64,000 bases of DNA. It comes from Nitrosopumilales archaeon. Lineage in GTDB: Archaea; Thermoproteota; Nitrososphaeria; Nitrososphaerales; Nitrososphaeraceae. Both the position numbers and the translations under genes were made by a program. How positions within the stretch are numbered: the stretch's first letter is position 1; every line of letters begins with the position of its first letter. Below the pieces are notes generated by a model, which saw only the letters and a program-made list of their open reading frames with translations, ran no database searches and was not told the origin of the DNA. The stretch spans positions 1 to 64,000 of the forward strand of contig JBIQJB010000010.1 of assembly GCA_044507735.1 (NCBI GenBank), read 5' to 3'. Positions 1-64,000 of this stretch are shown here, piece after piece.

Positions 1-153
1 AGAAGTATTGCCTCCGCAAGATTGAGCGTCGAAAGCATGGAATACACAATAGTGCCTGAATTCTCCATCGTGATTCTTGCATTGTTCGGGGTAGTCATGG
101 GTGCGGTGGTCTACGTCAGTCGCGTTAGATCTTCTTGCAGACCCGCAGTATAG
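1..153 (+). CDS. 3' end of a PEF(G)-CTERM surface/exported protein (partial)
   Basis: Frame 1 from base 1 reads ...EYTIVPEFSIVILALFGVVMGAVVYVSRVR...TAG: a VPEF motif, a TM helix and basic residues, i.e. an archaeosortase-type C-terminal sorting signal. Confidence 0.75.
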   Translation, partial: RSIASARLSVESMEYTIVPEFSIVILALFGVVMGAVVYVSRVRSSCRPAV

Positions 154-263
154 TATCCATGGCCATAGTCGACAAGGACAGAATCATTTAACGCAATCAA
201 AAAGAGGAGTGTAAAATCTATTGCACAAAAAAGAATATTAGAAAAATCTGCTATCGATATCCT

Positions 264-1538
264 GTGGCCATACTTGGGGCTAGAAAATTTGCATTCCCGC
301 TAGCCTTGATTCTCAGCGCGCTTGTTGGGTTTACAAGCGCGGACATTTATTATTATCACCAACTTCAGCATTCAGATACTGCCCTTTCCAGTCCAGCAGT
401 ACAAAGTGAAGTCAATTATTACTTTGAAAGATATCAGAGCGACTACCCGCTTGCCGTTGGCACAGCAGGTCCTGCTTATGCCTCTACGGAAAACGCTTCA
501 GCAACATCAGCGGATGATGAATCCTACCTTTCCTTGCCTGATCTCTTTGACAAGTCTCACGGTTCTGTTGTTCAGGTAACAAGCGGGGTAGGCACCGGAC
601 GATTGGGATCCGGCTTTGTATTTGACGAGTCAGGCCACATCATAACAAACTACCATGTGATATCACCGGGTGGTCCTTATGACGTAACTTTCAGCGATGG
701 CACGATCTACAGGGCAAGACTGGTTGGGTCTGACCCGTATTCAGATTTGGCTGTCTTGGCGGTATCTTCAAAGGATGTGCCAAAGGACAAGTTAGTCCCT
801 CTTGCCCTTGCTGATTCGGACAAGATTAGGGTCGGAGATCAAGTCGTAGCAATTGGCAATCCGTTTGGACTTTCAGGAACCATGACCACCGGCATAGTCA
901 GCGGCCTTGGCAGGCTCATCCCTGCCCAGTCGCCAGGCTCCCCTGCTCAACAAGGAGGCAGCGGCAACATCTTTTCCATTCCCAACGTAATTCAGACTGA
1001 TGCTTCAATCAACCCCGGCAACTCGGGCGGACCTCTAATAAACATGGAAGGCAAGGTCATAGGAGTCAATTCAGCCATATACACCAGGACCGGTTACTTT
1101 GTTGGTGTGGGATTTGCCCTGCCTTCAAATATGGTAAACAAGGTTGCCTTGTCCATAATAGAGACGGGTTCCTTTAAGCACCCGTGGCTTGGCGTTACTG
1201 GGATCAACATCACGCCGGGGATAGCCAACTCACTTGACCTGCAAGAGCCAAGGGGGTTTCTTGTAGTTGATGTTGTGTCTGGGAGCCCTGCAGAAAAGGC
1301 GGGAGTCAAGGGCGGGAATGAGAGGGTTACAATAGACGGAAGGTCTGTTGTGCTTGGCGGAGACGTGATAATTGGGATCGACGACATGGATGTGAGAAAG
1401 ATAGACGACGTTCTAGTCTATCTTTCCAGCGAGAAGAATGTCGGAGATGACATCAAGCTCGTGATCATAAGGGATGGCAAGGTTCAGGAAATTGAGGCAA
1501 CTCTTGCCGCACGGCCCGGATCGTTTGAATCCCCGTAG
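264..1538 (+). CDS. htrA: HtrA/DegP-like trypsin serine protease with PDZ domain
   Basis: N-terminal hydrophobic segment, TNYHV (His), DLAVL (Asp), INPGNSGGPL (Ser), C-terminal PDZ (PWLGV...SPAEKAG...GDVII). Confidence 0.93.
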   Translation: MAILGARKFAFPLALILSALVGFTSADIYYYHQLQHSDTALSSPAVQSEVNYYFERYQSDYPLAVGTAGPAYASTENASATSADDESYLSLPDLFDKSHGSVVQVTSGVGTGRLGSGFVFDESGHIITNYHVISPGGPYDVTFSDGTIYRARLVGSDPYSDLAVLAVSSKDVPKDKLVPLALADSDKIRVGDQVVAIGNPFGLSGTMTTGIVSGLGRLIPAQSPGSPAQQGGSGNIFSIPNVIQTDASINPGNSGGPLINMEGKVIGVNSAIYTRTGYFVGVGFALPSNMVNKVALSIIETGSFKHPWLGVTGINITPGIANSLDLQEPRGFLVVDVVSGSPAEKAGVKGGNERVTIDGRSVVLGGDVIIGIDDMDVRKIDDVLVYLSSEKNVGDDIKLVIIRDGKVQEIEATLAARPGSFESP

Positions 1539-1875
1539 GCAAAAAACGCGGCCAGAATGCTTTTTTCTATACGTCGAGGCCATACACTTTGGAAGTTCTG
1601 TCTATTCAGTCTCACGGCCCTTAGATCCCAAGATCGCAGATCACTGCTGAATCTCACCTATCAAGATCTATGTCTTGGATCTGTCTGCAAGCTTGGAAGA
1701 CAAGCCATCGGAGTAGCACGGTCCCCCGAAGCATGCGCACGTCCCAATCAGTAGCGACTATGATCACAGACACGTGTGTGCATCTTTGCTTGATCTGTGT
1801 CGAATATTCTTGACATTTTCAGTAGCCCTACTCCAGTAGCAGGGTCTTTGATATCCAGAGAAGAACTTAAAAGCT

Positions 1876-2235
1876 ATGGCATTATCTACCCCGTCATTGA
1901 CCATAGTAGAAAAGCGACCATGGGGCAAGTTTGAGCGCTTTACGCTCAATGAAAAAAGCACTGTCAAACTTGTCTACCTTGATGGCGACAAAAGGCTATC
2001 ATTGCAATATCATAACAACCGCTCAGAATTCTGGAAGGTCATAAAAGGTCCTGTAAAGGTGCAGTTGGACAAGGATACAAAGATACTGCAAGAAGGAGAA
2101 TCTATAACCATACCCAAGAAAGCAGTTCACAGGCTGATCGGCGCGGGAACCGATGGATTAATACTTGAGATATCGATCGGCGAGTTTGATGAGAGCGACA
2201 TAGTCAGGCTAGAGGACGATTATCGAAGAGATTAG
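1876..2235 (+). CDS. Cupin protein, mannose-6-phosphate isomerase type II C-terminal-like
   Basis: RPWGKF...LSLQYHNNRSEFW...HRL...EI...DIVRLEDDY matches the type II PMI cupin signature. Confidence 0.85.
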   Translation: MALSTPSLTIVEKRPWGKFERFTLNEKSTVKLVYLDGDKRLSLQYHNNRSEFWKVIKGPVKVQLDKDTKILQEGESITIPKKAVHRLIGAGTDGLILEISIGEFDESDIVRLEDDYRRD

Positions 2236-2367
2236 GCGGTTGATCTTTGCATTAGTTGCATTGGGGGCGCGTATCGTCCACTTGACATCTGCAGAGGAGG
2301 CTATCTTAATCAAGACAATAGAATACTTGATCCGATCTTAAAGCATTCTAGTGCAGGCAGAGAGCTC

Positions 2368-4473
2368 TCAACTGATCGGTTCCTGCGTTACATGTGAGCC
2401 ATCCGCAGTCATGGCAAACCTGAACAGCTGATCTATTTCGGAATCCTCAAAAATTTCAGAGTCGTGTGTTATTATTATCATCTGGGCAAGCGGACCCGAT
2501 CCTTCCCTGAAGGCTTCGGATATTATCCTCACAAGGGCCTTTCTTCTTTCTTCATCGAGGTGTGTTGTCGGCTCGTCAAGGATTACAAAATCAAGCTTGC
2601 TTGAACCCATCATGTACGCAATTCCAAGCCGCAGAGCGAGCGCGACGGCAACCTTTTCGCCGCCGCTCAGAGAGTCCATGTCTATTTCTCCCTGCCGGCC
2701 ATAGCAGGTTATGGATATCTCCCGGGTGCCTTCTTCAAGCTCTATTCTTGAAATTCCGATGTTAAAGAGCGACGCGTACTCCGAAGCTTTTTGTGATATT
2801 ATCCCAAGTGCCCAGGAGCGCAGGCTTGTTCCCACCATCCCATCCCTGTTGAAAATTACGGATCTTATCTTTTCAAGAATCCGAACAAACTCTGCCGCGC
2901 TACTTAGCTGCTCTATTGTTTTCTTCGCAGAATCCAACGCAGCCTTGTTGTCGTCGATTGCTTTCTGATGTATGCCAATTTTCCTGTTGACATCCATCAG
3001 CCGCTGCGACAGCGTGCTCTTCTCCAGTTTGGCATTTGAGTACAGCTGGTTGCTGAAACCCTTCACTCGCTCTCTCAATGAAATTATCTCCTCCGCCAGC
3101 GACTTGGAATTATCATCAATTGCTATTTGCAGAGGGTCTGCTCCCACTTTTACAATCTGGTGCGGCAGCCTTGCCAGGTCCTGCTGCATCTTGTCCAGAT
3201 CTTCTCGCAATTTCGCAATGTCGTTAGCGGAACTGATAGAGTTGTTTGACAGGAACTTTTCTGCTGCCGCTATTTTCTTGTCCTGATCTGCCAGCTGTTG
3301 CTCTTCTTTCTTTAGCTCAATCTTTGCAGCCTGAAGTTTTGATTTTTCCTCTGCCCTGGCCTTTATCTCCGCCTGAATGTGTGAAATGTCAAACATTTCA
3401 TTTACTTTGGTGACTGCAGAATTGCATACTGGACACCGACCGTCCACTATTTGAAGCCGGCCGGCACATTCCACAAGACCGCGAAGCTTGCCGGACGCGC
3501 CTTCGTTTTGCTCTATTTGTGACTGGAGCTCTTCAATTTCAGATTTTGCCATCTGGAGCCGGATGTTAACTTCGTCTTTGCTCTTCAGCAGCTCAAGCGC
3601 GCTTGCCGCTTCTCTGATTATTCGTTCCAGTCTAGATACCTCGCTGCTAATTTGGTTTCGCTTCTCGTTTACATGCCGTACAAGCAACTCCTCCCTTGTT
3701 TGGAGCTCTCTGACTTGGAGAGTCATAGGCTCCATCCTCTCAATCTCACGCTCTGTCTGTCGAATCTTGTCTTCTAGCAGCTTTTTTTCATCTTCAAATT
3801 CTACCAGGAGAGATTCAGCTTGCTTGAGCTCGACCTCTTTTTTGCTGATCAACTCCTGTATCTTTTGGATATCCTGGTCGGTGTATCCTCCTGTTTCGTC
3901 GCGCAGCCTGTCCCTAAAGCCTGTAATTACATCGCGCATTGTTTCAAATGCAAGGTCTAGTCTGTCGATCCCGATCAGGCCATTTACAAGTTCCTTGAAT
4001 GCCTTTGGTTGTGCTTCGACTATTCTGGCAAGCTCGCCCTGCTGTACTACTGCCGCAACGCGCAGCTTGTCATAGTCCATTCCAAGAACCTTTTCCACTT
4101 CTTTCTTTGTGGATTCACCAAACTGCTTTCTTTCTCCTCCAACCAGCAGCTTGTTGACAGCCTGACCTCCGTCTGCAATGAGTGAAAGCCGTGAGAAGGA
4201 TTGTGAGCTCCCCTCCATCCCTCTTGCAACCTCATACTCTCTAGAATTGAGCGTGAAGCGCATCTGCACCATTGCCTCATTGGCACCCCTCCTCACAAGG
4301 TTCTTCTTGGATTTGCCTCTAGTGTGCTCGCCAAAGAGAGCAAAGGTAATCGCATCAATAATTGACGACTTGCCTGAGCCGTTGTGCCCAACAAATATTG
4401 TGATGCCTTTTCCAAACTCTATCTTTGTATCCTTGTGCGCGATAAAGTCCTTCAGCTCGATGTCCTTTATCAT
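2368..4473 (-). CDS. rad50: DNA double-strand break repair ATPase Rad50
   Basis: Walker A GHNGSGKS, coiled coil with central CPVC zinc hook, LSGGE signature, ILDEPT Walker B, ITH H-loop; directly downstream of mre11. Confidence 0.93.
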   Translation of the reverse strand: MIKDIELKDFIAHKDTKIEFGKGITIFVGHNGSGKSSIIDAITFALFGEHTRGKSKKNLVRRGANEAMVQMRFTLNSREYEVARGMEGSSQSFSRLSLIADGGQAVNKLLVGGERKQFGESTKKEVEKVLGMDYDKLRVAAVVQQGELARIVEAQPKAFKELVNGLIGIDRLDLAFETMRDVITGFRDRLRDETGGYTDQDIQKIQELISKKEVELKQAESLLVEFEDEKKLLEDKIRQTEREIERMEPMTLQVRELQTREELLVRHVNEKRNQISSEVSRLERIIREAASALELLKSKDEVNIRLQMAKSEIEELQSQIEQNEGASGKLRGLVECAGRLQIVDGRCPVCNSAVTKVNEMFDISHIQAEIKARAEEKSKLQAAKIELKKEEQQLADQDKKIAAAEKFLSNNSISSANDIAKLREDLDKMQQDLARLPHQIVKVGADPLQIAIDDNSKSLAEEIISLRERVKGFSNQLYSNAKLEKSTLSQRLMDVNRKIGIHQKAIDDNKAALDSAKKTIEQLSSAAEFVRILEKIRSVIFNRDGMVGTSLRSWALGIISQKASEYASLFNIGISRIELEEGTREISITCYGRQGEIDMDSLSGGEKVAVALALRLGIAYMMGSSKLDFVILDEPTTHLDEERRKALVRIISEAFREGSGPLAQMIIITHDSEIFEDSEIDQLFRFAMTADGSHVTQEPIS

Positions 4474-5645
4474 TTTGCTGCGGCTGCCCCTCCTCCCCCT
4501 CCTTCAAACTTGGCGGCCTTGTAAGCTTGCCACACAATATCCAGAACAGATCTGGCACCATCCTTTTCTGCAGCAAGCGGCAGGATTTCGCCAACGGCAA
4601 ACTTTGCAAGATCATCCGATCCAAGCGCTTCGACCGAAAGCCTGTAGAGTTCCTTGTCAATGTCGGCGGGCCTTGAATCATACACCGTCATTGCTTTGGC
4701 ATCCTCCAGGGGCTGCCACACATAGTGCAGACACCATTCGTTGAGCCTCTTCAGCTGCTCGGCTATAACTCTTGAGTCAATGTCGGTCCCTTCGACCTCT
4801 ATCCTTGCCACTGGTTTCTTGGTGCCAAGGGTCTTTGCCTTTTCAATCACCCTGTCCACCTCGCGTGAGATGTCCTTGTAGCTTATGCGCGCAGAAAACT
4901 GCTGGCGGCGCTTGCTCAGCGGAATCCACTGGGTCGAAGGCTCTTCCCCCGACATGTCTGTGAGGATAAATCCCTTCTCGGTCTCTTTGATCCCTTCACT
5001 CGGCGTCAGGTCGATAGAGCCGGGGTACGCCAGCGGACCGCCAAGGAAGCTGAACCTTTTTTCTTGATGGTCATGGTAGTGTCCCATTGCATAGTAGTCA
5101 AATCCAGGCGGCAGGTCGCTGGAGTTGATTTCGCCAGCAAACTTGTTAAAGTCCATAAGCCCCTGGTGAAGCACCAGTATCTTTTTCTTGTCTGAATGCT
5201 GCTGCTCCGCCACCTGCCCTGCATTGCGCAGCTTGTCCAACAGCGCATCGATGTTGCTTCGCCGTTCCTTGTCTGCTCCGAACACCGCGCAGTTGTCAAC
5301 AACAAGAGGCTCGTCGTGTCTGAGCCTTCTTGCTAGACCCAGATTGCTGTAAATGTGCGGGAACGGGATGTCCCGCATGCGACTGATGTCATGCTCGCCC
5401 AGGACAAATGCTGCGGATATCTGCTTGTCCCTGAGCTTTTTTAATGCATTTCCCAGTGTGATAACAGCCTTGCCACAGGGCTTGGGATTGTGAAAAATGT
5501 CTCCTGCAAGGATTACAAGCTTGACCCCTTCTCTTATTGAAACATCTATGGCTTCATGGAACGTCTCGTATACATCCTCCTCCCTTTCCTCGAGGCCAAA
5601 TTGGGCGTAGCTGAGATGGAGGTCAGAGATGTGCGAGACTAGCAT
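4470..5645 (-). CDS. mre11: DNA repair nuclease Mre11
   Basis: Metallophosphoesterase motifs HISDLH, AGDIF, GEHD, HQ, GHYH, YPGS; ATGA overlap with rad50. Confidence 0.92.
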   Translation of the reverse strand: MLVSHISDLHLSYAQFGLEEREEDVYETFHEAIDVSIREGVKLVILAGDIFHNPKPCGKAVITLGNALKKLRDKQISAAFVLGEHDISRMRDIPFPHIYSNLGLARRLRHDEPLVVDNCAVFGADKERRSNIDALLDKLRNAGQVAEQQHSDKKKILVLHQGLMDFNKFAGEINSSDLPPGFDYYAMGHYHDHQEKRFSFLGGPLAYPGSIDLTPSEGIKETEKGFILTDMSGEEPSTQWIPLSKRRQQFSARISYKDISREVDRVIEKAKTLGTKKPVARIEVEGTDIDSRVIAEQLKRLNEWCLHYVWQPLEDAKAMTVYDSRPADIDKELYRLSVEALGSDDLAKFAVGEILPLAAEKDGARSVLDIVWQAYKAAKFEGGGGGAAAAK

Positions 5646-5672
5646 AGCGATTGTGCACCATTATGACAGCAG

Positions 5673-7220
5673 CTAATCCTGTATATACCCTGACGGAATG
5701 TACGAGTCTGAAGACTCTCTGCGAACTTTTTTCATCGCGGCAAGCTGACTCCACTCCTCCACAGCCTTTTGGTCTCCACCTATCTTGCGCTCCTTTACCT
5801 CGTCTATCTTGACAAAAGTCGGCAGGTTTACCCACTGGCCGGCGAATATCGCCTCTCCCGGATTCAGCGACGTAAGCTGATCTATCAGGTCCTTGCTAAG
5901 AGCTTCGCTTGCGGCCGATACATGTGCCTGGTCATCCTGCTGGATCATGCGCATTACCGCAAGGGAGCCCATCTGACTCAAGATGTTGGCGTCTATGCCC
6001 CGGGGCCTCTGCGACACTATTACGAGTCCAAGGCCAAACTTTCTGCCCTCTCTTGCAACTTTGGCGGCGAAATATTTTGTGTCGGTGTCTTCATCCCGCG
6101 GTATAAAGACGTGTGCCTCCTCGATAACCACGAGCACAGGGGCTGGAAACAGCGGTGGCGACTTTGATGCACCCTTCTTCTGCAGGGTTGCCCTTTTGCG
6201 ATCCTCCAACAGTCCTTCAAGGTAGAAAGATACTGCGATATTGGCCTGTCTTTCCGTCAATTCTACCAGGTTGATTACGTTTATCTTGCCGTTCTTGACC
6301 AGGGCCAGCGGATCTGCCATTCCAGGATCAAGAATATTATGGAACTTGCGCCTTGCGTCGTCTATCTTGTCCACGACCTTGGCCGCTGCTTCACGGTAGG
6401 CCTTGTCTGCTCCAACCGCTGCAGCAGAGTTGATGAGGGCTTCCCAAAAGTCATCGCCCTTGCGCTGCTTTACCTCTTCAGTGAATGCGACGCGAAGGAC
6501 ATGCATCTGGTTGGTCGCTTTTTCCTGAATTTCAATAACCTCTGCAAGCTTGTCCGCAGACAATAGCCGAGGGTTTATCCTCGCATCCATCAGGTTGCTG
6601 TTGTTGCTCCCCATGTCAAGGGTCGAATAGTCGTCATGGTAGTCAAATACGACCATCGTTCCATTTATTCTTGCGACTTCTTTTGCCAGGAGCGAAACCA
6701 GGTTGCTCTTGCCCATGCCAGTCATTGCAAGCACTGCCAAGTGTCTGGAGACTATTTTGTCAACGTTCACCCGCGCGTCAACTTCCGTGTTTCGAAGAAG
6801 AGTGCCAATCCGTATCCATTCTTTACTGTCGGGAGCAAATATCATGGTCAGATCCTGAGCCGATGCTTCGTAGACTTCGGTGCCCGGCTCCGGCGGCAGC
6901 GCGGGAAGTATTGCCTTGCATTTTTTCAGCTCTTCAAGATATCCTAGGATGCGAACGTGGCCCTTGTAGCTCTTGTCCCGGCCATTTACCGATGCAACCT
7001 CCTTGCTCTCAGAGGCTTCTTCGTAGTTGCGAATGTTGTTGCCAAGCGCATCGCTGCTGATTGATGAGCTTTCTACTAGACCAAGCACCTTGCCCCTGCC
7101 ATAATTAAGAATAACGTATTCCCCAATGCTTACCGGCCTTCTTGATTCAAAGGTGACCTGGTCGGGCTTTGCAACCCCGATAACAATGCCCAGCTCTTGC
7201 TTTTCCTTGCCATTACTCAT
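5673..7220 (-). CDS. herA: HerA DNA helicase/translocase
   Basis: N-terminal HAS barrel, RHLAVLAMTGMGKSN Walker A, IEEAH, REGRKFG, SQRP; lies between nurA and mre11. Confidence 0.92.
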   Translation of the reverse strand: MSNGKEKQELGIVIGVAKPDQVTFESRRPVSIGEYVILNYGRGKVLGLVESSSISSDALGNNIRNYEEASESKEVASVNGRDKSYKGHVRILGYLEELKKCKAILPALPPEPGTEVYEASAQDLTMIFAPDSKEWIRIGTLLRNTEVDARVNVDKIVSRHLAVLAMTGMGKSNLVSLLAKEVARINGTMVVFDYHDDYSTLDMGSNNSNLMDARINPRLLSADKLAEVIEIQEKATNQMHVLRVAFTEEVKQRKGDDFWEALINSAAAVGADKAYREAAAKVVDKIDDARRKFHNILDPGMADPLALVKNGKINVINLVELTERQANIAVSFYLEGLLEDRKRATLQKKGASKSPPLFPAPVLVVIEEAHVFIPRDEDTDTKYFAAKVAREGRKFGLGLVIVSQRPRGIDANILSQMGSLAVMRMIQQDDQAHVSAASEALSKDLIDQLTSLNPGEAIFAGQWVNLPTFVKIDEVKERKIGGDQKAVEEWSQLAAMKKVRRESSDSYIPSGYIQD

Positions 7221-8043
7221 TCAGGGCATCCCTCGCGCCTTGTTCATTCTGCAAGCTGAATATGCTTGCGAGCCTGTCTATATCTTCATTGCTTATCTTG
7301 CAGGCATTGTGTGCAAGTTTTAGAGAGTACGGATATCCAGAGACACTGTGATAACGCAGTCTGTCCAGAATTCTTGAAACCTCTTGCTTGCTGACAGCGC
7401 CCAAAATCTCTATCCTGATCAATGGGGTGTGGTCACGCAGGCGAGCATACACTTCGTAGAGGGGTGCATGACGAAACTGAGCCTGTACGGGGAGGCTAAA
7501 GCCGGCACGATTGGAGGCATGGCCGTAATAATAGATGTCTCCGGCCCTTGATCCCATGTTGCCAAACTGGGACCGGCTCTCTGAGCTCTTTGACACAAAG
7601 ATGCAGGTGTCACATTTTTTAACCATTTCAAATGCAGCCTCGGGAGTTGCCCTGAGCAATCTTGAGACCAGAGATCCGTCTATGCAGGCAATATCCACCT
7701 TGCCGGCGGCCTGCTGCGCTACCGATGCCTCCATTTCCATCGCCTTTGATTCCAGAAAATCGGCCCTCGCAGAGCCTACGATGTCATGGTCCCATTCCGC
7801 TGACAAGATCTTGTTAGCGCTTGTTACGGCAACTGCATCCACTACGTACAGCTGCAGACCCTGCAAAGCCCTCTTGTTCCAACTGCTGTCAATGCCTGCT
7901 GACTCGCATTTTTCCGGCGTTGGTTCGTAAGGAACCCAGCGTGACGATGCCTCTGCTAATATCTTGTCAAAGTTTGGATTCTTTATCTTGGATATCTTGG
8001 CATCTCTGTTTTTGAGAGCATCAAGGAAAACTTGGTTGAGCAA
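7213..8043 (-). CDS. nurA: NurA 5'-3' nuclease
   Basis: GIDSS, IDGSL, SKSS and GYPYSLKLAH motifs; operon context. Confidence 0.88.
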   Translation of the reverse strand: MLNQVFLDALKNRDAKISKIKNPNFDKILAEASSRWVPYEPTPEKCESAGIDSSWNKRALQGLQLYVVDAVAVTSANKILSAEWDHDIVGSARADFLESKAMEMEASVAQQAAGKVDIACIDGSLVSRLLRATPEAAFEMVKKCDTCIFVSKSSESRSQFGNMGSRAGDIYYYGHASNRAGFSLPVQAQFRHAPLYEVYARLRDHTPLIRIEILGAVSKQEVSRILDRLRYHSVSGYPYSLKLAHNACKISNEDIDRLASIFSLQNEQGARDALNE

Positions 8044-8298
8044 GCTGCTTTTTCTGTAGCGCAGTAACTTAAAAAATTGCCGACGCAGTCAGGCTGGTTT
8101 GTAAGCGCCTCCTCTTCAAACATAGAACTTGGGCATACCTTGACATTCATTGTGGTAGCAAGGGAGAGACATTTTTGCGTGCTTTACAATTGAAAATGCT
8201 ATGCATTCCTTACCGTTGTGGCCTGACCGCGAGAAATTGTCCCCAATCGCTAGTTCGCAGAGCTTTTGTCAAGACATCAGGGAATCTACGAAAATGTG

Positions 8299-9669
8299 TT
8301 AACCTTCCATTTTGGCTGCGACCTCTGTAGCGTCCCAGAGCGACCTTGGCCTGCCATCCGTCGACAGTGCTATCGCGCCTGCTTCAATTACATTGCTAGC
8401 AATGCTGGCGGCCATAGGCAGTGCGCCCGTGGCGCCGGGAGAGTTGTAGTTGAGCACATGAAGCGAAGATTCGCGCTCCATAACGAGCGTGTCGGGCACG
8501 AACTTGCCTGACCGGTCTATCACAGAAGAGCGTATGCCGGCAGTCCCCCGCTGGGTGAACGCGGCAGGACGTATCATGGGCAGAAATTCGCGGACGCGGT
8601 TTATCATTGCAGTCTTGGAAAGTGAGCTCTTGAGCTCGGTGCTTGCAAGCGACAGGAATTGCCTGTCCAATACCATCCTGCGCGCACCAGTCCTTGACGA
8701 CTCGATTATCTTTGGAAGCATGTACGCAAGGTTCCTGCGCCAGGTGTATGCGTACGGCCCAAAGACAAGCACTGCATTTGGTCCCACCTCGCGCCTCCCG
8801 TCCGCCCTCACTATCCAGTGCGGGTCGAGGAACGGATACTCGGGATGCCGGGGCACAGAATATATCGAGAGTTTTGTCAGGTCATGATATTGCTCCGGAG
8901 CCTGCCAGTACTCGCCGCGGAAATGCAGGTCCGTATAATCCCCGGCGACATCCATCATGTGGGCAATGTCCATGGAGCTGCCACCTGCGGCGTTGACCAA
9001 ATACTCTGCCCTGATGAGTTTGCCCTGATTCGTCGTTATCGAGTAGGTCCCTCCCTGGTTGGAAGATGATGATATCTGCACGGCTTTGTGCCCAAGCAAG
9101 AGCCTGCAGCCAAATGATCGGATATCGTCAAGGAGTGCAAGTGCAAGTGCGCCGTAGTTGACCGACGCGTCCTTTGAGCAGTAGATTGCGGAGGAGCAGC
9201 GGACATTTGGCTCCATCACTGCAACTTCATTTTTGTCAAGGAGCCGGAGCTCGCTCCTGGCAAGGCCGTTTGCTTCTCCCCACTCCACGTATTTTCGCAG
9301 CCGGTCGATCCCCTTGTCGTCAAGCGCCACCTCCAACACCCCGTCACGCTTGAACGGCAACCCCTTGTGTTCAGAGTATTTCTGCCACATCTCATAACCA
9401 AGCGAAGCTGCCTTTGCAAAGGTCTTCTTCTTTGCAGGGTCGTACAGGAAAGGGGCATGGACCTTGCCGGTGTTCCTGCTGCTGGTGTGCTGAGCTATGT
9501 TGCTTTCCTGTTCTACCAGCACAACCGACCCGGGGTCCTTGGCGTGAGCAGACAGGAAATAGGCGATCGACGTCCCAAGCAAGCCGCCTCCGATTATCGC
9601 GACCTTGCAGTCCACGTTTACATGAGGCAGCGAGCCAGATAAAACGTTTAATATTGAAAGATTGAACAA
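8299..9669 (-). CDS. FAD-dependent oxidoreductase (L-2-hydroxyglutarate oxidase/LhgO-like); true start probably near 9615-9630
   Basis: IIGGGLLG Rossmann motif, HTSSRNTGKVH, FRGEY, GPNA, AGIR, NSPGAT. Confidence 0.85.
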   Translation of the reverse strand: MFNLSILNVLSGSLPHVNVDCKVAIIGGGLLGTSIAYFLSAHAKDPGSVVLVEQESNIAQHTSSRNTGKVHAPFLYDPAKKKTFAKAASLGYEMWQKYSEHKGLPFKRDGVLEVALDDKGIDRLRKYVEWGEANGLARSELRLLDKNEVAVMEPNVRCSSAIYCSKDASVNYGALALALLDDIRSFGCRLLLGHKAVQISSSSNQGGTYSITTNQGKLIRAEYLVNAAGGSSMDIAHMMDVAGDYTDLHFRGEYWQAPEQYHDLTKLSIYSVPRHPEYPFLDPHWIVRADGRREVGPNAVLVFGPYAYTWRRNLAYMLPKIIESSRTGARRMVLDRQFLSLASTELKSSLSKTAMINRVREFLPMIRPAAFTQRGTAGIRSSVIDRSGKFVPDTLVMERESSLHVLNYNSPGATGALPMAASIASNVIEAGAIALSTDGRPRSLWDATEVAAKMEG

Positions 9670-9682
9670 GGTGTGTATCGTA

Positions 9683-12376
9683 ATGCAACAGCAGCAACAG
9701 CAGCAGGATTTTGTGCCCGAAAGGAGGAAGAGGCTTGACGACCTGCCAGAGATGCCAGAGGGAAGACCGATGCTGCTGCTCTCCGCAGTATATTCAGGCG
9801 AAGAGAAAAAGGTCTACCTAAAGTTCTATGATCCAAGAGATAGTGTCATTTATCACTGGCGTGACAGAACCGACCACAAACCGTACTGCTATACAAAGAT
9901 GGAGTTTGCCGACTTGGCAGAACAGGTTGCGCAGAAGGAGACCAAGTATACGATCGAGCGCGTCAAAAAGCGCGACATCATTGCAGATAAGGAAATAGAA
10001 GTGCTCAAGGTTCTGGCGCCAGACCCGCTATCGATAGGTGGCAGCGACCATAGCTTCCGCGAAAAAGTCACCTCTTGGGAGGCGGATATCAAATACCATG
10101 AAAACTATCTCTACGACCGCTCGCTGATCCCAGGGACGTACTATGTGAGAAAGGGCGAACAGATCAATTATTTTGAATACCCTATTTCTGAGAAGGTGTC
10201 GGTCGCCCTGAAGAACCTTTTGTGGGACAAGATAAAGGAGACTGGCGAGTCTGGCAAGGAATACAGGCAGTACATCACCAACTGGGCGAACCTGCTCAAC
10301 CAGCCCATACCGGAGCTAAAGAGGGTGGCGGTGGACATTGAAGTCGAAACTGAAGAAGGCAGGATGCCAAACCCCCGCGACCATGATAGGCGGGTGACTG
10401 CGGTCGGCTTTGCGGCGAGTGACGGCTTCAAGAAGGTGCTGGTTCTTGCAAGCAACATGCCAAGCACAGGCGAGCCGCTGATTCCAGAAGCAGAGCTTTG
10501 CCAGACAGAAAAAGAGCTGCTGGAAAAGACATTCCGGATAATCAGTGAATACCCAATAGTGCTTACTTTCAACGGCGACGACTTTGACCTTCCATACCTT
10601 TATGCGCGCTCACAGGATCCGCGGATCGATCCAGCAAATGGGGTCGCAATACCAAAGGAAAAAGTGCCAATCATGGTCAAGAAAGAGTCGTTTATCAAGC
10701 GCGGAATGCAGGCGGAACCTGTCGGAATAAGGCACGGCATCCACATCGACCTCTACAGGACTTTTGACAATCGCTCTATCCAGATCTATGCTTACAATCG
10801 AATCTATGCCGAAAAGACGCTGAACGCGATCTCTGAAGCTCTGCTTGGCGAATCAAAATTAGAATTTGAAGGAGACATCAGCGACCTCCCAATCCAGACG
10901 CTTGCCAAATACTGTCTTCAAGATGCGAGTCTGACATTCAGGCTGACAAGCAATGACGATAACCTGCTCATGAAGCTGCTAGTCGTGATTGCAAGGATTG
11001 GGCGGCTATCGGTTGACGATATCGCCCGCTTTGGCGTCAACCAGTGGATTCGCGGGATATTGTATTACGAACACAGACAAAGGAATGAGCTGATACCAAG
11101 CAGAAGGGAGCTTGAGGCCAAAGGCACTGCCTCGACCACAGCGGTGATAAAAGAAAAAAAGTACCGCGGCGGCGAAGTGGTCGAGCCAACACCGGGTATC
11201 CACTTTAACGTCGTCGTACTGGACTTTGCGAGCCTGTATCCCAGCATAATCAAGGTCCACAACTTGTCGTACGAAACAATCAACTGCCCGCATAAAGAGT
11301 GCCAAGAGACATCAAAGATTGAAGGGACGACCCACTGGGTCTGCAAGCAAAGGAAGGGTCTGACATCTCTCCTCATCGGGTCTCTGCGCGACCTGAGAGT
11401 CAATTATTACAAGCAATTGTCAAAGGACAAGAATCTTCCCGTGCAGGAAAGGCAGCTTTACAACGTCGTAAGCCAAGCTATCAAGGTCATTCTAAACGCG
11501 AGCTATGGTGTCATGGGTGCCGACATATTCCCGCTCTATTGCCTACCTGTTGCCGACGCAATTGCTGCTATAGGCAGAAGCACCATCCACAGGGCCATCA
11601 ACAAGTGCAAGGAACTAGGAATTGAAGTGGTGTATTCTGACACCGACTCGCTGTTCTTGAAAAATCCTTCTCCAACTGCCATCGAGGAAGTGGCTTCGTG
11701 GGCCAGGAACACCCTTGGAGTCGACCTTGAGGTTGACAAGGAATACAGGTACGTGGTATTTAGTGATCTGAAGAAAAACTACCTCGGAGTCAAGCCAGAC
11801 GGTACTGTCGACGTGAAGGGACTGACAGGCAAGAAATCGCACACCCCTCCATTTATCAGAAATGCATTCTACGAAATCCTGAACATCCTCGGCAAGGTAA
11901 ACTCTGAAAAGGACTTTGAATCGGCCAAGAACAACATCAAAAACATCGTGCAGGAAAATGCCAAGAACCTGGAGAATCACAAGATTCCGCTTCAGGACCT
12001 GAGCTTTAACGTCACGATTAACAAGTCATTGAGCACGTACGGGAAAAAGACGGCAGGAGCAAAGACAGTCGATGGCAAGAGCGCCGAAACCTACAAAGGA
12101 CTTCCCCAGCACATCAAGGCAGCCAAGATGCTTGTTGAATCTGACAGGGGGCGTGAGATAAGGGCAGGAGATGTTATTTCCTACGTCAAGATAAAGAACG
12201 GCGAAGGAGTCAAGCCTGTGGAGCTTGCAAGGCCTGACGAGATCGACACCGAAAAATATCTCGAGACGATGGAGGCTACTCTTGATCAGGTGCTCTCTGT
12301 CCTGAACTTTGACTTCAAGTCGGTGCTTGGCAAGCCCCGCCAGCAGAGCCTTGACGAGCTTTTCTGGAAGAAGTGA
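9683..12376 (+). CDS. polB: Family B DNA polymerase (PolB1)
   Basis: Exonuclease motifs DIEVE, FNGDDFDLPY, YCLQD; polymerase motifs DFASLYPSII, KVILNASYG, YSDTDS, KKNY; no intein seen. Confidence 0.96.
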   Translation: MQQQQQQQDFVPERRKRLDDLPEMPEGRPMLLLSAVYSGEEKKVYLKFYDPRDSVIYHWRDRTDHKPYCYTKMEFADLAEQVAQKETKYTIERVKKRDIIADKEIEVLKVLAPDPLSIGGSDHSFREKVTSWEADIKYHENYLYDRSLIPGTYYVRKGEQINYFEYPISEKVSVALKNLLWDKIKETGESGKEYRQYITNWANLLNQPIPELKRVAVDIEVETEEGRMPNPRDHDRRVTAVGFAASDGFKKVLVLASNMPSTGEPLIPEAELCQTEKELLEKTFRIISEYPIVLTFNGDDFDLPYLYARSQDPRIDPANGVAIPKEKVPIMVKKESFIKRGMQAEPVGIRHGIHIDLYRTFDNRSIQIYAYNRIYAEKTLNAISEALLGESKLEFEGDISDLPIQTLAKYCLQDASLTFRLTSNDDNLLMKLLVVIARIGRLSVDDIARFGVNQWIRGILYYEHRQRNELIPSRRELEAKGTASTTAVIKEKKYRGGEVVEPTPGIHFNVVVLDFASLYPSIIKVHNLSYETINCPHKECQETSKIEGTTHWVCKQRKGLTSLLIGSLRDLRVNYYKQLSKDKNLPVQERQLYNVVSQAIKVILNASYGVMGADIFPLYCLPVADAIAAIGRSTIHRAINKCKELGIEVVYSDTDSLFLKNPSPTAIEEVASWARNTLGVDLEVDKEYRYVVFSDLKKNYLGVKPDGTVDVKGLTGKKSHTPPFIRNAFYEILNILGKVNSEKDFESAKNNIKNIVQENAKNLENHKIPLQDLSFNVTINKSLSTYGKKTAGAKTVDGKSAETYKGLPQHIKAAKMLVESDRGREIRAGDVISYVKIKNGEGVKPVELARPDEIDTEKYLETMEATLDQVLSVLNFDFKSVLGKPRQQSLDELFWKK

Positions 12377-12573
12377 CCTGCCGCGTGTTTTCGCTACTCT
12401 GGCATCGAGCCAGATATCTTGATTAGGTCGTTCACAACACTGGACACGTGCATTACAGCCTCGCCTTCCGGATTTTGGGTGTGCTGCAGGTCTTTGTAGA
12501 GTTTTAGCCGGTCGTCACGCCGCACAATGGCTTGGTCGGCTTGCTTGAAAAAGTGAAGCGTCATTCCTGTGAC

Positions 12574-14049
12574 CTATTTCAGCGCAAGCAGGGCAGATGG
12601 CCGCGCCCAGACAGGAATCACTTTCAGAATCCTTGGCGCCTCCCTGTTTATCAGGCTGATTGAATGCCGGGTGGCTTTTAGTATCAGCTCCTGTCTAAGA
12701 GGTGTATACTCGGGGGCCCATTTCGCTGCGTTCTTGAGCATGGCTCTGAGCGGCATGAGTGGGAAGACCCAGACAAACACGTTGTGGTGCTTTATCCTGT
12801 CGATAAACTCGATACTCCTTATTACGTCATTTTCGGTCTCTTTTGGAAGGCCAGTCATCATTGAGGCCACCGTGAACCAGTGGTTGTCATCAAGTATTCC
12901 CAATGCGTCATCAATAACATCCGGCCACTGTTCGATCGAATATGGCTTGACCTTGCCGGGCATGATGTTCTGTACCAGCCGCGGGCTAACGGTCTCAAGA
13001 CCAGTCTCGACATATCCAGGATTCTTTCTATCTAGACCCATTATTTCAGAAATTGCCTTGACAGTCTTGGGTGCGGACTTGACGGTCGAGCATGCAAAAA
13101 AGTCGGTCGCCACCTGCTTGACTCCGGGGAACTTTTTGACAGAGGTAAAGAGGTCGACTACAGCGTCGTGGTTCACTTCGAAATTGCCCGGCTTGCGACC
13201 ATAAAATAGTGCATCTTCAGAGTGAAGCTCTATCCGGCTGAGCCCATGCCTGACTTGAATCTCCACTTCCTTCAGGATGTTCTCCTTGGGTATACTTCCA
13301 AAGAACAAGAGATCAGGGGTGCAAAATTGGCAGCCGCGGCCGCAGCCACGGGTGATTTCCACAATGCCGCCGGTTGAAGGACCCTTGATCAGCGGAACCT
13401 TGTCTGAGCGCATTGGCCTGCTTGACGAAGCACGCTCGGGCAGAGGCTCTCCTTTCAGCACACTTTCAAAGAGAGGACCCACTATCGACTCTGCTTCTCC
13501 AGATACTAGGCAGTCGATCCCCCATTCCCTGAACATTTCAGGATGTTCTTCGAGCTGCCAGATCCCAGGTCCCCCAATTATCAGCTTTGAATTGTATTTC
13601 TTTAGGAGCGGATTCCTGATAATCTCATCAAAGACCGCTGCCGTGTAGGAAGGCGCTGGCCACCAGCCGATCAGCCGGAAGAGGCACGCATTCAGCTGAG
13701 AAACCGCAGAATACCCCATTGGATCGTGTACCGTCAACCCGACTATCCGCGTATCAGGGCCTATCGCCCTGTCCAATTTTCGCGGGTCAGCAATGATCAC
13801 TTCATCTTCAGTAAATCCGTATTCCAAAAGGGCTGCTTCGATTTTGCGGAGCGGATATGGCGCGAATTTCAGCCGGCCCTCATCGTCGCTACGAGTTGGA
13901 AAGAAGACGCTTTCCACAATCTCTCTGCCGCACGGCATCTTGGGATAGTTTGATGGGATGCATCCAAGGAAGCCTATCCAACTAGAGTGCCTAAAATCGC
14001 TAACCGCCGTCTTGCTGCCAGAAAGAACAATCTTGTACCCGGCTGGCAA
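12574..14049 (-). CDS. B12-binding-domain-type radical SAM protein (possibly truncated by an in-frame TAG)
   Basis: EITRGCGRGCQFC (CxxxCxxC), APYPLRKIEAAL and IIGGPG motifs; the frame stays open for 59 codons past the TAG, to 12394. Confidence 0.85.
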   Translation of the reverse strand: MPAGYKIVLSGSKTAVSDFRHSSWIGFLGCIPSNYPKMPCGREIVESVFFPTRSDDEGRLKFAPYPLRKIEAALLEYGFTEDEVIIADPRKLDRAIGPDTRIVGLTVHDPMGYSAVSQLNACLFRLIGWWPAPSYTAAVFDEIIRNPLLKKYNSKLIIGGPGIWQLEEHPEMFREWGIDCLVSGEAESIVGPLFESVLKGEPLPERASSSRPMRSDKVPLIKGPSTGGIVEITRGCGRGCQFCTPDLLFFGSIPKENILKEVEIQVRHGLSRIELHSEDALFYGRKPGNFEVNHDAVVDLFTSVKKFPGVKQVATDFFACSTVKSAPKTVKAISEIMGLDRKNPGYVETGLETVSPRLVQNIMPGKVKPYSIEQWPDVIDDALGILDDNHWFTVASMMTGLPKETENDVIRSIEFIDRIKHHNVFVWVFPLMPLRAMLKNAAKWAPEYTPLRQELILKATRHSISLINREAPRILKVIPVWARPSALLALK

Positions 14050-14373
14050 CCTGCCTACACTATGGTCTGAAGAATTTTATGAGATTTGCCTGTAAATCCA
14101 GCAGATGTTTCCCTCGCTAGATTGTTTGCATCATGTTAGTTGTTATCCGTCGGCGGGCTGCTGTTGATTTGTCGTTCTGGTAGCATAGCAGGCGATAACC
14201 ATCCTGTTAACTGTCGCGTGGCATGGTAGCGATTGCGCTATCTTGTCGTCAGATAGCACATTTTCAAGAGTATGCTAGTTAGCTGGGCGGGGATGGGCAA
14301 ATGTGCGGATTGTGACAGTAATTGGTGCAAATCTTAAAGAATCCTTATAACTTTTGGCTCCACTCCTATCTTG

Positions 14374-14610
14374 ATGCCCACATTCCTCGACTCACACAAG
14401 ATGGGAAACATGGAAGAAGAGGCGATAAGACAAGCGCAGAACGCACCAAAGGACGAGTTTGGTATTACTCACAAGAACATTCTCTACAATAAGGAAGAGG
14501 ACAGATGTTACTGTCTTCTTGACGCGCCCAGCAAGGATGCGGTACAGCAGCATCATCAAAAGCTGGGAATGAATTGCGACTGGATAGTTGAAGTTAAATC
14601 CACGGCGTAG
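14374..14610 (+). CDS. DUF4242 / SCO4226-like small metal-binding protein
   Basis: MPTFLDSH...CYCLLDAPSKDAVQQHH...CDWIVEV pattern; TATA-like TTATAA about 25 nt upstream. Confidence 0.8.
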   Translation: MPTFLDSHKMGNMEEEAIRQAQNAPKDEFGITHKNILYNKEEDRCYCLLDAPSKDAVQQHHQKLGMNCDWIVEVKSTA

Positions 14611-14736
14611 TTTGTTCCTCTCCTCTCCCTCTTTTTTGATCGATTCTCGAATCTGCCGGCTGTCTATCTCTCGCGCTGTCCAGAGCCTCTATTATGATAG
14701 TTTATTATATCCGCTCCCTTTTGGAGACTTGCTAGT

Positions 14737-15675
14737 TTGGACGACGCGATCCTGCCGCTGTTTACGGTGCCAGAGAAGACCAAGGCCGGCTACAGCTTTG
14801 CTGACACACCCGTAAGAATTTCTCTCAAAGAGTCAAATGTCGTGGTCTATGGCGTGCCGCTTGATGCCACTACGAGCTTTGGCAAGGGAACTTCAAGAGG
14901 GCCAGAGGCAATCAGGCTCGCATCTGCCCACCAGATAGAGACCTTTGTGCTGGACGAAAAGGCAGACATTTACGACATGGTAGGCATATTTGACCTTGGC
15001 GACCTGAAGCTGCCAAGGGCAAAGAACAGCATTTCCAAGACGCTTGCAATTTTGGATTCTGCCGTCCCAAGAATCGTCGGTTCGCTGCGCAGTGAAAACA
15101 AGATCCCCGTCATGCTCGGCGGGGAACACACTTTGTCATACTATCAGCTAAAGGCTCTTGCAAATGAAAATCCTGTCGTGATACACTTTGATGCCCACCG
15201 CGACATGAAGCCCGAGTACGAGGGCTTGAAGATGTGTCATACCACTCCCTTTTACCACCTGCTTGAACACATCCCCGGCAAGAACCTGATCCAGATCGGC
15301 ATCCGGCAGACCGATAGGGAGGAAAATGAAACGGCGATCAAGAACGGCGTGACAACGTTTGACGCGTGGAAGGTGCACGACGACATTGATTCAGTTGCCG
15401 ATCACCTGCAAAAGGCCACAGCCGGCAAAAAGATCTACATCTCATTTGACATTGATGCCTACGATCTGTCCTACGTGCCATGCACTGGAACTCCTGAGCC
15501 ATTCGGCCTGGACCCATTCCAAGTGCTAAAGCTGGTCAAGGCGATCAGCCCGTCGGCCCGCCTGATCGGAATGGATATGGTCGAAGTCGGGCTCCGAAAC
15601 GACGATTATCGCGAAGGCGCGCTCGCCACCCAGACGCTGTACAGGATACTGTCCCGTAGATACGCTAGACCATGA
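14737..15675 (+). CDS. speB: Agmatinase / arginase-family ureohydrolase
   Basis: GPEAIR, GGEHT, FDAHRD, SFDID, GTPEPFG motifs. Confidence 0.85.
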   Translation: MDDAILPLFTVPEKTKAGYSFADTPVRISLKESNVVVYGVPLDATTSFGKGTSRGPEAIRLASAHQIETFVLDEKADIYDMVGIFDLGDLKLPRAKNSISKTLAILDSAVPRIVGSLRSENKIPVMLGGEHTLSYYQLKALANENPVVIHFDAHRDMKPEYEGLKMCHTTPFYHLLEHIPGKNLIQIGIRQTDREENETAIKNGVTTFDAWKVHDDIDSVADHLQKATAGKKIYISFDIDAYDLSYVPCTGTPEPFGLDPFQVLKLVKAISPSARLIGMDMVEVGLRNDDYREGALATQTLYRILSRRYARP

Positions 15676-17557
15676 TCTGCGGCCTTGTCGACAGGTGTGC
15701 CGGCAGGTTCAGTGGAAGATAGGGCTTGTCCTTTGTCTGGGCCCTTACTTCAGATATCAGGTCCTGCAAAGTGATCTCGCGCTGCTTGCCCTCGTTCCTA
15801 TCTCGCACTATTAGCTTGGAAGAATTCATTTCCTTATCTCCAATGACTACAGTGTAGCGTATCCACTCCGTCTCTGACTCCCGGATCTTTCTGCCCACGG
15901 TTTCGTCACGGTCGTCAATGTCTGCCCTGATCTGGTTAGCAGACAGCTCTGCAAGGATCTTCTCGCAGTATTCGGTGTGCTCCTTGCCAACAGGAATGAC
16001 CCTGACCTGCGTGTGCGACAGCCACAGGGGTAATGACGGAGTGCCTCCGGTCCGGGATATCTTGGCGGACTTTTCCAGCAATGCATAGATTACACGCTCA
16101 ACTGCACCAGAGGGCGAGTTGTGAAGTATTATCGGGTTCTTCTTGCTGCCGTCCTCTTCTACGAACTCGATGTTGTAACGCCTGCCATTTTCCACATCGA
16201 TCTGGTCAGTCGAGAGCGCAGATGCCTTGCCAAGACCATCGACATAGTTGAACTCCCACTTTAGCGTAAAGTAGAAGAATCTCTCCTTCCACATCTCGAC
16301 TATCACGGGCCTGCCAAACCTATTGATAAGATCGGTTATGAACTCCTTGTTCTCGTTGTAAAAGTCCTCGGTGAACCTGATCGCCATCTCGACATCTTCA
16401 GTCGACAATCCAAGCGCTTGCAGGACGCTTATCGAAAGCTCAAAGCGCTTGCGGAACTCTTGCTTTGCCTGATCCATGTCTCTGCACAGCGCGTGGCAGT
16501 CAGGCATCGTGAACGCGCGGAGGCGCCTGAGACCCACAAGCTCTCCGCTCTTTTCTCGCCTGAACGAGTAGCGAGTCAATTCGTACAGTTTTACCGGCAG
16601 GTGCTTGTATGAGATGTTAAAGTCCTTTGCCATGAGGAACTGGCCAAAGCACGCTGCAAAGCGCAGGAACAGCTGCTTGTTGTCAGACAGTATGTTGTAC
16701 TGTCTTGCAGGGAACCTGTTAAAGTAGCTCTCCATGGACGGGTGCTTTGTGTCGTACATTATCGGAGTCTCTACCTCCGTGCCTCCGTATTCCATCACTC
16801 TTCTTGTCACATACTGTTCAATGAGCGACTTCATCAGCCTGCCCTTTGGGTAGTAGCGCATGTTTCCTGCATCTGAAGCCGGCTCGTAGTCAGCTATCGC
16901 CAGCTTTTTCATCAGTCGCACGTGCGCCGGCTGCTCATTGACGGCCCTGTTTTTTGCCATTTCATAGTTTGCCAGCACCTGCAGGTTCTGATCCTGTTTC
17001 TTGAATTTGTACTCGTTCACCGGCGTCATCTGGCCGCCGGGCTGCATTATGTACCAGAATGACTGGAGCTTTTCCTCGGCCTTGAGAGCGGACGATTCTT
17101 TCTCTCCGCCGTGTGTGTGTCCTGCGTGCTCGTGCTCCACCTCTTTGCTTATTTCCTTGGCGTTTTCTGCGAGAGGGTGGCCCTTTACCTTTATGTTGAA
17201 CGACTTTGTCCAGCCAAAGGGCGCGCGGTACACGTCGCCGACCGATGATTCCCTTGCAATGCTTTCGACTGCCTTTATCAGTTCGACTGCTACGGATGGT
17301 GGCGCGAGGTCTGAACTGAGGTGGGCATAAGGATAAACCAAGAGTTTGCTGCTCTTGACGGTGTCCAGATACTTTTTGATCTCGCCGACCGCCGCTCTGG
17401 CGACGCTTTCGTCGTCGCCGCTTTCAACTGCAATAAACGCCACCACAAGATCTTCGAGCCTCACTTTTGACTTGGACTCGATTTCTTCTGCATCTCTGAT
17501 CTCCTTTTCAATGGGCTCGTATTCGATAAAATCAGAATGGAGCTGCAGCATTCGCAT
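15665..17557 (-). CDS. thrS: Threonyl-tRNA synthetase (archaeal type)
   Basis: Archaeal editing domain (MRMLQLHSD, YPYAHLS, APFGW, KGHPLAE), LRFAACFGQF, FRREKSGEL, anticodon-binding domain. Confidence 0.96.
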   Translation of the reverse strand: MRMLQLHSDFIEYEPIEKEIRDAEEIESKSKVRLEDLVVAFIAVESGDDESVARAAVGEIKKYLDTVKSSKLLVYPYAHLSSDLAPPSVAVELIKAVESIARESSVGDVYRAPFGWTKSFNIKVKGHPLAENAKEISKEVEHEHAGHTHGGEKESSALKAEEKLQSFWYIMQPGGQMTPVNEYKFKKQDQNLQVLANYEMAKNRAVNEQPAHVRLMKKLAIADYEPASDAGNMRYYPKGRLMKSLIEQYVTRRVMEYGGTEVETPIMYDTKHPSMESYFNRFPARQYNILSDNKQLFLRFAACFGQFLMAKDFNISYKHLPVKLYELTRYSFRREKSGELVGLRRLRAFTMPDCHALCRDMDQAKQEFRKRFELSISVLQALGLSTEDVEMAIRFTEDFYNENKEFITDLINRFGRPVIVEMWKERFFYFTLKWEFNYVDGLGKASALSTDQIDVENGRRYNIEFVEEDGSKKNPIILHNSPSGAVERVIYALLEKSAKISRTGGTPSLPLWLSHTQVRVIPVGKEHTEYCEKILAELSANQIRADIDDRDETVGRKIRESETEWIRYTVVIGDKEMNSSKLIVRDRNEGKQREITLQDLISEVRAQTKDKPYLPLNLPAHLSTRPQIMV

Positions 17558-17603
17558 ATATAATATCCTCTATATCCTATCCCAATCACGTATCTCATCT
17601 AAT

Positions 17604-17810
17604 TTAAGCCCATCTGGCCCTTTCGTTTTCCCTGTCTTCCTTGGTGAGCTTTTTCCATTCCTTGTAGTGATCCCTGCAAAGGTAAACGCGTTTGCTCCCC
17701 CCAACACCCAGGTCTGGAGCCATGCTGGCCTTGGTCCCGCTCATCGAGCGTTCGGCCTGGTTTGCGCACCCGTCCACGCTGCAGCTGACACCCTTGTCAA
17801 CCTTGCCCAT
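17604..17810 (-). CDS. Small conserved zinc-finger protein
   Basis: MGKVDKGVSCSVDGC...YLCRDHYKEWKK (C-x4-C...C-x2-H). Confidence 0.75.
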   Translation of the reverse strand: MGKVDKGVSCSVDGCANQAERSMSGTKASMAPDLGVGGSKRVYLCRDHYKEWKKLTKEDRENERARWA

Positions 17811-17898
17811 TCTGGAATGACGTTTCATTCATAGCTATAAAAAGCTGACTGGGTTAGTTAGCTTAATACCCTGGCTCGTTCAGAGAAATTATCGACGG

Positions 17899-18087
17899 TT
17901 GCCATATAGCGATCAATTATGCAACAAGTGCCTCCACCTTCAGGAGCTTCACTCTGAAGTTGTGTCGAGAATCCCAGATGGTCCCGAGATAAGGCGCTGT
18001 ACCGTAGGGATATGTTCCTGCTTGCTGACAGCATCAGAGCAAAAAGCCAGCAGCAACCAAAAGAGGGCTGCAGCACAGACTCCCTAA
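17899..18087 (+). CDS. Small Cys/His-rich hypothetical protein
   Basis: CNKCLH...H...CTVGICSC motif; TATA-like CTTAATA about 30 nt upstream. Confidence 0.5.
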   Translation: MPYSDQLCNKCLHLQELHSEVVSRIPDGPEIRRCTVGICSCLLTASEQKASSNQKRAAAQTP

Positions 18088-18140
18088 TTGGAAAGAAAAT
18101 TTATAATGAACGTTTCAGTCGGTTAATGCCAGAGACACAT

Positions 18141-18227
18141 ATGTCAGAGGACGACGATTTCGAGGAAGAGTTTGACGAAGAGGAAGAGGACGAGTTCGGG
18201 GACGAGGACGAAGTAGACGACGAATAG
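18141..18227 (+). CDS. 28-aa highly acidic micropeptide
   Basis: MSEDDDFEEEFDEEEEDEFGDEDEVDDE; purine-rich BRE-like run and TTATAA at about 18090-18106. Confidence 0.5.
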   Translation: MSEDDDFEEEFDEEEEDEFGDEDEVDDE

Positions 18228-18232
18228 AGCAT

Positions 18233-18517
18233 CTAGATCTTCAGGCCAAAGCCCTCGGCAAAGTCTTTGAACTCGCTGTAGGCCTTCAAGAATTTGATCC
18301 CTTTTTCACTTATCCTGTATCTTGAAGAATCTTCTTCCAGCAAGCCCGACTGCGTAAGAGTCGATACAATGGAGCTTAGCCTCTGGTGCGGCACGTTGGC
18401 CTTGCGTATCAAATGAGTGACCGTCGCGCCGTTGTCGTACCCCTCAAAGCTATACTGCCTTACGGTGGACAGAATGTCCGCAATTATGCTGACGTGAGTC
18501 CTATAGCCCCCTGCCAA
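18233..18517 (-). CDS. Winged-helix transcriptional regulator
   Basis: YRT..IIADIL...THLIRKANVPHQRL..L...GLL...YRISEKG pattern of archaeal wHTH regulators. Confidence 0.85.
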   Translation of the reverse strand: MAGGYRTHVSIIADILSTVRQYSFEGYDNGATVTHLIRKANVPHQRLSSIVSTLTQSGLLEEDSSRYRISEKGIKFLKAYSEFKDFAEGFGLKI

Positions 18518-19148
18518 TCTGAGAATTCATCCTCCCCAAGCCGCTTGTTAGCCCAAACTTTGAGAACGGGACGAACATGAGACCGAACCCGGCAAGCTTG
18601 GTCGCCAGCGCAGCCACGTAAAACGACTCAGGATAGATAAAGTTGTACCAGGACATGAGTTCTGCGCCCGCAAGCAGACCAAGACCGGAACCTATCATTA
18701 AGGTACTGGTTTTCCTGCTCTGCATGTATGATGCCATTGTTTCGATGGACACATATACTAGTAGAATAAAAGAAATTGACCTTACAAGATGTTCTATTGA
18801 ATTGCCCGGTATGACGAAGCCAGTGACCGCAAGGGGGAACAGCATAAAGTACTTTGGAGGAGCAAAGTCAAAGCTCTTGAGGCTGTGGGAGAACGCTATG
18901 AAAAAGTAGCCAAGAGCCTGTGCTGCAAGCCCAGCAGTTGTTACAGCCTGCGAATATTCCCCTGCAAAGAGCCCGCCCGCAATAAGCGCAAAGCCGATGG
19001 CTATGGAGATAAAGGCAAAAGTGAGCCGGAGCAGGTTTGGGCTGGCTATCGCAGTGTAGCCCGAGTAGGCGAATCTGCCAATAAACGCCGAGATTCCAAG
19101 CCCGAGCAGGTTCATTGGAAGCTCGAATAGGAGAACTGCTTCCACCAA
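18501..19148 (-). CDS. Multi-pass (about 7 TM) membrane protein
   Basis: About seven hydrophobic segments; overlaps the start of the downstream wHTH gene. Confidence 0.75.
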   Translation of the reverse strand: MVEAVLLFELPMNLLGLGISAFIGRFAYSGYTAIASPNLLRLTFAFISIAIGFALIAGGLFAGEYSQAVTTAGLAAQALGYFFIAFSHSLKSFDFAPPKYFMLFPLAVTGFVIPGNSIEHLVRSISFILLVYVSIETMASYMQSRKTSTLMIGSGLGLLAGAELMSWYNFIYPESFYVAALATKLAGFGLMFVPFSKFGLTSGLGRMNSQIGRGL

Positions 19149-19372
19149 CGGGATTGTGGAGTTTTTCCAATTTTTAACTCTATTTGTGCTAATTGTCTAG
19201 GTTCTCCGGCCTTACCTCAGGAGATCCTGTGGATCTTCTGCCGGCATTATCGACGCATGATTTTGGCAATTTGTGTCGGAAGAGAACCTGATTCACGGTC
19301 CTGCTCAATTTCGACCTCACTATAGATGGGCCACAGATAGGTGATATTACTGCAACATCGGCAGGTACGCAC

Positions 19373-19543
19373 TCACTTGTAGTCACTCAGGACATCCCTA
19401 TAGCGCGCGTCCTTGTAGGCGATGTACTTGACGTATTCGCCATATGTCATGTCAAAATCACAGTTTGAACACTTGACAAAGGTAAAATCGTCCGCCAATT
19501 CTGCAATGCCTCTGCAGTCGGGACAGTGAACCTTCACATGCAA
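19373..19543 (-). CDS. Small zinc-ribbon protein (not in ORF track)
   Basis: Hand translation gives (M)HVKVHCPDCRGIAELADDFTFVKCSNCDFDMTYGEYVKYIAYKDARYRDVLSDYK*, with two CxxC pairs; AT-rich TATA-like element at about 19558-19568. Confidence 0.75.
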   Translation of the reverse strand: MHVKVHCPDCRGIAELADDFTFVKCSNCDFDMTYGEYVKYIAYKDARYRDVLSDYK

Positions 19544-19753
19544 ACTTGGCGGTCAAAAGTATAATAAGGTTGTCCAGAGGGGCCTGTTTGAATTTGGCTG
19601 ATTCCACCACTAGGCATCAGACAAAGACCTTGTCATCTTGCAGAGCCTCTATCTATTTCTGAATTAATGTGCATATGCGCACTAATGATTCTGGTTACAG
19701 CTCAACAAATGCTCGAGTCAGGGTTGCTGCCTCTGCGACATTTTCAGCCTCTA

Positions 19754-19789
19754 CTGGTGCTAACTGTGTGCACACACAGTTAGCACCAG
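19754..19789. repeat. Perfect 17-bp inverted repeat with 2-nt spacer
   Basis: CTGGTGCTAACTGTGTG-CA-CACACAGTTAGCACCAG. Confidence 0.9.
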
Positions 19790-19916
19790 GAATGAAAGAA
19801 TCGTCACCATGGAGCACATTCCCGGCAAAATTTCTTGATCTTTTGCAAAGACCACGGTCTTTTTTCGATACAAATTGGCAAATAGGTTGATATGTCAAGA
19901 GGTTGCTATATTACAT

Positions 19917-20234
19917 ATGGACAGCACACTTAGGCCGGTTTTGAAACGTCAGATGCTCTTGCTTGGCGCAAGCCTGGGAGTGGGACTGCTTGTAACCTTC
20001 CTAACTGGCAGTGTGCTGATCGGTCTGGCTGTCAATATCGCCATCATGATCGGTCTGATATTCTATATCAGGAAAAAGCAGCAAGGAGCGCTCAGGACAC
20101 TCGGCTTGGGCGACTCGAGCGCGGGCTACAGTAGTGGCGGCAAGCTGAAATATGTCTGCCTGTCGTGTGGCGCAGAGGTAAAGGGTTCAAGGTGTGGCAG
20201 TTGCGGCTCGAACATGAAAAAGCCTTTATTTTAG
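19917..20234 (+). CDS. Small membrane protein with C-terminal zinc ribbon
   Basis: Two TM helices followed by CLSC...CGSC. Confidence 0.75.
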   Translation: MDSTLRPVLKRQMLLLGASLGVGLLVTFLTGSVLIGLAVNIAIMIGLIFYIRKKQQGALRTLGLGDSSAGYSSGGKLKYVCLSCGAEVKGSRCGSCGSNMKKPLF

Positions 20235-20474
20235 TCGGCCGCTGTCGGAAAACCAGATCCCCTTTGCCTTCCTTCTTTCGTTGATTATCAAGAACACACC
20301 CGTGGCAGACGTCACTGCTACGATCGCAGCCGGCAGCCGGATGTCGGCCTGGTCGTACAGCTCTCCTGTTGACGGGTTGAAGGAAAACGAAGTGGCATAA
20401 GCGCTAGCGGTCATGAAGAAGAGGAGTGCGACAGGCACGATAAGAATCAGATACCTCACAAGTATTTCAAGCAT
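20226..20474 (-). CDS. Small two-TM hypothetical protein
   Basis: Two hydrophobic segments and a basic C-terminus; AT-rich promoter-like region upstream. Confidence 0.55.
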   Translation of the reverse strand: MLEILVRYLILIVPVALLFFMTASAYATSFSFNPSTGELYDQADIRLPAAIVAVTSATGVFLIINERRKAKGIWFSDSGRLK

Positions 20475-20620
20475 TTAGTGACATATAATACTTATCATAG
20501 AAATTTCATTTTATGATATATTGAAAAAATTCGAGTTTTTACATACATATGGGTGGCTGTACCTCTCCCCTCGCCCGACCTCAACAACTTATTAAATCCA
20601 AAGAGCATCAATTTCTACAG

Positions 20621-20902
20621 ATGAGCAAGACCTGTCTGAAATGTGGTAAGGATATTGTGGAACCCGTTGACGACCCGGCGGCAGACAAGTACCCCGCATG
20701 TGCAGCCTGCTGGAAAGAATGGACCACTTATGCTGTAATGGTAATGAACGAACTGAGGCTTGACATGTCACTACCAGAACACAGGAAAGCATTGCGCAAG
20801 TATGAGCGCGCGTTCTTTGGGCTTGAAAAAGGGATAGGAGAGATCGAGAAAAGACCAGACAACCCGGAAAGCCAACAAGGCAGCAGCGGCCACACCCATT
20901 GA
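20621..20902 (+). CDS. Fe(II)-trafficking protein, YggX-like, with extra CxxC
   Basis: CAACWKEW...MVMNELRLDMSLPEHRKAL resembles the YggX core; N-terminal CLKC. Confidence 0.75.
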   Translation: MSKTCLKCGKDIVEPVDDPAADKYPACAACWKEWTTYAVMVMNELRLDMSLPEHRKALRKYERAFFGLEKGIGEIEKRPDNPESQQGSSGHTH

Positions 20903-20926
20903 CGCCATCTGATTTTATTATTATTA

Positions 20927-21382
20927 TTATTTCAAGCCAATGGCTTTCAGCGAGTCCTCCGGGACCATCTTTAATATTTCATTCCTGTTTGGCAAGGACA
21001 ACAGCACTTCCTTGAACGAGTCGGTTATGCGCTCTCGCTGCTTTTGGTCAAGTGACAGGAAAGTCTGGGTCAGCAACTTGAAATCCAGTTTTTCAATAGA
21101 ATGAGGGTTTGACGACAGTATCTGCCTGCAGTAGGTCTGGAACATTATCATCCTCTTTTCCGGCTCAAACTCAGACAACACCTCAAGCCATGTCTTGAAC
21201 AGCACAGATAGCTTGACCTGATCTATAGTGGGTGCAGCCGACAGCGCGAGGCGGATCGTTTCCTGCCTATCCTCGTCGCTCATTGCATAGAATTCCTTTA
21301 GTCTGCTCTGCAGCATCGGCTTTCGCAAAAAGTCCGGCAAGTTTGCAAGTATCTGTATGATGTTTCCAGCGGCGTTGCTCAC
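20927..21382 (-). CDS. Conserved hypothetical alpha-helical protein
   Basis: Clean ORF (MSNAAGNIIQILANLPDFLRKPML...) divergent from purA. Confidence 0.75.
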   Translation of the reverse strand: MSNAAGNIIQILANLPDFLRKPMLQSRLKEFYAMSDEDRQETIRLALSAAPTIDQVKLSVLFKTWLEVLSEFEPEKRMIMFQTYCRQILSSNPHSIEKLDFKLLTQTFLSLDQKQRERITDSFKEVLLSLPNRNEILKMVPEDSLKAIGLK

Positions 21383-21468
21383 GCGATTGCTGCGCGTGCA
21401 GGGGAATTTATCTTCTTGCAGGGATGGATTAAATAGCCACATCTTATGAGAGAATGAGTGTACAGCAT

Positions 21469-22473
21469 ATGCCGTGTCTCGTGACAGTTGGCGGATTTTA
21501 CGGAGACGAAGGGAAGGGCAAGATCATTGCCTATCTCGCGAAAAAGGACAACCCTGTCATTGCAGTAAGGGGAGGCGTGGGTCCAAACGCCGGGCACACA
21601 TTTACTTTTGAGGGCAAGGAATACAAGGTGCGCATGCTTCCAAGCGCGGCGCTCAACCCGACTACAAGGCTCCTGATCGGTGCTGGTGTGCTTGTCAACC
21701 CTCAGGTGCTCCTAGAAGAGATTGCCATGTTTCAGGCCGACGACAGGACGTTTGTTGACGCCCAGTGCGGCATAATCGAGCAGACACACATTGACAGGGA
21801 CAAGGGCGAGGATCACCTCAAGAGCAAGGTGGGCACCACTGGAACCGGAACCGGGCCGGCAAACGCCGACAGGGCTCTCAGGACGCTCAAGCTTGCAAAG
21901 GACATCCCAGAATTATCACTCTATATTGAAGACGTGAGCAACTCGGTAAACTATGCGCTTGAAAGCAATGAAAAAGTGCTGGTCGAAGGTACCCAGGGCA
22001 CGTACCTTTCGCTGTTCCACGGCGGCTACCCCTACGTCACATCAAAGGATGTGACTGCATCCGGCATCTGCTCTGACATAGGCATCGGACCGAAAAAGGT
22101 AGATGAGGTGCTGGTGGTGTTCAAGGCATACGTCACCCGCGTTGGCGGCGGGCCCCTCCAGAACGAGCTGAGCGAGGAGGAAGCTAGAAAGCGCGGATGG
22201 CTCGAATTTGGCAGCGTGACGGGCAGACAGAGGAGGGCTTCGCCCTTTGACATGGATCTTGCCAAGAAGGCAATCAGGGTGAATAGCGCAACCCAGCTTG
22301 CGGTGACAAAGTTGGATGTGCTCTACCCGCAGTGCGCCGGCGTCAGGGAATACGCCAAGCTGCCGGCAGACGCAAGGAAATTCATCGAAGATATCGAAGG
22401 CGAGACTGGCCTCAAGGTTACCCTGATTGGAACCGGCCCTGAGCTTTACGACGTCATTGATCGCCGATCATAG
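21469..22473 (+). CDS. purA: Adenylosuccinate synthetase (short archaeal form)
   Basis: GGFYGDEGKGK, GPNAGHT, GTTGTGTGPA, EGTQG, YVTRVGGGP, VTGRQRR, TKLD. Confidence 0.96.
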   Translation: MPCLVTVGGFYGDEGKGKIIAYLAKKDNPVIAVRGGVGPNAGHTFTFEGKEYKVRMLPSAALNPTTRLLIGAGVLVNPQVLLEEIAMFQADDRTFVDAQCGIIEQTHIDRDKGEDHLKSKVGTTGTGTGPANADRALRTLKLAKDIPELSLYIEDVSNSVNYALESNEKVLVEGTQGTYLSLFHGGYPYVTSKDVTASGICSDIGIGPKKVDEVLVVFKAYVTRVGGGPLQNELSEEEARKRGWLEFGSVTGRQRRASPFDMDLAKKAIRVNSATQLAVTKLDVLYPQCAGVREYAKLPADARKFIEDIEGETGLKVTLIGTGPELYDVIDRRS

Positions 22474-22772
22474 CCGGCGACAATAGCCTTTACCATATCC
22501 CTGCACGATCGCAGATCATAGAGCAGTTTTTTCTTGTCAGACGACGATGACAGGTCGAGTTTGGCAAGCATTGACCTTGCCTGCGCAATGTCTACTACCT
22601 GCTTTCCTGCCGGCTTGGGTGGCTGCTGCCCTTCAATACCATGCCTAAGCTTCAGGTCTAGGATGGCATATTCAAGCGCAACATATGCCCGCCAGAGCGA
22701 TGCCCTGTCCGGGTTGTTTTCGCCTGCGACAATTGTCTTTGCCCTGTCAACAAGCTCTGCCAGCTTGTCCAA
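22446..22772 (-). CDS. Hypothetical protein
   Basis: Helical ORF with LWRAYVALEYAILDLKLR; divergent TATA region at about 22785-22810. Confidence 0.65.
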   Translation of the reverse strand: MDKLAELVDRAKTIVAGENNPDRASLWRAYVALEYAILDLKLRHGIEGQQPPKPAGKQVVDIAQARSMLAKLDLSSSSDKKKLLYDLRSCRDMVKAIVAGYDRRSMTS

Positions 22773-22821
22773 ATTGCGATGACTTTAATATCGCAGGTTT
22801 TAACAATATTGCGATTTCGAG

Positions 22822-23502
22822 TTGCCCCTTAAAGCGCCCTGTTACATAAAGCTGGCTGACCTGAAGGACTTTGGCAGGCTGGTTTGCGCGCTTGAGAGGA
22901 CTCCGTTGCCGGCATTCTCGCTACAGTTCGAAAATCACAACGTACTCGCCGCCCAGACAGATATCATAAACGGCAGGCCAGTCATCTACTATGCAGACAG
23001 CGATTCAAAGGACGGGCAGTATCTTGCATATCGTGTGAGCAATGGCACCGAAGAAGTATCGCTTGCCGGCTCTGTAGACAACCCTACTTTTGTCTACTCG
23101 CCGATCCTGAAGGTTGAGAAATTCCCTCGAACCCTTTCAAGATCGGCCAGGGTGCAAAAGAAATCAGGCTATACGGTCATAAAGCTCAAGGATCTGGCAA
23201 GCTTGGCGAAGGTGGCCGCCTACAAGACAATCTACGACGAGCCGCCTCTGCCGCTCTTCCTGTTCAAAGAGCCCAGAGGCAGAATAATCCTTGGCACCAC
23301 CATGAGCGCAACTGACAACGATACTGTGTCATACTTTTACTATGTCGTGCTAGACGAGGAACCAAAAGAGCCATTCCTCCGTTACTCCAGCCAGAGGATC
23401 GAGCAGCCTGCATTTTCGACGAGGCTGGACGAGCATGGCTATGTTTACCTCAAAGTGATAAGGCTTGCAGCCGACCACCCGCTGGTAAAGACATATGACT
23501 AG
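22822..23502 (+). CDS. Conserved hypothetical protein (two-fold internal repeat)
   Basis: The IKL.DL..l.r pattern occurs twice; overlaps the pyrF start. Confidence 0.75.
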   Translation: MPLKAPCYIKLADLKDFGRLVCALERTPLPAFSLQFENHNVLAAQTDIINGRPVIYYADSDSKDGQYLAYRVSNGTEEVSLAGSVDNPTFVYSPILKVEKFPRTLSRSARVQKKSGYTVIKLKDLASLAKVAAYKTIYDEPPLPLFLFKEPRGRIILGTTMSATDNDTVSYFYYVVLDEEPKEPFLRYSSQRIEQPAFSTRLDEHGYVYLKVIRLAADHPLVKTYD

Positions 23503-24253
23503 ACCATTCAGAGAAAGAATCGCCGAGGCAGCGGCCGCCAATAAAAGCCCGATAGTTCTTGCACTCGACCCGCCCGCAAGCAGGCGCGGTCTTGCCAAGT
23601 TTGCAGAAAAAACTATCCGCGCAGCTGGGCAACACGTTTGCGCCATCAAGATGAATTTCCACCTGATCCTCCCGCTATCAGCCGCCGAAATATTGCAGAT
23701 AAACAAGGTTGCTCATTCTTATGGCCTGCAGTCCATTGCAGACATTAAGTTAAACGATATTGAAAATACAAATGAAGTTGCAGTAGAGCACCTTGTAAGG
23801 AAGATGGGATTTGATGCGGTGATAGCGAACCCCTTTATCGGCAGAGGCGGCTTGGCGGCCCTTGTGCAAAAAGCACACAAGCTCAATGCTGGCGTCATTG
23901 CACTTGTCTACATGAGCCACCCCGGGGCAAAGGAGGGTTATGGTTTGGAGGTTGCAGGTAAGGGACTGTACAGGACGTTTTTTGAGAGGGCCAGAGAAGC
24001 CGGCGCAGATGGCATCGTGGTCGGAGCCACCCAGCAGGACATTTTGCGAGAAGTGGGAAGCGACAAGTTGTTGCCGGTTTATTCGCCGGGTGTCGGGGCG
24101 CAAGGAGGAGACGCAGCTCAGGCCGTCAAGAACGGCTCCGATTACTTGATAATAGGCAGGTCGATAGTTGAAGCGAGGAGACCCGAGAGGGCCGCAAGGG
24201 AAATCAAAGAACGCGTATCACCGCTACTACTGCATTCACCTGTACGCAATTGA
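23495..24253 (+). CDS. pyrF: Orotidine 5'-phosphate decarboxylase
   Basis: LALD, DIKLNDIENTN, VVGAT, SPGVGAQGG, IIGRSI. Confidence 0.93.
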   Translation: MTRPFRERIAEAAAANKSPIVLALDPPASRRGLAKFAEKTIRAAGQHVCAIKMNFHLILPLSAAEILQINKVAHSYGLQSIADIKLNDIENTNEVAVEHLVRKMGFDAVIANPFIGRGGLAALVQKAHKLNAGVIALVYMSHPGAKEGYGLEVAGKGLYRTFFERAREAGADGIVVGATQQDILREVGSDKLLPVYSPGVGAQGGDAAQAVKNGSDYLIIGRSIVEARRPERAAREIKERVSPLLLHSPVRN

Positions 24254-24670
24254 ATGCTGCTGTAGGTAATCCCTCGCAGCCGTCAGCAGATTCTTGGCAT
24301 TGCGATAGCTCAGCTGTTCCAGCGCCTCGTCAAATTTCTTCCATGCAAATCCAATGTGCTCATGAGAAAGCGTCACCTGCCTGGTCCTTGTCCGTGCCAG
24401 AAACAGCACAACTTCCTTGTGCACGAGCCTGCGGCCATGCCGGTACTTGTAGTCAATCTTCATTCGAAAGCCCTCTAGAAACTCGACATCGGTGATGCCT
24501 GTTTCCTCCCGGATCTCCCTTGTTGCAGCCTGCTTTTCATTCTCGCCGGCCTCGATGTTGCCCTTTGGAAAGTCCCAATGGCTGGCCGTGTAGTGAAGCA
24601 AAAGGTATTCCGGTTCTGCAGTACCTTCAAGGTAGAATACTACTGCACCGGCTGAACGCTCGTCTATCAC
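24236..24670 (-). CDS. NUDIX hydrolase (Ap4A hydrolase-like)
   Basis: HWDFPKGNIEAGE...AATREIREETG Nudix box; LSHEH. Confidence 0.9.
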   Translation of the reverse strand: MIDERSAGAVVFYLEGTAEPEYLLLHYTASHWDFPKGNIEAGENEKQAATREIREETGITDVEFLEGFRMKIDYKYRHGRRLVHKEVVLFLARTRTRQVTLSHEHIGFAWKKFDEALEQLSYRNAKNLLTAARDYLQQHSIAYR

Positions 24671-24712
24671 TGATTGGAGATTGTCAGGGTTGTTTGTAAG
24701 TTTTTTGCAGAA

Positions 24713-24883
24713 TCAGTCTTCATTATCATTGTCTATTTCTTCTCCTGATCCTTCTTCCGGTGAGAGCGTTGGCGGAGCATAGTCATGTATGTCTAGCCAT
24801 TCTTCCTGGCTCATCCAATAGCTACAGAACCATTTTTGCTGCTTGGGGTCAAAATCGCCGTGCTGCTGCATATTTGATTGCAT
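24713..24883 (-). CDS. Small hypothetical protein (not in ORF track)
   Basis: Hand translation gives MQSNMQQHGDFDPKQQKWFCSYWMSQEEWLDIHDYAPPTLSPEEGSGEEIDNDNED*; starts 7 nt after the DUF373 stop and fills the gap. Confidence 0.6.
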   Translation of the reverse strand: MQSNMQQHGDFDPKQQKWFCSYWMSQEEWLDIHDYAPPTLSPEEGSGEEIDNDNED

Positions 24884-24889
24884 TCGCCT

Positions 24890-26056
24890 CTAGTGTTTGA
24901 AGATTTCTCCGCCCTTTTTGTTCCTGAAATACTGGAACAGGAACGTCGCGGCAACGAGTGATATTGCGAGCCCGATCAGAAGCGACGAGATCAGAGTGAA
25001 CGGGTTCGTGCCTTCAGTAAGCACGGAGGTAAACTGGAGTACGGGTATGTACAGCAACGCAAGCACTGCAAGGCGCAAGATGTCTGACATTATCCTTGAG
25101 CTGCCCTTGAACCAGTCGCTCAGCAAGGCCCCGCCCAGGATGGTGGCAATGCCAATCCAAAGTAGCGTGATGGTGCCTGTGGCAAAGCTTCCTACAATGA
25201 CCATGTTGCTCAGAACATCAAGCGCGCTCATGTTCGGTCTTAGCGTCTCATGCGGTATGCTTGAAATGCCGTTTGCTATAGATGCCAGTATGATGAGCAC
25301 TCCGGCGATTATAGAGAATATCTTGATGAAGGATGTCGGTGTAAGCCTGCCAAACGATCCTATCGTCTTGTCGATATCAAACGCCCTGACAATGAACGCG
25401 CCGCCAAGGATCGCAAGTATGATGGCAGTGATCCACTTGCCTGCATCAAAAATTACTGCAAGAGCGCCTGCTGCAAGCAGGACTCCGGGCACCCCCAAGA
25501 AGAACTTGGAGTACTGCGAATCGTAAACCAGCATCTTTAGATATCGGCCAAGCACCGCATACGAATACTCAACGCTCCTGCTGTGCCTGATGATAACGCG
25601 CTGGACCGAGATCACCGGCACCCTTGACTGGATCACTGGAAGAACGGTCTCATCGTCCTCCCCATCTGAAACAACGACTGCACCATCTGCATGATATTTC
25701 TCAAGGATGCTTTTTACCTCGAGGCTGATCTTCTCGTCGGCCTCCACCCCTCTGTTGAACTTGCCCGCTACCACCGCGACTTCGGCAGTATAGCCCTTGC
25801 TCACAAGCTCCTCATACGTCTTGACAGCGCCAAAGATTGCATTAGAGTCCGCATCCTCCGGGTCCTCGATTGCCAGCCTTGTGCCGGCATTGATGCAAGC
25901 GTCACGTCCGACAATAGGCGTCTCGATGCCACCCTTTGTGCCAATGTCATCGTCCCTGTCAATGCAGAGGACGAGAACTTTGCTGTGCGTAGCCTCCTTT
26001 AGGTGGCCAGCCTCTTTGGCGGGGATGCTCTTCTCAAAATCCGGGTGCGTTGGCAT
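24890..26056 (-). CDS. DUF373 family membrane protein
   Basis: LVLCIDRDDDIG.K, DPEDADSN, VSDGEDDE followed by multiple TM helices. Confidence 0.88.
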   Translation of the reverse strand: MPTHPDFEKSIPAKEAGHLKEATHSKVLVLCIDRDDDIGTKGGIETPIVGRDACINAGTRLAIEDPEDADSNAIFGAVKTYEELVSKGYTAEVAVVAGKFNRGVEADEKISLEVKSILEKYHADGAVVVSDGEDDETVLPVIQSRVPVISVQRVIIRHSRSVEYSYAVLGRYLKMLVYDSQYSKFFLGVPGVLLAAGALAVIFDAGKWITAIILAILGGAFIVRAFDIDKTIGSFGRLTPTSFIKIFSIIAGVLIILASIANGISSIPHETLRPNMSALDVLSNMVIVGSFATGTITLLWIGIATILGGALLSDWFKGSSRIMSDILRLAVLALLYIPVLQFTSVLTEGTNPFTLISSLLIGLAISLVAATFLFQYFRNKKGGEIFKH

Positions 26057-26166
26057 CTTCGCTGTCAGTACTTTATAGAATTGTTTACAGGTTAATTAAT
26101 TTAATCAACACTAATCCGGGGTTATTCGGTTTATTAGCATGATCTCTCAATACTAATCTCAATTTA

Positions 26167-26757
26167 TTACTTGAAGTTGAGGCAGACAATATAGAGCTCG
26201 CTGCTCTGTTGTCTGCTTGCCGAAGGCTTGCTAACAAGCACCCGGCCAAAACTCTTTCCAAGCTCTGTCCTGAACTCCCTCAGCATGTCACCCTCAAATA
26301 CCTTGAACACGGCGCTGCCTCCCTGTCTCAAGACTTGTCGGGCGAAATTGAGCGCAATCGTCGAGAGCGATATCTGCCTTGCGTGGTCGATCTCCCACAT
26401 CCCACTCACGTTAGGTGCAAGGTCTGAGAGAACCGTATCTGCCTTGCCATCCAATGCTGTCGCCACTTTCTCCAGCATGGAAGGGTCTTCGATGCTCCCC
26501 TGCAGCACCATTGCGCCCGTGACAGGCTCGACCGGCTTGATATCGATGCCTACAACTCTACCAGCAGGTCCTACCTCTTTTGCTGCCACCTGCAGCCAGC
26601 CCCCCGGCGCACACCCGAGATCTACTACTTTGGTGTTCTTTTTGAGAATGTGGTAAGATTCGTTCAGCTGCAACAGCTTGTAGGCGGACCTTGCGCGGTA
26701 CCCTTGTTCTTTAGCCAGCCGACGATACTGGTCTTTGCGCGCGTCAGCTAGTCTCAT
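26167..26757 (-). CDS. rlmE: 23S rRNA 2'-O-methyltransferase RlmE/RrmJ
   Basis: GYRARSAYKL, DLGCAPGGW, LSDLAP, KVF.G, KPSASR..S.E.Y. Confidence 0.93.
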   Translation of the reverse strand: MRLADARKDQYRRLAKEQGYRARSAYKLLQLNESYHILKKNTKVVDLGCAPGGWLQVAAKEVGPAGRVVGIDIKPVEPVTGAMVLQGSIEDPSMLEKVATALDGKADTVLSDLAPNVSGMWEIDHARQISLSTIALNFARQVLRQGGSAVFKVFEGDMLREFRTELGKSFGRVLVSKPSASRQQSSELYIVCLNFK

Positions 26758-27173
26758 TTTTTAGAAACTTCGGGTAGCTTTTGCGGGGTCGCGTTATTGT
26801 TGTTCTTGTTGCTATTAAAAGAATTGAGCAGCCAGTCTTCAATCAGGTTGCAGCTGGTGGGGCTGTACGAGCCGTCAAGAGAACACATGTGCTCTACGGG
26901 GCATGTCAAGCACGGTGCCGCTTCAATGCTCGTGGTGTCAACCGGCAGCTTGACGGCAAACAGTTTGTACGTCCACCGGCCGCTCTCGAGGATCTTTTCG
27001 CGACGGATGAGCGAGCGCTTTTCCAGTCGCAGGGCCACACGAGAGCCGTCCCGGCTGGTCAGGTCCAGCTCTTTCCAGAGTTCGGACTGCAGAATGCCGT
27101 CCTTCCCGTTGCTGATTATCGTGCGAAAAACTTTGCCGGTGAGATCTTCAATTTGAGTTTCGCTTAATTTCAA
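26754..27173 (-). CDS. Transcription factor E beta subunit (RPC34-like; wHTH plus Fe-S cluster domain)
   Basis: GILQSELWK..L.SR..SR...RLE wHTH followed by PCLTCP...C......P..C..I..W, the four-Cys pattern of archaeal C34/TFE-beta. Confidence 0.75.
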   Translation of the reverse strand: MKLSETQIEDLTGKVFRTIISNGKDGILQSELWKELDLTSRDGSRVALRLEKRSLIRREKILESGRWTYKLFAVKLPVDTTSIEAAPCLTCPVEHMCSLDGSYSPTSCNLIEDWLLNSFNSNKNNNNATPQKLPEVSKK

Positions 27174-27281
27174 TCGACATAACCCCGAAGTAAATCATCC
27201 ATGATTATCGATGAACCGATAAATAACCCTTTTTGACCCGAAAGCAATGGCAAAAAAATTGGTGCTGAAATTTTTGACGGA

Positions 27282-28817
27282 TTATTTGGCACTCTTCTTT
27301 TTGCTTTCCTTTGAGCCAAATATCCTGTCAAAATAGTCTGTCGACTCAGGCACATTCTCTGCATCCTCGCCTTCCTTGACCTTTGCGAGCCTCTTTGCGA
27401 TCTTTTTCTTGGTTTCCAGTTGCATCTGTCTTGCAATCTGGATCCTCTGTGCCTGCGGGGACCCTGCACCATGCATCGACTCTGTCAAATAGCCGACGGC
27501 GTTTCTTCCAAGTGTCATGTTTTCGATAAGCCGCAGTATCCTTATCCTGTTTTCAGTCGACACCCCCTTCCTTCCCTTCAGGTACTTCTCAAGCAGAGGT
27601 CCGACATCCGGGCTGCGAAAGTCCTTCTCAGAAGGCATGGTGACCATAAGACCGCCGGCAATGTCCTGCGCGAGTCGGCCAATCTCGTATGGGAACCTTG
27701 TTACATTGTGCTTGCACACATTTGCGAGCATGTCGTCGTTTTGCCAGTTGCCGGACGCTGTCTGGTGTGCCTGATGCGAAGAAGCGATTCCCGCAGCAAA
27801 TATTGTCTCATTGAGGTGCGTCATTTCCACCAGCTTGTCCCTGATGTGCGATGCGTTTGATACGCCGTTGTAATCCGCGATGGCTGCCGCCGCGCCAATC
27901 AGAGCGTCGCCAAGGCCTGTCTTGCACACATAGCTGCGGCGGTGGTAGCACGTAAAGCGCTCCACAAGCATTGCAGCAAAGTCATATTCGCCATTCATGA
28001 ATATCAGCTCGTTTGGAATGAAGACGTCCTTGAAGATTATCATGGCTTCCTGGCCTGAGTACATCACGTTGCCTGCATCGATTTCTCCGCCTTCCATGCT
28101 GCGAGTGTCGCATGACTGCCGGCCATAGATGTAGGTGATGCCTGGCGCGTCCACAGGAATAGCGCCTACTATGGCATAGTCCTTGTCCTCTTCCTTGAGC
28201 CTCATGGTGGGCATGACAATTATCCAGTGAGAGTTGATGCAGCCCGTCTGGTGAGCTTTTGCGCCTGTGATATAGACCCCCTTGCTGTCGCGCTTTGTGA
28301 CGTGCACAAACATGTCAGGGTCTGCCTGCTGCGACGGCGAAAGGCTACGGTCGCCCTTGACATCTGTCATTGCCCCGCCGATCACCAGATTTTCGCGCTG
28401 GACCATCTTGATGAATTCTATCAGACGCTTGTGATAGGTGGTGCCGTACTTCTGGTCAATCTCAAAAGTAGTAGAATATAACGAATTGAGCGCATCCATA
28501 CCCACGCATCGCTGGAAGCACGTGCCGGTGAGCTGGCCAAGTTTTCTCTGCATTCTGTTCTGATCCACAAGATCCTGTGCGCTTTCTGCAATGTGCAGGA
28601 ACCTGTTGACCTGCAAGCCAGACAGCGAAGATTTCGCCGAAGCTAGCTCTGGCTCCTGTACCGCTAGATCATAGGTCTCTGCAACCGCGTTTATTGATGG
28701 CCGGATAATCGGGTGGTCAACCGGCTCTTTTACAAGTTCTCCAAAAAGATAGACCTTCAAATTCCTGCCTCTGAGGCTTTGGATATACTCGGCCCCGTTC
28801 TTTATTGGCATCTGCAA
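27282..28817 (-). CDS. hcd: 4-hydroxybutyryl-CoA dehydratase (3HP/4HB cycle)
   Basis: TGTCFQRCVGMDA, GAMTDVKGDRS, GAKAHQTG, HRRSYVCK, ESMHGAGSPQAQR. Confidence 0.95.
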   Translation of the reverse strand: MQMPIKNGAEYIQSLRGRNLKVYLFGELVKEPVDHPIIRPSINAVAETYDLAVQEPELASAKSSLSGLQVNRFLHIAESAQDLVDQNRMQRKLGQLTGTCFQRCVGMDALNSLYSTTFEIDQKYGTTYHKRLIEFIKMVQRENLVIGGAMTDVKGDRSLSPSQQADPDMFVHVTKRDSKGVYITGAKAHQTGCINSHWIIVMPTMRLKEEDKDYAIVGAIPVDAPGITYIYGRQSCDTRSMEGGEIDAGNVMYSGQEAMIIFKDVFIPNELIFMNGEYDFAAMLVERFTCYHRRSYVCKTGLGDALIGAAAAIADYNGVSNASHIRDKLVEMTHLNETIFAAGIASSHQAHQTASGNWQNDDMLANVCKHNVTRFPYEIGRLAQDIAGGLMVTMPSEKDFRSPDVGPLLEKYLKGRKGVSTENRIRILRLIENMTLGRNAVGYLTESMHGAGSPQAQRIQIARQMQLETKKKIAKRLAKVKEGEDAENVPESTDYFDRIFGSKESKKKSAK

Positions 28818-29233
28818 ATTAACTAGTACCCGAATGTTATTTATATTTTCTCAGCTTTAATTCGGCAAAAAACTGTTTAGTTTTGTTGTAGATCTTGCAT
28901 GATTCTACCGGAAAGACATTACCAGAAGCCAGGCGAGAAAGCCCACAGGCTTTACAGTAATTCAAAAATTTGCTGATGTATGATGATTCTTCTGTAGCTT
29001 TCTACTACTATCCATATTCATGCACACAAGTGGGCGAGGTTCATCTGAGTACCGAAGATATAGGATAGGCGTAAGCTCGTCATTTTGACTGCCTCATCAA
29101 ACATGGCATTCCCAAAGCATTTGTGTCGTCTGGACACCACCAAGTTATTTGGAGTAATTACATGCGTTGAAGAAAGAGGCCTTGGTATCCTGCATAATGA
29201 CGAAATTTTGATCTACTGCAGCTGTGGGAGTAG

Positions 29234-29752
29234 TCAACTGATGTATGTCTGGTTGCTCTTGTCAAAGTCTCTGACGACTTGGAAATCGGGGCTGAACTGC
29301 GACTGCATGAGCGACCTCAGCTGTGGGTATATTACGGAAGGGTCTTCTTGTGCCATCTTGGTTGCAACATGGTCCTCGCCAAACATCCACTTGCATAGGT
29401 CAAAAGTCATCTGCCGTACCGAGTTTTCGTCTACGATGCCCAAGCTGTGAAAGTATTCATGTGCCAGCACCATAAACACATACGAGTTGTACTCCTCTGC
29501 AGAGCCGGCGACCTTCTTCACGGCTGCAAGCAGATAGCTGTTCATGACGATCGAGTTAGAGCCTAGCATGTGGTAAGCGCCGAGATTGCTTGGCATCATC
29601 TGCAGTATCAGGTTCAGACCTGCACGGTGCATTTTGAATTTTTGTAGGACCGCTGACTTGACCAGCTCGAACACCTCGTTAAAGTCCTTTAGGTTAGCTA
29701 TCCTTTCTCGAAACTGGGACTGATGTTCTTCTAATGACACAGTGTCTAACAT
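29234..29752 (-). CDS. Zincin-like protein with HExxH
   Basis: LGAYH...LAHEYFHSLG...E..VR. Confidence 0.75.
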   Translation of the reverse strand: MLDTVSLEEHQSQFRERIANLKDFNEVFELVKSAVLQKFKMHRAGLNLILQMMPSNLGAYHMLGSNSIVMNSYLLAAVKKVAGSAEEYNSYVFMVLAHEYFHSLGIVDENSVRQMTFDLCKWMFGEDHVATKMAQEDPSVIYPQLRSLMQSQFSPDFQVVRDFDKSNQTYIS

Positions 29753-30138
29753 TACTTCTTAGCTGCTCGGCCGTATAAAGCATATAGCAGCTCATGCCCT
29801 GGTGCATGAATCTGAGATGAGCTGATGATGTTCAAAATGGAATGGATTGACGGTGCCACAATTCATGAAACTGGCGCGGGTTGTATCTGCGGGTAAGATT
29901 CAGAAAGGAGGATTTTTTGGGACATGAGGCTTTCGACTTGATGACGCACATTCTTCACTGCCATTCAGGACAAGATTCATGTGCGGATGTGTGTGTATGT
30001 GTGCGGACGTGTGCCTTCTCTTTGCCGGTCGACAAGAAACATTGCAAGCAGCTGATGATGAAATGTTCAGCCTTCAACAGCCGCCGCAAAAACACAAGTT
30101 AGCAAGCTTTAATATAGCCATTTTCCGGTTTTGCTAGC

Positions 30139-30687
30139 GTGGATGAAAAGGTCAAACAACTAGACCTCCGCGATATTGTAGCTAACTATCCAGATTTTCC
30201 AAAACCCGGCATAATGTTTCGGGACATAAATCCTGTTTTCAAAAGAAACGATGCTCTCAACTACATCACGGAAGAGTTCTACCATATATACAGTAAAGGA
30301 AACGTAGACGCAGTGGCAGGGATTGAGTCAAGAGGTTTTATCCTTGCGACGGCACTAGCGCTGAAGTTTTGTAAGGGTATGGTTATGGTGCGCAAGGCTG
30401 GCAAGTTGCCCGGCAAGACTCTGAAAAAATCTTACGACATCGAATACGGCAGCGCGGTGATGGAGCTCCAAGAGACCGCGATAAGAAAAGGTGAAAATAT
30501 CTTGATCGCCGACGACCTGATAGCAACTGGCGGAACAGCCATTGCGGCAGCACAGCTGATAGAGGAGCTAGGCGGCAAGGTGATAGGGTTTGCATTCATT
30601 ATAGAATTGACAGATTTGCACGGCGCAGACAAGCTGCGCGATATGGGCTACAAGGTTCAATCCTTGGTGACATATCATGGCGAGTAA
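30139..30687 (+). CDS. apt: Adenine phosphoribosyltransferase
   Basis: [37 protein letters not shown]. Confidence 0.95.
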
Positions 30688-31477
30688 TAGCGCCGACATT
30701 GGCATCATTGGCGGCACCGGTGTCTACGACCCGGGGCTCTTTAGCGAAAAACGCGAGATCAAGGTGCACACGCCGTATGGCGAACCGTCTGATCTTGTGA
30801 CAATAGGCGAGTATTCTGGAGTAAAGGTCGCGTTCATACCGCGCCATGGCAAGGGGCACAGGATACCACCTCACAGCATAAACAGCAGAGCAAACATCTG
30901 GGCACTCAAGGAGCTCGGAGTGAAGCGCATTATTGCGCCCTCTGCAGTCGGCAGCCTGCAGGAAGGCTACAGGCCTGGCGACATTGCAATCCCGGATCAG
31001 TTCATTGACTTTACTAAGAAGCGCCAATACACCTTTTACGATGGCGGACAGGTGTGCCACATTTCGGCAGCTGACCCGTTCTGCCCGGAGCTCCGCAGCA
31101 TCGTGATCGACAAGATAAAAAAATTGAATTTTCCGATGCACGAAAAGGCCACGTATGTTTGCATCGAGGGCCCGCGGTTTTCTACAAGGGCAGAATCGAA
31201 GTTCTTTCGCGATGTAATGAAGGCAGACATAATTGGCATGACGCTTGTGCCTGAAGTCAACCTTGCAAGAGAAGCCGAGATCTGTTACCTGTCGATAGCA
31301 ACGGTGACCGACTATGACGTGTGGGCCGACCACCCTGTCACATCCTCAGAGATAATCGAGACGCTGGCCAAGAACGTAGAAAAAACAAAGAAACTGATCA
31401 CCGAGCTGGTGCCTTCGATCCCGATTGCAAGAAATAAGTGCGCCTGCGGGAGCGCACTGGAAAACGCGCTACTCTGA
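30677..31477 (+). CDS. mtnP: 5'-methylthioadenosine phosphorylase
   Basis: [43 protein letters not shown]. Confidence 0.94.
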
Positions 31478-31780
31478 TGACGGCGGCCTGATGCCTTCCG
31501 GCAGGACAATGTCTCCTTCGACTAACTTGCGCTGTATCGTCAGCTGCAGCTGTTCGGGGTCGATGCCCATCTTTGCTATCTTTGCCAGAGCAGTCTTTGG
31601 GATCTTGACGCTGGCGTTGTGGCCGCCAATCCTGCCAAATGCAATCGCGCTGAACCTGAACTCTTGACCTTTCACCACAAAATATCCTGACAATTTGCTT
31701 GCAATCTCGCTTCCGGTGGCGCTTTTCACAAACACCGTAACGTTGATTTCATCGTTGTTGTCGTCGTCTTTGCGCATCAT
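31469..31780 (-). CDS. Conserved hypothetical protein
   Basis: Clean ORF ([13 protein letters not shown]) in a minus-strand cluster. Confidence 0.7.
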
Positions 31781-31790
31781 ATCTATCAGA

Positions 31791-32207
31791 TCAATTCTTT
31801 GGTCCGTCCGCCACTTCCATATTGCGGTTCACGTTTGACTCGACCAGAAAGCTCCACCAGTCTGGATCGACTATGCCATAGTCCTTGACATCGACTTCAA
31901 TCACCTTGTCGTCAGCATCCGTGAAAGAGAGTCTTCCCTCCTTTATCATTTTGACCAATCTCCAGCGAAGGTGACCTTTGCGGCTCCTGCTTATTGCCAC
32001 GGCCCATTTCTTGTCCTTGTCAATCTTGGGCATGCCGATGTAATCGACGATTTCCAGGACTCCCAACCTTTTCTCCTCACAGAACATCTCTTTTGTGAGA
32101 AGGCTGCGCCAAATGTCTACTGAGCCTATAGTCCTGCCCTGCTCGTTGATGTTGATCACTCCAAAGTAGACCACCTTGTCGCCACCCGTCGGGTCTGAAG
32201 TCGTCAT
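31791..32207 (-). CDS. Conserved hypothetical protein
   Basis: Clean ORF, tightly spaced between neighbours. Confidence 0.7.
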   Translation of the reverse strand: MTTSDPTGGDKVVYFGVININEQGRTIGSVDIWRSLLTKEMFCEEKRLGVLEIVDYIGMPKIDKDKKWAVAISRSRKGHLRWRLVKMIKEGRLSFTDADDKVIEVDVKDYGIVDPDWWSFLVESNVNRNMEVADGPKN

Positions 32208-32241
32208 TGCGATATATCTCCATGATGCAAAGAGCCATCAC

Positions 32242-32604
32242 CTATTTAGTTCTTGCATCCTCGTATGGCCTTTCAAGCACTATCCCAATGTTGTCGACCT
32301 TCAGGTTCTTCTTGAACGGTATGCCATCCTCCTCGCAGCGCCTTCGATAGCGATTTGTTATCGCAAACCGCGGGTGGAGTGACTCAAACTCGGTTTCCGT
32401 TATTTCGATCACCATCCCCCTGGCTACAAGCGACTTTGCTGCTGCATGCGCGCGCTGAGCGTCGTTCCATCCCAGCACCTCTGACAACCTGGCGGCATCC
32501 ATCTTGCCCTTTTTCACTATTGCAAGAAAGGCCTTGGCCTCGTCGCCGGTTATCTTGAGTTCAGAAATAATGACTTCCTCCACGTTTGAGAGGTTGACTG
32601 CCAT
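32242..32604 (-). CDS. TrmB-like HTH protein
   Basis: L.IT..EAKAFLAIV..G....ls.......A..L..RGMV....F....P pattern. Confidence 0.7.
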   Translation of the reverse strand: MAVNLSNVEEVIISELKITGDEAKAFLAIVKKGKMDAARLSEVLGWNDAQRAHAAAKSLVARGMVIEITETEFESLHPRFAITNRYRRRCEEDGIPFKKNLKVDNIGIVLERPYEDARTK

Positions 32605-32721
32605 GTGCCACTCCTTACTCTACTCTTGGCGAGCTCGGGAAATCTGCTGCGTTTCTCCCCAGAATTTTTTTCTCCGCTCTACCCACGACACAGAATTGTG
32701 TTGGCGACTATTTATCCTGTG

Positions 32722-33624
32722 CTAGAACTGCACCAGGCTGCGGTACTTCCTGTAGCGCTCCTCAACGTCGTCCTTTGTTATAGAAAGGAGGCGCTTCACA
32801 CCGAAATCCTCTACTGCAAACGAGCCAATGACATTTCCGTAAATCACAGCCTCTTTCATGGTGGCAAAGTCTGTCCTGTTTTTCCGCGCAATGTGTCCAA
32901 GAAAGCCCCCTGCAAAAGAGTCGCCTGCGCCCGTCGGGTCGACTATTTCGTCCAAAAAGAACGCTGCGGCAGGAAATACCTGATTGTCACTTGTGAAAAG
33001 GATGGCGCCATTCTCGCCCTTTTTGATAATTGCAAACTTTGATCCCCATGACATTATCATTTTGGCGCATTTTGCGAGGTTGGCTTCTTTGCACAGCAAA
33101 CGCGCTTCGTTGTCGTTTATCACAACTCCATCTGCCATGCCCATCATCTTGATAACGTCCTCGCGGCTCCCATTTATCCAGAACTCGATAGTGTCGCACA
33201 CCACCATCTTGGGATTTTGGAAGTGCTTGAGGATCTTGATGTTCTGTCGCGGGTCGTTGTTTGCCAGGTACACGTAATCAGATTTTGCGTATTCCTCAGG
33301 GATAACAGGGTCAAAGCCGGCGACAACGCCCAGTTCAGTCTTGTTTGTCGTCCTGTTTGACAGGTCGTAATCAAAAGTGGAATCATAGTGGAATGTCTTG
33401 CCCCCTTGCACGGTTACAATGCCCCTTGTGTCGATTCCCCTTGATCTGATTGCGCCGATGTGATCCGAGGGCATGTCAGAGCCTACCACTGCGACTATCG
33501 AGGTCTGCGTGAACATGCTTGAGGAGAGCGAAGCAAAAGTAGCCGCGCCTCCCAGTATCCGCGTTTCTGTTCTAAATGGGGTGCGCGTGGTGTCCAGGGC
33601 CACCGTGCCAAATACGGTAAGCAA
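32722..33624 (-). CDS. PfkB family carbohydrate/nucleoside kinase
   Basis: GGAATF, INDNEA, KKGENG, DPTGAGDSFAGG. Confidence 0.92.
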   Translation of the reverse strand: MLTVFGTVALDTTRTPFRTETRILGGAATFASLSSSMFTQTSIVAVVGSDMPSDHIGAIRSRGIDTRGIVTVQGGKTFHYDSTFDYDLSNRTTNKTELGVVAGFDPVIPEEYAKSDYVYLANNDPRQNIKILKHFQNPKMVVCDTIEFWINGSREDVIKMMGMADGVVINDNEARLLCKEANLAKCAKMIMSWGSKFAIIKKGENGAILFTSDNQVFPAAAFFLDEIVDPTGAGDSFAGGFLGHIARKNRTDFATMKEAVIYGNVIGSFAVEDFGVKRLLSITKDDVEERYRKYRSLVQF

Positions 33625-33702
33625 CGACCGTTAACAAACCGCCGTTCGTAAATAAACGCTTGCCGGCATCATTAAATATCGAGGGGAGCTGATCACCCCC
33701 AG

Positions 33703-34275
33703 TTGCGGCTAGTAATTGCCATCACCGGCGCCTCAGGAGTAGTCTACGGAATAAGGGCGCTTGAAGTTCTGGAAAAGTTGCAGGTCGAGACGCACCTCAT
33801 ATTGAGCGAATGGGGAGAAAAAAACATCAAGATAGAGACCGATAAGACGCCCGAGTACGTCAGGTCGCTTGCAACAAAATTTTATGAAGACGGCGACATG
33901 GCTGCTCCGATGTCGAGTGGCTCGTTCAAGACAGACGGCATGGCCGTGATCCCATGCAGCATGAAGACGCTTGCCAGCATTGCAAATGCATTTGATGATA
34001 GCCTAGTTTCTAGGGCCGCAGGAGTGTGCTTGAAGGAGCGTCGCAAGCTTGTGCTGGTCCCGAGGGAGACCCCTCTTTCGAAAATTCACCTTCAAAATAT
34101 GACCACATTGGCAGACGCCGGCGCAGTCATCCTGCCTGCGATGCCCGGATTCTACCACCGGCCAAAAACCATGGACGAAATGATAGATCACGTGGTGGGC
34201 AAGGTGCTAGACCAATTCAACATAGACCATGGCCTTTTCAGGCGATGGGGCGGCCAGCATCATCAGGTCGAATAA
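33703..34275 (+). CDS. ubiX: Flavin prenyltransferase UbiX
   Basis: AITGASG, SSGSF, PCSMKTL, RAA.V.LKERR, RETP, PGFY. Confidence 0.95.
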   Translation: MRLVIAITGASGVVYGIRALEVLEKLQVETHLILSEWGEKNIKIETDKTPEYVRSLATKFYEDGDMAAPMSSGSFKTDGMAVIPCSMKTLASIANAFDDSLVSRAAGVCLKERRKLVLVPRETPLSKIHLQNMTTLADAGAVILPAMPGFYHRPKTMDEMIDHVVGKVLDQFNIDHGLFRRWGGQHHQVE

Positions 34276-34335
34276 GGATTTATAATATTGCAAAGCCTAT
34301 CTAGATCGAGAAATGCCGGCAAGGGGTGACCCGGA

Positions 34336-34785
34336 ATAGCCCGATACAAGAAAAAATATGCGAACCGATCGGTCGATTTTATTGTCCCACTAGTTGCATT
34401 ACTATTCATCGGGATCATGTTTGTGCTGCTGGCCCGCTCGCAAGGAGGAATTGGCTTTATCTTTCTTTCAATCGCCTCAGGCCTGATGATCTACTGGGTA
34501 CGAGAGGTGAGGATGATGAACAGATCCGAGGACAAAAAGCTTGCAAAGGAGATGGAGCAGGACTGGGTCTATGACCTGATAAAGAATAACGATGAAATGA
34601 TATTTGTCGCAGAGGTGCCCGGCCCGGAGGATCAGATAAACGTGCGGCTGACAGAGGGTTTGCTGCGCATAAAGGGCGGCCAGAACTTTTCAAGAGAGGT
34701 ACCGCTTGAGTTGACCCAGGAAATGGGGATAGCTGACTATAAGTATCGAAACGGCGTGCTCACCATCAAGATTCAGAAGGTCTGA
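34336..34785 (+). CDS. Membrane-anchored small heat shock protein (Hsp20); start probably ATA at 34336
   Basis: Two N-terminal TM helices followed by an alpha-crystallin domain (AEVPG...YRNGVLTIKI). Confidence 0.8.
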   Translation: MARYKKKYANRSVDFIVPLVALLFIGIMFVLLARSQGGIGFIFLSIASGLMIYWVREVRMMNRSEDKKLAKEMEQDWVYDLIKNNDEMIFVAEVPGPEDQINVRLTEGLLRIKGGQNFSREVPLELTQEMGIADYKYRNGVLTIKIQKV

Positions 34786-35410
34786 TTTCTTCTCCTTCCT
34801 CTTCTTCTTCCCCTTCTTCCGCTCTTTCTTGAGCATTTTCATAGTCATAGTTGTCTTCCCAGAGGCGCATCCTATCCATCTTGTCCCTCCTTCTTGCCTC
34901 CTGTAGCATGTTGTAGACGGTCTTGTGCATGCTACCCTTTGCAAGCATGGCAATTGAATCGGTGGCTAGCTTGACTTCGTGGAAGTTGCCAATGACGCCG
35001 ACCATGTGTCCATAGACTGAAACGTGTGCCCCGCTAAGTTCCTCTATGGTTCGCCGGGCCTTGCCGCCTTCTCCGATTATCCTGCCCTTGATGCGCTCGA
35101 GCGCGCTTGGTGAGCGGCCGGCATAATCGCGCAGGTCCACCTGCTGAAACAATACTTCGTCATCTTCAAAGAGACGATAAGCCCTCTCTGGCGAGAAGCC
35201 GCGCGAAATTGCCGTAATGACCTCAACGGCTTTGAACGCCTCCATCTGTTCCACAGGCTTTGTGCCTGTAATAGTCGCGTCGCCGCTATCGCTGTCGATC
35301 TCTATCGCCACGCCGCATCTCTTTTCGATCTGCTGCTTTACCTTGCCCTGCTTGCCTATTATGGCGCCAATCCTGTCCTTTGGAATTTTCAACGTATGTT
35401 GGAAGCTCAT
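34766..35410 (-). CDS. KH-domain ribosome biogenesis protein Dim2/Pno1
   Basis: RIGAIIGKQG, AISRGFSPERA, GRIIGEGG; adjacent to RIO1. Confidence 0.92.
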   Translation of the reverse strand: MSFQHTLKIPKDRIGAIIGKQGKVKQQIEKRCGVAIEIDSDSGDATITGTKPVEQMEAFKAVEVITAISRGFSPERAYRLFEDDEVLFQQVDLRDYAGRSPSALERIKGRIIGEGGKARRTIEELSGAHVSVYGHMVGVIGNFHEVKLATDSIAMLAKGSMHKTVYNMLQEARRRDKMDRMRLWEDNYDYENAQERAEEGEEEEEGEEIRPSES

Positions 35411-35411
35411 C

Positions 35412-36248
35412 TTATTGATTTTCGCCTTTGATTTTTTCTACTGCTGACGCAGCATCGATGATTTCGACCCCGCGCTTTTCAAAGAACCTGTTAATGTTCA
35501 TGACATCGCGGACTAAAAATTGTTTTGAATTTGGGTGTTGTATGTCGACTGCAGAGCCAAAGTCAAAGAGCACTATCCCATTATCTGTCTTGAAGATGTT
35601 GTATTCAGAGAGGTCAGCATGGACCAGCCTCGCCTTTTGATAGAGGATGGACATCTGCTCTATGACTTGCATGTAGTCGTCAAGTGTCACTTCTTCCAAT
35701 TCCACGAGAGAAGGGGCAGGAGTGCCTTCGCTGTCGCCAATGAACTCCATCACCAGCACGTTCTTTTTTACAGCAATCGGCGCCGGTACTCTCACGCCTG
35801 CGGCATGCGCTGCCTGCATATTCTTGAACTCTTTTCTTGCCCATGCGACCATCAGGTTGCGCGATCCTCGCTTGATGTCTGAAAACCGGGGGTCGCCGGC
35901 AATATACTGCATCCTCTTCTTGAACTCGGCACTCACTGTAAGGTAGATCTTTAGTATCCGAAGCGAGCCGTCCGGCGCAGTGGCTACATAGACCTTGGAC
36001 TCTTTGCCAGCAGCAAGCGACCCTTGAACTTGGTGTATTACACCATCGTCTTTGAGATCGTTTATAACCATCAGTGTCGGAACATCGAAGACATTGTCAA
36101 ATACCTCATAGTCCTCGGAGCGCTTGACGAGCAGCCTGCTCTCACGCTCCTTGCGAGACAGCCTCCTGTCGGCGCGGGCTATGACCCTTTGTTGCCCTTC
36201 TTCCCGTAGCAGGAACTCATCACGGCTGTCTTCTTCTCCTTCTGCCAA
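35412..36248 (-). CDS. rio1: RIO1 serine/threonine kinase
   Basis: GKESKVY, YIAGDPRF, WARKEFKNM, LVHADLSEYNI, FDFGSAV. Confidence 0.93.
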   Translation of the reverse strand: MAEGEEDSRDEFLLREEGQQRVIARADRRLSRKERESRLLVKRSEDYEVFDNVFDVPTLMVINDLKDDGVIHQVQGSLAAGKESKVYVATAPDGSLRILKIYLTVSAEFKKRMQYIAGDPRFSDIKRGSRNLMVAWARKEFKNMQAAHAAGVRVPAPIAVKKNVLVMEFIGDSEGTPAPSLVELEEVTLDDYMQVIEQMSILYQKARLVHADLSEYNIFKTDNGIVLFDFGSAVDIQHPNSKQFLVRDVMNINRFFEKRGVEIIDAASAVEKIKGENQ

Positions 36249-36318
36249 TGATAAAAGTTGGATTCAATCATTATTATCTTTATAGAAAGGAAGCTGCCAA
36301 ACATGTTCGGCAGTAGTT

Positions 36319-36633
36319 TCACTTGTGCTGAAACTTGTATATCATCAGAAAGGGCACGCCGGAGATCTTTCGGATGCTGACCTCTTTTGCCATCCTTAGG
36401 TCAAGGGCCTGCCTCACGATCTTGTCGCCCACCAGGTTTGCAATGTCGCACTTTTGCAAAAGCTCTTGCGCGTATGGTTGATCGATTATCTCCTGCTGGT
36501 AGTATTCCTTTGTAAGGTTGATGACGAGGCCATCTTGTTCCAGCTTGCTCCCTATCAGGTCAAGGTCGCAGATGTCTACCATGATCGAGCCTTGGTATTT
36601 TGTCATTCTTGCAGCGTATTGCGGCGGCGACAA
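36319..36633 (-). CDS. DUF424 family protein
   Basis: ICD.DLIG...YY.......IANLVG...V...I.GVP. Confidence 0.85.
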   Translation of the reverse strand: MSPPQYAARMTKYQGSIMVDICDLDLIGSKLEQDGLVINLTKEYYQQEIIDQPYAQELLQKCDIANLVGDKIVRQALDLRMAKEVSIRKISGVPFLMIYKFQHK

Positions 36634-36699
36634 CGGCTGTTCCTATATGAATACAGCATAATGAGTATTTTGCTGGTAGTACAATCAGTCGATCAATCA

Positions 36700-37518
36700 T
36701 CATCCGTATGTTTCGATCTTGATGTCGAACGATCCATCTTTGCGCTTGTTCCTGTTTGTGACAAAGCCGAGCGGACTCAGGACCTTCACCACAGACTCTA
36801 TCGTACCCTGATAGCCGCATATGTGAAAGAACGAGTTGTCAGGAGTCACCCTTTCTCCCACTGCCTCTTCAAGTCTAGGGCCAAGCAAGGTCTCTACCCT
36901 CCCGGTGCTCCCGTGCCAGTCCTTTGACAGCGGATGGTCTGGCCGGCTCACGGTTGGCAGATACTTAAAGTTGTGGGGGGGTTCAGCAGCCATCGCTTCC
37001 AGGATCTCGCGATACCCAAGCTCCTGGGCGTATCTTGCCCCATGAAGTAGCACTACCTGCCTTTTCGATCCGATGTTCTTCAGGTGCAAGACATAGCTGA
37101 CAAACGGCGCAAGGCCGGTCCCCGAGGCGACCAGTATCAGCCGGCGCGTGTCCGGCGTCCCATCTGCCCTTTTTTCTTCAATCGTGAATGCACCGGCAGG
37201 TTTGCGCCAGTAAAGCTCACCACCTTCCCCCATCTTGAAGAGCGCGCTGGTAAACTTGCCCATTACTGGCTCTGTGGCCCACTTTATGTAGAACTCAAAG
37301 TATCTCTTTTCCTCCGGTGGTGATGACAGCGAGTATGCCCTGTAGGTTATCTTGTCGTCGCCGTCTAGCTTCAGGCCGAGGGCAACAAACTGGCCGGCCT
37401 TGTAATCAGGAACAGGGCTCCCATCTGCTGGTTGAACCCGGATTATTGCAAGGTCCGGCGTGATGTTTTTCCTGTAGATTATCTTTCCGACGTTTGGAGG
37501 CGCCTGTCCAGAACTCAT
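36700..37518 (-). CDS. Ferredoxin--NADP+ reductase
   Basis: GQFV.LG, RAYSLSS, GKFT, ASGTGLAPF, HGAR, ICG. Confidence 0.9.
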   Translation of the reverse strand: MSSGQAPPNVGKIIYRKNITPDLAIIRVQPADGSPVPDYKAGQFVALGLKLDGDDKITYRAYSLSSPPEEKRYFEFYIKWATEPVMGKFTSALFKMGEGGELYWRKPAGAFTIEEKRADGTPDTRRLILVASGTGLAPFVSYVLHLKNIGSKRQVVLLHGARYAQELGYREILEAMAAEPPHNFKYLPTVSRPDHPLSKDWHGSTGRVETLLGPRLEEAVGERVTPDNSFFHICGYQGTIESVVKVLSPLGFVTNRNKRKDGSFDIKIETYG

Positions 37519-37593
37519 CCAGCAGAGATTGAGTCAGGTGGTAGTTATATTTGATTATCCTTTTATTGGAGGACACAAGAAAGCTAGGCAGGT

Positions 37594-38073
37594 TTGGCTA
37601 CCAAGAAGGGGATCGCGCTCACGATTGGAATAGCGGCAGCGATAATTGGATCTAGCTTTTTGATCTGGTACATACCAGTGAGCAGTTCTCCCGATGTGCC
37701 ACGGACAGACGGCGAGGTGATTAGCGACGTTTACTCCCGCCACAACGACCTTGCAGCCGACATTGACCTGAGGTTCGAGCAGTGGAAAGACAACAATACA
37801 GCAGCAACAGCTTCTGACCTGTCTACTCGGATCGCTTCGGCCAAGGTGCAGATAGAGGAGATGAGGCAGCGGCTTGTAAGCAGGCAGACTGCGCAGGAAT
37901 GGAAGGAAAGCTATGACATTTATGCTCAAGCACTGAGCGCTTACATTGCATATCTTGACGCGCTGGCACAGAAGGTGGCTGATGGCGATAGGAGCAGCCC
38001 CGACTCTTCCATCTACCAGAACTGGCGCGACCTAGTCGACCAGTCAGTTGCTGCCATGCCTATAAACAACTAG
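37594..38073 (+). CDS. Hypothetical membrane-anchored protein
   Basis: N-terminal TM (MATKKGIALT...SFLIWYIP) followed by a helical bundle. Confidence 0.75.
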   Translation: MATKKGIALTIGIAAAIIGSSFLIWYIPVSSSPDVPRTDGEVISDVYSRHNDLAADIDLRFEQWKDNNTAATASDLSTRIASAKVQIEEMRQRLVSRQTAQEWKESYDIYAQALSAYIAYLDALAQKVADGDRSSPDSSIYQNWRDLVDQSVAAMPINN

Positions 38074-39215
38074 CTGTTTCTTAGCGCCGCGAGAATCTGG
38101 TCTATCCTCGCATCGGTCTTGAATGCGCCGGTATTGAGCGCAGTTTTCGATGCGGCAAAGCCGGCGGCTTGCAGCTTTTCGATTATCCTTGGTATAGAAT
38201 GCGGGTTTGTCCTGAGCCTTTCCGAGATCTCGTCTCCCCGAAAATAGTATGGTATCTCGCTTGCCTCTTCGAGAGCCAGATCCAGTATTTTTTTGCTGTG
38301 TCTGTTCGGTTCATATTGTAGCATTTTTTTCACAAATGCTTTATCATGCAGGGCGCCAGTCCACAGCTGGCCGCCGGTCCTCATTGTACTTCCGCACAAC
38401 TCACATTTCACGACGGAATATTCCTTTGCAGAAAAGCGGTGGCCGCACTGGAAGCAGTGCATCACATAGCCGATGCTGTCATAGACATCGTTTGCCTCGC
38501 TGCTGCTCACCCAGACGGAAGCGTAGACTCGCAAATAATGCATCGTGGCGTGCACAAATACGGGCCTTATCGCCAGCTCGAGCCTTGAGGCGGTGAGCGC
38601 CATGAGCGAGAGCAAGAGGCGGATTGCAGTTTCATTGCCATAGCTGTTGTTGAGGGGCCTGCCATAGTAGCGGCGCAGGCACACGTCAGGATAGACGCCG
38701 CAGAGCACTGCGGTGTCTGTCGCCGTTATCGAAATCAGGCCGCCGTCCAGAACAGACCGCAGAACGCAGTCGATGTGTTTTGCCGGCGTGCCAAACGGAT
38801 CCAGATCGACGATTCCAAAGCGCTCACCTTCGCCATCTCCATGCAAAAGGAACTTGCACACCTCGTTGATTGAGAAGTGGCATTTGTTGCTGACAGAATT
38901 GACCCGGGCCGCTTCCTCGGCCTGACTTATCGCAATTGCGTTGATGTCATTGCCATATACATAATCTATCTCGGGCACTTCAACAGCAACCCGCAATGCC
39001 CTTGCTCCTATCCCTGTAAAAGAATCAGCAAACGTCTTGCGTGAAAGTGAAGGAGCATACGCCCTGTACGCTAGCACAGACAGGTCGCGGTTAAGTTTTG
39101 CGGCAGGGTTAAAGAATGCAGGGGTCTTGGGCGGGACCTTTTCGGTAAGTGACGATTGAGGGACCAGTAAAGTCGTCCTGCCTTCCACGATCTGAACAAA
39201 ATCTGCTGCTGCCAC
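38070..39215 (-). CDS. trm1: tRNA (guanine-26-N2)-dimethyltransferase Trm1
   Basis: FFNP...NRDLS, GIGARALR, DLDPFGTP, TATD.AVLCG, CxxC...CxxC, G.LW.G. Confidence 0.93.
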   Translation of the reverse strand: MAAADFVQIVEGRTTLLVPQSSLTEKVPPKTPAFFNPAAKLNRDLSVLAYRAYAPSLSRKTFADSFTGIGARALRVAVEVPEIDYVYGNDINAIAISQAEEAARVNSVSNKCHFSINEVCKFLLHGDGEGERFGIVDLDPFGTPAKHIDCVLRSVLDGGLISITATDTAVLCGVYPDVCLRRYYGRPLNNSYGNETAIRLLLSLMALTASRLELAIRPVFVHATMHYLRVYASVWVSSSEANDVYDSIGYVMHCFQCGHRFSAKEYSVVKCELCGSTMRTGGQLWTGALHDKAFVKKMLQYEPNRHSKKILDLALEEASEIPYYFRGDEISERLRTNPHSIPRIIEKLQAAGFAASKTALNTGAFKTDARIDQILAALRNS

Positions 39216-39341
39216 GCCATAGAGGGCTGCGCGGATGCGATATTTATAGCAGAAATATGTATTCTAGTTTTAAAAGCACAAGTGATAATAAATACCCTGC
39301 AAATCAGCATACAGGCTGACTTGGATTTGGAGAGCGACACC

Positions 39342-39986
39342 ATGGTCGGCGGTGTGGACGAGGCGGGCCGCGGATCTATCATTGGCCCGCTGGTTGTCGC
39401 GGGCATTGGCGTCAAAGAATCCAAGATTCCCCTGCTATCTGAAATGGGCGTGAGAGACTCAAAGGCCCTCACTCCCAAGGCGCGAGCCCGGCTTTTCGGC
39501 CAGATAATGAGGGTCGCAGACTCGGTCTGCATTCGCAAGGTGGATCCGGCCGAAGTCGACTGCAGTGTCTCGCTTCGCGAGCTAAATCGGCTTGAAGCAA
39601 AGGTCATGGCTTTTGTCATCAACAACATCAGGGCAGACGAAGTGTACGTGGACTGCTGCGACATCAACCCCGAAAGATACAGAGGATACATCGGGCAGCA
39701 CCTCAACTGCAGCGCAAGAGTACATTCGATGCACCATGCAGATTCGACAAACATTGTCGTGTCCGCAGCGTCAATAGTCGCCAAGATAACGAGGGATCAG
39801 GAGATCCAGAGCATACGCAACAAGTACCGCGGCATCGGCAGCGGGTACCCCTCTGACGAGCAGACCATGCGCTTCATCCGGCGCTGGGTCGCAAAAAACG
39901 GCAGCGCTCCAGAATTTGCCAGAAAATCATGGAAGCCACTAAAGCTGATGCTAGAGCAGACCGCCCAGTACAAGCTCAAGGTTTAA
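39342..39986 (+). CDS. rnhB: Ribonuclease HII
   Basis: GVDEAGRG..IGP, DSK, VD, VSAASIVAK..RD, GSGYPSD. Confidence 0.95.
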   Translation: MVGGVDEAGRGSIIGPLVVAGIGVKESKIPLLSEMGVRDSKALTPKARARLFGQIMRVADSVCIRKVDPAEVDCSVSLRELNRLEAKVMAFVINNIRADEVYVDCCDINPERYRGYIGQHLNCSARVHSMHHADSTNIVVSAASIVAKITRDQEIQSIRNKYRGIGSGYPSDEQTMRFIRRWVAKNGSAPEFARKSWKPLKLMLEQTAQYKLKV

Positions 39987-40647
39987 AGACGCAATATATC
40001 ATGCCATGATCCTTATCGAAGGGATCCAGCGTAATTATCTGCTCTATTGAAAAGCCGTTCTTTTCCAGCCGGGCTGCTTCCTGCACTATCACCGCCCGGG
40101 GTTCCATCGTGACGTCAATGCTCCTTGTCTTCACCACGAGGAGCATGACCCCGCCCTGCTTCAGATAAGCAGTGCAATTGGCTATTGCAATGTCCGTCTG
40201 ATCAGGCTGTGCGATGTCGCAATAGACCACGTCAACCTTGCCAAATACTGCAAAATACGAGTTTGGCTTCCTTGCATCTTCAATTATTGGCACAACGTTC
40301 TTTCTCTTTGACGCAACGTTTTCAATAAGCTCCCTTGCGACGCGGGTGGCCGGCTCGACTGCAAACACGATTCCAGATGGTCCGACAATGTCAGAGACGT
40401 GGCTGACGGTCGTGCCAGTGGAAGCACCCAGGTAGAGCACCTTGGTTCCGTTCTTGATGGGCATGTTCTTCATGCCTTTTTTCAGGGCGCCGGCAAGCTT
40501 GCTTCTGAAAGGGTCCCAAAGCCGGTACTCTTCTCCCTCGTACCTGACCAGCTTTTCGCCATAAACATTGTCTCCCTTGACCAGGTTGAGGGTGGCGACG
40601 TTTTTCTCGCCGTTTACCGAAATCCACCTAATAGCGTCGTTTTCCAA
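39976..40647 (-). CDS. flpA: Fibrillarin (box C/D 2'-O-methyltransferase)
   Basis: VYGEK, WDPFRSKLA, VLYLGASTGTTVSHVSD, DIAQPDQ. Confidence 0.96.
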   Translation of the reverse strand: MENDAIRWISVNGEKNVATLNLVKGDNVYGEKLVRYEGEEYRLWDPFRSKLAGALKKGMKNMPIKNGTKVLYLGASTGTTVSHVSDIVGPSGIVFAVEPATRVARELIENVASKRKNVVPIIEDARKPNSYFAVFGKVDVVYCDIAQPDQTDIAIANCTAYLKQGGVMLLVVKTRSIDVTMEPRAVIVQEAARLEKNGFSIEQIITLDPFDKDHGMIYCVFKP

Positions 40648-41950
40648 ACCGCTTCCTTCTGTCCTTCTTCTTCTTTCTCACATCACGTTTATCTCTTCCC
40701 GGGCCGCCACTACCAAACCTCCGGCCTCCTTCGCCCCTCCCAAAACCTTCAGACTGCTGCTGGCGCTGCACGTGCTCCCGGTACTTGCGGTCGCGCTCCT
40801 TTTCTGGAATAGGTTCCTTGTATTTTTCTCGAATTTCGCTGATGCGAGTGTTCAGGCGCTCTTGGATCATGGTATCCTTGCCCTCATGTCGGTAATAGTC
40901 AATCCTCGCAGCAATCGCCACCTTTGAAGCGACTGCCCTAGCGATCTTGCCCCTCTGCCACTTTGGCGCCGAATGAATAAGAGGATGCTGGAATAGAAGG
41001 CCGTGCTTTGGTGGCCTGGCGCCAGTCTTGAGTGCACGGAAGAGCGCCTTTTCTGCTCCAAGCACCTGAATTGTGCTTGCGGGCAGAGTCGCAAGACGTG
41101 TCAGGCTGCCGGCCTTGGCAATAATCCTTGCACCCACTGTTGCAGTCAGCAGCTCCTTGACATTTGGAGCTATCGTTTCCATTGCGACTTCGATGTGGTC
41201 TGCAAGCACCCTCCGCAAATCTGACTGTAGAATAACCTGATCGGCGAGCCTCTTAACAATAGCAAGGTTCTCCGGCGTCATGTCGCCTCCCTTGCTGCGC
41301 CTTGCAGCGTCCATTATCACTTCGGCCTTCTTGTCCTGCACACCCGCACCGTGCAGGATTTCTGCAGTAATGTTCTCACGGAGCCCAGCCCTGCTCACTA
41401 TCTCGGCATACGCCACGAGGCTCTGGAGCAGGTTGTCAAGCTCGGGAAAGTGGAGCCCGTACCACTCACGCATCCTTGCGCCGACAGTGTTGATTATCTT
41501 GTCAAGCTCGTCAAGTGCATTTATTGACTGGATGATGTGGAGATCAAGCCGCTCTGATGCCTCCTTTACCCTTGAGGAAGAAAGACTAATCGCAAATTCG
41601 CGGAGTGCCTGCATGGCTTCCCGCTCGTTTTCGGCAAACCCAGCCCTTACAATGTAATCTGGCTTGGTTCCCTGAATAGACTGCTGTTCCTCCTCTGACA
41701 TTGTCTGGCTGTTCAGCCCCGACTGACGGAGCACTGCCGCGACGCTTGCGTCGCTTGCGCTCACAGAGTCAAAGGATCGCAGCTTTTCAATGAATGGCTT
41801 GATTTCATCGGGAGTAGCCCCGCTCTTTAGCAGCCTGTATGACCTGATCGCATTGTCGAACTTTTTTGATGCCACGAGACTGCCGCCCTGGTCAAACGCG
41901 GCGACGCCCAGCTCCAAGAGCACTACAGAGCAGTGGTGGTTGTTTGCCAT
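40628..41950 (-). CDS. nop5: Nop5/Nop56-58 box C/D RNP subunit
   Basis: REWYGLHFPEL, IAPN, PASTIQVLGAEKALFR, PKHG, RGKIAR; basic tail. Confidence 0.95.
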   Translation of the reverse strand: MANNHHCSVVLLELGVAAFDQGGSLVASKKFDNAIRSYRLLKSGATPDEIKPFIEKLRSFDSVSASDASVAAVLRQSGLNSQTMSEEEQQSIQGTKPDYIVRAGFAENEREAMQALREFAISLSSSRVKEASERLDLHIIQSINALDELDKIINTVGARMREWYGLHFPELDNLLQSLVAYAEIVSRAGLRENITAEILHGAGVQDKKAEVIMDAARRSKGGDMTPENLAIVKRLADQVILQSDLRRVLADHIEVAMETIAPNVKELLTATVGARIIAKAGSLTRLATLPASTIQVLGAEKALFRALKTGARPPKHGLLFQHPLIHSAPKWQRGKIARAVASKVAIAARIDYYRHEGKDTMIQERLNTRISEIREKYKEPIPEKERDRKYREHVQRQQQSEGFGRGEGGRRFGSGGPGRDKRDVRKKKKDRRKRFGKRRY

Positions 41951-42417
41951 TCGCAGAGTCTAACCATAGAGCCATTAAAAAAGCTAGGGTTCTGTCTGGT
42001 CTCCAGCGATATTGCACAGAGTCGATAATTATTCACGATATCATGTTTGTCAGTTTGTCCATAAGATAACTTGCTTAACGTTTTCTTCGAAGAAATATCA
42101 TTTGTCAGGCCAATCATGATACAATGGTTGTTGGCTATCCTGCAGAAGTTTCCCCTCCCCCATCATTTTCAACAATTCAAGAGTCTGGGGGGGAGGGGAG
42201 AAAAAATGGTGCTGTTTGAATGACTTGGCAGCAGTTGGCAGCTACAGGTCATCGCGATCTTGTATGGCTACAGAAATAATGGGGCACCAAGGAGAGAAGG
42301 AGTCGCATTCTAGCACAACAAGATCGTATCGAGATTTCAATTGATTGCTTGATTCACCAGACATCAAGGGACAGACCGTGTAAAAAGCTAGCATTATTAC
42401 CTCTTGGTTAATACCAT

Positions 42418-42720
42418 ATGCGGCATATGGGGCTTGAAGCCGGTGACAGGAAGGAGCTGGAATCACTTATCAAGGCAGCTGCTCAGGACCCGACTGTGCC
42501 CATAGGGCTTGCGCGCAAGATGGTTCCAACTCAGGGCAATATTGAGGACTTTGCTTACGGACTTGTCTCTGGCATGGTGATGGGCAACTTTATCGCGCAG
42601 TTCCAGACCAGAAATGGCAGGCAGCCTGATAGGGATGAAACCGCCGACATCCTCTCCATAATGATGAGCAAGATGCCGCGCCTCCGCAAGTCGATAATGA
42701 AGCAGTTTGAGCTGCGCTAG
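42418..42720 (+). CDS. Conserved hypothetical protein
   Basis: Clean ORF with DFAYGLVSG motif. Confidence 0.7.
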   Translation: MRHMGLEAGDRKELESLIKAAAQDPTVPIGLARKMVPTQGNIEDFAYGLVSGMVMGNFIAQFQTRNGRQPDRDETADILSIMMSKMPRLRKSIMKQFELR

Positions 42721-42768
42721 GCAGAGGTGTAAAGGTTTATCTAACGAACTGCATGATTATTTTCTGGT

Positions 42769-43356
42769 TTGCTTGATAAGGACAGCAAGTCCAAGCTGCC
42801 TGTCGCCATCAAAGATATCTTGATCATTGGCATCGGCGTGCTCGTTGTATGGCTTGTGATATGGGTCAGCTTTGGTTCAAACCCGTTCTATGTGGTTTCT
42901 AGCGGCAGCATGGAGCCTACTCTAATGGTGAACGATGTCCTGGTCGTCAGGGATGGCGGGTCGTGGGAAGACTTGAAGGTGGGGGACATTATTGTCTTCA
43001 ACAGACCCGAAGGAGAGGACAGGGTCATTGTCCACCGTATTGTAGACATTGATATAGATTCTGACGGCGACCGCGTAATCAGGACAAAGGGCGACAACAA
43101 CCCTGCCTCCATACCGGGGACAGACTATCCGATCAGGGAAGACAACTATATCGGAAGAGTAGTCTATGTGGTGCCCGGCATTGGCGTCGTGACCAAGATA
43201 ATTAGCCCGCCTGTCAATTATATCATAATCGCAATAATTCTGGCAATACTGTTTTTCAACAGGCTTGGCAAGAAGGACACCAAAGGTTCCCCGGCAACTG
43301 ACAATAGCAGCAACAACACCGCCAGCAGCAGTGGCGGCGGACAGCCTCCGACATGA
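42769..43356 (+). CDS. Signal peptidase I (Sec11/SPC21 type)
   Basis: [29 protein letters not shown], second TM. Confidence 0.93.
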
Positions 43357-43769
43357 AGTCAAGGACTGCCTACCTTACTTTTAATACTCCAACAAGGCGG
43401 GCATTTATCAACATCACACCGCAGGTGGCACAAATAGTTGCTGAAAGTGGAGTGAAGGAGGGGTTGTGCCTAGTCAACGCGATGCACATTTCTGCGAGCG
43501 TTTTCATAAACGATGACGAGTCTGGCCTGCACCAGGATTTTGAAAAGTGGCTTGAAAAGCTGGCGCCTTACTCGCCTGAGAGCTACCTGCACAACAGGAC
43601 GGGCGAGGATAATGCCGATGCCCACCTAAAGCGGCAGGTAATGGGCAGAGAAGTGGTCGTTGCGATAACCAACGGCAAGCTCGATTTTGGTCCTTGGGAG
43701 CAGATTTTCTATGGCGAATTTGATGGCAAGAGGCAAAAGCGCGTGCTTGTCAAGGTAATAGGCGAGTAG
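43353..43769 (+). CDS. YjbQ/UPF0047 family protein
   Basis: [33 protein letters not shown]. Confidence 0.92.
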
Positions 43770-43899
43770 GAAAAAAGGATGATTGCGACAAATTCGCACG
43801 TCTGGCCCAATTTACACAAGGTTTCAGCAGACCCGGTTGATTCTACTATAATAGGGTAGCAAGCAGGTATATATATAGCGCCTTTATAAAGCGGCATGT

Positions 43900-44463
43900 A
43901 TGCCACAGACCAAGCCCATCGTCAGCATTGAAAACGTAGTGGCGTCTGCTACGGTAAACCAGACTGTTAACCTTAACCTCATTACCCAGATTTTTCCCGA
44001 TGTAGAGTACCATCCAGACCAGTTTCCAGGGTTGGTATTCAGGCTCAGATCGCCCAAGACGGCCACTCTGATCTTCAGCTCGGGCAAAATGGTCTGTACT
44101 GGCGCAAAGTCTGAGAAGATGGCGATCCAGGCTGTCAAGAATGTCGTTCTAAAATTGAAGAAGGGCGGTATACCGCTAGAACACGAGCCGCAGATCGAGA
44201 TCCAAAATATTGTAGCGTCTGCAAGCCTTGGAGGCAAGATCCATCTGGAACTTGCAGCAAGGGTCTTGCCGCGCAGCATGTACGAGCCAGAGCAGTTCCC
44301 CGGCCTCATACACAGGATGCTGGATCCAAAGACCGTGATCCTGCTCTTTGCTAGCGGCAAGCTTGTGTGCACCGGTGCAAAGAAGGAAACCGAGGTTTAC
44401 CGCGCGGTAGGCAACCTGCACACACTGCTTGAAGAGAAGAACCTAATGATTTACGAGGGATAG
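43900..44463 (+). CDS. tbp: TATA-box binding protein
   Basis: Two repeats of I.N(V/I)VAS...Y.P.QFPGL..R...PK...L.F.SGK.VCTGAK. Confidence 0.97.
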   Translation: MPQTKPIVSIENVVASATVNQTVNLNLITQIFPDVEYHPDQFPGLVFRLRSPKTATLIFSSGKMVCTGAKSEKMAIQAVKNVVLKLKKGGIPLEHEPQIEIQNIVASASLGGKIHLELAARVLPRSMYEPEQFPGLIHRMLDPKTVILLFASGKLVCTGAKKETEVYRAVGNLHTLLEEKNLMIYEG

Positions 44464-44470
44464 ATTACCC

Positions 44471-44515
44471 GTGAAAAAGTTCTGGGGCCTGGCCTTTGTT
44501 TCCCAGACCCTTCAC
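44471..44515. terminator. Interrupted stem-loop between convergent tbp and pyrE
   Basis: GTGAA/TTCAC outer arms and TCTGGG/CCCAGA inner arms. Confidence 0.3.
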
Positions 44516-44531
44516 ATATGCTGACCTGCCA

Positions 44532-45161
44532 CTAGCCCGTCTCGTACTCGCCTATCGAAGTCATTTGCTTCATGACGGACCCTAGTGTGTTTTCGTCGAT
44601 CAGTGCAGCCTTGTGAAGCTCATTCACGATCTGGTCTATGCCGGCTACCGTGTGCAATTTTACACCCATGTCTCTCAGCCGATCTTGGCCGCCTTCATGC
44701 CTGTCAACCAGTGCGACAGCGTTTTCGACAATGCCGCCGTTTGCGCGGATTGTTTCAACAGCCTTGCTGACAGATGTGCCTGTAGTTGCAACGTCGTCCA
44801 CAACGAGTACTCTTGATCCCGGCTTTAGGTACCCCTCAACTGCCTTGCCGGTACCATAGCCCTTTGACTCTTTTCTGGCATAGATAAACGGCTTGCTCAT
44901 TTCATAGGCAAGCGCAGAGCCAAAGACCAGTCCCGAAGTTGGCACCGAGGCAATGGTGTCAAACTCGCCTACCTGTGCTACTACAGTGTCCCTTATCGCA
45001 CCTATTGCCAGCTTGAAATGCGATGGAAAGCTGGGAAGGACGCGCAGATCTATATAATATGAACTCTGCTTGCCGCTTGCAAGCGTAAACACGCCGAAAC
45101 GGAGAGAGTTGCTCTTTAGCAAAAATGATGCAAATTCGCGGATGAAGACTTCGTTCAACAC
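44532..45161 (-). CDS. pyrE: Orotate phosphoribosyltransferase
   Basis: FG.FTLASGKQSSYYIDLR, RKE.KGYG, VDDVATTGTS, LVDR. Confidence 0.95.
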   Translation of the reverse strand: MLNEVFIREFASFLLKSNSLRFGVFTLASGKQSSYYIDLRVLPSFPSHFKLAIGAIRDTVVAQVGEFDTIASVPTSGLVFGSALAYEMSKPFIYARKESKGYGTGKAVEGYLKPGSRVLVVDDVATTGTSVSKAVETIRANGGIVENAVALVDRHEGGQDRLRDMGVKLHTVAGIDQIVNELHKAALIDENTLGSVMKQMTSIGEYETG

Positions 45162-45208
45162 AACATATGTAAAAAAGGATTTATTTTAACCCTTCATGAG
45201 AAGATTCG

Positions 45209-46348
45209 ATGCCAGAGATTTGGCTCAGGTACGGAAGCACCGACGTGGTGCTCGATATCAGGTTTGAAAATCTGGCCAACCAGATCTCGGCCACTTTTCC
45301 TGAAATGCCGGAGGACCAAGTCTCAGCCGCGCTCTCCGGCGTGCCCATCACTGACGACAACATCTTGATGGTTGCACTGTCAGGATCAAAAGCAGCGGCC
45401 AAAATTATCACAATGCTTGCAGAGCAGGCCCGGGCAAAGGGCTTTAATTTCACAGTCGACGTGCCGAATAGATATGCAGGCACCCTGAGGGCAAACCTTT
45501 CAGGCAACGAAACAGTTCCCATAAACCGCATTGACTACCAGCAGTCGCTTAGAGAGAGAATGAGCAAGTTCCAAAAGACCATCATTATTTCAACAGTATC
45601 ATACGACCCTCTCTTTGGGTTTGCAGGAGCGCCCACGATCCTGTTGCGAAACCTGCTTGACGACAACAAGAACAAGATGGCAGAAGCATTTGCCGCAAGA
45701 AAAGACAACAAGCCAGCCCCGGGTGTACAGGGCGATCCGCTCAAGATCGCCAGATCGGCAGTTGAAGGGATTTCGGCAGCGGCAACGTCTATCGAACTTG
45801 TTGCTGGCGGCGGAGGGATCGCCGGCGTGCACGTTGGAAGCATCAATGAGGCGTTTGACAGGGCCGTTTCCCAGCTCCAGTCGATCTCAGTCACGGAAAC
45901 CGACCCGGTCAAATGCGCGATAGTGAGCGCAAGCAGTGAACCGGGCACGCACTTGACGCTTGCAACCTCGCTCAACTCGCTCTGGAACACGGTCCACATA
46001 GTGAAGGAAGGAGGATCTGCCATACTGGTTGCGGAAAACCGAGAGGGTGTAGGTGGAGGGGCGCTCCAGATGTTCATCGAAGGCCGGCTCAAACCAGAAC
46101 AGTTGCATCTGAGCCCCTACATAGAAGGGCTTGAGCACCTGCTCTTCATGGAGGAGATGACGCGGCATGGGATAGAGCTTGGACTCGTCTCCACGCTGCC
46201 GTACTATTACGCCCGGACGAAGCTTGGATTTTCCACCTATTCCAGCATGAAAGACGTACTCGACAAGCTTTCTGCAAAGCAGGGAAAAAATTTCAGGGCG
46301 CTGGTAATGTCAGACGCGGATGTCGTCATGCTCAACCCCAAGGCGTAA
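45209..46348 (+). CDS. Divergent LarA (lactate racemase)-fold-like protein
   Basis: MPEIWLRYG N-terminus; ...VKEGGSAILVAE...G.GG matches the LarA C-terminal region. Confidence 0.55.
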   Translation: MPEIWLRYGSTDVVLDIRFENLANQISATFPEMPEDQVSAALSGVPITDDNILMVALSGSKAAAKIITMLAEQARAKGFNFTVDVPNRYAGTLRANLSGNETVPINRIDYQQSLRERMSKFQKTIIISTVSYDPLFGFAGAPTILLRNLLDDNKNKMAEAFAARKDNKPAPGVQGDPLKIARSAVEGISAAATSIELVAGGGGIAGVHVGSINEAFDRAVSQLQSISVTETDPVKCAIVSASSEPGTHLTLATSLNSLWNTVHIVKEGGSAILVAENREGVGGGALQMFIEGRLKPEQLHLSPYIEGLEHLLFMEEMTRHGIELGLVSTLPYYYARTKLGFSTYSSMKDVLDKLSAKQGKNFRALVMSDADVVMLNPKA

Positions 46349-47507
46349 GCGTTCTCGGTATTGGCGCGCAGACAATGGCAATCGCTAGAGCCGCAAAGAA
46401 CAATGCCTTGCGCTTTGCTGATAGAGGAGTAACGTCGTCAAGTGGTGCGTTTTCTGGAGCTCGGATACTGAAAATCAGCACCATGATTGCCATCGGATAT
46501 AATCCCAGGACAAGCATTATTGCGACGCTGGCATACGTGAGGATCCTGTGCCATCGCACTCCCAATGCAGATCGTGCCAAATGCCCACCGTCAAGCTGCC
46601 ATGCAGGCAGCAGATTCAGAAAGGTGAGCATAAAGCCAAGCCATGCCGCAAAGAGCACAGGTGACGCTACAAGCACCATGCCGTCCACTGCCATGCCTGT
46701 CAGGTGTATCGTAGCCATCATCAGCAAGCTCTCGCCGAATGGTAGTGGCGCCAGGTCTTCAATTCTCTCTGCTTGTTCGAAAGTGATCAACGTGGATATC
46801 GCAGAACCATATATTGAAACAATGATTGTGACTATCAGGCCGGCTATGGGACCTGCGATCCCCACGTCGAACATGACGTTCCGGCTTGTCATGTTATTCC
46901 TGAGCACAATTAGCGCTCCAAACGTTGGAAGCCCCCATGGGAAACCAGGGATGAAGTAAGGCCACGACGCCTTGATGCCATATTTCCTGTTTGCCAGTAT
47001 GTGCCCCAGCTCGTGTATGCCAAGAATGCCCATCAGGGATACTGTATAGATGGTGGCCATCAGGATGGTATCCTGCACCTGTGTTGTGACGAGCGGAGAG
47101 TCGGATCTGAATACCCCGTTGACAAAGACCATTGCGACTGTTGCGACAAAGAACAGTGCGGGCAGTGACTGACGGAACTTGCTCGCTGGTTTTTGCCTTG
47201 GCATCTTTGCCACGGTAAGTACGATCCCGTTGTCAACCGAGAACCTCATTGTTGAAAGAGTCGGCATTAGACGAGAAATGTATCTTGACTTCTTGGCGGC
47301 TGCGACCATGCCCACCTTGTCAAGTTCTCTCAGCATGAGCGGGAACTTGTCCTTGACCTCCGATTCGGCTATCAAGAATTCAACACTGTCCTCCTGGGCG
47401 TTTCGCTGAAAGTCCTTTACCGTAAAGAATGAAGAAACTATAGGCAGAACCCGCGAATAGTCACCATTGAGGAAAGTAGTGGCCACCAGATACTTCTTCG
47501 ACGCCAA
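46332..47507 (-). CDS. Site-2 protease (M50)
   Basis: HELGH, PYFIP, GIAGPIAG, NLLPAWQLDGGH. Confidence 0.93.
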   Translation of the reverse strand: MASKKYLVATTFLNGDYSRVLPIVSSFFTVKDFQRNAQEDSVEFLIAESEVKDKFPLMLRELDKVGMVAAAKKSRYISRLMPTLSTMRFSVDNGIVLTVAKMPRQKPASKFRQSLPALFFVATVAMVFVNGVFRSDSPLVTTQVQDTILMATIYTVSLMGILGIHELGHILANRKYGIKASWPYFIPGFPWGLPTFGALIVLRNNMTSRNVMFDVGIAGPIAGLIVTIIVSIYGSAISTLITFEQAERIEDLAPLPFGESLLMMATIHLTGMAVDGMVLVASPVLFAAWLGFMLTFLNLLPAWQLDGGHLARSALGVRWHRILTYASVAIMLVLGLYPMAIMVLIFSIRAPENAPLDDVTPLSAKRKALFFAALAIAIVCAPIPRTLTPWG

Positions 47508-47583
47508 TCCAATTAAAATATTCGCCCAAAGAGACCAGTGAGGTGTAAGGTTAAATAGTGAGCCTCCGTCATTAGCTGCAGCA

Positions 47584-48081
47584 TTGCAAACTGCTCTGCG
47601 AAAAGTAGGCGACTATATCATACGCCGATGCGACGAAAGCGACATTGCATCCGTAATCGACATCAACATGGCCGCGTTGCCAGAGCACTACTCGGACTAT
47701 TTCTTTGAGTCAATCTTGCGCGAGCTCCCCGAAGCCTTCATTGTCGCAGAGCTGAACGGCAAAATAGTCGGCTACATCATGTGCAAGATCGAATTTGGAT
47801 TCTCTAACTTTCGCAAGCTTGGCTTTGTCAAGAAGGGACACGTCGTTTCTGTAGCCGTGCTGGAAGACCACAGGGGCAAGGGTCTAGGCAAAGCTCTCAT
47901 GCTAGAAGGCATCAATGGCGTGATGCAAAGAAGGAGCGACGAAATTTACCTTGAGGTAAGAGTCAGCAACACAGGCGCAATCAAGCTCTATGAAAAGTTG
48001 AACTTTGAGATAAAATCCAGGCTGCGCTCTTACTACAGAGACGGTGAAGACGCCTACCTCATGGCACTAGAGCTGGTCTAA
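47584..48081 (+). CDS. N-terminal acetyltransferase (Ard1/RimI)
   Basis: LPEHY, GHVVSVAV...RGKGLG, LEVRVSN..AI.LY, YYRDGEDA. Confidence 0.92.
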   Translation: MQTALRKVGDYIIRRCDESDIASVIDINMAALPEHYSDYFFESILRELPEAFIVAELNGKIVGYIMCKIEFGFSNFRKLGFVKKGHVVSVAVLEDHRGKGLGKALMLEGINGVMQRRSDEIYLEVRVSNTGAIKLYEKLNFEIKSRLRSYYRDGEDAYLMALELV

Positions 48082-48116
48082 AAAGATTATTAAGATGCTT
48101 TGGTCGCCTTTCCGCT

Positions 48117-48341
48117 ATGAACGTTAAAAGAAGGGGCGGTAGGGGAACCGGTGCTGCCCTTCTGGTTGTGTCAATTCTAGCGTTCATCGCATACGCTTAT
48201 GCTCTTCTTGGCACGGCATGGGGAATGCTCGTGCTGCAGCTTACCGTCCTGGGCGCAGTGGCTGTGCTACTGACAGTTCTTGGATGGATCGGCTACACGA
48301 TGCTTACGGCGCCTAGAGAAGAAGAGAAGTCTAGGGCTTGA
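48117..48341 (+). CDS. Small two-TM membrane protein
   Basis: Two TM helices ending WIGYTM; TATA-like ATTATTAA upstream. Confidence 0.7.
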   Translation: MNVKRRGGRGTGAALLVVSILAFIAYAYALLGTAWGMLVLQLTVLGAVAVLLTVLGWIGYTMLTAPREEEKSRA

Positions 48342-49179
48342 CTACCAAGACGTCAGCAACGATTTGGTAGATCCTCGGTCCAACTTCCCGGACCACCCGT
48401 ACAGCCTGCACTTGGTGGTCATATTTTGCAAAGGCGTCATGCGCATCGCTCGGCCCCATCTCTAGCCCTGCCTTCTTCTTGTCGTCTGCCTTGACATGGG
48501 CAAAGTAGTGCACAATGCCCCTCTCCTTCAGAGCAAGTACCGCCGGATCGACGAACTCTTTGGCCCTCTCCGGAAGAGGCATCAGAACCCTGTCAGCATG
48601 CCCGGCAAGCTTTTCCTGTATTACTGCAGCCGCGTCGCCGCATATAGTAATTATCCGGTCTTGGACCTTGTTCAGTTTTGCATTTATCTTGTCAAGCTCG
48701 CTTGCAGCTGCGTTAGAATCGATGCTGTATACCTTGCAGGTCCTGTTTGTCTTCGCAATGATTACTGAATAGGTTCCGACGCCTGCAAACATGTTGACTA
48801 TGGTTTCGTTGTCGCCAACCATCTCGGCGACTCTCTTTCTCTCTGTCGAGAGGCGCGGTGAAAAGTACGTCTTGGCCACATCCACCTTGAACCTGCAGCC
48901 ATGTTCCCTGTACTCGGTCACCGTTCTATTTTCGCCCGCCACGAATTCTAGATCGCGAATCCTATAGTCACCTTTTACAGCCGACACCTGTGCAAACACC
49001 GCCTTGGCTGTCTTGATGTTAGCCAGTATCGCTTCTGCTATCAGTTTTTTTCTCGGCATCAGCTCGTCAGGTATCTTGATTATCACGATATCGCCTATCT
49101 GGTCAAAGGCGGAATAGACTTGCGCGGTTTCCTCTGGGGAAAGAATGCTGCCAAGTACCTGTTTTAGCATGTGTGGCAT
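48331..49179 (-). CDS. Trm5/Taw2-family tRNA methyltransferase
   Basis: FDQIGDI, YREHGC.F.VD....YFSPRL..ER, NMFAGVG, DRVLMPLP. Confidence 0.9.
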   Translation of the reverse strand: MPHMLKQVLGSILSPEETAQVYSAFDQIGDIVIIKIPDELMPRKKLIAEAILANIKTAKAVFAQVSAVKGDYRIRDLEFVAGENRTVTEYREHGCRFKVDVAKTYFSPRLSTERKRVAEMVGDNETIVNMFAGVGTYSVIIAKTNRTCKVYSIDSNAAASELDKINAKLNKVQDRIITICGDAAAVIQEKLAGHADRVLMPLPERAKEFVDPAVLALKERGIVHYFAHVKADDKKKAGLEMGPSDAHDAFAKYDHQVQAVRVVREVGPRIYQIVADVLVVKP

Positions 49180-49181
49180 TA

Positions 49182-51047
49182 CTAGTGTTTCACGTAGTAG
49201 TAGTTGCCAGATTGCTTTTGTTCGCGGTCCAGCCTGCCGCCTGCCTTGTTCACGCGCGGTCTGCCGGTCGTCTCGTCTCGCCTGTATGTTATTGAAAGCG
49301 CCTGAAGGAAGCGGTTCATGCCTTCCTCCTTCTTCATTGGCGCAGTTGCCACACCCTGTATGCCCGGCTTGCCCTCAAAAATTACCAGCGTGTCTGCGAC
49401 CAGGTCTATGAGCTGCATGTCATGGTCGATGATTATCGCTGACTTGCCTTGCGCCCTTACAAAGCGCTGGAGGAATTTCGCAACTGCGATCCGGTCCTCC
49501 GCATCAAGGAAGGCCGACGGCTCGTCCAAAGCATAGATGTCAGCTTCACGCATGAGCGATGCGGCAACGGCGACTTTCTGTAGCTCTCCGCCACTCAGGC
49601 TCTTGACGCTCTTCTCATACAGCTTCTTGACACCCATCGGGATGATTATCTGCTCTTCAACGCGCGAGCCCTCAATCGGACTCTGGTAGGCGGCATACAT
49701 CAGAGAGCGCACATCCCCTTCGTAATCTTGGCTCAGGTACTGCGGTTTGTACGAGATCTTGGCGCCCACATCTATCTTGCCCGAATCAGGCTTATCAACT
49801 CCCGCCAGCATGCGCATGAATGTGGTCTTGCCAAGTGCGTTAGCGCCCACAATGCCAATTATCTCGCCTTTGCGCACCTTGCCGGCCTCTACCTTTAGGC
49901 TGAAAGACTGGAACGACTTTGTGAGATCAGAGTAACTTACGGTAGGTATGTCGAGGATAAGGTCTTCGTTTATCGCCGCCACATCGAACTTGAACGCCTT
50001 TTCGCGAAAGCGCACGTTTTCAGCCGGCAAGAATCCTTCAAGAAAGTTGTTGATCCCGACCTTGGTGCTCTGCATCCCAGAGACGATGCCGTATGCGCCC
50101 GGCTCGCCGTACAGGATGTGGACGTAGTCAGACAAATAGTCCAACAGGGTCATGTCGTGTTCTACCACCATTACGCTCTTGCCCTCCTCCTCTGCCAGCT
50201 GCCTCATAACCTTGGCTACTGCAAGGCGTTGATAGACATCATTGTAAGACGACGGCTCGTCAAAGAAATAGTATTCCGCATCTTTTGATGCAGCCACTGC
50301 AACTGCAAGCCTCTGAAGCTCGCCTCCGCTTAGCTGCGAAACGTCTCGGTCAAGAATGTTTTCAAGACCGAGTTGTGGAACCAGCTTGTCGGCCACCTTG
50401 CGCTCATCGTACTTGCTCAACAACTCCTTGACTGTCCCCTTGAATGCCTTTGGGATCAGATAAACGAGCTGCGGCTTGATGCTTGCTCGCATCGTGCCGT
50501 TTGCAATCTTTTCAAAGTGTGATTTCATTTCAGTGCCCTGATAATACCTCAAAATTTCATCCCACGAAACATCTTGGTCGTACTTGCCGAGGTTGGGCTT
50601 GATGTTGCCAGAAAGGATGTTGACAATTGTGGACTTGCCCATACCGTTTCTGCCCACCAAGCCGACGACTGCACCTTTTTTGGGAGTAGGAAGCCGATAA
50701 AAGCGGAAGGAATTGATGCCGTACTGGTGGACCTTGTCAGTCGACAGCTCTTTTGCAAGGTTGACGATTACAATCGCATCAAAGGGGCACTTCTTTATGC
50801 AGATCCCGCAGCCAGTGCACAAGTCTTCAGAGATGACTGCCTTGTTGTCCTCTGGCCTCTGGACGATGCATGCGCCGCCAGTCTTGTTCACTGGGCAGTA
50901 GACGATGCACTCTAGGCCGCATTTCCTTGGCTGGCAGAGCTCTTCGTCAAGAACTGCAACGCGATGAGTATTTTCTGCTTCAGAATTGCCCAATTGCATG
51001 TAATTTTTGCAATGAAGCGTTATATAGATACCGCTTGAAAGCCCCAA
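49182..51047 (-). CDS. ABCE1/Rli ribosome recycling ATPase (true start probably near 50999 or just downstream)
   Basis: N-terminal Fe-S domain (CQP.KC..EC...CP, CTGCGICIKKCPF) and two ABC domains with LSGGELQ. Confidence 0.96.
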   Translation of the reverse strand: MGLSSGIYITLHCKNYMQLGNSEAENTHRVAVLDEELCQPRKCGLECIVYCPVNKTGGACIVQRPEDNKAVISEDLCTGCGICIKKCPFDAIVIVNLAKELSTDKVHQYGINSFRFYRLPTPKKGAVVGLVGRNGMGKSTIVNILSGNIKPNLGKYDQDVSWDEILRYYQGTEMKSHFEKIANGTMRASIKPQLVYLIPKAFKGTVKELLSKYDERKVADKLVPQLGLENILDRDVSQLSGGELQRLAVAVAASKDAEYYFFDEPSSYNDVYQRLAVAKVMRQLAEEEGKSVMVVEHDMTLLDYLSDYVHILYGEPGAYGIVSGMQSTKVGINNFLEGFLPAENVRFREKAFKFDVAAINEDLILDIPTVSYSDLTKSFQSFSLKVEAGKVRKGEIIGIVGANALGKTTFMRMLAGVDKPDSGKIDVGAKISYKPQYLSQDYEGDVRSLMYAAYQSPIEGSRVEEQIIIPMGVKKLYEKSVKSLSGGELQKVAVAASLMREADIYALDEPSAFLDAEDRIAVAKFLQRFVRAQGKSAIIIDHDMQLIDLVADTLVIFEGKPGIQGVATAPMKKEEGMNRFLQALSITYRRDETTGRPRVNKAGGRLDREQKQSGNYYYVKH

Positions 51048-51247
51048 ATGCTACAAGATTTCATAGCATAAGGTAATGGTTGACTAATTACTGCAAGCTT
51101 GTAACTAGAGAAAGGTGAGAGTTGGACAAAATTGTTGACCGCGGTTATGGCAGCGGTCCTCAATATTCCCAGTCCCAAATCTAGAGGGTGTCGGTCGTCG
51201 TATGCATCGCTCCTCTGGCAGCGACTTGGCCTAGCTCTGCGCTCTGG

Positions 51248-51394
51248 TTAGTCAAAGTATCTTCTCATGAAATCAGCCATCTTCATCTTGCCGGCTACCT
51301 CGGCTTCATAGATGTCCCTGTGCTTGTCTGAAAAATGCTTCAGGGTCAGCCTCACTTCGTCCCCGCATACCTTACACCTGGCCTTGCCGAACAT
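51248..51394 (-). CDS. Small C2H2-type zinc-binding protein
   Basis: MFGKARCKVC...KHFSDKH. Confidence 0.65.
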   Translation of the reverse strand: MFGKARCKVCGDEVRLTLKHFSDKHRDIYEAEVAGKMKMADFMRRYFD

Positions 51395-51568
51395 CACAGA
51401 TTCCCATTGTTGGTAGGACGCTCGAGTAAAAAACCATAGCGGCAGAGACATAGGATAACTGGTTAACATCTGTTTCGAGATGACGAAGCTAAAAGTCGTA
51501 TCCCTGCGCCATGCATACCCCATATCGGAGAGCAAGGTTAAATTAGCCCTCCGGACAATGTTTGGGTA

Positions 51569-51684
51569 AGCCGGTCATAGCGGCAGGGTGCGACCCGGTC
51601 CCATTCCGAACCCGGAAGTCAAACCTGCCGTCGCTGCTGTGTTACTGACCTGCGTGAGCGGTCGGGAAGCAGCAGTGCTGGCAT
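51569..51684 (+). rRNA. rrf: 5S rRNA (stand-alone)
   Basis: GGTCATAGCGGCAGGG...ACCCGGTCCCATTCCGAACCCGGAAGTCAAACCTGCCG...GGGAAGC...GCTGGC, with paired ends; TATA-like GTTAAAT about 25 nt upstream. Confidence 0.93.
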
Positions 51685-51696
51685 CTTCCTTCAATC

Positions 51697-52272
51697 TTAC
51701 TTTTCCACGTATTCCCCGAGATGTATTGTCTTGACAAGACGACGAATATTGTATGCTATCCTGTCTATCGTCTTGAATGCAGATGCAAGCCCAGCAGGCT
51801 CCCACGTGCGTGTTTCTATCACGCAGCAGTAGTTGGCGGCCTTGACTGTAATCCTCTTGACCTCTTCCTTCATGATGTTGCGGGCAAACTCCTCCGACAG
51901 AACCTCATCCTTCGTCAAGATGTTTGCGATTACGCCTCCACTCCATCCCATGTTTACCACCTTGCCATTATGTAGCTGAAAGTAGGGGGAAGCATCAAGC
52001 AAGTTGTGCGCGTTTTCGTCGGTTTCAAAGATAAAGTCATTTTCCACAAGGCAATACACATTGTAGAAGGGACCCATCCGCATCACGTCCTCTATTCCTA
52101 CAAAGTCGACATTGCCGCTTGCAATCCTGAGAAAACCATCTCTGTTTGAGAGCCACCGCTCAAAATACGGCCTCTTCATCGGATGCACATCCAGCTCCAT
52201 CATCCCGGCCCTGCAGCTAACGCCCTGCTCTTCCAAGGCATCAATGAGCAAGCTGAGCGGGAATACAGGCAT
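51697..52272 (-). CDS. Conserved hypothetical protein
   Basis: Clean 191-aa ORF downstream of pepA. Confidence 0.7.
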   Translation of the reverse strand: MPVFPLSLLIDALEEQGVSCRAGMMELDVHPMKRPYFERWLSNRDGFLRIASGNVDFVGIEDVMRMGPFYNVYCLVENDFIFETDENAHNLLDASPYFQLHNGKVVNMGWSGGVIANILTKDEVLSEEFARNIMKEEVKRITVKAANYCCVIETRTWEPAGLASAFKTIDRIAYNIRRLVKTIHLGEYVEK

Positions 52273-52305
52273 ATCTTACCATCTCTCAAACAGAGGGCGC
52301 AGCTG

Positions 52306-53802
52306 CTATTTTTCGTCCTCCATCAAGAACTTTACAAGAGTCCTCACGCCAAAGCCAGTTGCGCCTTTTGGGTTATAGCTCTTTTCATATGTACCATCCT
52401 GCGTCCAAGCCGTTCCAGCAATGTCAATGTGAACCCATGGCGCCCCGTTGGTGAAATTTGACAGAAATGCAGCGGCAGTTATCGCACCGCCTGGCCTGCC
52501 TCCAACATTCCGGATATCTGCATAGGTGCTTTTGATCTGTTCATGGAACTCGTCGTAGAGCGGGAGCTCCCACATCCTTTCGCCAGTCTTGTCTGCTAGC
52601 TTGCGCAGCTTATCGGTCAGCTGTTTGCTGGTGCCAACAAGCGCGGCAACATTGGAGCCAAGCGCGATTATGGCTGCCCCGGTGAGCGTCGCAAGGTCAA
52701 TTACTGCCTTAGGGTTGTACGTGGCAATTCCATAAGCAAGCGCATCGGCTAGTATCATACGCCCTTCCGCGTCGGTATTGAGCACTTCTACAGTCTTGCC
52801 ATTGTACATCCTGATGATGTCTCCGGGTCTGTATGACGTTGCAGAAGGCATATTCTCCACCGATGGCACGATGCCAACCACGTTGACTGCTAGCTTCATT
52901 GACGCTATCGCCCGCATCACTGCAAGCACGGTGCAGCCGCCGCACTTGTCAAACTTCATTTCATCCATCTTTTCGCCGGGCTTGATCGAAATGCCGCCGG
53001 TGTCGAAAGTGACCGCCTTGCCCACGAGCAGGTATGGCTTTTGCTGAGGGTCGCTGGTGTTGCCATTGTATTCCAGGATTATCAGCTTTGGAGGGTTGTT
53101 GCTTCCCTTGCCAACTGCCACGATCCCGCCCATTCCCATGTTCTCCAGTTCGTAGCGATCAATTACCCTCGCCTTCATACCATATTCCTGTGCAAGCGAT
53201 AGTGCGGTGCTCGCAAGCTGGGCCGGCGCGCAGTCATTTGGCGGCAGGTTTCCCAGATCTCGTGCAAAATTGACCGCTTCGACCACCAGTGCAGCCTTGT
53301 CTGCAATGGACTGGAATTTTGGCGAATCGGAGTTGATAAGTATCGAGAATTCCCCTACTTTTGTCGGTGGTTCCTTTTGTTCCTTGTATTTATCGAATGA
53401 ATAGAGCGCAAGCAGGACTCCCTCCGTCATGGCTTCCACAAGACCTTCATCAAGGTTTGAGAATTGCAGGATCGAGAATTCTTTTGCCCCAAGCTCTCTT
53501 GCTTTCTGGGCTGCCTTGCCAGCGCAAATGCGGGCGCTTTCGTCAGTGAATTTCTCCTTCTTGCCGAGGCCGAGCAACAATATCTTTTTTATCGGTCTCT
53601 TGCCCGGTGCGTACACGAGGATAGACGATCCAGATGTTCCCCGGAACTCTTTGTTCTCCAACGTCTCCTTGATCGAGGCCAAGAGCGCGGGATCAAGCTC
53701 TCTTGATTGTGAAAAGTCCTGTTCGCCTTCAAATACACCGATCACCAAAAGCGAAGTCTGCTTTTGGTCTAACTTGGCTCTCTCGACTTTGACCTGCACC
53801 AT
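52306..53802 (-). CDS. pepA: Leucyl aminopeptidase (M17)
   Basis: GKAVTFDTGGISIK, MKFDKCG, NTDAEGR, ATLTGA, HIDIAGTA. Confidence 0.95.
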   Translation of the reverse strand: MVQVKVERAKLDQKQTSLLVIGVFEGEQDFSQSRELDPALLASIKETLENKEFRGTSGSSILVYAPGKRPIKKILLLGLGKKEKFTDESARICAGKAAQKARELGAKEFSILQFSNLDEGLVEAMTEGVLLALYSFDKYKEQKEPPTKVGEFSILINSDSPKFQSIADKAALVVEAVNFARDLGNLPPNDCAPAQLASTALSLAQEYGMKARVIDRYELENMGMGGIVAVGKGSNNPPKLIILEYNGNTSDPQQKPYLLVGKAVTFDTGGISIKPGEKMDEMKFDKCGGCTVLAVMRAIASMKLAVNVVGIVPSVENMPSATSYRPGDIIRMYNGKTVEVLNTDAEGRMILADALAYGIATYNPKAVIDLATLTGAAIIALGSNVAALVGTSKQLTDKLRKLADKTGERMWELPLYDEFHEQIKSTYADIRNVGGRPGGAITAAAFLSNFTNGAPWVHIDIAGTAWTQDGTYEKSYNPKGATGFGVRTLVKFLMEDEK

Positions 53803-53845
53803 ATATTATTACGTGATGAAAACGCACAACTTCATTTTAAACTAT

Positions 53846-54283
53846 TCAAGGAAAAGTGAACTTGGCGCCGTGGCCGAGCATCTTGACCAGCCTCTTGAAC
53901 ACGTTTGTAGGCGTGTAGCACGACATCGATGTGCCGTCGTATTCGCATGCAGCAGCTATCGTGTCATCGCCATCATTATCGCCACCTCTTCCTGCCTTGC
54001 TGCCCTTGAACATCCCAGCAATTATTTCACGCATAACCTGCGGCAGACCCGAGCGGGCACCGTATGCACCGGTTCTGTTTACCAGCCAGAACATTTTCGT
54101 CGCGTCATATCCAGGTGGAAAGATCATTTCCTTTGCTTCCTTCGCATTCTGCGAATAATAGTGCCCCGCGATCCTTATCCAGCCACGCGAAAGCATGCTT
54201 GCGGTCTTGGCAAACTTGGTGCAGGAATAGCACTTGTCGTCGTATATCAAAAGCGGTCGCAGGAACATCGACGAAAGCGACAC
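53846..54283 (-). CDS. DCC1/DUF393-like thiol-disulfide oxidoreductase
   Basis: LLIYDDKCYSC (DxxCxxC). Confidence 0.7.
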   Translation of the reverse strand: MSLSSMFLRPLLIYDDKCYSCTKFAKTASMLSRGWIRIAGHYYSQNAKEAKEMIFPPGYDATKMFWLVNRTGAYGARSGLPQVMREIIAGMFKGSKAGRGGDNDGDDTIAAACEYDGTSMSCYTPTNVFKRLVKMLGHGAKFTFP

Positions 54284-54361
54284 ATGTAACGTTCTCTTGT
54301 TGTGCTTTTAAAGCTTCGCAGAGCTATCTTTTTATTTTCCTGCAATGAGCTTTTTCACGTA

Positions 54362-56002
54362 TTGGGCTTTAACATGCGTTATCTCGATCTGAAAAGGAGA
54401 ATCAGAGACGTGCGCATGTTTGCTATACAGGGCATCGCAGAGGCAGGCTCTGGCCATCCTGGCGCTTCATTTTCTGCAGCTGAGATAATGGGGACTCTGT
54501 ATTTCCGCAAAATGAAGCACGACCCTGCAAACCCGAACTGGGAGGAGCGCGACTATTTCATCAATTCAAAGGCGCATTCTGCTCCGGGCTTTTATTCGAC
54601 GCTTGCAGTTGCAGGCTACTTTCCGCCCGAAGAGATCAAGACTCTCAGGCAGCTTGGCTCACGCCTTCAAGGACACCCGGTAAGGTATTCCGATCACCAA
54701 AAGGACCACAGCGTGCCCGGCGTGGAATACTCGGGAGGGTCAGAAGGTATTGGGCTTTCAGTCGGCATAGGCATTGCACTTGCAAAAAAGCTGGATGGTA
54801 AGAAGAACAAGGTGTTCGTGCTTATAGGCGACGGAGAGTCAAATGAGGGTCAGATATGGGAGGCCTCAATGGCCGCCGGCAAGTTCAAGTTGGATAACCT
54901 TGTTGCGATACTCGACAGGAATCGTATCCAGCAGGACGGCTTTACAGAGGATATCATGCCCCTTGATCCCACAAAGGACAAATGGGCAGCATTCAACTGG
55001 CAGGTCTTTGAGGTAGACGGCCACAGGGTAGAGCAGATCGTCGATGCGCTCAACAAGGCCGCCCGAGTGCACGACAAGCCAGTCATGATAGTCGCAAACA
55101 CAGTCAAGGGCAACGGCATACGCCACATGGCTAACAACCCTCAATGGCACGGCAAGGCCCCTCCAAAAAGACAGACCGAAGTGCTGCTCGAAGAACTTGA
55201 CAGCGAATGCCTTATCGCGCCATCCATAATCGCTGGCGAGCGCGAAAACTATGAAGATAAGATCAAGAAGGTCGAGCGAGAAGGAGTCGACATGATCCAC
55301 CTAGACGTGATGGACGGCCGGTTCGTTCCAAACACTACGTTCTTTGCCGACACGATCAAGAAGCTGAGGACGTCCACAAGCCTGCCGTTTGACGCCCACC
55401 TTATGATTGAAAATCCACTCGCACAGATTCAGGATTATATCGACGCCAGGTGCGATGTGATCACGGTTCATGCTGAAGCATGCACTGAAAGCGAATTCCG
55501 TGAGATACAGGAGCGCCTCGTTGCCGCAGGCATCAGCCCAGGGATTGCGATAAACCCCGGCACCCCGGTGCCAAAGTGGCTCTACGGCTGCCTGCGCGAT
55601 CTTGATGTCATTATCGTGATGTCTGTAAACCCGGGATTTGCGGGCCAGAAGTTCATACCGGAAGTGCTGCCCAAGATGGTGGCAGTCAACAAGGAGCTAA
55701 GGGAGCACGGTTTTAAGGGATATATTGAAGCCGACGGCGGCATCGATGCGATAACGCTCCAGCAGGCCTATGACGCAGGGGCGAGAATCTTTGTAGCAGG
55801 AGCCGCTGTTTATGGCGGCGGAGACATTCACGGTGCAGTCATTCAGCTCAGACACAAGGCGGCAGTCGCGCTAGAGAAGAAGCTTCTCGAACATGCAACG
55901 CGACTTAACATCAGGCCAGATTGGATGAAGGCCCGCAAACATATATTGATTCCATACGCAAATGAGCTTGGTATAGAGGAAGAGCTCCATGCTATTAAGT
56001 AG
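54362..56002 (+). CDS. Transketolase N-terminal subunit fused to ribulose-phosphate 3-epimerase
   Basis: SGHPG, LQGHP, GDGE..EG..WE, TVKG, WHGK, followed by IAPSI, HLDVMDG.FVPN, DAHLM, MSVNPGFAGQKF, EADGG. Confidence 0.93.
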   Translation: MGFNMRYLDLKRRIRDVRMFAIQGIAEAGSGHPGASFSAAEIMGTLYFRKMKHDPANPNWEERDYFINSKAHSAPGFYSTLAVAGYFPPEEIKTLRQLGSRLQGHPVRYSDHQKDHSVPGVEYSGGSEGIGLSVGIGIALAKKLDGKKNKVFVLIGDGESNEGQIWEASMAAGKFKLDNLVAILDRNRIQQDGFTEDIMPLDPTKDKWAAFNWQVFEVDGHRVEQIVDALNKAARVHDKPVMIVANTVKGNGIRHMANNPQWHGKAPPKRQTEVLLEELDSECLIAPSIIAGERENYEDKIKKVEREGVDMIHLDVMDGRFVPNTTFFADTIKKLRTSTSLPFDAHLMIENPLAQIQDYIDARCDVITVHAEACTESEFREIQERLVAAGISPGIAINPGTPVPKWLYGCLRDLDVIIVMSVNPGFAGQKFIPEVLPKMVAVNKELREHGFKGYIEADGGIDAITLQQAYDAGARIFVAGAAVYGGGDIHGAVIQLRHKAAVALEKKLLEHATRLNIRPDWMKARKHILIPYANELGIEEELHAIK

Positions 56003-56960
56003 CGAGAAAAAGACCGCAGACATGAGGAGTGCGTATGGCGACACTCTGGTGGAGCTTGGAAAGGAAGACCCTAGAATTGTCTGCGTTGGCGGCGACACAA
56101 CCGATTCCCTCAAGACCAAAAAGTTTGGCGACAAATTTCCAGAGAGGATGTTCAATGTCGGAATCGCGGAAGCCAACTTGGTATCTGTTGCCGCGGGTCT
56201 CTCGATTGCCGGCAAGGTCGCATTTGCAAGCACCTATGCGGCATTCATTCCTGGCCGATGCGTGGACCAAATTCGCAATACAATATGCTATCCCAGACTC
56301 AACGTCAAGCTCGTCGTTTCCCATGGCGGCCTCACAGTAGGCCCCGACGGCGCCTCGCACCAGCAAATAGAGGACATTGCCAGCATGAGGGCCATACCCA
56401 ACATGAGGGTTCTTGTGCCAGCTGATGCAGTGGCGGTCAAGCACCTTGTAAGGATCATCGCACAGACACCTGGGCCATTCTATATGCGCCTCGCAAGGCC
56501 TTCAAGCGACGTCATATATGCTGACCAGGCCGAGGCGTTTGAAGTCGGAAGAGGCAACGTCCTTGAGGAAGGATCTGACGCGACGATAATTGCATGTGGC
56601 CTGATGGTGGGCAGAGCGCTTGAGGCGGCGAGGGAGCTCAAGAAAAAGGGCATCTCGTGCAGGGTTGTCGATATGTTCTCGATAAAGCCGATTGACACAG
56701 ACTTGGTGGCAAAGTGCGCCAAAGAAACCGGCGCTATAGCCACTGCTGAGGAACACAACATCATAGGTGGCCTTGGAGGCGCAGTGTCCGAAGCCGTTGC
56801 AGAAACCTATCCCGTGCCGGTAAAGCGTGTGGGCGTTAGCGACAGATTCGGCGAGTCCGCCCGCGATGAAGAGATAGATATGTTGCTTGAAAAGTATGGT
56901 CTGACCGCAACAGAAATAGCAAAGGCGGTCGTAGAATCAAGAGGAAGGAGCAGAAAATAG
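55989..56960 (+). CDS. Transketolase C-terminal subunit
   Basis: NVGIAEAN, GPDGASHQ..ED, YMRL.R, EEH...GGLG. Confidence 0.93.
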   Translation: MLLSSEKKTADMRSAYGDTLVELGKEDPRIVCVGGDTTDSLKTKKFGDKFPERMFNVGIAEANLVSVAAGLSIAGKVAFASTYAAFIPGRCVDQIRNTICYPRLNVKLVVSHGGLTVGPDGASHQQIEDIASMRAIPNMRVLVPADAVAVKHLVRIIAQTPGPFYMRLARPSSDVIYADQAEAFEVGRGNVLEEGSDATIIACGLMVGRALEAARELKKKGISCRVVDMFSIKPIDTDLVAKCAKETGAIATAEEHNIIGGLGGAVSEAVAETYPVPVKRVGVSDRFGESARDEEIDMLLEKYGLTATEIAKAVVESRGRSRK

Positions 56961-56964
56961 CAAG

Positions 56965-57630
56965 ATGCAGATCTTCCTAGATACCGCCAATATTGATTCT
57001 ATCAAGAAATACAACGATATGGGACTGGTAGACGGCATAACCACCAACCCGACCCTGCTGTCAAGAGAGAAGGGAAATCCGGCAGAAATCATGCGCGAGA
57101 TTGTAAGGATAGTCAAGGGCCCAGTCAGCCTCGAGGTCGTTGGCACTACAATGGACGAAATGATAGAAGAGGCCCACAGGCTCAAGAAATATGGCCCCAA
57201 CGTGGTTGTCAAGATACCCATGATACCGGAGGGTCTGAGGGCCGTCAAGAAGCTAAAAGAAGAAGGCATTCAGACCAACGTCACTTTGATATTTTCTGCA
57301 AACCAGGCGATCCTTGCTGCAAAGGCAGGGGCAGCCTATGTCAGCCCGTTCATTGGCAGGCTGGACGACGCGGGGCAGGAAGGCATGACAATAATCAGAG
57401 AGATCGTAGAGATCTTCAGGAATTACAAGTTTGATACGAATGTGCTTGTCGCAAGCGTGAGGCATCCTCTGCACGTGATAGAAGCTGGCAAGATAGGCGC
57501 CCAGGTGGTTACACTCCCGCCAGATATCCTTGGCAAGATGATCGCCCACCCGCTGACTGACAAGGGTTTGTCTGCTTTCCTGAGCGACTGGGAAAAGGTC
57601 AAGAAAGAAAACCCCAACCTCACGATCTGA
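56965..57630 (+). CDS. tal: Transaldolase (TalC/FSA family)
   Basis: FLDTAN, GITTNPTL, VVKIP, NVTLIFS, YVSPFIGR.DD. Confidence 0.93.
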   Translation: MQIFLDTANIDSIKKYNDMGLVDGITTNPTLLSREKGNPAEIMREIVRIVKGPVSLEVVGTTMDEMIEEAHRLKKYGPNVVVKIPMIPEGLRAVKKLKEEGIQTNVTLIFSANQAILAAKAGAAYVSPFIGRLDDAGQEGMTIIREIVEIFRNYKFDTNVLVASVRHPLHVIEAGKIGAQVVTLPPDILGKMIAHPLTDKGLSAFLSDWEKVKKENPNLTI

Positions 57631-59203
57631 GAAGCTTGATCACTTTTTTCGGGATGTCCTGCAGCCTGCTGACAGATATCGCCTTTTCATAGTTCAGGTA
57701 TTTCAGATTGTGGCCAATGCCGACAGAGTCGTTGATGTTCCGGCCTACACCTATTGCAACCATGCGAACGCCCATCTTGCGGTAAGATAGCACCATAGCC
57801 CGCACTGCATCAAAGTCTGACGGCTCGCCGTCAGTCAGCGTCACAAGTATGTCTGGCTTGAACGACTGCAGCACTGGCTCGAGCAGGCCGTAGACCTCTG
57901 CTAGCGGAGTGCCGCCGCTTGCTCTTATCTGTGCAAGCCGCCTGGCGCTAATTACAGACCACTTTATGTTAGGCGGCTTGATTACCCAGCATTTCACTTG
58001 CTGTTTCTCAGTGCTGAATGCATACACAGCAAACTTGATTCCAAGGTAGTGCAGCGCTTCACAGAGCGCAATGGTCGCTTGCTTGTATTCCAGCTCGACG
58101 TCTGCGATGCTGCTAGAGTGGTCAAGCAGTATTGCGACTTTTGTCTTGATTGACAGCTTGAAATCAGTTAGGAAAGTCTTTGGCAGCGCTTCGACATAGC
58201 TTTCCACATCAAATTCGTCTCCAGATTCGTCGTGCTTTTCAACCCATCCCGTCTTCCATTCCCTGAAGGCCGCTTTGACCTTTTGTATCAGGTCGACATC
58301 ATAGACCTGGGTCTCGTCTACGTCCATCTTGTCTGGTATGCTCAAGCCAAAATTTTCAAGCGATTCGTATCCCTTGTTCTCGGTCTTTTTGCTCTCCTTT
58401 ACTAGCGTCTCGAACTCGTGCAGCACATCATGACCTTCGTAGACTTCCTTGGTCTTTTCGTCCACGTTCTCCTTCTTGTGCCGCATTTTTACGACCTTTT
58501 CCACTTGCTTGAGCAGGTCTGTCTGGTTGAGCGACGCTCCTACCCTTGTCCTTGGCGCAATGATCGGGATGGAAACCAGCGGGTCAAGCTCCAGCATCTT
58601 GATCAACGTGGGGATGTGCTGCTCCACCCACTCGGTTCCATGGTTGTTATCAATTGCTTCCTTTACAACCTCGTTAGCATAGTCGCTCGCTTTCTTTACT
58701 TTGTCAAACTCGCTTCCGAAAAGCTCGCCTTTCAGGTAGCCTGTCAGGAAGTACTGTGAAAATGCCTCTGCTATCTTGTAGCGGCCGAAAATCGAGTTCA
58801 ATAGCTGCCTGGACATCCACGAGATCCCCTCGTTGAAAAGGAGCTCCCCTTCCATCCCTTCCCATTCGCGCAGCCCAAGAACCTCGATCCTTTTTGTTTC
58901 AACTGTATTGAGCAGAAATCCAAACGCGTGCTCGTAGCTGAGCACCTTTGTGGAATGCTTCATCCTCATCGACTCGTACCAGAGGCCGACTCTCCACTGG
59001 CGGTACTTTTGAAAGTCCGTTCCAGGATAGTAGCTCAACTGCGGCAGTATGATCTGGTTCTTGTCCGGCTTGGCGGTTGGCATTTTGTCCGGCACAAGAA
59101 TTATGATTATCTTGTCATTGCCAGACCAGCGTCGGGCAAGGAAAGTCGCAATGTCAAGTAGGACGTCGTTTCGCATAAAAGGAGTAGCAATCTTGGCGGC
59201 CAT
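57620..59203 (-). CDS. vWA-domain protein (CobT/NorD-like partner of MoxR ATPase)
   Basis: MIDAS motif DHSSS, GGTPL, TDGEP; TAATG overlap with the upstream ATPase. Confidence 0.85.
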   Translation of the reverse strand: MAAKIATPFMRNDVLLDIATFLARRWSGNDKIIIILVPDKMPTAKPDKNQIILPQLSYYPGTDFQKYRQWRVGLWYESMRMKHSTKVLSYEHAFGFLLNTVETKRIEVLGLREWEGMEGELLFNEGISWMSRQLLNSIFGRYKIAEAFSQYFLTGYLKGELFGSEFDKVKKASDYANEVVKEAIDNNHGTEWVEQHIPTLIKMLELDPLVSIPIIAPRTRVGASLNQTDLLKQVEKVVKMRHKKENVDEKTKEVYEGHDVLHEFETLVKESKKTENKGYESLENFGLSIPDKMDVDETQVYDVDLIQKVKAAFREWKTGWVEKHDESGDEFDVESYVEALPKTFLTDFKLSIKTKVAILLDHSSSIADVELEYKQATIALCEALHYLGIKFAVYAFSTEKQQVKCWVIKPPNIKWSVISARRLAQIRASGGTPLAEVYGLLEPVLQSFKPDILVTLTDGEPSDFDAVRAMVLSYRKMGVRMVAIGVGRNINDSVGIGHNLKYLNYEKAISVSRLQDIPKKVIKLLRS

Positions 59204-60039
59204 TACCTGTCGCCAAAGATCGACGTTATCATATCCATCACTTTCTGGTACTCGACTTGACCCCACTGATCGTATGCGTTGGCATACACTACCTCTGCAG
59301 CGCGCCTGCCAGAAAGCCCTGAGTTGAGCATCTTGGCAAACGCTATGGTTTCACGAAGTGATGGACTGTAGTATAGTTCTTCAACCGCGGCTGCTTCGCG
59401 GAGGTTTTTTGCAAGCTGTATGGCATGCTTTACATCTTTGACCTTTGACTCATCTATTGACACGTGTCGCCGTACGATCTCAAGCTCAACGTCTTCTGGC
59501 GGATATTCGAGCCTCATCCTTATTGGGAACCTGCTTAGTAGCTGGGGCGGGAGCTCCTTTGTACCAACGTGGGATAACGGGTTTATGGTCGCAACGACGA
59601 ACCAGTCGGCGGCGGCCTTTACGATCTGGCCCTCTGCCTCCTTTAGCACAAGCTGGCGCCTGTCGTCAAGCGCTTCGTCAAGCCTCAGCAATACATCGGC
59701 CTCCGCAGCGTTGAGCTCGTCGAGATACAATATTGTGCCATTACGCATCGATTTCACAAGCACACCTTCGACAAAGTTGATCTCCCCCTTGTCAAGAGTT
59801 CTGGAACCAACAAGGTGCGATTCCCTTGTACGGAGGGAAAAGTTAACAGAATCCAGCCCTTTTTTCATCTGGGAGGCAAACTTGCGCACCAGAGTGGTCT
59901 TGCCAGTGCCCTTTGGACCAATTATGAGAACAAAGAGCCCCGAGCGATAAGCCTTTTCTAATATGTCAATTGCGTTGTTCCAGTCAAGGTAAACAATCTC
60001 CTCTGGGCTGCTAACTTCTTTGGTTGCCGGCGACTCCAT
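59203..60039 (-). CDS. MoxR-family AAA+ ATPase (CbbQ/NirQ/NorQ type)
   Basis: GPKGTGKT, YLDELN, ATINP, LLSRF, SLRE. Confidence 0.9.
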   Translation of the reverse strand: MESPATKEVSSPEEIVYLDWNNAIDILEKAYRSGLFVLIIGPKGTGKTTLVRKFASQMKKGLDSVNFSLRTRESHLVGSRTLDKGEINFVEGVLVKSMRNGTILYLDELNAAEADVLLRLDEALDDRRQLVLKEAEGQIVKAAADWFVVATINPLSHVGTKELPPQLLSRFPIRMRLEYPPEDVELEIVRRHVSIDESKVKDVKHAIQLAKNLREAAAVEELYYSPSLRETIAFAKMLNSGLSGRRAAEVVYANAYDQWGQVEYQKVMDMITSIFGDR

Positions 60040-60243
60040 CTACTCTTATAGAGCAACCGCACGGTATTTGAGCGTTAAGACGCGGCGTGGTATGTAAGCT
60101 GTCGCTTATCAATAACTGGTAGCATGGTCATTCTTGTATCCATGTACCATGATGCCATGAAAGGAGGATGTGTCAAATCAGACGGCTAGCCAGAAGGATA
60201 TGGCTGGCATTATGGTTGAGGTCAACAGGGCCTGCCGATACTG

Positions 60244-60260
60244 CAAAAATCTTTTATAAT
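60244..60260 (+). promoter_or_regulatory. BRE/TATA-like promoter of the eCIS operon
   Basis: CAAAAATC-TTTTATAAT with the TATA ending about 31 nt before the ATG at 60291. Confidence 0.55.
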
Positions 60261-60290
60261 TCGCTGGCTTCCTAAAGCCGAAATCTCAGA

Positions 60291-60944
60291 ATGTCAAGTT
60301 TTCCAAGGTCGCCACGACTTACAAAGGGCGCATTAATCTCTTATGACCCATTGAGTTTTATCCCACAGGTCGTTATTTTTCAGTACAACCCGGAGGAGAT
60401 GACCCGTACACTTGAGGCGCAGAGAGCTCAGCGTCAAGGAGACCCTGCTGAAGTCCACAGGCTAAAGGGTCCTCCGGTAGAAAAAATACAGCTCAAGGTT
60501 GAGCTGGACGCAGCCGATCAACTGGAAAAGCCGGAGCAAAATTCCACAGCTATTTCAATGGGAATTTACCCGCAACTTTCTGCGCTCGAAATGATGATTT
60601 ATCCAAAGAGCTCTTGGGCGATAGCAAAGACAATATTGGCTAATGCCGGTGCCATCGAAGTTGTTCCTCCCGAAGAGCCATTTACGTTGTTTGTTTGGGG
60701 ACTCAATAGAGTAGTGCCTGTAAGAATCACCAACTTTAGCATTGCAGAAAAGTACTATGATCCGCACTTGAACCCAATTGTGGCAGAGGTATCCCTCAGT
60801 CTTGAAGTGCTGACATATGAAGACTTTAGCTTTTCACATCCAGGGTATTCGATATTCCTTGCCCACCAGATAGTAAAGGAAACGATGGCTGCTGTTGGTT
60901 CTGTGACCAATACTGCTTCACTTGGAGATGTGGGGGTACTGTAG
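60291..60944 (+). CDS. Contractile injection system tube-like/tube-initiator protein (Afp7/Pvc7 N-terminal-like)
   Basis: FQYNPEEMTRTL...P..TLFVWG..RVVPVRIT.FSI.E..YD..LNPI.AEVSLSL, the CIS_tube-type pattern found before LysM/D/gpV genes. Confidence 0.78.
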   Translation: MSSFPRSPRLTKGALISYDPLSFIPQVVIFQYNPEEMTRTLEAQRAQRQGDPAEVHRLKGPPVEKIQLKVELDAADQLEKPEQNSTAISMGIYPQLSALEMMIYPKSSWAIAKTILANAGAIEVVPPEEPFTLFVWGLNRVVPVRITNFSIAEKYYDPHLNPIVAEVSLSLEVLTYEDFSFSHPGYSIFLAHQIVKETMAAVGSVTNTASLGDVGVL

Positions 60945-60946
60945 AA

Positions 60947-61237
60947 GTGTTTGAACCTACCAGCAGATACTTCAGTGTCGAGGACGCAAGCATAGAGACC
61001 AAGGATGGGGGTAAGGTTACGTACAAGAAGAGACGCTTCGTTCCAGACTGGTCTGAGATGGCGCTTCTCCATGAGCTCAGGGTAAACGACGGCGATAGAC
61101 TTGACAGTATCGCTGCCCGCGTGGTTGGAGACCCTGAGCAATTCTGGCGAATCTGCGATGCCAATAATATCATGCACCCACTAGAGCTTACCAACGAACC
61201 AGGCAAATCAATAAGGATAGCGAGACCCTGGGGCTAG
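60947..61237 (+). CDS. LysM-like baseplate protein of a contractile injection system
   Basis: SRY...V.DGDRLD.IA....GDPEQFWRICDAN....P.EL...PG..IRI. Confidence 0.82.
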   Translation: MFEPTSRYFSVEDASIETKDGGKVTYKKRRFVPDWSEMALLHELRVNDGDRLDSIAARVVGDPEQFWRICDANNIMHPLELTNEPGKSIRIARPWG

Positions 61238-61242
61238 TCATT

Positions 61243-62391
61243 TTGACAGGAATCTTTGCCGTCTTGATGATCGGGCCGACCATACCGCTGCCAGTCCCTG
61301 CAACGCTTGCTGACGCCGTTGAATCGATAGAGGTGAAGATCACGGATGAGGGCCGCGATGGCTTCCAGATCGTTTTCACAGTAGGCAGGGCCGGCGCGCA
61401 GAGCCCTACCGGGAACCCTATTGACTACACGCTCATGAACAATCCCCTGCTTAACACATTTAACAGAGTCATTGTGATGCTGGTCTTTGGCCTCTCCCCT
61501 ACTGTGCTAATTGATGGCATAATCACCAACAGGCAGTTCAGTCCATCCTCTCAACCAGGTCAGTCCAAGCTTACAATAACTGGCGAGGATGTGAGCATAA
61601 TGATGGACAGAGCAGAATCGTCCACCACTCATCCAAACCAGCCGGACATTGCAATAGTTGCCAAGATAATAGCTTCGTATTCTCAGTACGGCCTCGTGCC
61701 GACAGTGATCCCGCCCGCTTCGATGGACGTACCAATAATGGTCAACAGGATCCCATCGCAGCAGGCAACGGATCTACAGTACATCAAGTCCCTTGCAGAG
61801 GCGTACGACTATGTGTTCTATGTCGAGCCCACTGCTGTCCCGGGAGTCAACACCGCATACTGGGGGCCAAAGCAGTATACAGGCGTGCCCCAGAAGGCGC
61901 TCACAGTCAATATGGGATCAGACACAAATGTAAAGAGCATAAACTTTCAATACAATTCGCTTGATTCGACCATCGTGACGGGAAGCATACAGGATCCTCT
62001 GCTCAACGCAAAGATACCAGTGGTAACTGCAGGCAGCCTGCGGCCCCCGTTATCTGCTATACCAGACTGGCTGGCAAACCTTGCCAACGCCAAGAAAAAG
62101 CAGTATAGAGCAGGAGGGGGAGTCAACTTTGTCCAAGCATACGGTGAAGCTCAGTCAGAGACTGACAAGTCCACCGACGCAGTCACCGTCACAGGTGAGC
62201 TTGACGGAGCGCGTTACGGAAATGTGCTTAGGGCAAGGCGGCTTGTGGGCTTGCGCGGCGTTGGATACATGCATGATGGATTCTATTATGTCAAAAACGT
62301 CACCCACAAGATAAAGAAGGGCGAGTACAGCCAATCGTTTACGCTTGTGCGCGAGGGCCTTGGGTCTACGACTCCGGTGGTGATGCCTTGA
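61243..62391 (+). CDS. Phage late-control-D / baseplate hub protein (Afp8/VgrG N-terminal-like)
   Basis: DGFQI.F, LIDGIIT, LTITGEDVS.MMD, TDL.YI..LA...YVFY, GELDG.RYG..L....VG.RG.G...DG.YYV..VTH. Confidence 0.8.
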   Translation: MTGIFAVLMIGPTIPLPVPATLADAVESIEVKITDEGRDGFQIVFTVGRAGAQSPTGNPIDYTLMNNPLLNTFNRVIVMLVFGLSPTVLIDGIITNRQFSPSSQPGQSKLTITGEDVSIMMDRAESSTTHPNQPDIAIVAKIIASYSQYGLVPTVIPPASMDVPIMVNRIPSQQATDLQYIKSLAEAYDYVFYVEPTAVPGVNTAYWGPKQYTGVPQKALTVNMGSDTNVKSINFQYNSLDSTIVTGSIQDPLLNAKIPVVTAGSLRPPLSAIPDWLANLANAKKKQYRAGGGVNFVQAYGEAQSETDKSTDAVTVTGELDGARYGNVLRARRLVGLRGVGYMHDGFYYVKNVTHKIKKGEYSQSFTLVREGLGSTTPVVMP

Positions 62392-62888
62392 GCACCCAGC
62401 AGAGCACGCAGCGCTTTTACGGCAAGTACAGGGGCAAGGTGACAGATAACCGCGACCCACTCATGCAGGGCAGAATCCGCGCCAAGGTGCCGTCAGTGTT
62501 CGGCGACGAAGAGACTGGCTGGGCGCTTCCCTGTGCCCCCTACGCGGGCTCTGGAGTGGGATTCTTTTTCGTCCCGCCAGTTGATGCCAACGTCTGGATC
62601 GAATTCGAGGGTGGCAACCCAGACTACCCGATATGGACTGGCGGATTCTGGGGGACAGGTGAGGCTCCTGTGATGCCGGCACTAGCAGAGACAAAGATGA
62701 TCAAGACAGACACTGCAACACTCAAGCTGGACGACTTGCCCGGCGTGGGAGGCATAACCATAGAGACTACGTCTGGATTAAAGATCGTCATGAACGTGAC
62801 GGGCATAGAGCTGAGCAATGGCGCGGCAAGCATCAAGCTTACGCCTGCAAGCGTGTCTGTAAACAACGGTGCGCTGGAAGTAATCTAG
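62388..62888 (+). CDS. Baseplate assembly protein V / gp5 OB-fold spike
   Basis: FYGKYRG.V.DN.DP...GRI...VP.V......WA.PC.PYAG...G.F..P.....VWIEFEGG.PDYPIW.G.FW followed by short beta-strand repeats. Confidence 0.88.
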   Translation: MSTQQSTQRFYGKYRGKVTDNRDPLMQGRIRAKVPSVFGDEETGWALPCAPYAGSGVGFFFVPPVDANVWIEFEGGNPDYPIWTGGFWGTGEAPVMPALAETKMIKTDTATLKLDDLPGVGGITIETTSGLKIVMNVTGIELSNGAASIKLTPASVSVNNGALEVI

Positions 62889-62976
62889 ACGCTGTATTTC
62901 CCTTAAATGCCTCTAATATTTTGGAGGTGAAAGAGAATAATACTTTTCTAGTCGGGTTTAGCATATTCTGCAGTTA

Positions 62977-64000
62977 ATGTCATTGGCAATGCACCAAACC
63001 AGCATAGCAAGAGACATCAATACCAAGTCGTACATGCCTGCAGGACTTTCTGTTGATACTCGTCACACGGGTAGCTTGAATAAGGCTTCTGCAAGTTCTA
63101 CTGCTTACTCACAACAAGCTACTTACATTCAGCAGGAGGCAGAACAGATCATGCTGCCCCCAGTTGTTGGATATGACTTTTCAAAGATCGGCATCCAGCC
63201 AAGGTTGAAGGTAAGTCATCCTTCAGATCCATCCGAAGAAGAGGCAGAGAGAGTCGCAGAACAAGTGATGAGTACGCCTGCCCCTAGTATCGATTCTCAT
63301 TCCCTTGCGCCGAACGGGGAAAGGCTCGATAGGAAATGTGCAGCATGCGAGACGATGAAAGAGAAGGAAGAGAAAGAGGTAAACATAAGCAGAAAATCTT
63401 CGTCAGGATTTGACTTAGAGAATAATCACGAACTGGCAAGTGAAATAGGCGATATTCGTTCAAGCAGTGGCTCTCTGCTTGATGCAAGTACCAAAGAATT
63501 CATGGAATCAAGGTTTGGTTATGATTTTAGTTCTGTCAGAGTACATACTGATGGAACAGCCGCTCAGTCGGCCAACAGAGTTAACGCGCTAGCATACACA
63601 ATTGGAAATAATATAGTGTTTGGCGAGGGCATGTACCAGCCAGATACAACGCAGGGAAGAAGGTTGCTGGCGCATGAGTTGACGCATGTAGTGCAACAGA
63701 ATGGAAATAAAATTAATGCCAAGCATTCTTCTGATAATATAGACATACGAGTCAACGATTATTCTAATAATACCACGGTACAGCGCTTCGGTGATCCTGC
63801 CCAGATTCCATCAGGCATGTCGTGTCCCGTTGCTGTCGATACTCCTTTGGGAGTTGTAGAAAATCTGCTATTTAGTGTCGGAACATCTGCTCTCTCTACA
63901 GATCAACAAACACAGATCGAAAGCTTCGTAAATAATTGGCATGCCCTTGGTGGAAATTTTGACGTAAGAGTAGACGGATACGCGAGCGTTGATGGGCCGC
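62977..64000 (+). CDS. DUF4157 (eCIS core) domain protein with the start of an OmpA-like domain (runs off window; not in ORF track)
   Basis: Frame is open from ATG 62977 to the end: IQPRLKVSHPSDPSEEEAERVAEQVM, RKCAACE, FMESRFGYDFSSVRVHTD...ALAYTIGNNIVFG...LLAHELTHVVQQ, VQR, then LLFSVGTSALS...VRVDGYASVDG. Confidence 0.88.
   Translation, partial: MSLAMHQTSIARDINTKSYMPAGLSVDTRHTGSLNKASASSTAYSQQATYIQQEAEQIMLPPVVGYDFSKIGIQPRLKVSHPSDPSEEEAERVAEQVMSTPAPSIDSHSLAPNGERLDRKCAACETMKEKEEKEVNISRKSSSGFDLENNHELASEIGDIRSSSGSLLDASTKEFMESRFGYDFSSVRVHTDGTAAQSANRVNALAYTIGNNIVFGEGMYQPDTTQGRRLLAHELTHVVQQNGNKINAKHSSDNIDIRVNDYSNNTTVQRFGDPAQIPSGMSCPVAVDTPLGVVENLLFSVGTSALSTDQQTQIESFVNNWHALGGNFDVRVDGYASVDGP

Follow-up and report, generated by a model that had tools for sequence, protein, structure and literature searches.

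[quoted passage not shown] The question is raised by the end of the 64,000-nucleotide stretch of DNA analysed here (the window), where a sequence-only reading had proposed part of an extracellular CIS (eCIS). Positions 60291-64000 are the spike end of a complete, intact CIS gene island in the chromosome of a Nitrososphaera-type ammonia-oxidising archaeon; the island encodes a contractile injection machine that resembles a phage tail, together with candidate toxin cargo. We put the probability that this is a genuine, complete and probably functional CIS of the archaeon at about 0.82, a figure that excludes its mode of action.

The Afp7-Afp8 Cassette

Four tightly coupled genes lie exactly where they had been placed (Table 1), separated by a 2-nt gap, a 5-nt gap and a 4-nt overlap. 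These spacings assume the longest open reading frames, with GTG or TTG starts, which are supported because homologues align from residues 1-5. The proposed identities of a CIS-tube-like protein, a LysM protein, a late-control-D hub and a gpV/gp5 spike were borne out by Pfam and homologue profiles and by AF2 models with Foldseek. So was the likeness of the gene order to the Afp7-Afp8 part of Afp, PVC and MAC, with each Afp gene present here but split in two.

Table 1. Features of the window and of the island that begins in it (window positions unless a contig is named)
Feature	Position	Strand	Basis or remark
Family-B polymerase	9662-12376		same contig
HpaB-family (hcd-type) protein	27282-28817		same contig
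5S rRNA	51567-51686		same contig
Left island border and intergenic region upstream of first gene	60081..60290	.	same-genus homology to the window ends at ~60076-60090 among the matches listed
TATA-like box (TTTATAA after A-rich stretch)	60252..60259	+	32-39 nt upstream of first ATG, read from sequence
CIS-tube-like protein, 217 aa; N-terminal half of split Afp7/Cis7 (tube initiator)	60291..60944	+	PF19266
LysM/gpX-like protein, 96 aa; C-terminal half of split Afp7/Cis7	60947..61237	+	profile and AF2 model
gp27/gpD-type baseplate hub, 382 aa; N-terminal half of split Afp8/Cis8	61243..62391	+	AF2 model and Foldseek
gpV/gp5 OB-fold spike, 166 aa; C-terminal half of split Afp8/Cis8	62388..62888	+	Phage_base_V PF04717, E 1.1e-26
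DUF4157 (eCIS_core)-OmpA-like-metzincin-type metalloprotease protein, candidate cargo	62977..64000, ends C42:64770	+	341 of 597 aa inside window
Block of tube-initiator half, LysM half, hub, spike, DUF4157 cargo, 108-aa gene	C42	+	in this order
Convergent block, first part: ParB-like, PAAR, gp25, two Baseplate_J wedge proteins, 867-aa protein, DUF6519 fibre-type protein		−	
Convergent block, rest: sheath, gp19 tube, T4_baseplate/DUF6760 protein, repeat-bearing tape-measure-like protein, DUF4255 cap, AAA+ ATPase, 90-aa gene		−	

The match of the 217-aa protein to CIS_tube (PF19266; E 5.9e-5) falls short of the Pfam cut-off, and the same family is matched by 36 of its 37 aligned homologues, with a best E of 2.1e-10. 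On its own the 96-aa protein matches nothing in Pfam; Phage_tail_X is matched by 5/37 of its homologues, and the top match of its profile is the LysM part of the Anabaena CIS protein All3321 (7b5h_AK residues 164-221, E 0.0035). Its AF2 model (pLDDT 86.9) has the beta-alpha-alpha-beta LysM fold at residues 40-92 and can be superposed, with an rmsd of 1.2-1.8 Å over 53-58 columns, both on LysM domains and on the corresponding parts of CIS baseplate initiators, at weak Foldseek E values of 0.01-0.03; its top matches are the LysM parts of the CIS baseplate proteins 7b5h_AK, 9gtp_M and 7aeb_M. The 382-aa hub also has no Pfam match. Its profile finds a VgrG in the PDB (9rce_F, 5.4e-5), and its AF2 model (pLDDT 84.1) matches hub or spike proteins of the Anabaena CIS, AlgoCIS, Streptomyces CIS, PVC and phage Mu (gp44) at E 8.5e-25 to 1e-16.

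Content of the Island

The cassette is not a relic. Directly downstream on the same contig (C42), and on a contig joined to it (C53), lie the sheath, gp19 tube, gp25, two Baseplate_J proteins, DUF4255 cap and Afp15-like AAA+ ATPase, which with the split Afp7 and Afp8 make up all eight eCIS core components in intact frames. PAAR, a DUF6519 fibre-type protein and a tape-measure-like gene are present in addition. The island measures ~26.4 kb (C42:60081-69305 and C53:56-~17200), and all genes within these limits are accounted for.

C42 ends and C53 begins with the same 55 nt, an exact overlap within a 39-nt tandem repeat, and one open frame continues across it. The join is supported by contigs from four runs of four other studies, in which the 19-30 letters past the C42 end equal C53:88-117. 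The assembly gives the tape-measure-like gene up to the number of 39-nt units at the join. The whole locus is contiguous and in the same order in two relatives, G069 and the one-contig genome G077.

Candidate Cargo

The protein after the spike, read earlier as a DUF4157 protein, is indeed one: the 597-aa product (ATG start) matches eCIS_core/DUF4157 at E 1.4e-35 and OmpA at 2.7e-9, with reprolysin-like matches under the cut-off. The HExxHxxGxxH motif is invariant in 32 aligned sequences. Its DUF4157-OmpA-metalloprotease architecture recurs in 54 other proteins at 46-59% identity, many of them metagenomic and two named as bacterial. DUF4157 proteins are associated with CISs (Geller 2021), and in a haloarchaeon their secretion is described as T6SS-dependent (Zachs 2024, PMC11566945). 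By analogy, we infer that the DUF4157 proteins of this genome, one in the island and two elsewhere, would be CIS cargo.

Proposed Working and Mode of Action

Roles were assigned to the island genes by analogy with solved CISs, and the same analogy suggests how the machine may work. Trimers of hub and spike, capped by PAAR, would nucleate a baseplate of gp25 and J-type wedges; the split Afp7 would initiate the gp19 tube around the tape measure, and the sheath would polymerise in the extended state with DUF4255 as its cap. The ATPase may help assembly or loading, the DUF4157 proteins being the putative loaded cargo. A trigger would then cause the sheath to contract, and the tube with its spike and cargo would be driven into a target. 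The DUF6519 protein, which is independent of DUF4157, probably has a fibre role, since PMC12923769 describes DUF6519 as eBAP5, a domain that attaches fibres to the baseplate.

Our preference is for a particle directed at other cells, probably bacteria, since the peptidoglycan-binding modules of the cargo would be useless to the archaeon itself; these modules may simply be inherited and not adapted to the archaeon's targets. Given a functional CIS, release from the cell has a little under even odds, a membrane-anchored, T6SS-like mode is rather unlikely, and a cytoplasmic mode slightly more so. Among the island genes, none was recognised as serving lysis or release. By sequence, the sheath matches those of the Streptomyces CIS (8bky 1.9e-69, 8bl4 2.5e-67) and the haloarchaeal T6SS (9ezm 3.4e-66), and more weakly those of the released Afp, PVC and AlgoCIS (3.7e-47 to 1.5e-36). 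The two closest sheath systems are not extracellular, which we counted against the released mode. Of the earlier eCIS reading, the CIS stands on its eight core components, whereas "extracellular" is one candidate mode among three, since the closest sheaths belong to a cytoplasmic and a membrane-anchored system.

The alternative that survives best, although we judge it unlikely overall, is an archaeal T6SS: assembled in the cytoplasm, its baseplate anchored to the cell membrane, it would fire across the S-layer into a neighbouring cell in contact with it, as demonstrated for Halogeometricum borinquense (Zachs 2024, PMC11566945). Such a mode would account for use by an archaeon without a known lysis cassette, and the haloarchaeal Cis2 sheath (9ezm) is matched far above Afp, PVC or AlgoCIS. 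The locus also has features of the clade IIa type as Zachs 2024 describes it, namely a split Cis8, two Cis11, two structural blocks, and small partner genes downstream of the DUF4157 toxins. However, the haloarchaeal mode correlates with a 6-TM protein adjoining the cluster, and among the real genes of the island a hydropathy scan picked out no multi-pass membrane protein (an anchor could be encoded elsewhere). The DUF6519 fibre-type protein further weighs against a T6SS, as does a hub clade apart from all others sampled, among which there is no haloarchaeal sequence.

We consider it improbable that the CIS stays in the cytoplasm and acts on its own producer, either in cell death induced by stress or in the life cycle; Streptomyces coelicolor is the precedent, and the same has been proposed for Chloroflexota. 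The top sheath match is to Streptomyces, and Chloroflexota supply 28 of the 85 rows of the hub tree and many of the nearest hub relatives; a Chloroflexota/Deinococcota CIS lineage, which may or may not be of the present subtype, is reported as intracellular (PMC12998442). Against this reading stand the fibre-type DUF6519 protein and PAAR, and a cargo whose OmpA-like peptidoglycan-binding domain has no ligand inside an archaeon. The split Afp8 and doubled Afp11 also differ from Streptomyces subtype IId, for which Chen 2019 gives a single afp8 ORF and a single afp11.

Host, Distribution, and Selection

The host had been taken for an ammonia oxidiser from the hcd-type protein, 5S rRNA and family-B polymerase on the contig, and two archaeal amoA genes in the genome agree with this; the contig also has archaeal-type ThrRS, PolB, RLI and HerA/Rad50. 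The TATA-like box before the first gene is a candidate promoter of a leaderless or short-leader transcript. A similar TTTTAAGA precedes the PAAR gene on C53 by ~30-36 nt. Two operon starts have such a box 30-39 nt ahead of them, which suggests promoters of archaeal type.

These boxes, like a composition near that of the host (GC 51.2% vs 48.6%; tetranucleotide distance sixth of 88 genome chunks), argue against an island that arrived recently and is carried as a silent, unexpressed passenger, a reading to which we give little credence. In its favour, the locus type is patchy, being found in 7/72 genus genomes and 4/401 class genomes, and, being so rare, it is dispensable. Its chromosomal site also varies among relatives: the present site is empty in G058, which has its CIS on another contig, and the flank in G017 matches other contigs of the studied genome (G000). 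Decay of such loci is evident from a truncated, solitary sheath ORF in G044. The genes of G000, however, are all intact, and the low dN between G000 and G023 (0.10-0.20) against saturated synonymous sites argues for purifying selection inside the archaeal lineage. Nor do the Nitrososphaeraceae copies look recent: six hubs form one clade (SH-aLRT 99), old and diverged at 52-76% identity, with a conserved gene order of its own. Within a lineage II (IIa/IIc-like) family that is widespread and mostly bacterial, the hub genes form a clade and gene order of their own.

Borders of the Island

The flank up to ~60080 is ordinary genus chromosome, conserved in 59/60 genus genomes, and at the empty site of the close relative G058 (G058:C80) the flanks C42:..60076 and C53:17200.. 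are separated by 857 nt. Because the empty site fixes the borders, there is no room for head genes of an integrated provirus of which this would be the tail module. Every structural gene has contractile-tail homology and a ParB-like gene stands at one island end, but Terminase_6N, Phage_capsid (HK97-type) and Phage_portal, the three families searched, have no match genome-wide, and DUF4255, the Afp15-type ATPase and DUF4157 are CIS markers, and no integrase was noticed in passing; a provirus is thus very improbable. That bacterial CIS genes entered the archaeal bin by chimeric assembly or misbinning is barely credible: the relatives at 46-55% protein identity are mostly bacterial and the genome is a 55-contig assembly, yet the suspected junction at 60.04-60.29 kb is bridged across the 60.08-kb border by independent contigs from runs of three other studies (X6, 11,905 nt; X10, 9,319 nt; X7, 1,074 nt), G058 has both flanks adjacent, the one-contig G077 carries the same locus, and the Nitrososphaeraceae copies are monophyletic.

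Comparison with Known Systems

A CIS is a known kind of system, and we found no description of one for this group of archaea in the literature. To that extent the earlier statement that the lineage has no characterised eCIS holds; it is qualified by a 2022 survey of sheath proteins that includes one from Ca. Nitrososphaera evergladensis.

The haloarchaeal T6SS (H. borinquense, "clade IIa"; PMC11566945) resembles the present system in its archaeal host with an S-layer, its sheath (9ezm, E 3.4e-66), its structural genes in two blocks and its secreted DUF4157 toxins with downstream partner genes; the names Cis8a and Cis11a in that paper indicate genes that are likewise split or doubled. It belongs to another phylum and habitat. 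Here the blocks are convergent, the mode of action may differ, no 6-TM anchor gene was seen in the island, and a tape-measure-like gene is present, whereas H. borinquense is reported in that account without cis14. The cytoplasmic CIS of Streptomyces coelicolor/venezuelae (IId; 8bky, 8bl4, 9gtr) gives the top sheath match (1.9e-69) and a matching hub fold (9gtr_q 3.2e-20) and shares DUF4255 and the ATPase, but its Cis8 is fused; the split Cis8 and the DUF6519 fibre-type protein set the present locus apart.

The thylakoid-anchored CIS of Anabaena (7b5h) and AlgoCIS (7aef) provide the closest hub structures (7b5h_AJ 8.5e-25 and 7aef_q 1.2e-23), the top tube matches (5.7e-14 and 5.2e-13) and LysM part matches. 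Their sheath similarity is much lower (1e-36), and their single Cis7 (~230 aa) and Cis8 (~585 aa) are each two genes here. Afp, PVC and MAC (lineage I eCIS) have the same eight core components and Afp7-Afp8 order, with hub folds matching in PVC (9qgm, 6j0m) and Afp (6rbk); theirs are a fused Afp8, one afp11, three sheath paralogues and insect or eukaryote targets, in contrast to one sheath gene, split Afp7 and Afp8, two afp11 copies and another module order here.

Loci of the same type also occur in bacteria and in archaea of other groups (Chloroflexota, Cyanobacteriota, Acidobacteriota, Variovorax, Nitrospira, Methanoperedens, Methanogaster and others), to which all genes show ~30-79% identity and of which 78-80/80 contain the tubeL-LysM-hub-spike cassette. 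These are collinear on one strand, in the order sheath, tube, ..., DUF4255, ATPase, (DUF4157), tubeL, LysM, hub, spike, PAAR, gp25, J, J, ..., DUF6519. The Nitrososphaeraceae copies, by contrast, have an inverted spike cassette and a baseplate block upstream of the sheath, and their hubs form a separate clade.

The spike-end cassette and the rest of the machine

The window belongs to C42, a contig of 69,305 nt in an assembly of 55 contigs (2.33 Mb, completeness 97%, contamination 0.48%). Near its right end, four ORFs follow one another with spacings of 2 nt, 5 nt, and then a 4-nt overlap if each ORF is given its longest frame, and we confirm both the coordinates and the spacings that the sequence-only reading had assigned to them (see the table). 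The CIS_tube family matched by the first protein is also matched by 36 of its 37 aligned homologues. The second protein has no match of its own in the Pfam search; 5 of 37 homologues match Phage_tail_X, the top match of its profile is the LysM part of the Anabaena CIS protein All3321 (E 0.0035), and in a Foldseek comparison its AlphaFold model (pLDDT 86.9) aligns, at weak E-values (0.01-0.03), with LysM domains and with the corresponding parts of CIS baseplate proteins. The third is likewise without a match in the Pfam search, and its AlphaFold model (pLDDT 84.1) resembles the hub/spike proteins of the Anabaena CIS, AlgoCIS, Streptomyces CIS, and PVC, as well as T6SS VgrG and phage Mu gp44 (E 8.5e-25 to 1e-16). 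Because of the identities of these four proteins, we read the cassette as a split Afp7 followed by a split Afp8. The proposal that this is the Afp7-Afp8 part of an injection system is thus borne out, each component being divided between two genes, and the DUF4157 protein said to follow it is present as a fifth ORF, the full 597-aa product of which matches eCIS_core.

C42 continues into a second contig, C53. C42 ends with the same 55 nt with which C53 begins, and none of the other contig ends fits there. The break falls in a 39-nt tandem repeat (C42:69190-69305 and C53:1-87) that encodes KQPAAHTKPELEE, and a single frame, a tape-measure-like gene whose repeat number is not fixed by the assembly, is open across the join. 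In four runs, each from a different other study, contigs extend beyond the C42 end by letters that equal C53:88-117, and two relatives, G077 (a one-contig genome of the genus) and G069, carry the whole locus uninterrupted and with the gene order unchanged. It was the KQPAAHTKPELEE repeat that broke the assembly; contigs of other runs likewise end or branch there. The length of the tape-measure-like gene, and perhaps that of the tail too, depends on the repeat number.

The sheath, gp19 tube, gp25, baseplate J, DUF4255, and Afp15 ATPase genes, which the sequence-only reading had named as those to look for, are all present in the downstream part of C42 and on C53. The minus strand of C53 reads, in order, a ParB-like gene, PAAR, gp25, two Baseplate_J genes, an 867-aa protein without a family, a DUF6519 protein (1137 aa), sheath, tube, and a T4_baseplate/DUF6760 protein (276 aa). 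The position of PAAR next to gp25 is kept in 75 of 80 related loci. DUF6519 is given as a fibre attachment domain, eBAP5, in PMC12923769. The DUF4255 protein has no PDB sequence match at E 0.001, and PHROGs and NCBIfam returned none or weak matches only for the 217-aa, 382-aa, 108-aa, 90-aa, 867-aa, and tape-measure-like proteins. TATA-like boxes stand 30-39 nt upstream of the start codons of the CIS-tube-like protein and PAAR and may be read as putative archaeal promoters. The ParB-like gene lies at the right end of the island, and G077 and G069 likewise have it at this end. Upstream of it, C53:16860-17030 (in the extracted locus L006) is very AT-rich with many short ATAATATGATA-like repeats; the ParB-like protein might use this stretch as a regulatory or partition-type site.

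Features of the injection-system island and of the two distant eCIS_core genes in the source genome (unprefixed coordinates lie in the window)
Feature	Coordinates	Strand	Evidence and remarks
CIS-tube-like protein, Afp7 first half	60291-60944	+	217 aa; CIS_tube E 5.9e-5, under Pfam cut-off
LysM protein, Afp7 second half	60947-61237	+	96 aa; fold-level evidence, weak E-values
gp27 hub, Afp8 first half	61243-62391	+	382 aa; structural matches of AlphaFold model
gp5/gpV OB-fold spike, Afp8 second half	62388-62888	+	166 aa; Phage_base_V E 1.1e-26
DUF4157/eCIS_core protein	62977 to C42:64770	+	597 aa; eCIS_core E 1.4e-35
108-aa gene	C42:64767-65093		after DUF4157 gene
90-aa gene	C42		opposite strand, converging on spike cassette
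Afp15 AAA+ ATPase	C42:65478-67583	-	AAA E 2.5e-26; winged-helix domain
Afp16 cap, DUF4255/Pvc16_N	C42:67415-68617	-	PF14065 E 1.4e-40; TIG domain
Afp1/5 tube, Phage_T4_gp19	C53:1088-1627	-	PF06841 E 1.7e-41
Afp2/3/4 sheath	C53:1602-3281	-	Phage_sheath_1 and Phage_sheath_1C above cut-offs
Afp11 Baseplate_J, copy	C53:9695-12499	-	934 aa; E 1.5e-12
Afp11 Baseplate_J, copy	C53:12484-15201	-	905 aa; E 2.6e-8
Afp9 gp25	C53:15205-15564	-	GPW_gp25 E 1.4e-14
PAAR (afp10)	C53:15566-15898	-	PAAR_motif E 1.8e-5, DUF4280 E 5.5e-5, both just under cut-offs
eCIS_core gene	C33:53075-54673 (L120 4076-5674)		532 aa; weak PG_binding_1 match under cut-off
eCIS_core gene	C33:55372-56898 (L120 6373-7899)		508 aa

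An island in a conserved archaeal chromosome

The assignment to an ammonia-oxidising archaeal host holds. The genome has two full-length archaeal amoA matches (C17:115287-115835, 399 bits; C9:29699-30247, 383 bits), which may reflect either a genuine duplication or a bin containing two strains, and the window holds 5S rRNA, a family-B polymerase, an HpaB-family (hcd-type) protein, HerA/Rad50, RLI, and a ThrRS with the archaea-specific editing domain.

DNA of window positions 50000-64000 matches 59 of 60 other genus genomes, a count that takes in five unpublished ones (G068, G041, G009, G022, and G071); these otherwise enter only the counts given below for 72 genus genomes and for the order's other families. 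Among the matches listed, those to the genus end at about 60076-60090 or slightly earlier, and past that point only genome G023 matches. An empty site is seen in the relative G058 (flank 91% identical), where C42:..60076 and C53:17200.. lie 857 nt apart; the same two flanks are about 4 kb apart in G057. Since the flank matches stop there and an empty site exists, we delimit the island as C42:60081-69305 plus C53:56-about 17200. Its assembled length is 26,369 nt, its GC content is 51.2% vs 48.6% for the rest, and its tetranucleotide distance ranks 6th among 88 genome chunks. No direct or inverted repeats of ≥10 nt common to both borders were found, and no tRNA lies at a border, the nearest being tRNA-Gly(CCC) at C53:18603.

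A chimeric junction or misassembly near 60.1 kb is rejected in view of the empty site in G058 and of contigs from other runs that span the left border (X6, 11,905 nt; X10, 9,319 nt; X7, 1,074 nt; four runs examined), which also settle the read continuity that the sequence-only reading had wished to see confirmed. DNA of window positions 59000-63000 is present in 20 runs from 8 studies, one run being a possible source. Run X2 covers the border with short contigs that overlap and come in two variants: two alternative 112-nt contigs, with depths of 5.3 and 6.9, occur at L003 3057-3168 (C42:60056-60167), which suggests two co-existing strains that differ just there.

We also reject a provirus tail module, in agreement with the earlier view that the locus is not viral. 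Terminase_6N, Phage_capsid, and Phage_portal, the three head families searched, have no match in the whole genome (control genomes were positive), the borders are delimited, and the content of the island is fully listed, with no unassigned space for head genes. Adjoining the island, on the minus strand at window positions 57620-60039, are genes for a MoxR-type AAA ATPase (278 aa) and a VWA-domain protein (548 aa). Both are conserved genus backbone, 91-96% identical in G058 and G057, the two nearest relatives examined; the MoxR-type ATPase, a backbone gene outside the island, is not the ATPase of the CIS.

Distribution and descent

The hub profile finds a match in 7 of 72 genus genomes, the source genome included, and in 4 of 401 class genomes, samples that contain incomplete genomes; the four are the source genome, G077, one from another genus of the family, and one with a divergent locus in another family. 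Among 16 representatives of the order's other families, incomplete genomes included, none matched. Despite its empty site, G058 has a CIS locus of the same kind on another contig, with CIS proteins 50-86% identical to those of the source genome vs 94-96% for flanking proteins, and the flank of the locus in G017 corresponds to other contigs of the source genome; the site of the island therefore differs between genomes. For the source genome and G023, dN is 0.10-0.20, and synonymous sites are saturated, hence no dN/dS ratio is given.

In G044, a lone truncated sheath ORF of 324 aa (L030 13638-14612, on G044:C1) lies about 12 kb from the MoxR-VWA homologues and is about 60% identical to the C-terminal part of our sheath. 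Within the 20 kb examined there, further CIS genes such as hub and tube were not detected, nor does the hub profile find anything in G044 as a whole; the ORF is possibly a relic of an island lost from near the same site. The divergent locus in another family of the order (L119, 10.4 kb, G209:C56; 27-60% identity) has the collinear "bacterial" gene order and a TGA within the hub match, on a contig that carries CIS genes only and putatively belongs to G209.

Public genomes contain at least 565 confirmed stretches related to the hub. The best 80 of these, 46-55% identical, are mostly from Chloroflexota, Cyanobacteriota, Acidobacteriota, Pseudomonadota, and Actinomycetota, and include Nitrospira, Methanoperedens, Methanogaster, and a Nanoarchaeia bin. 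The related loci run on one strand from sheath and tube through DUF4255, ATPase, and often DUF4157 to the CIS-tube-like, LysM, hub, spike, PAAR, gp25, and two J genes and on to DUF6519. The Nitrososphaeraceae copies depart from this order, with an inverted spike cassette and the baseplate block ahead of the sheath. A quick maximum-likelihood tree built on 85 hubs groups the six rows from Nitrososphaeraceae in a clade of their own (SH-aLRT 99), with the remaining 79 outside it, and the Methanoperedens and Methanogaster rows of this single-protein tree are placed among Chloroflexota. The tree omits G017 (hub over two contigs), G058 (partial hub), and G209 (divergent), and the locus L036 stands for G069.

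Candidate cargo and its target

The genome encodes three eCIS_core proteins, one in the island and two on C33. In the island protein, DUF4157 is accompanied by an OmpA-like domain (E 2.7e-9), and the C-terminal part bears a metalloprotease motif, HExxHxxGxxH, that does not vary across 32 aligned sequences. The same DUF4157-OmpA-metalloprotease architecture is found in 54 other proteins at 46-59% identity, with bacterial source names for two. Compared with the DUF4157 proteins of G023, G017, G077, and G069, only residues ~64-245 match and the C-terminal part is not shared, which, as judged from these alignments, is the pattern of exchangeable toxin ends. The C33 pair lies far from the island, with a 149-aa ORF between the two genes and ordinary neighbours (Band 7, DHBP synthase), and both proteins are candidates for orphan cargo. 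For the 108-aa protein encoded after the DUF4157 gene, a role as immunity or chaperone partner is a guess from position; a complex prediction with the metalloprotease part (residues 400-597; score 0.00) speaks neither for nor against it.

The archaeon is itself without peptidoglycan, and therefore the OmpA-like and PG-binding modules would point to a bacterial target, a reading weakened in that the modules may have come along with a transferred locus. A bolder reading would be that soil ammonia-oxidising archaea of the Nitrososphaeraceae use a vertically maintained CIS lineage of their own, with DUF4157, OmpA-like/PG-binding, and metzincin cargo, against peptidoglycan-walled bacteria; we hold this to be rather unlikely, at about one chance in four.

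Classification and significance

In the scheme of Chen et al. 2019, the eCIS superfamily is recognised by eight core components, a split afp8 (gp27 and gp5 ORFs) marks subtypes IIa, IIb, and IIc, two afp11 copies mark IIa and IIc, PAAR (afp10) is missing only in IIb, and archaeal loci fell in IIa and IIc. All eight core components are present in the island, and its split afp8, two afp11 copies, and PAAR point to lineage II, putatively subtype IIa or IIc. The CIS is thus real and complete, and it is not a new mechanism. In their main texts, Geller et al. 2021 list eCIS in 19 archaea of one archaeal phylum and a 2025 metagenome survey also reports them in one archaeal phylum. Neither "Nitroso" nor "Thaum" occurs in the main texts searched, which include these three; supplementary locus lists lie outside that search, and a database entry for a Nitrososphaera locus may exist. 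Full-text literature on CIS or phage tails together with Thaumarchaeota, Nitrososphaera, or ammonia-oxidising archaea yielded one relevant item, a survey of sheath structures that lists, in one table row, a sheath of 521 aa from Ca. Nitrososphaera evergladensis. The statement that no eCIS is characterised in this lineage thus stands for the main texts searched, but a sheath from it had already been tabulated.

The family is widespread and horizontally mobile, it was found in about a tenth of the genus genomes searched, and the loci are already in public genomes, all of which tempers the significance of the finding. In soils, the first step of nitrification is under the control of ammonia-oxidising archaea. 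Models of nitrifiers usually treat them as autotrophs without antagonism, and the interactions of ammonia-oxidising archaea with other microbes are usually framed in terms of competition for substrate rather than weaponry. With its three candidate cargo proteins, the complete machine offers a concrete route to antagonism or programmed death in these archaea. If the bolder reading is true, nitrifier communities would contain a weapon that works across domains, aimed, for example, at competing or partner bacteria. To our knowledge, the haloarchaeal CIS is the single archaeal CIS studied experimentally, and the present locus sets beside it a second archaeal lineage that differs in envelope and ecology. 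The locus is of interest to those who study nitrifiers or CISs.

Assembly and mode of action

By analogy with solved CISs, hub, spike, and PAAR would form the tip, and gp25 and the J-type wedges the baseplate. The split Afp7 would serve as tube initiator, with the gp19 tube growing on the tape measure; the sheath would then assemble and be capped by the DUF4255 protein, with the ATPase as a probable helper.

Three modes are at issue for the machine: released, membrane-anchored, and cytoplasmic. The closest PDB sheaths are those of the Streptomyces CIS (8bky, 1.9e-69) and then 9ezm (3.4e-66), and the sheaths of the released Afp, PVC, and AlgoCIS match much less closely. According to Zachs et al. 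2024 (PMC11566945), 9ezm is the sheath of the membrane-anchored haloarchaeal T6SS, and this mode goes with a conserved 6-TM protein beside the cluster. A hydropathy scan that covered the island genes found no multi-pass membrane protein among them; an anchor may be encoded elsewhere in the genome. Of the earlier designation as an extracellular CIS, the CIS part stands, since the gene set is complete, but "extracellular" is the less certain part, the sheath being nearest to cytoplasmic and membrane-anchored systems. The Streptomyces CIS, whose sheath is the nearest to ours in sequence, is a cytoplasmic machine.
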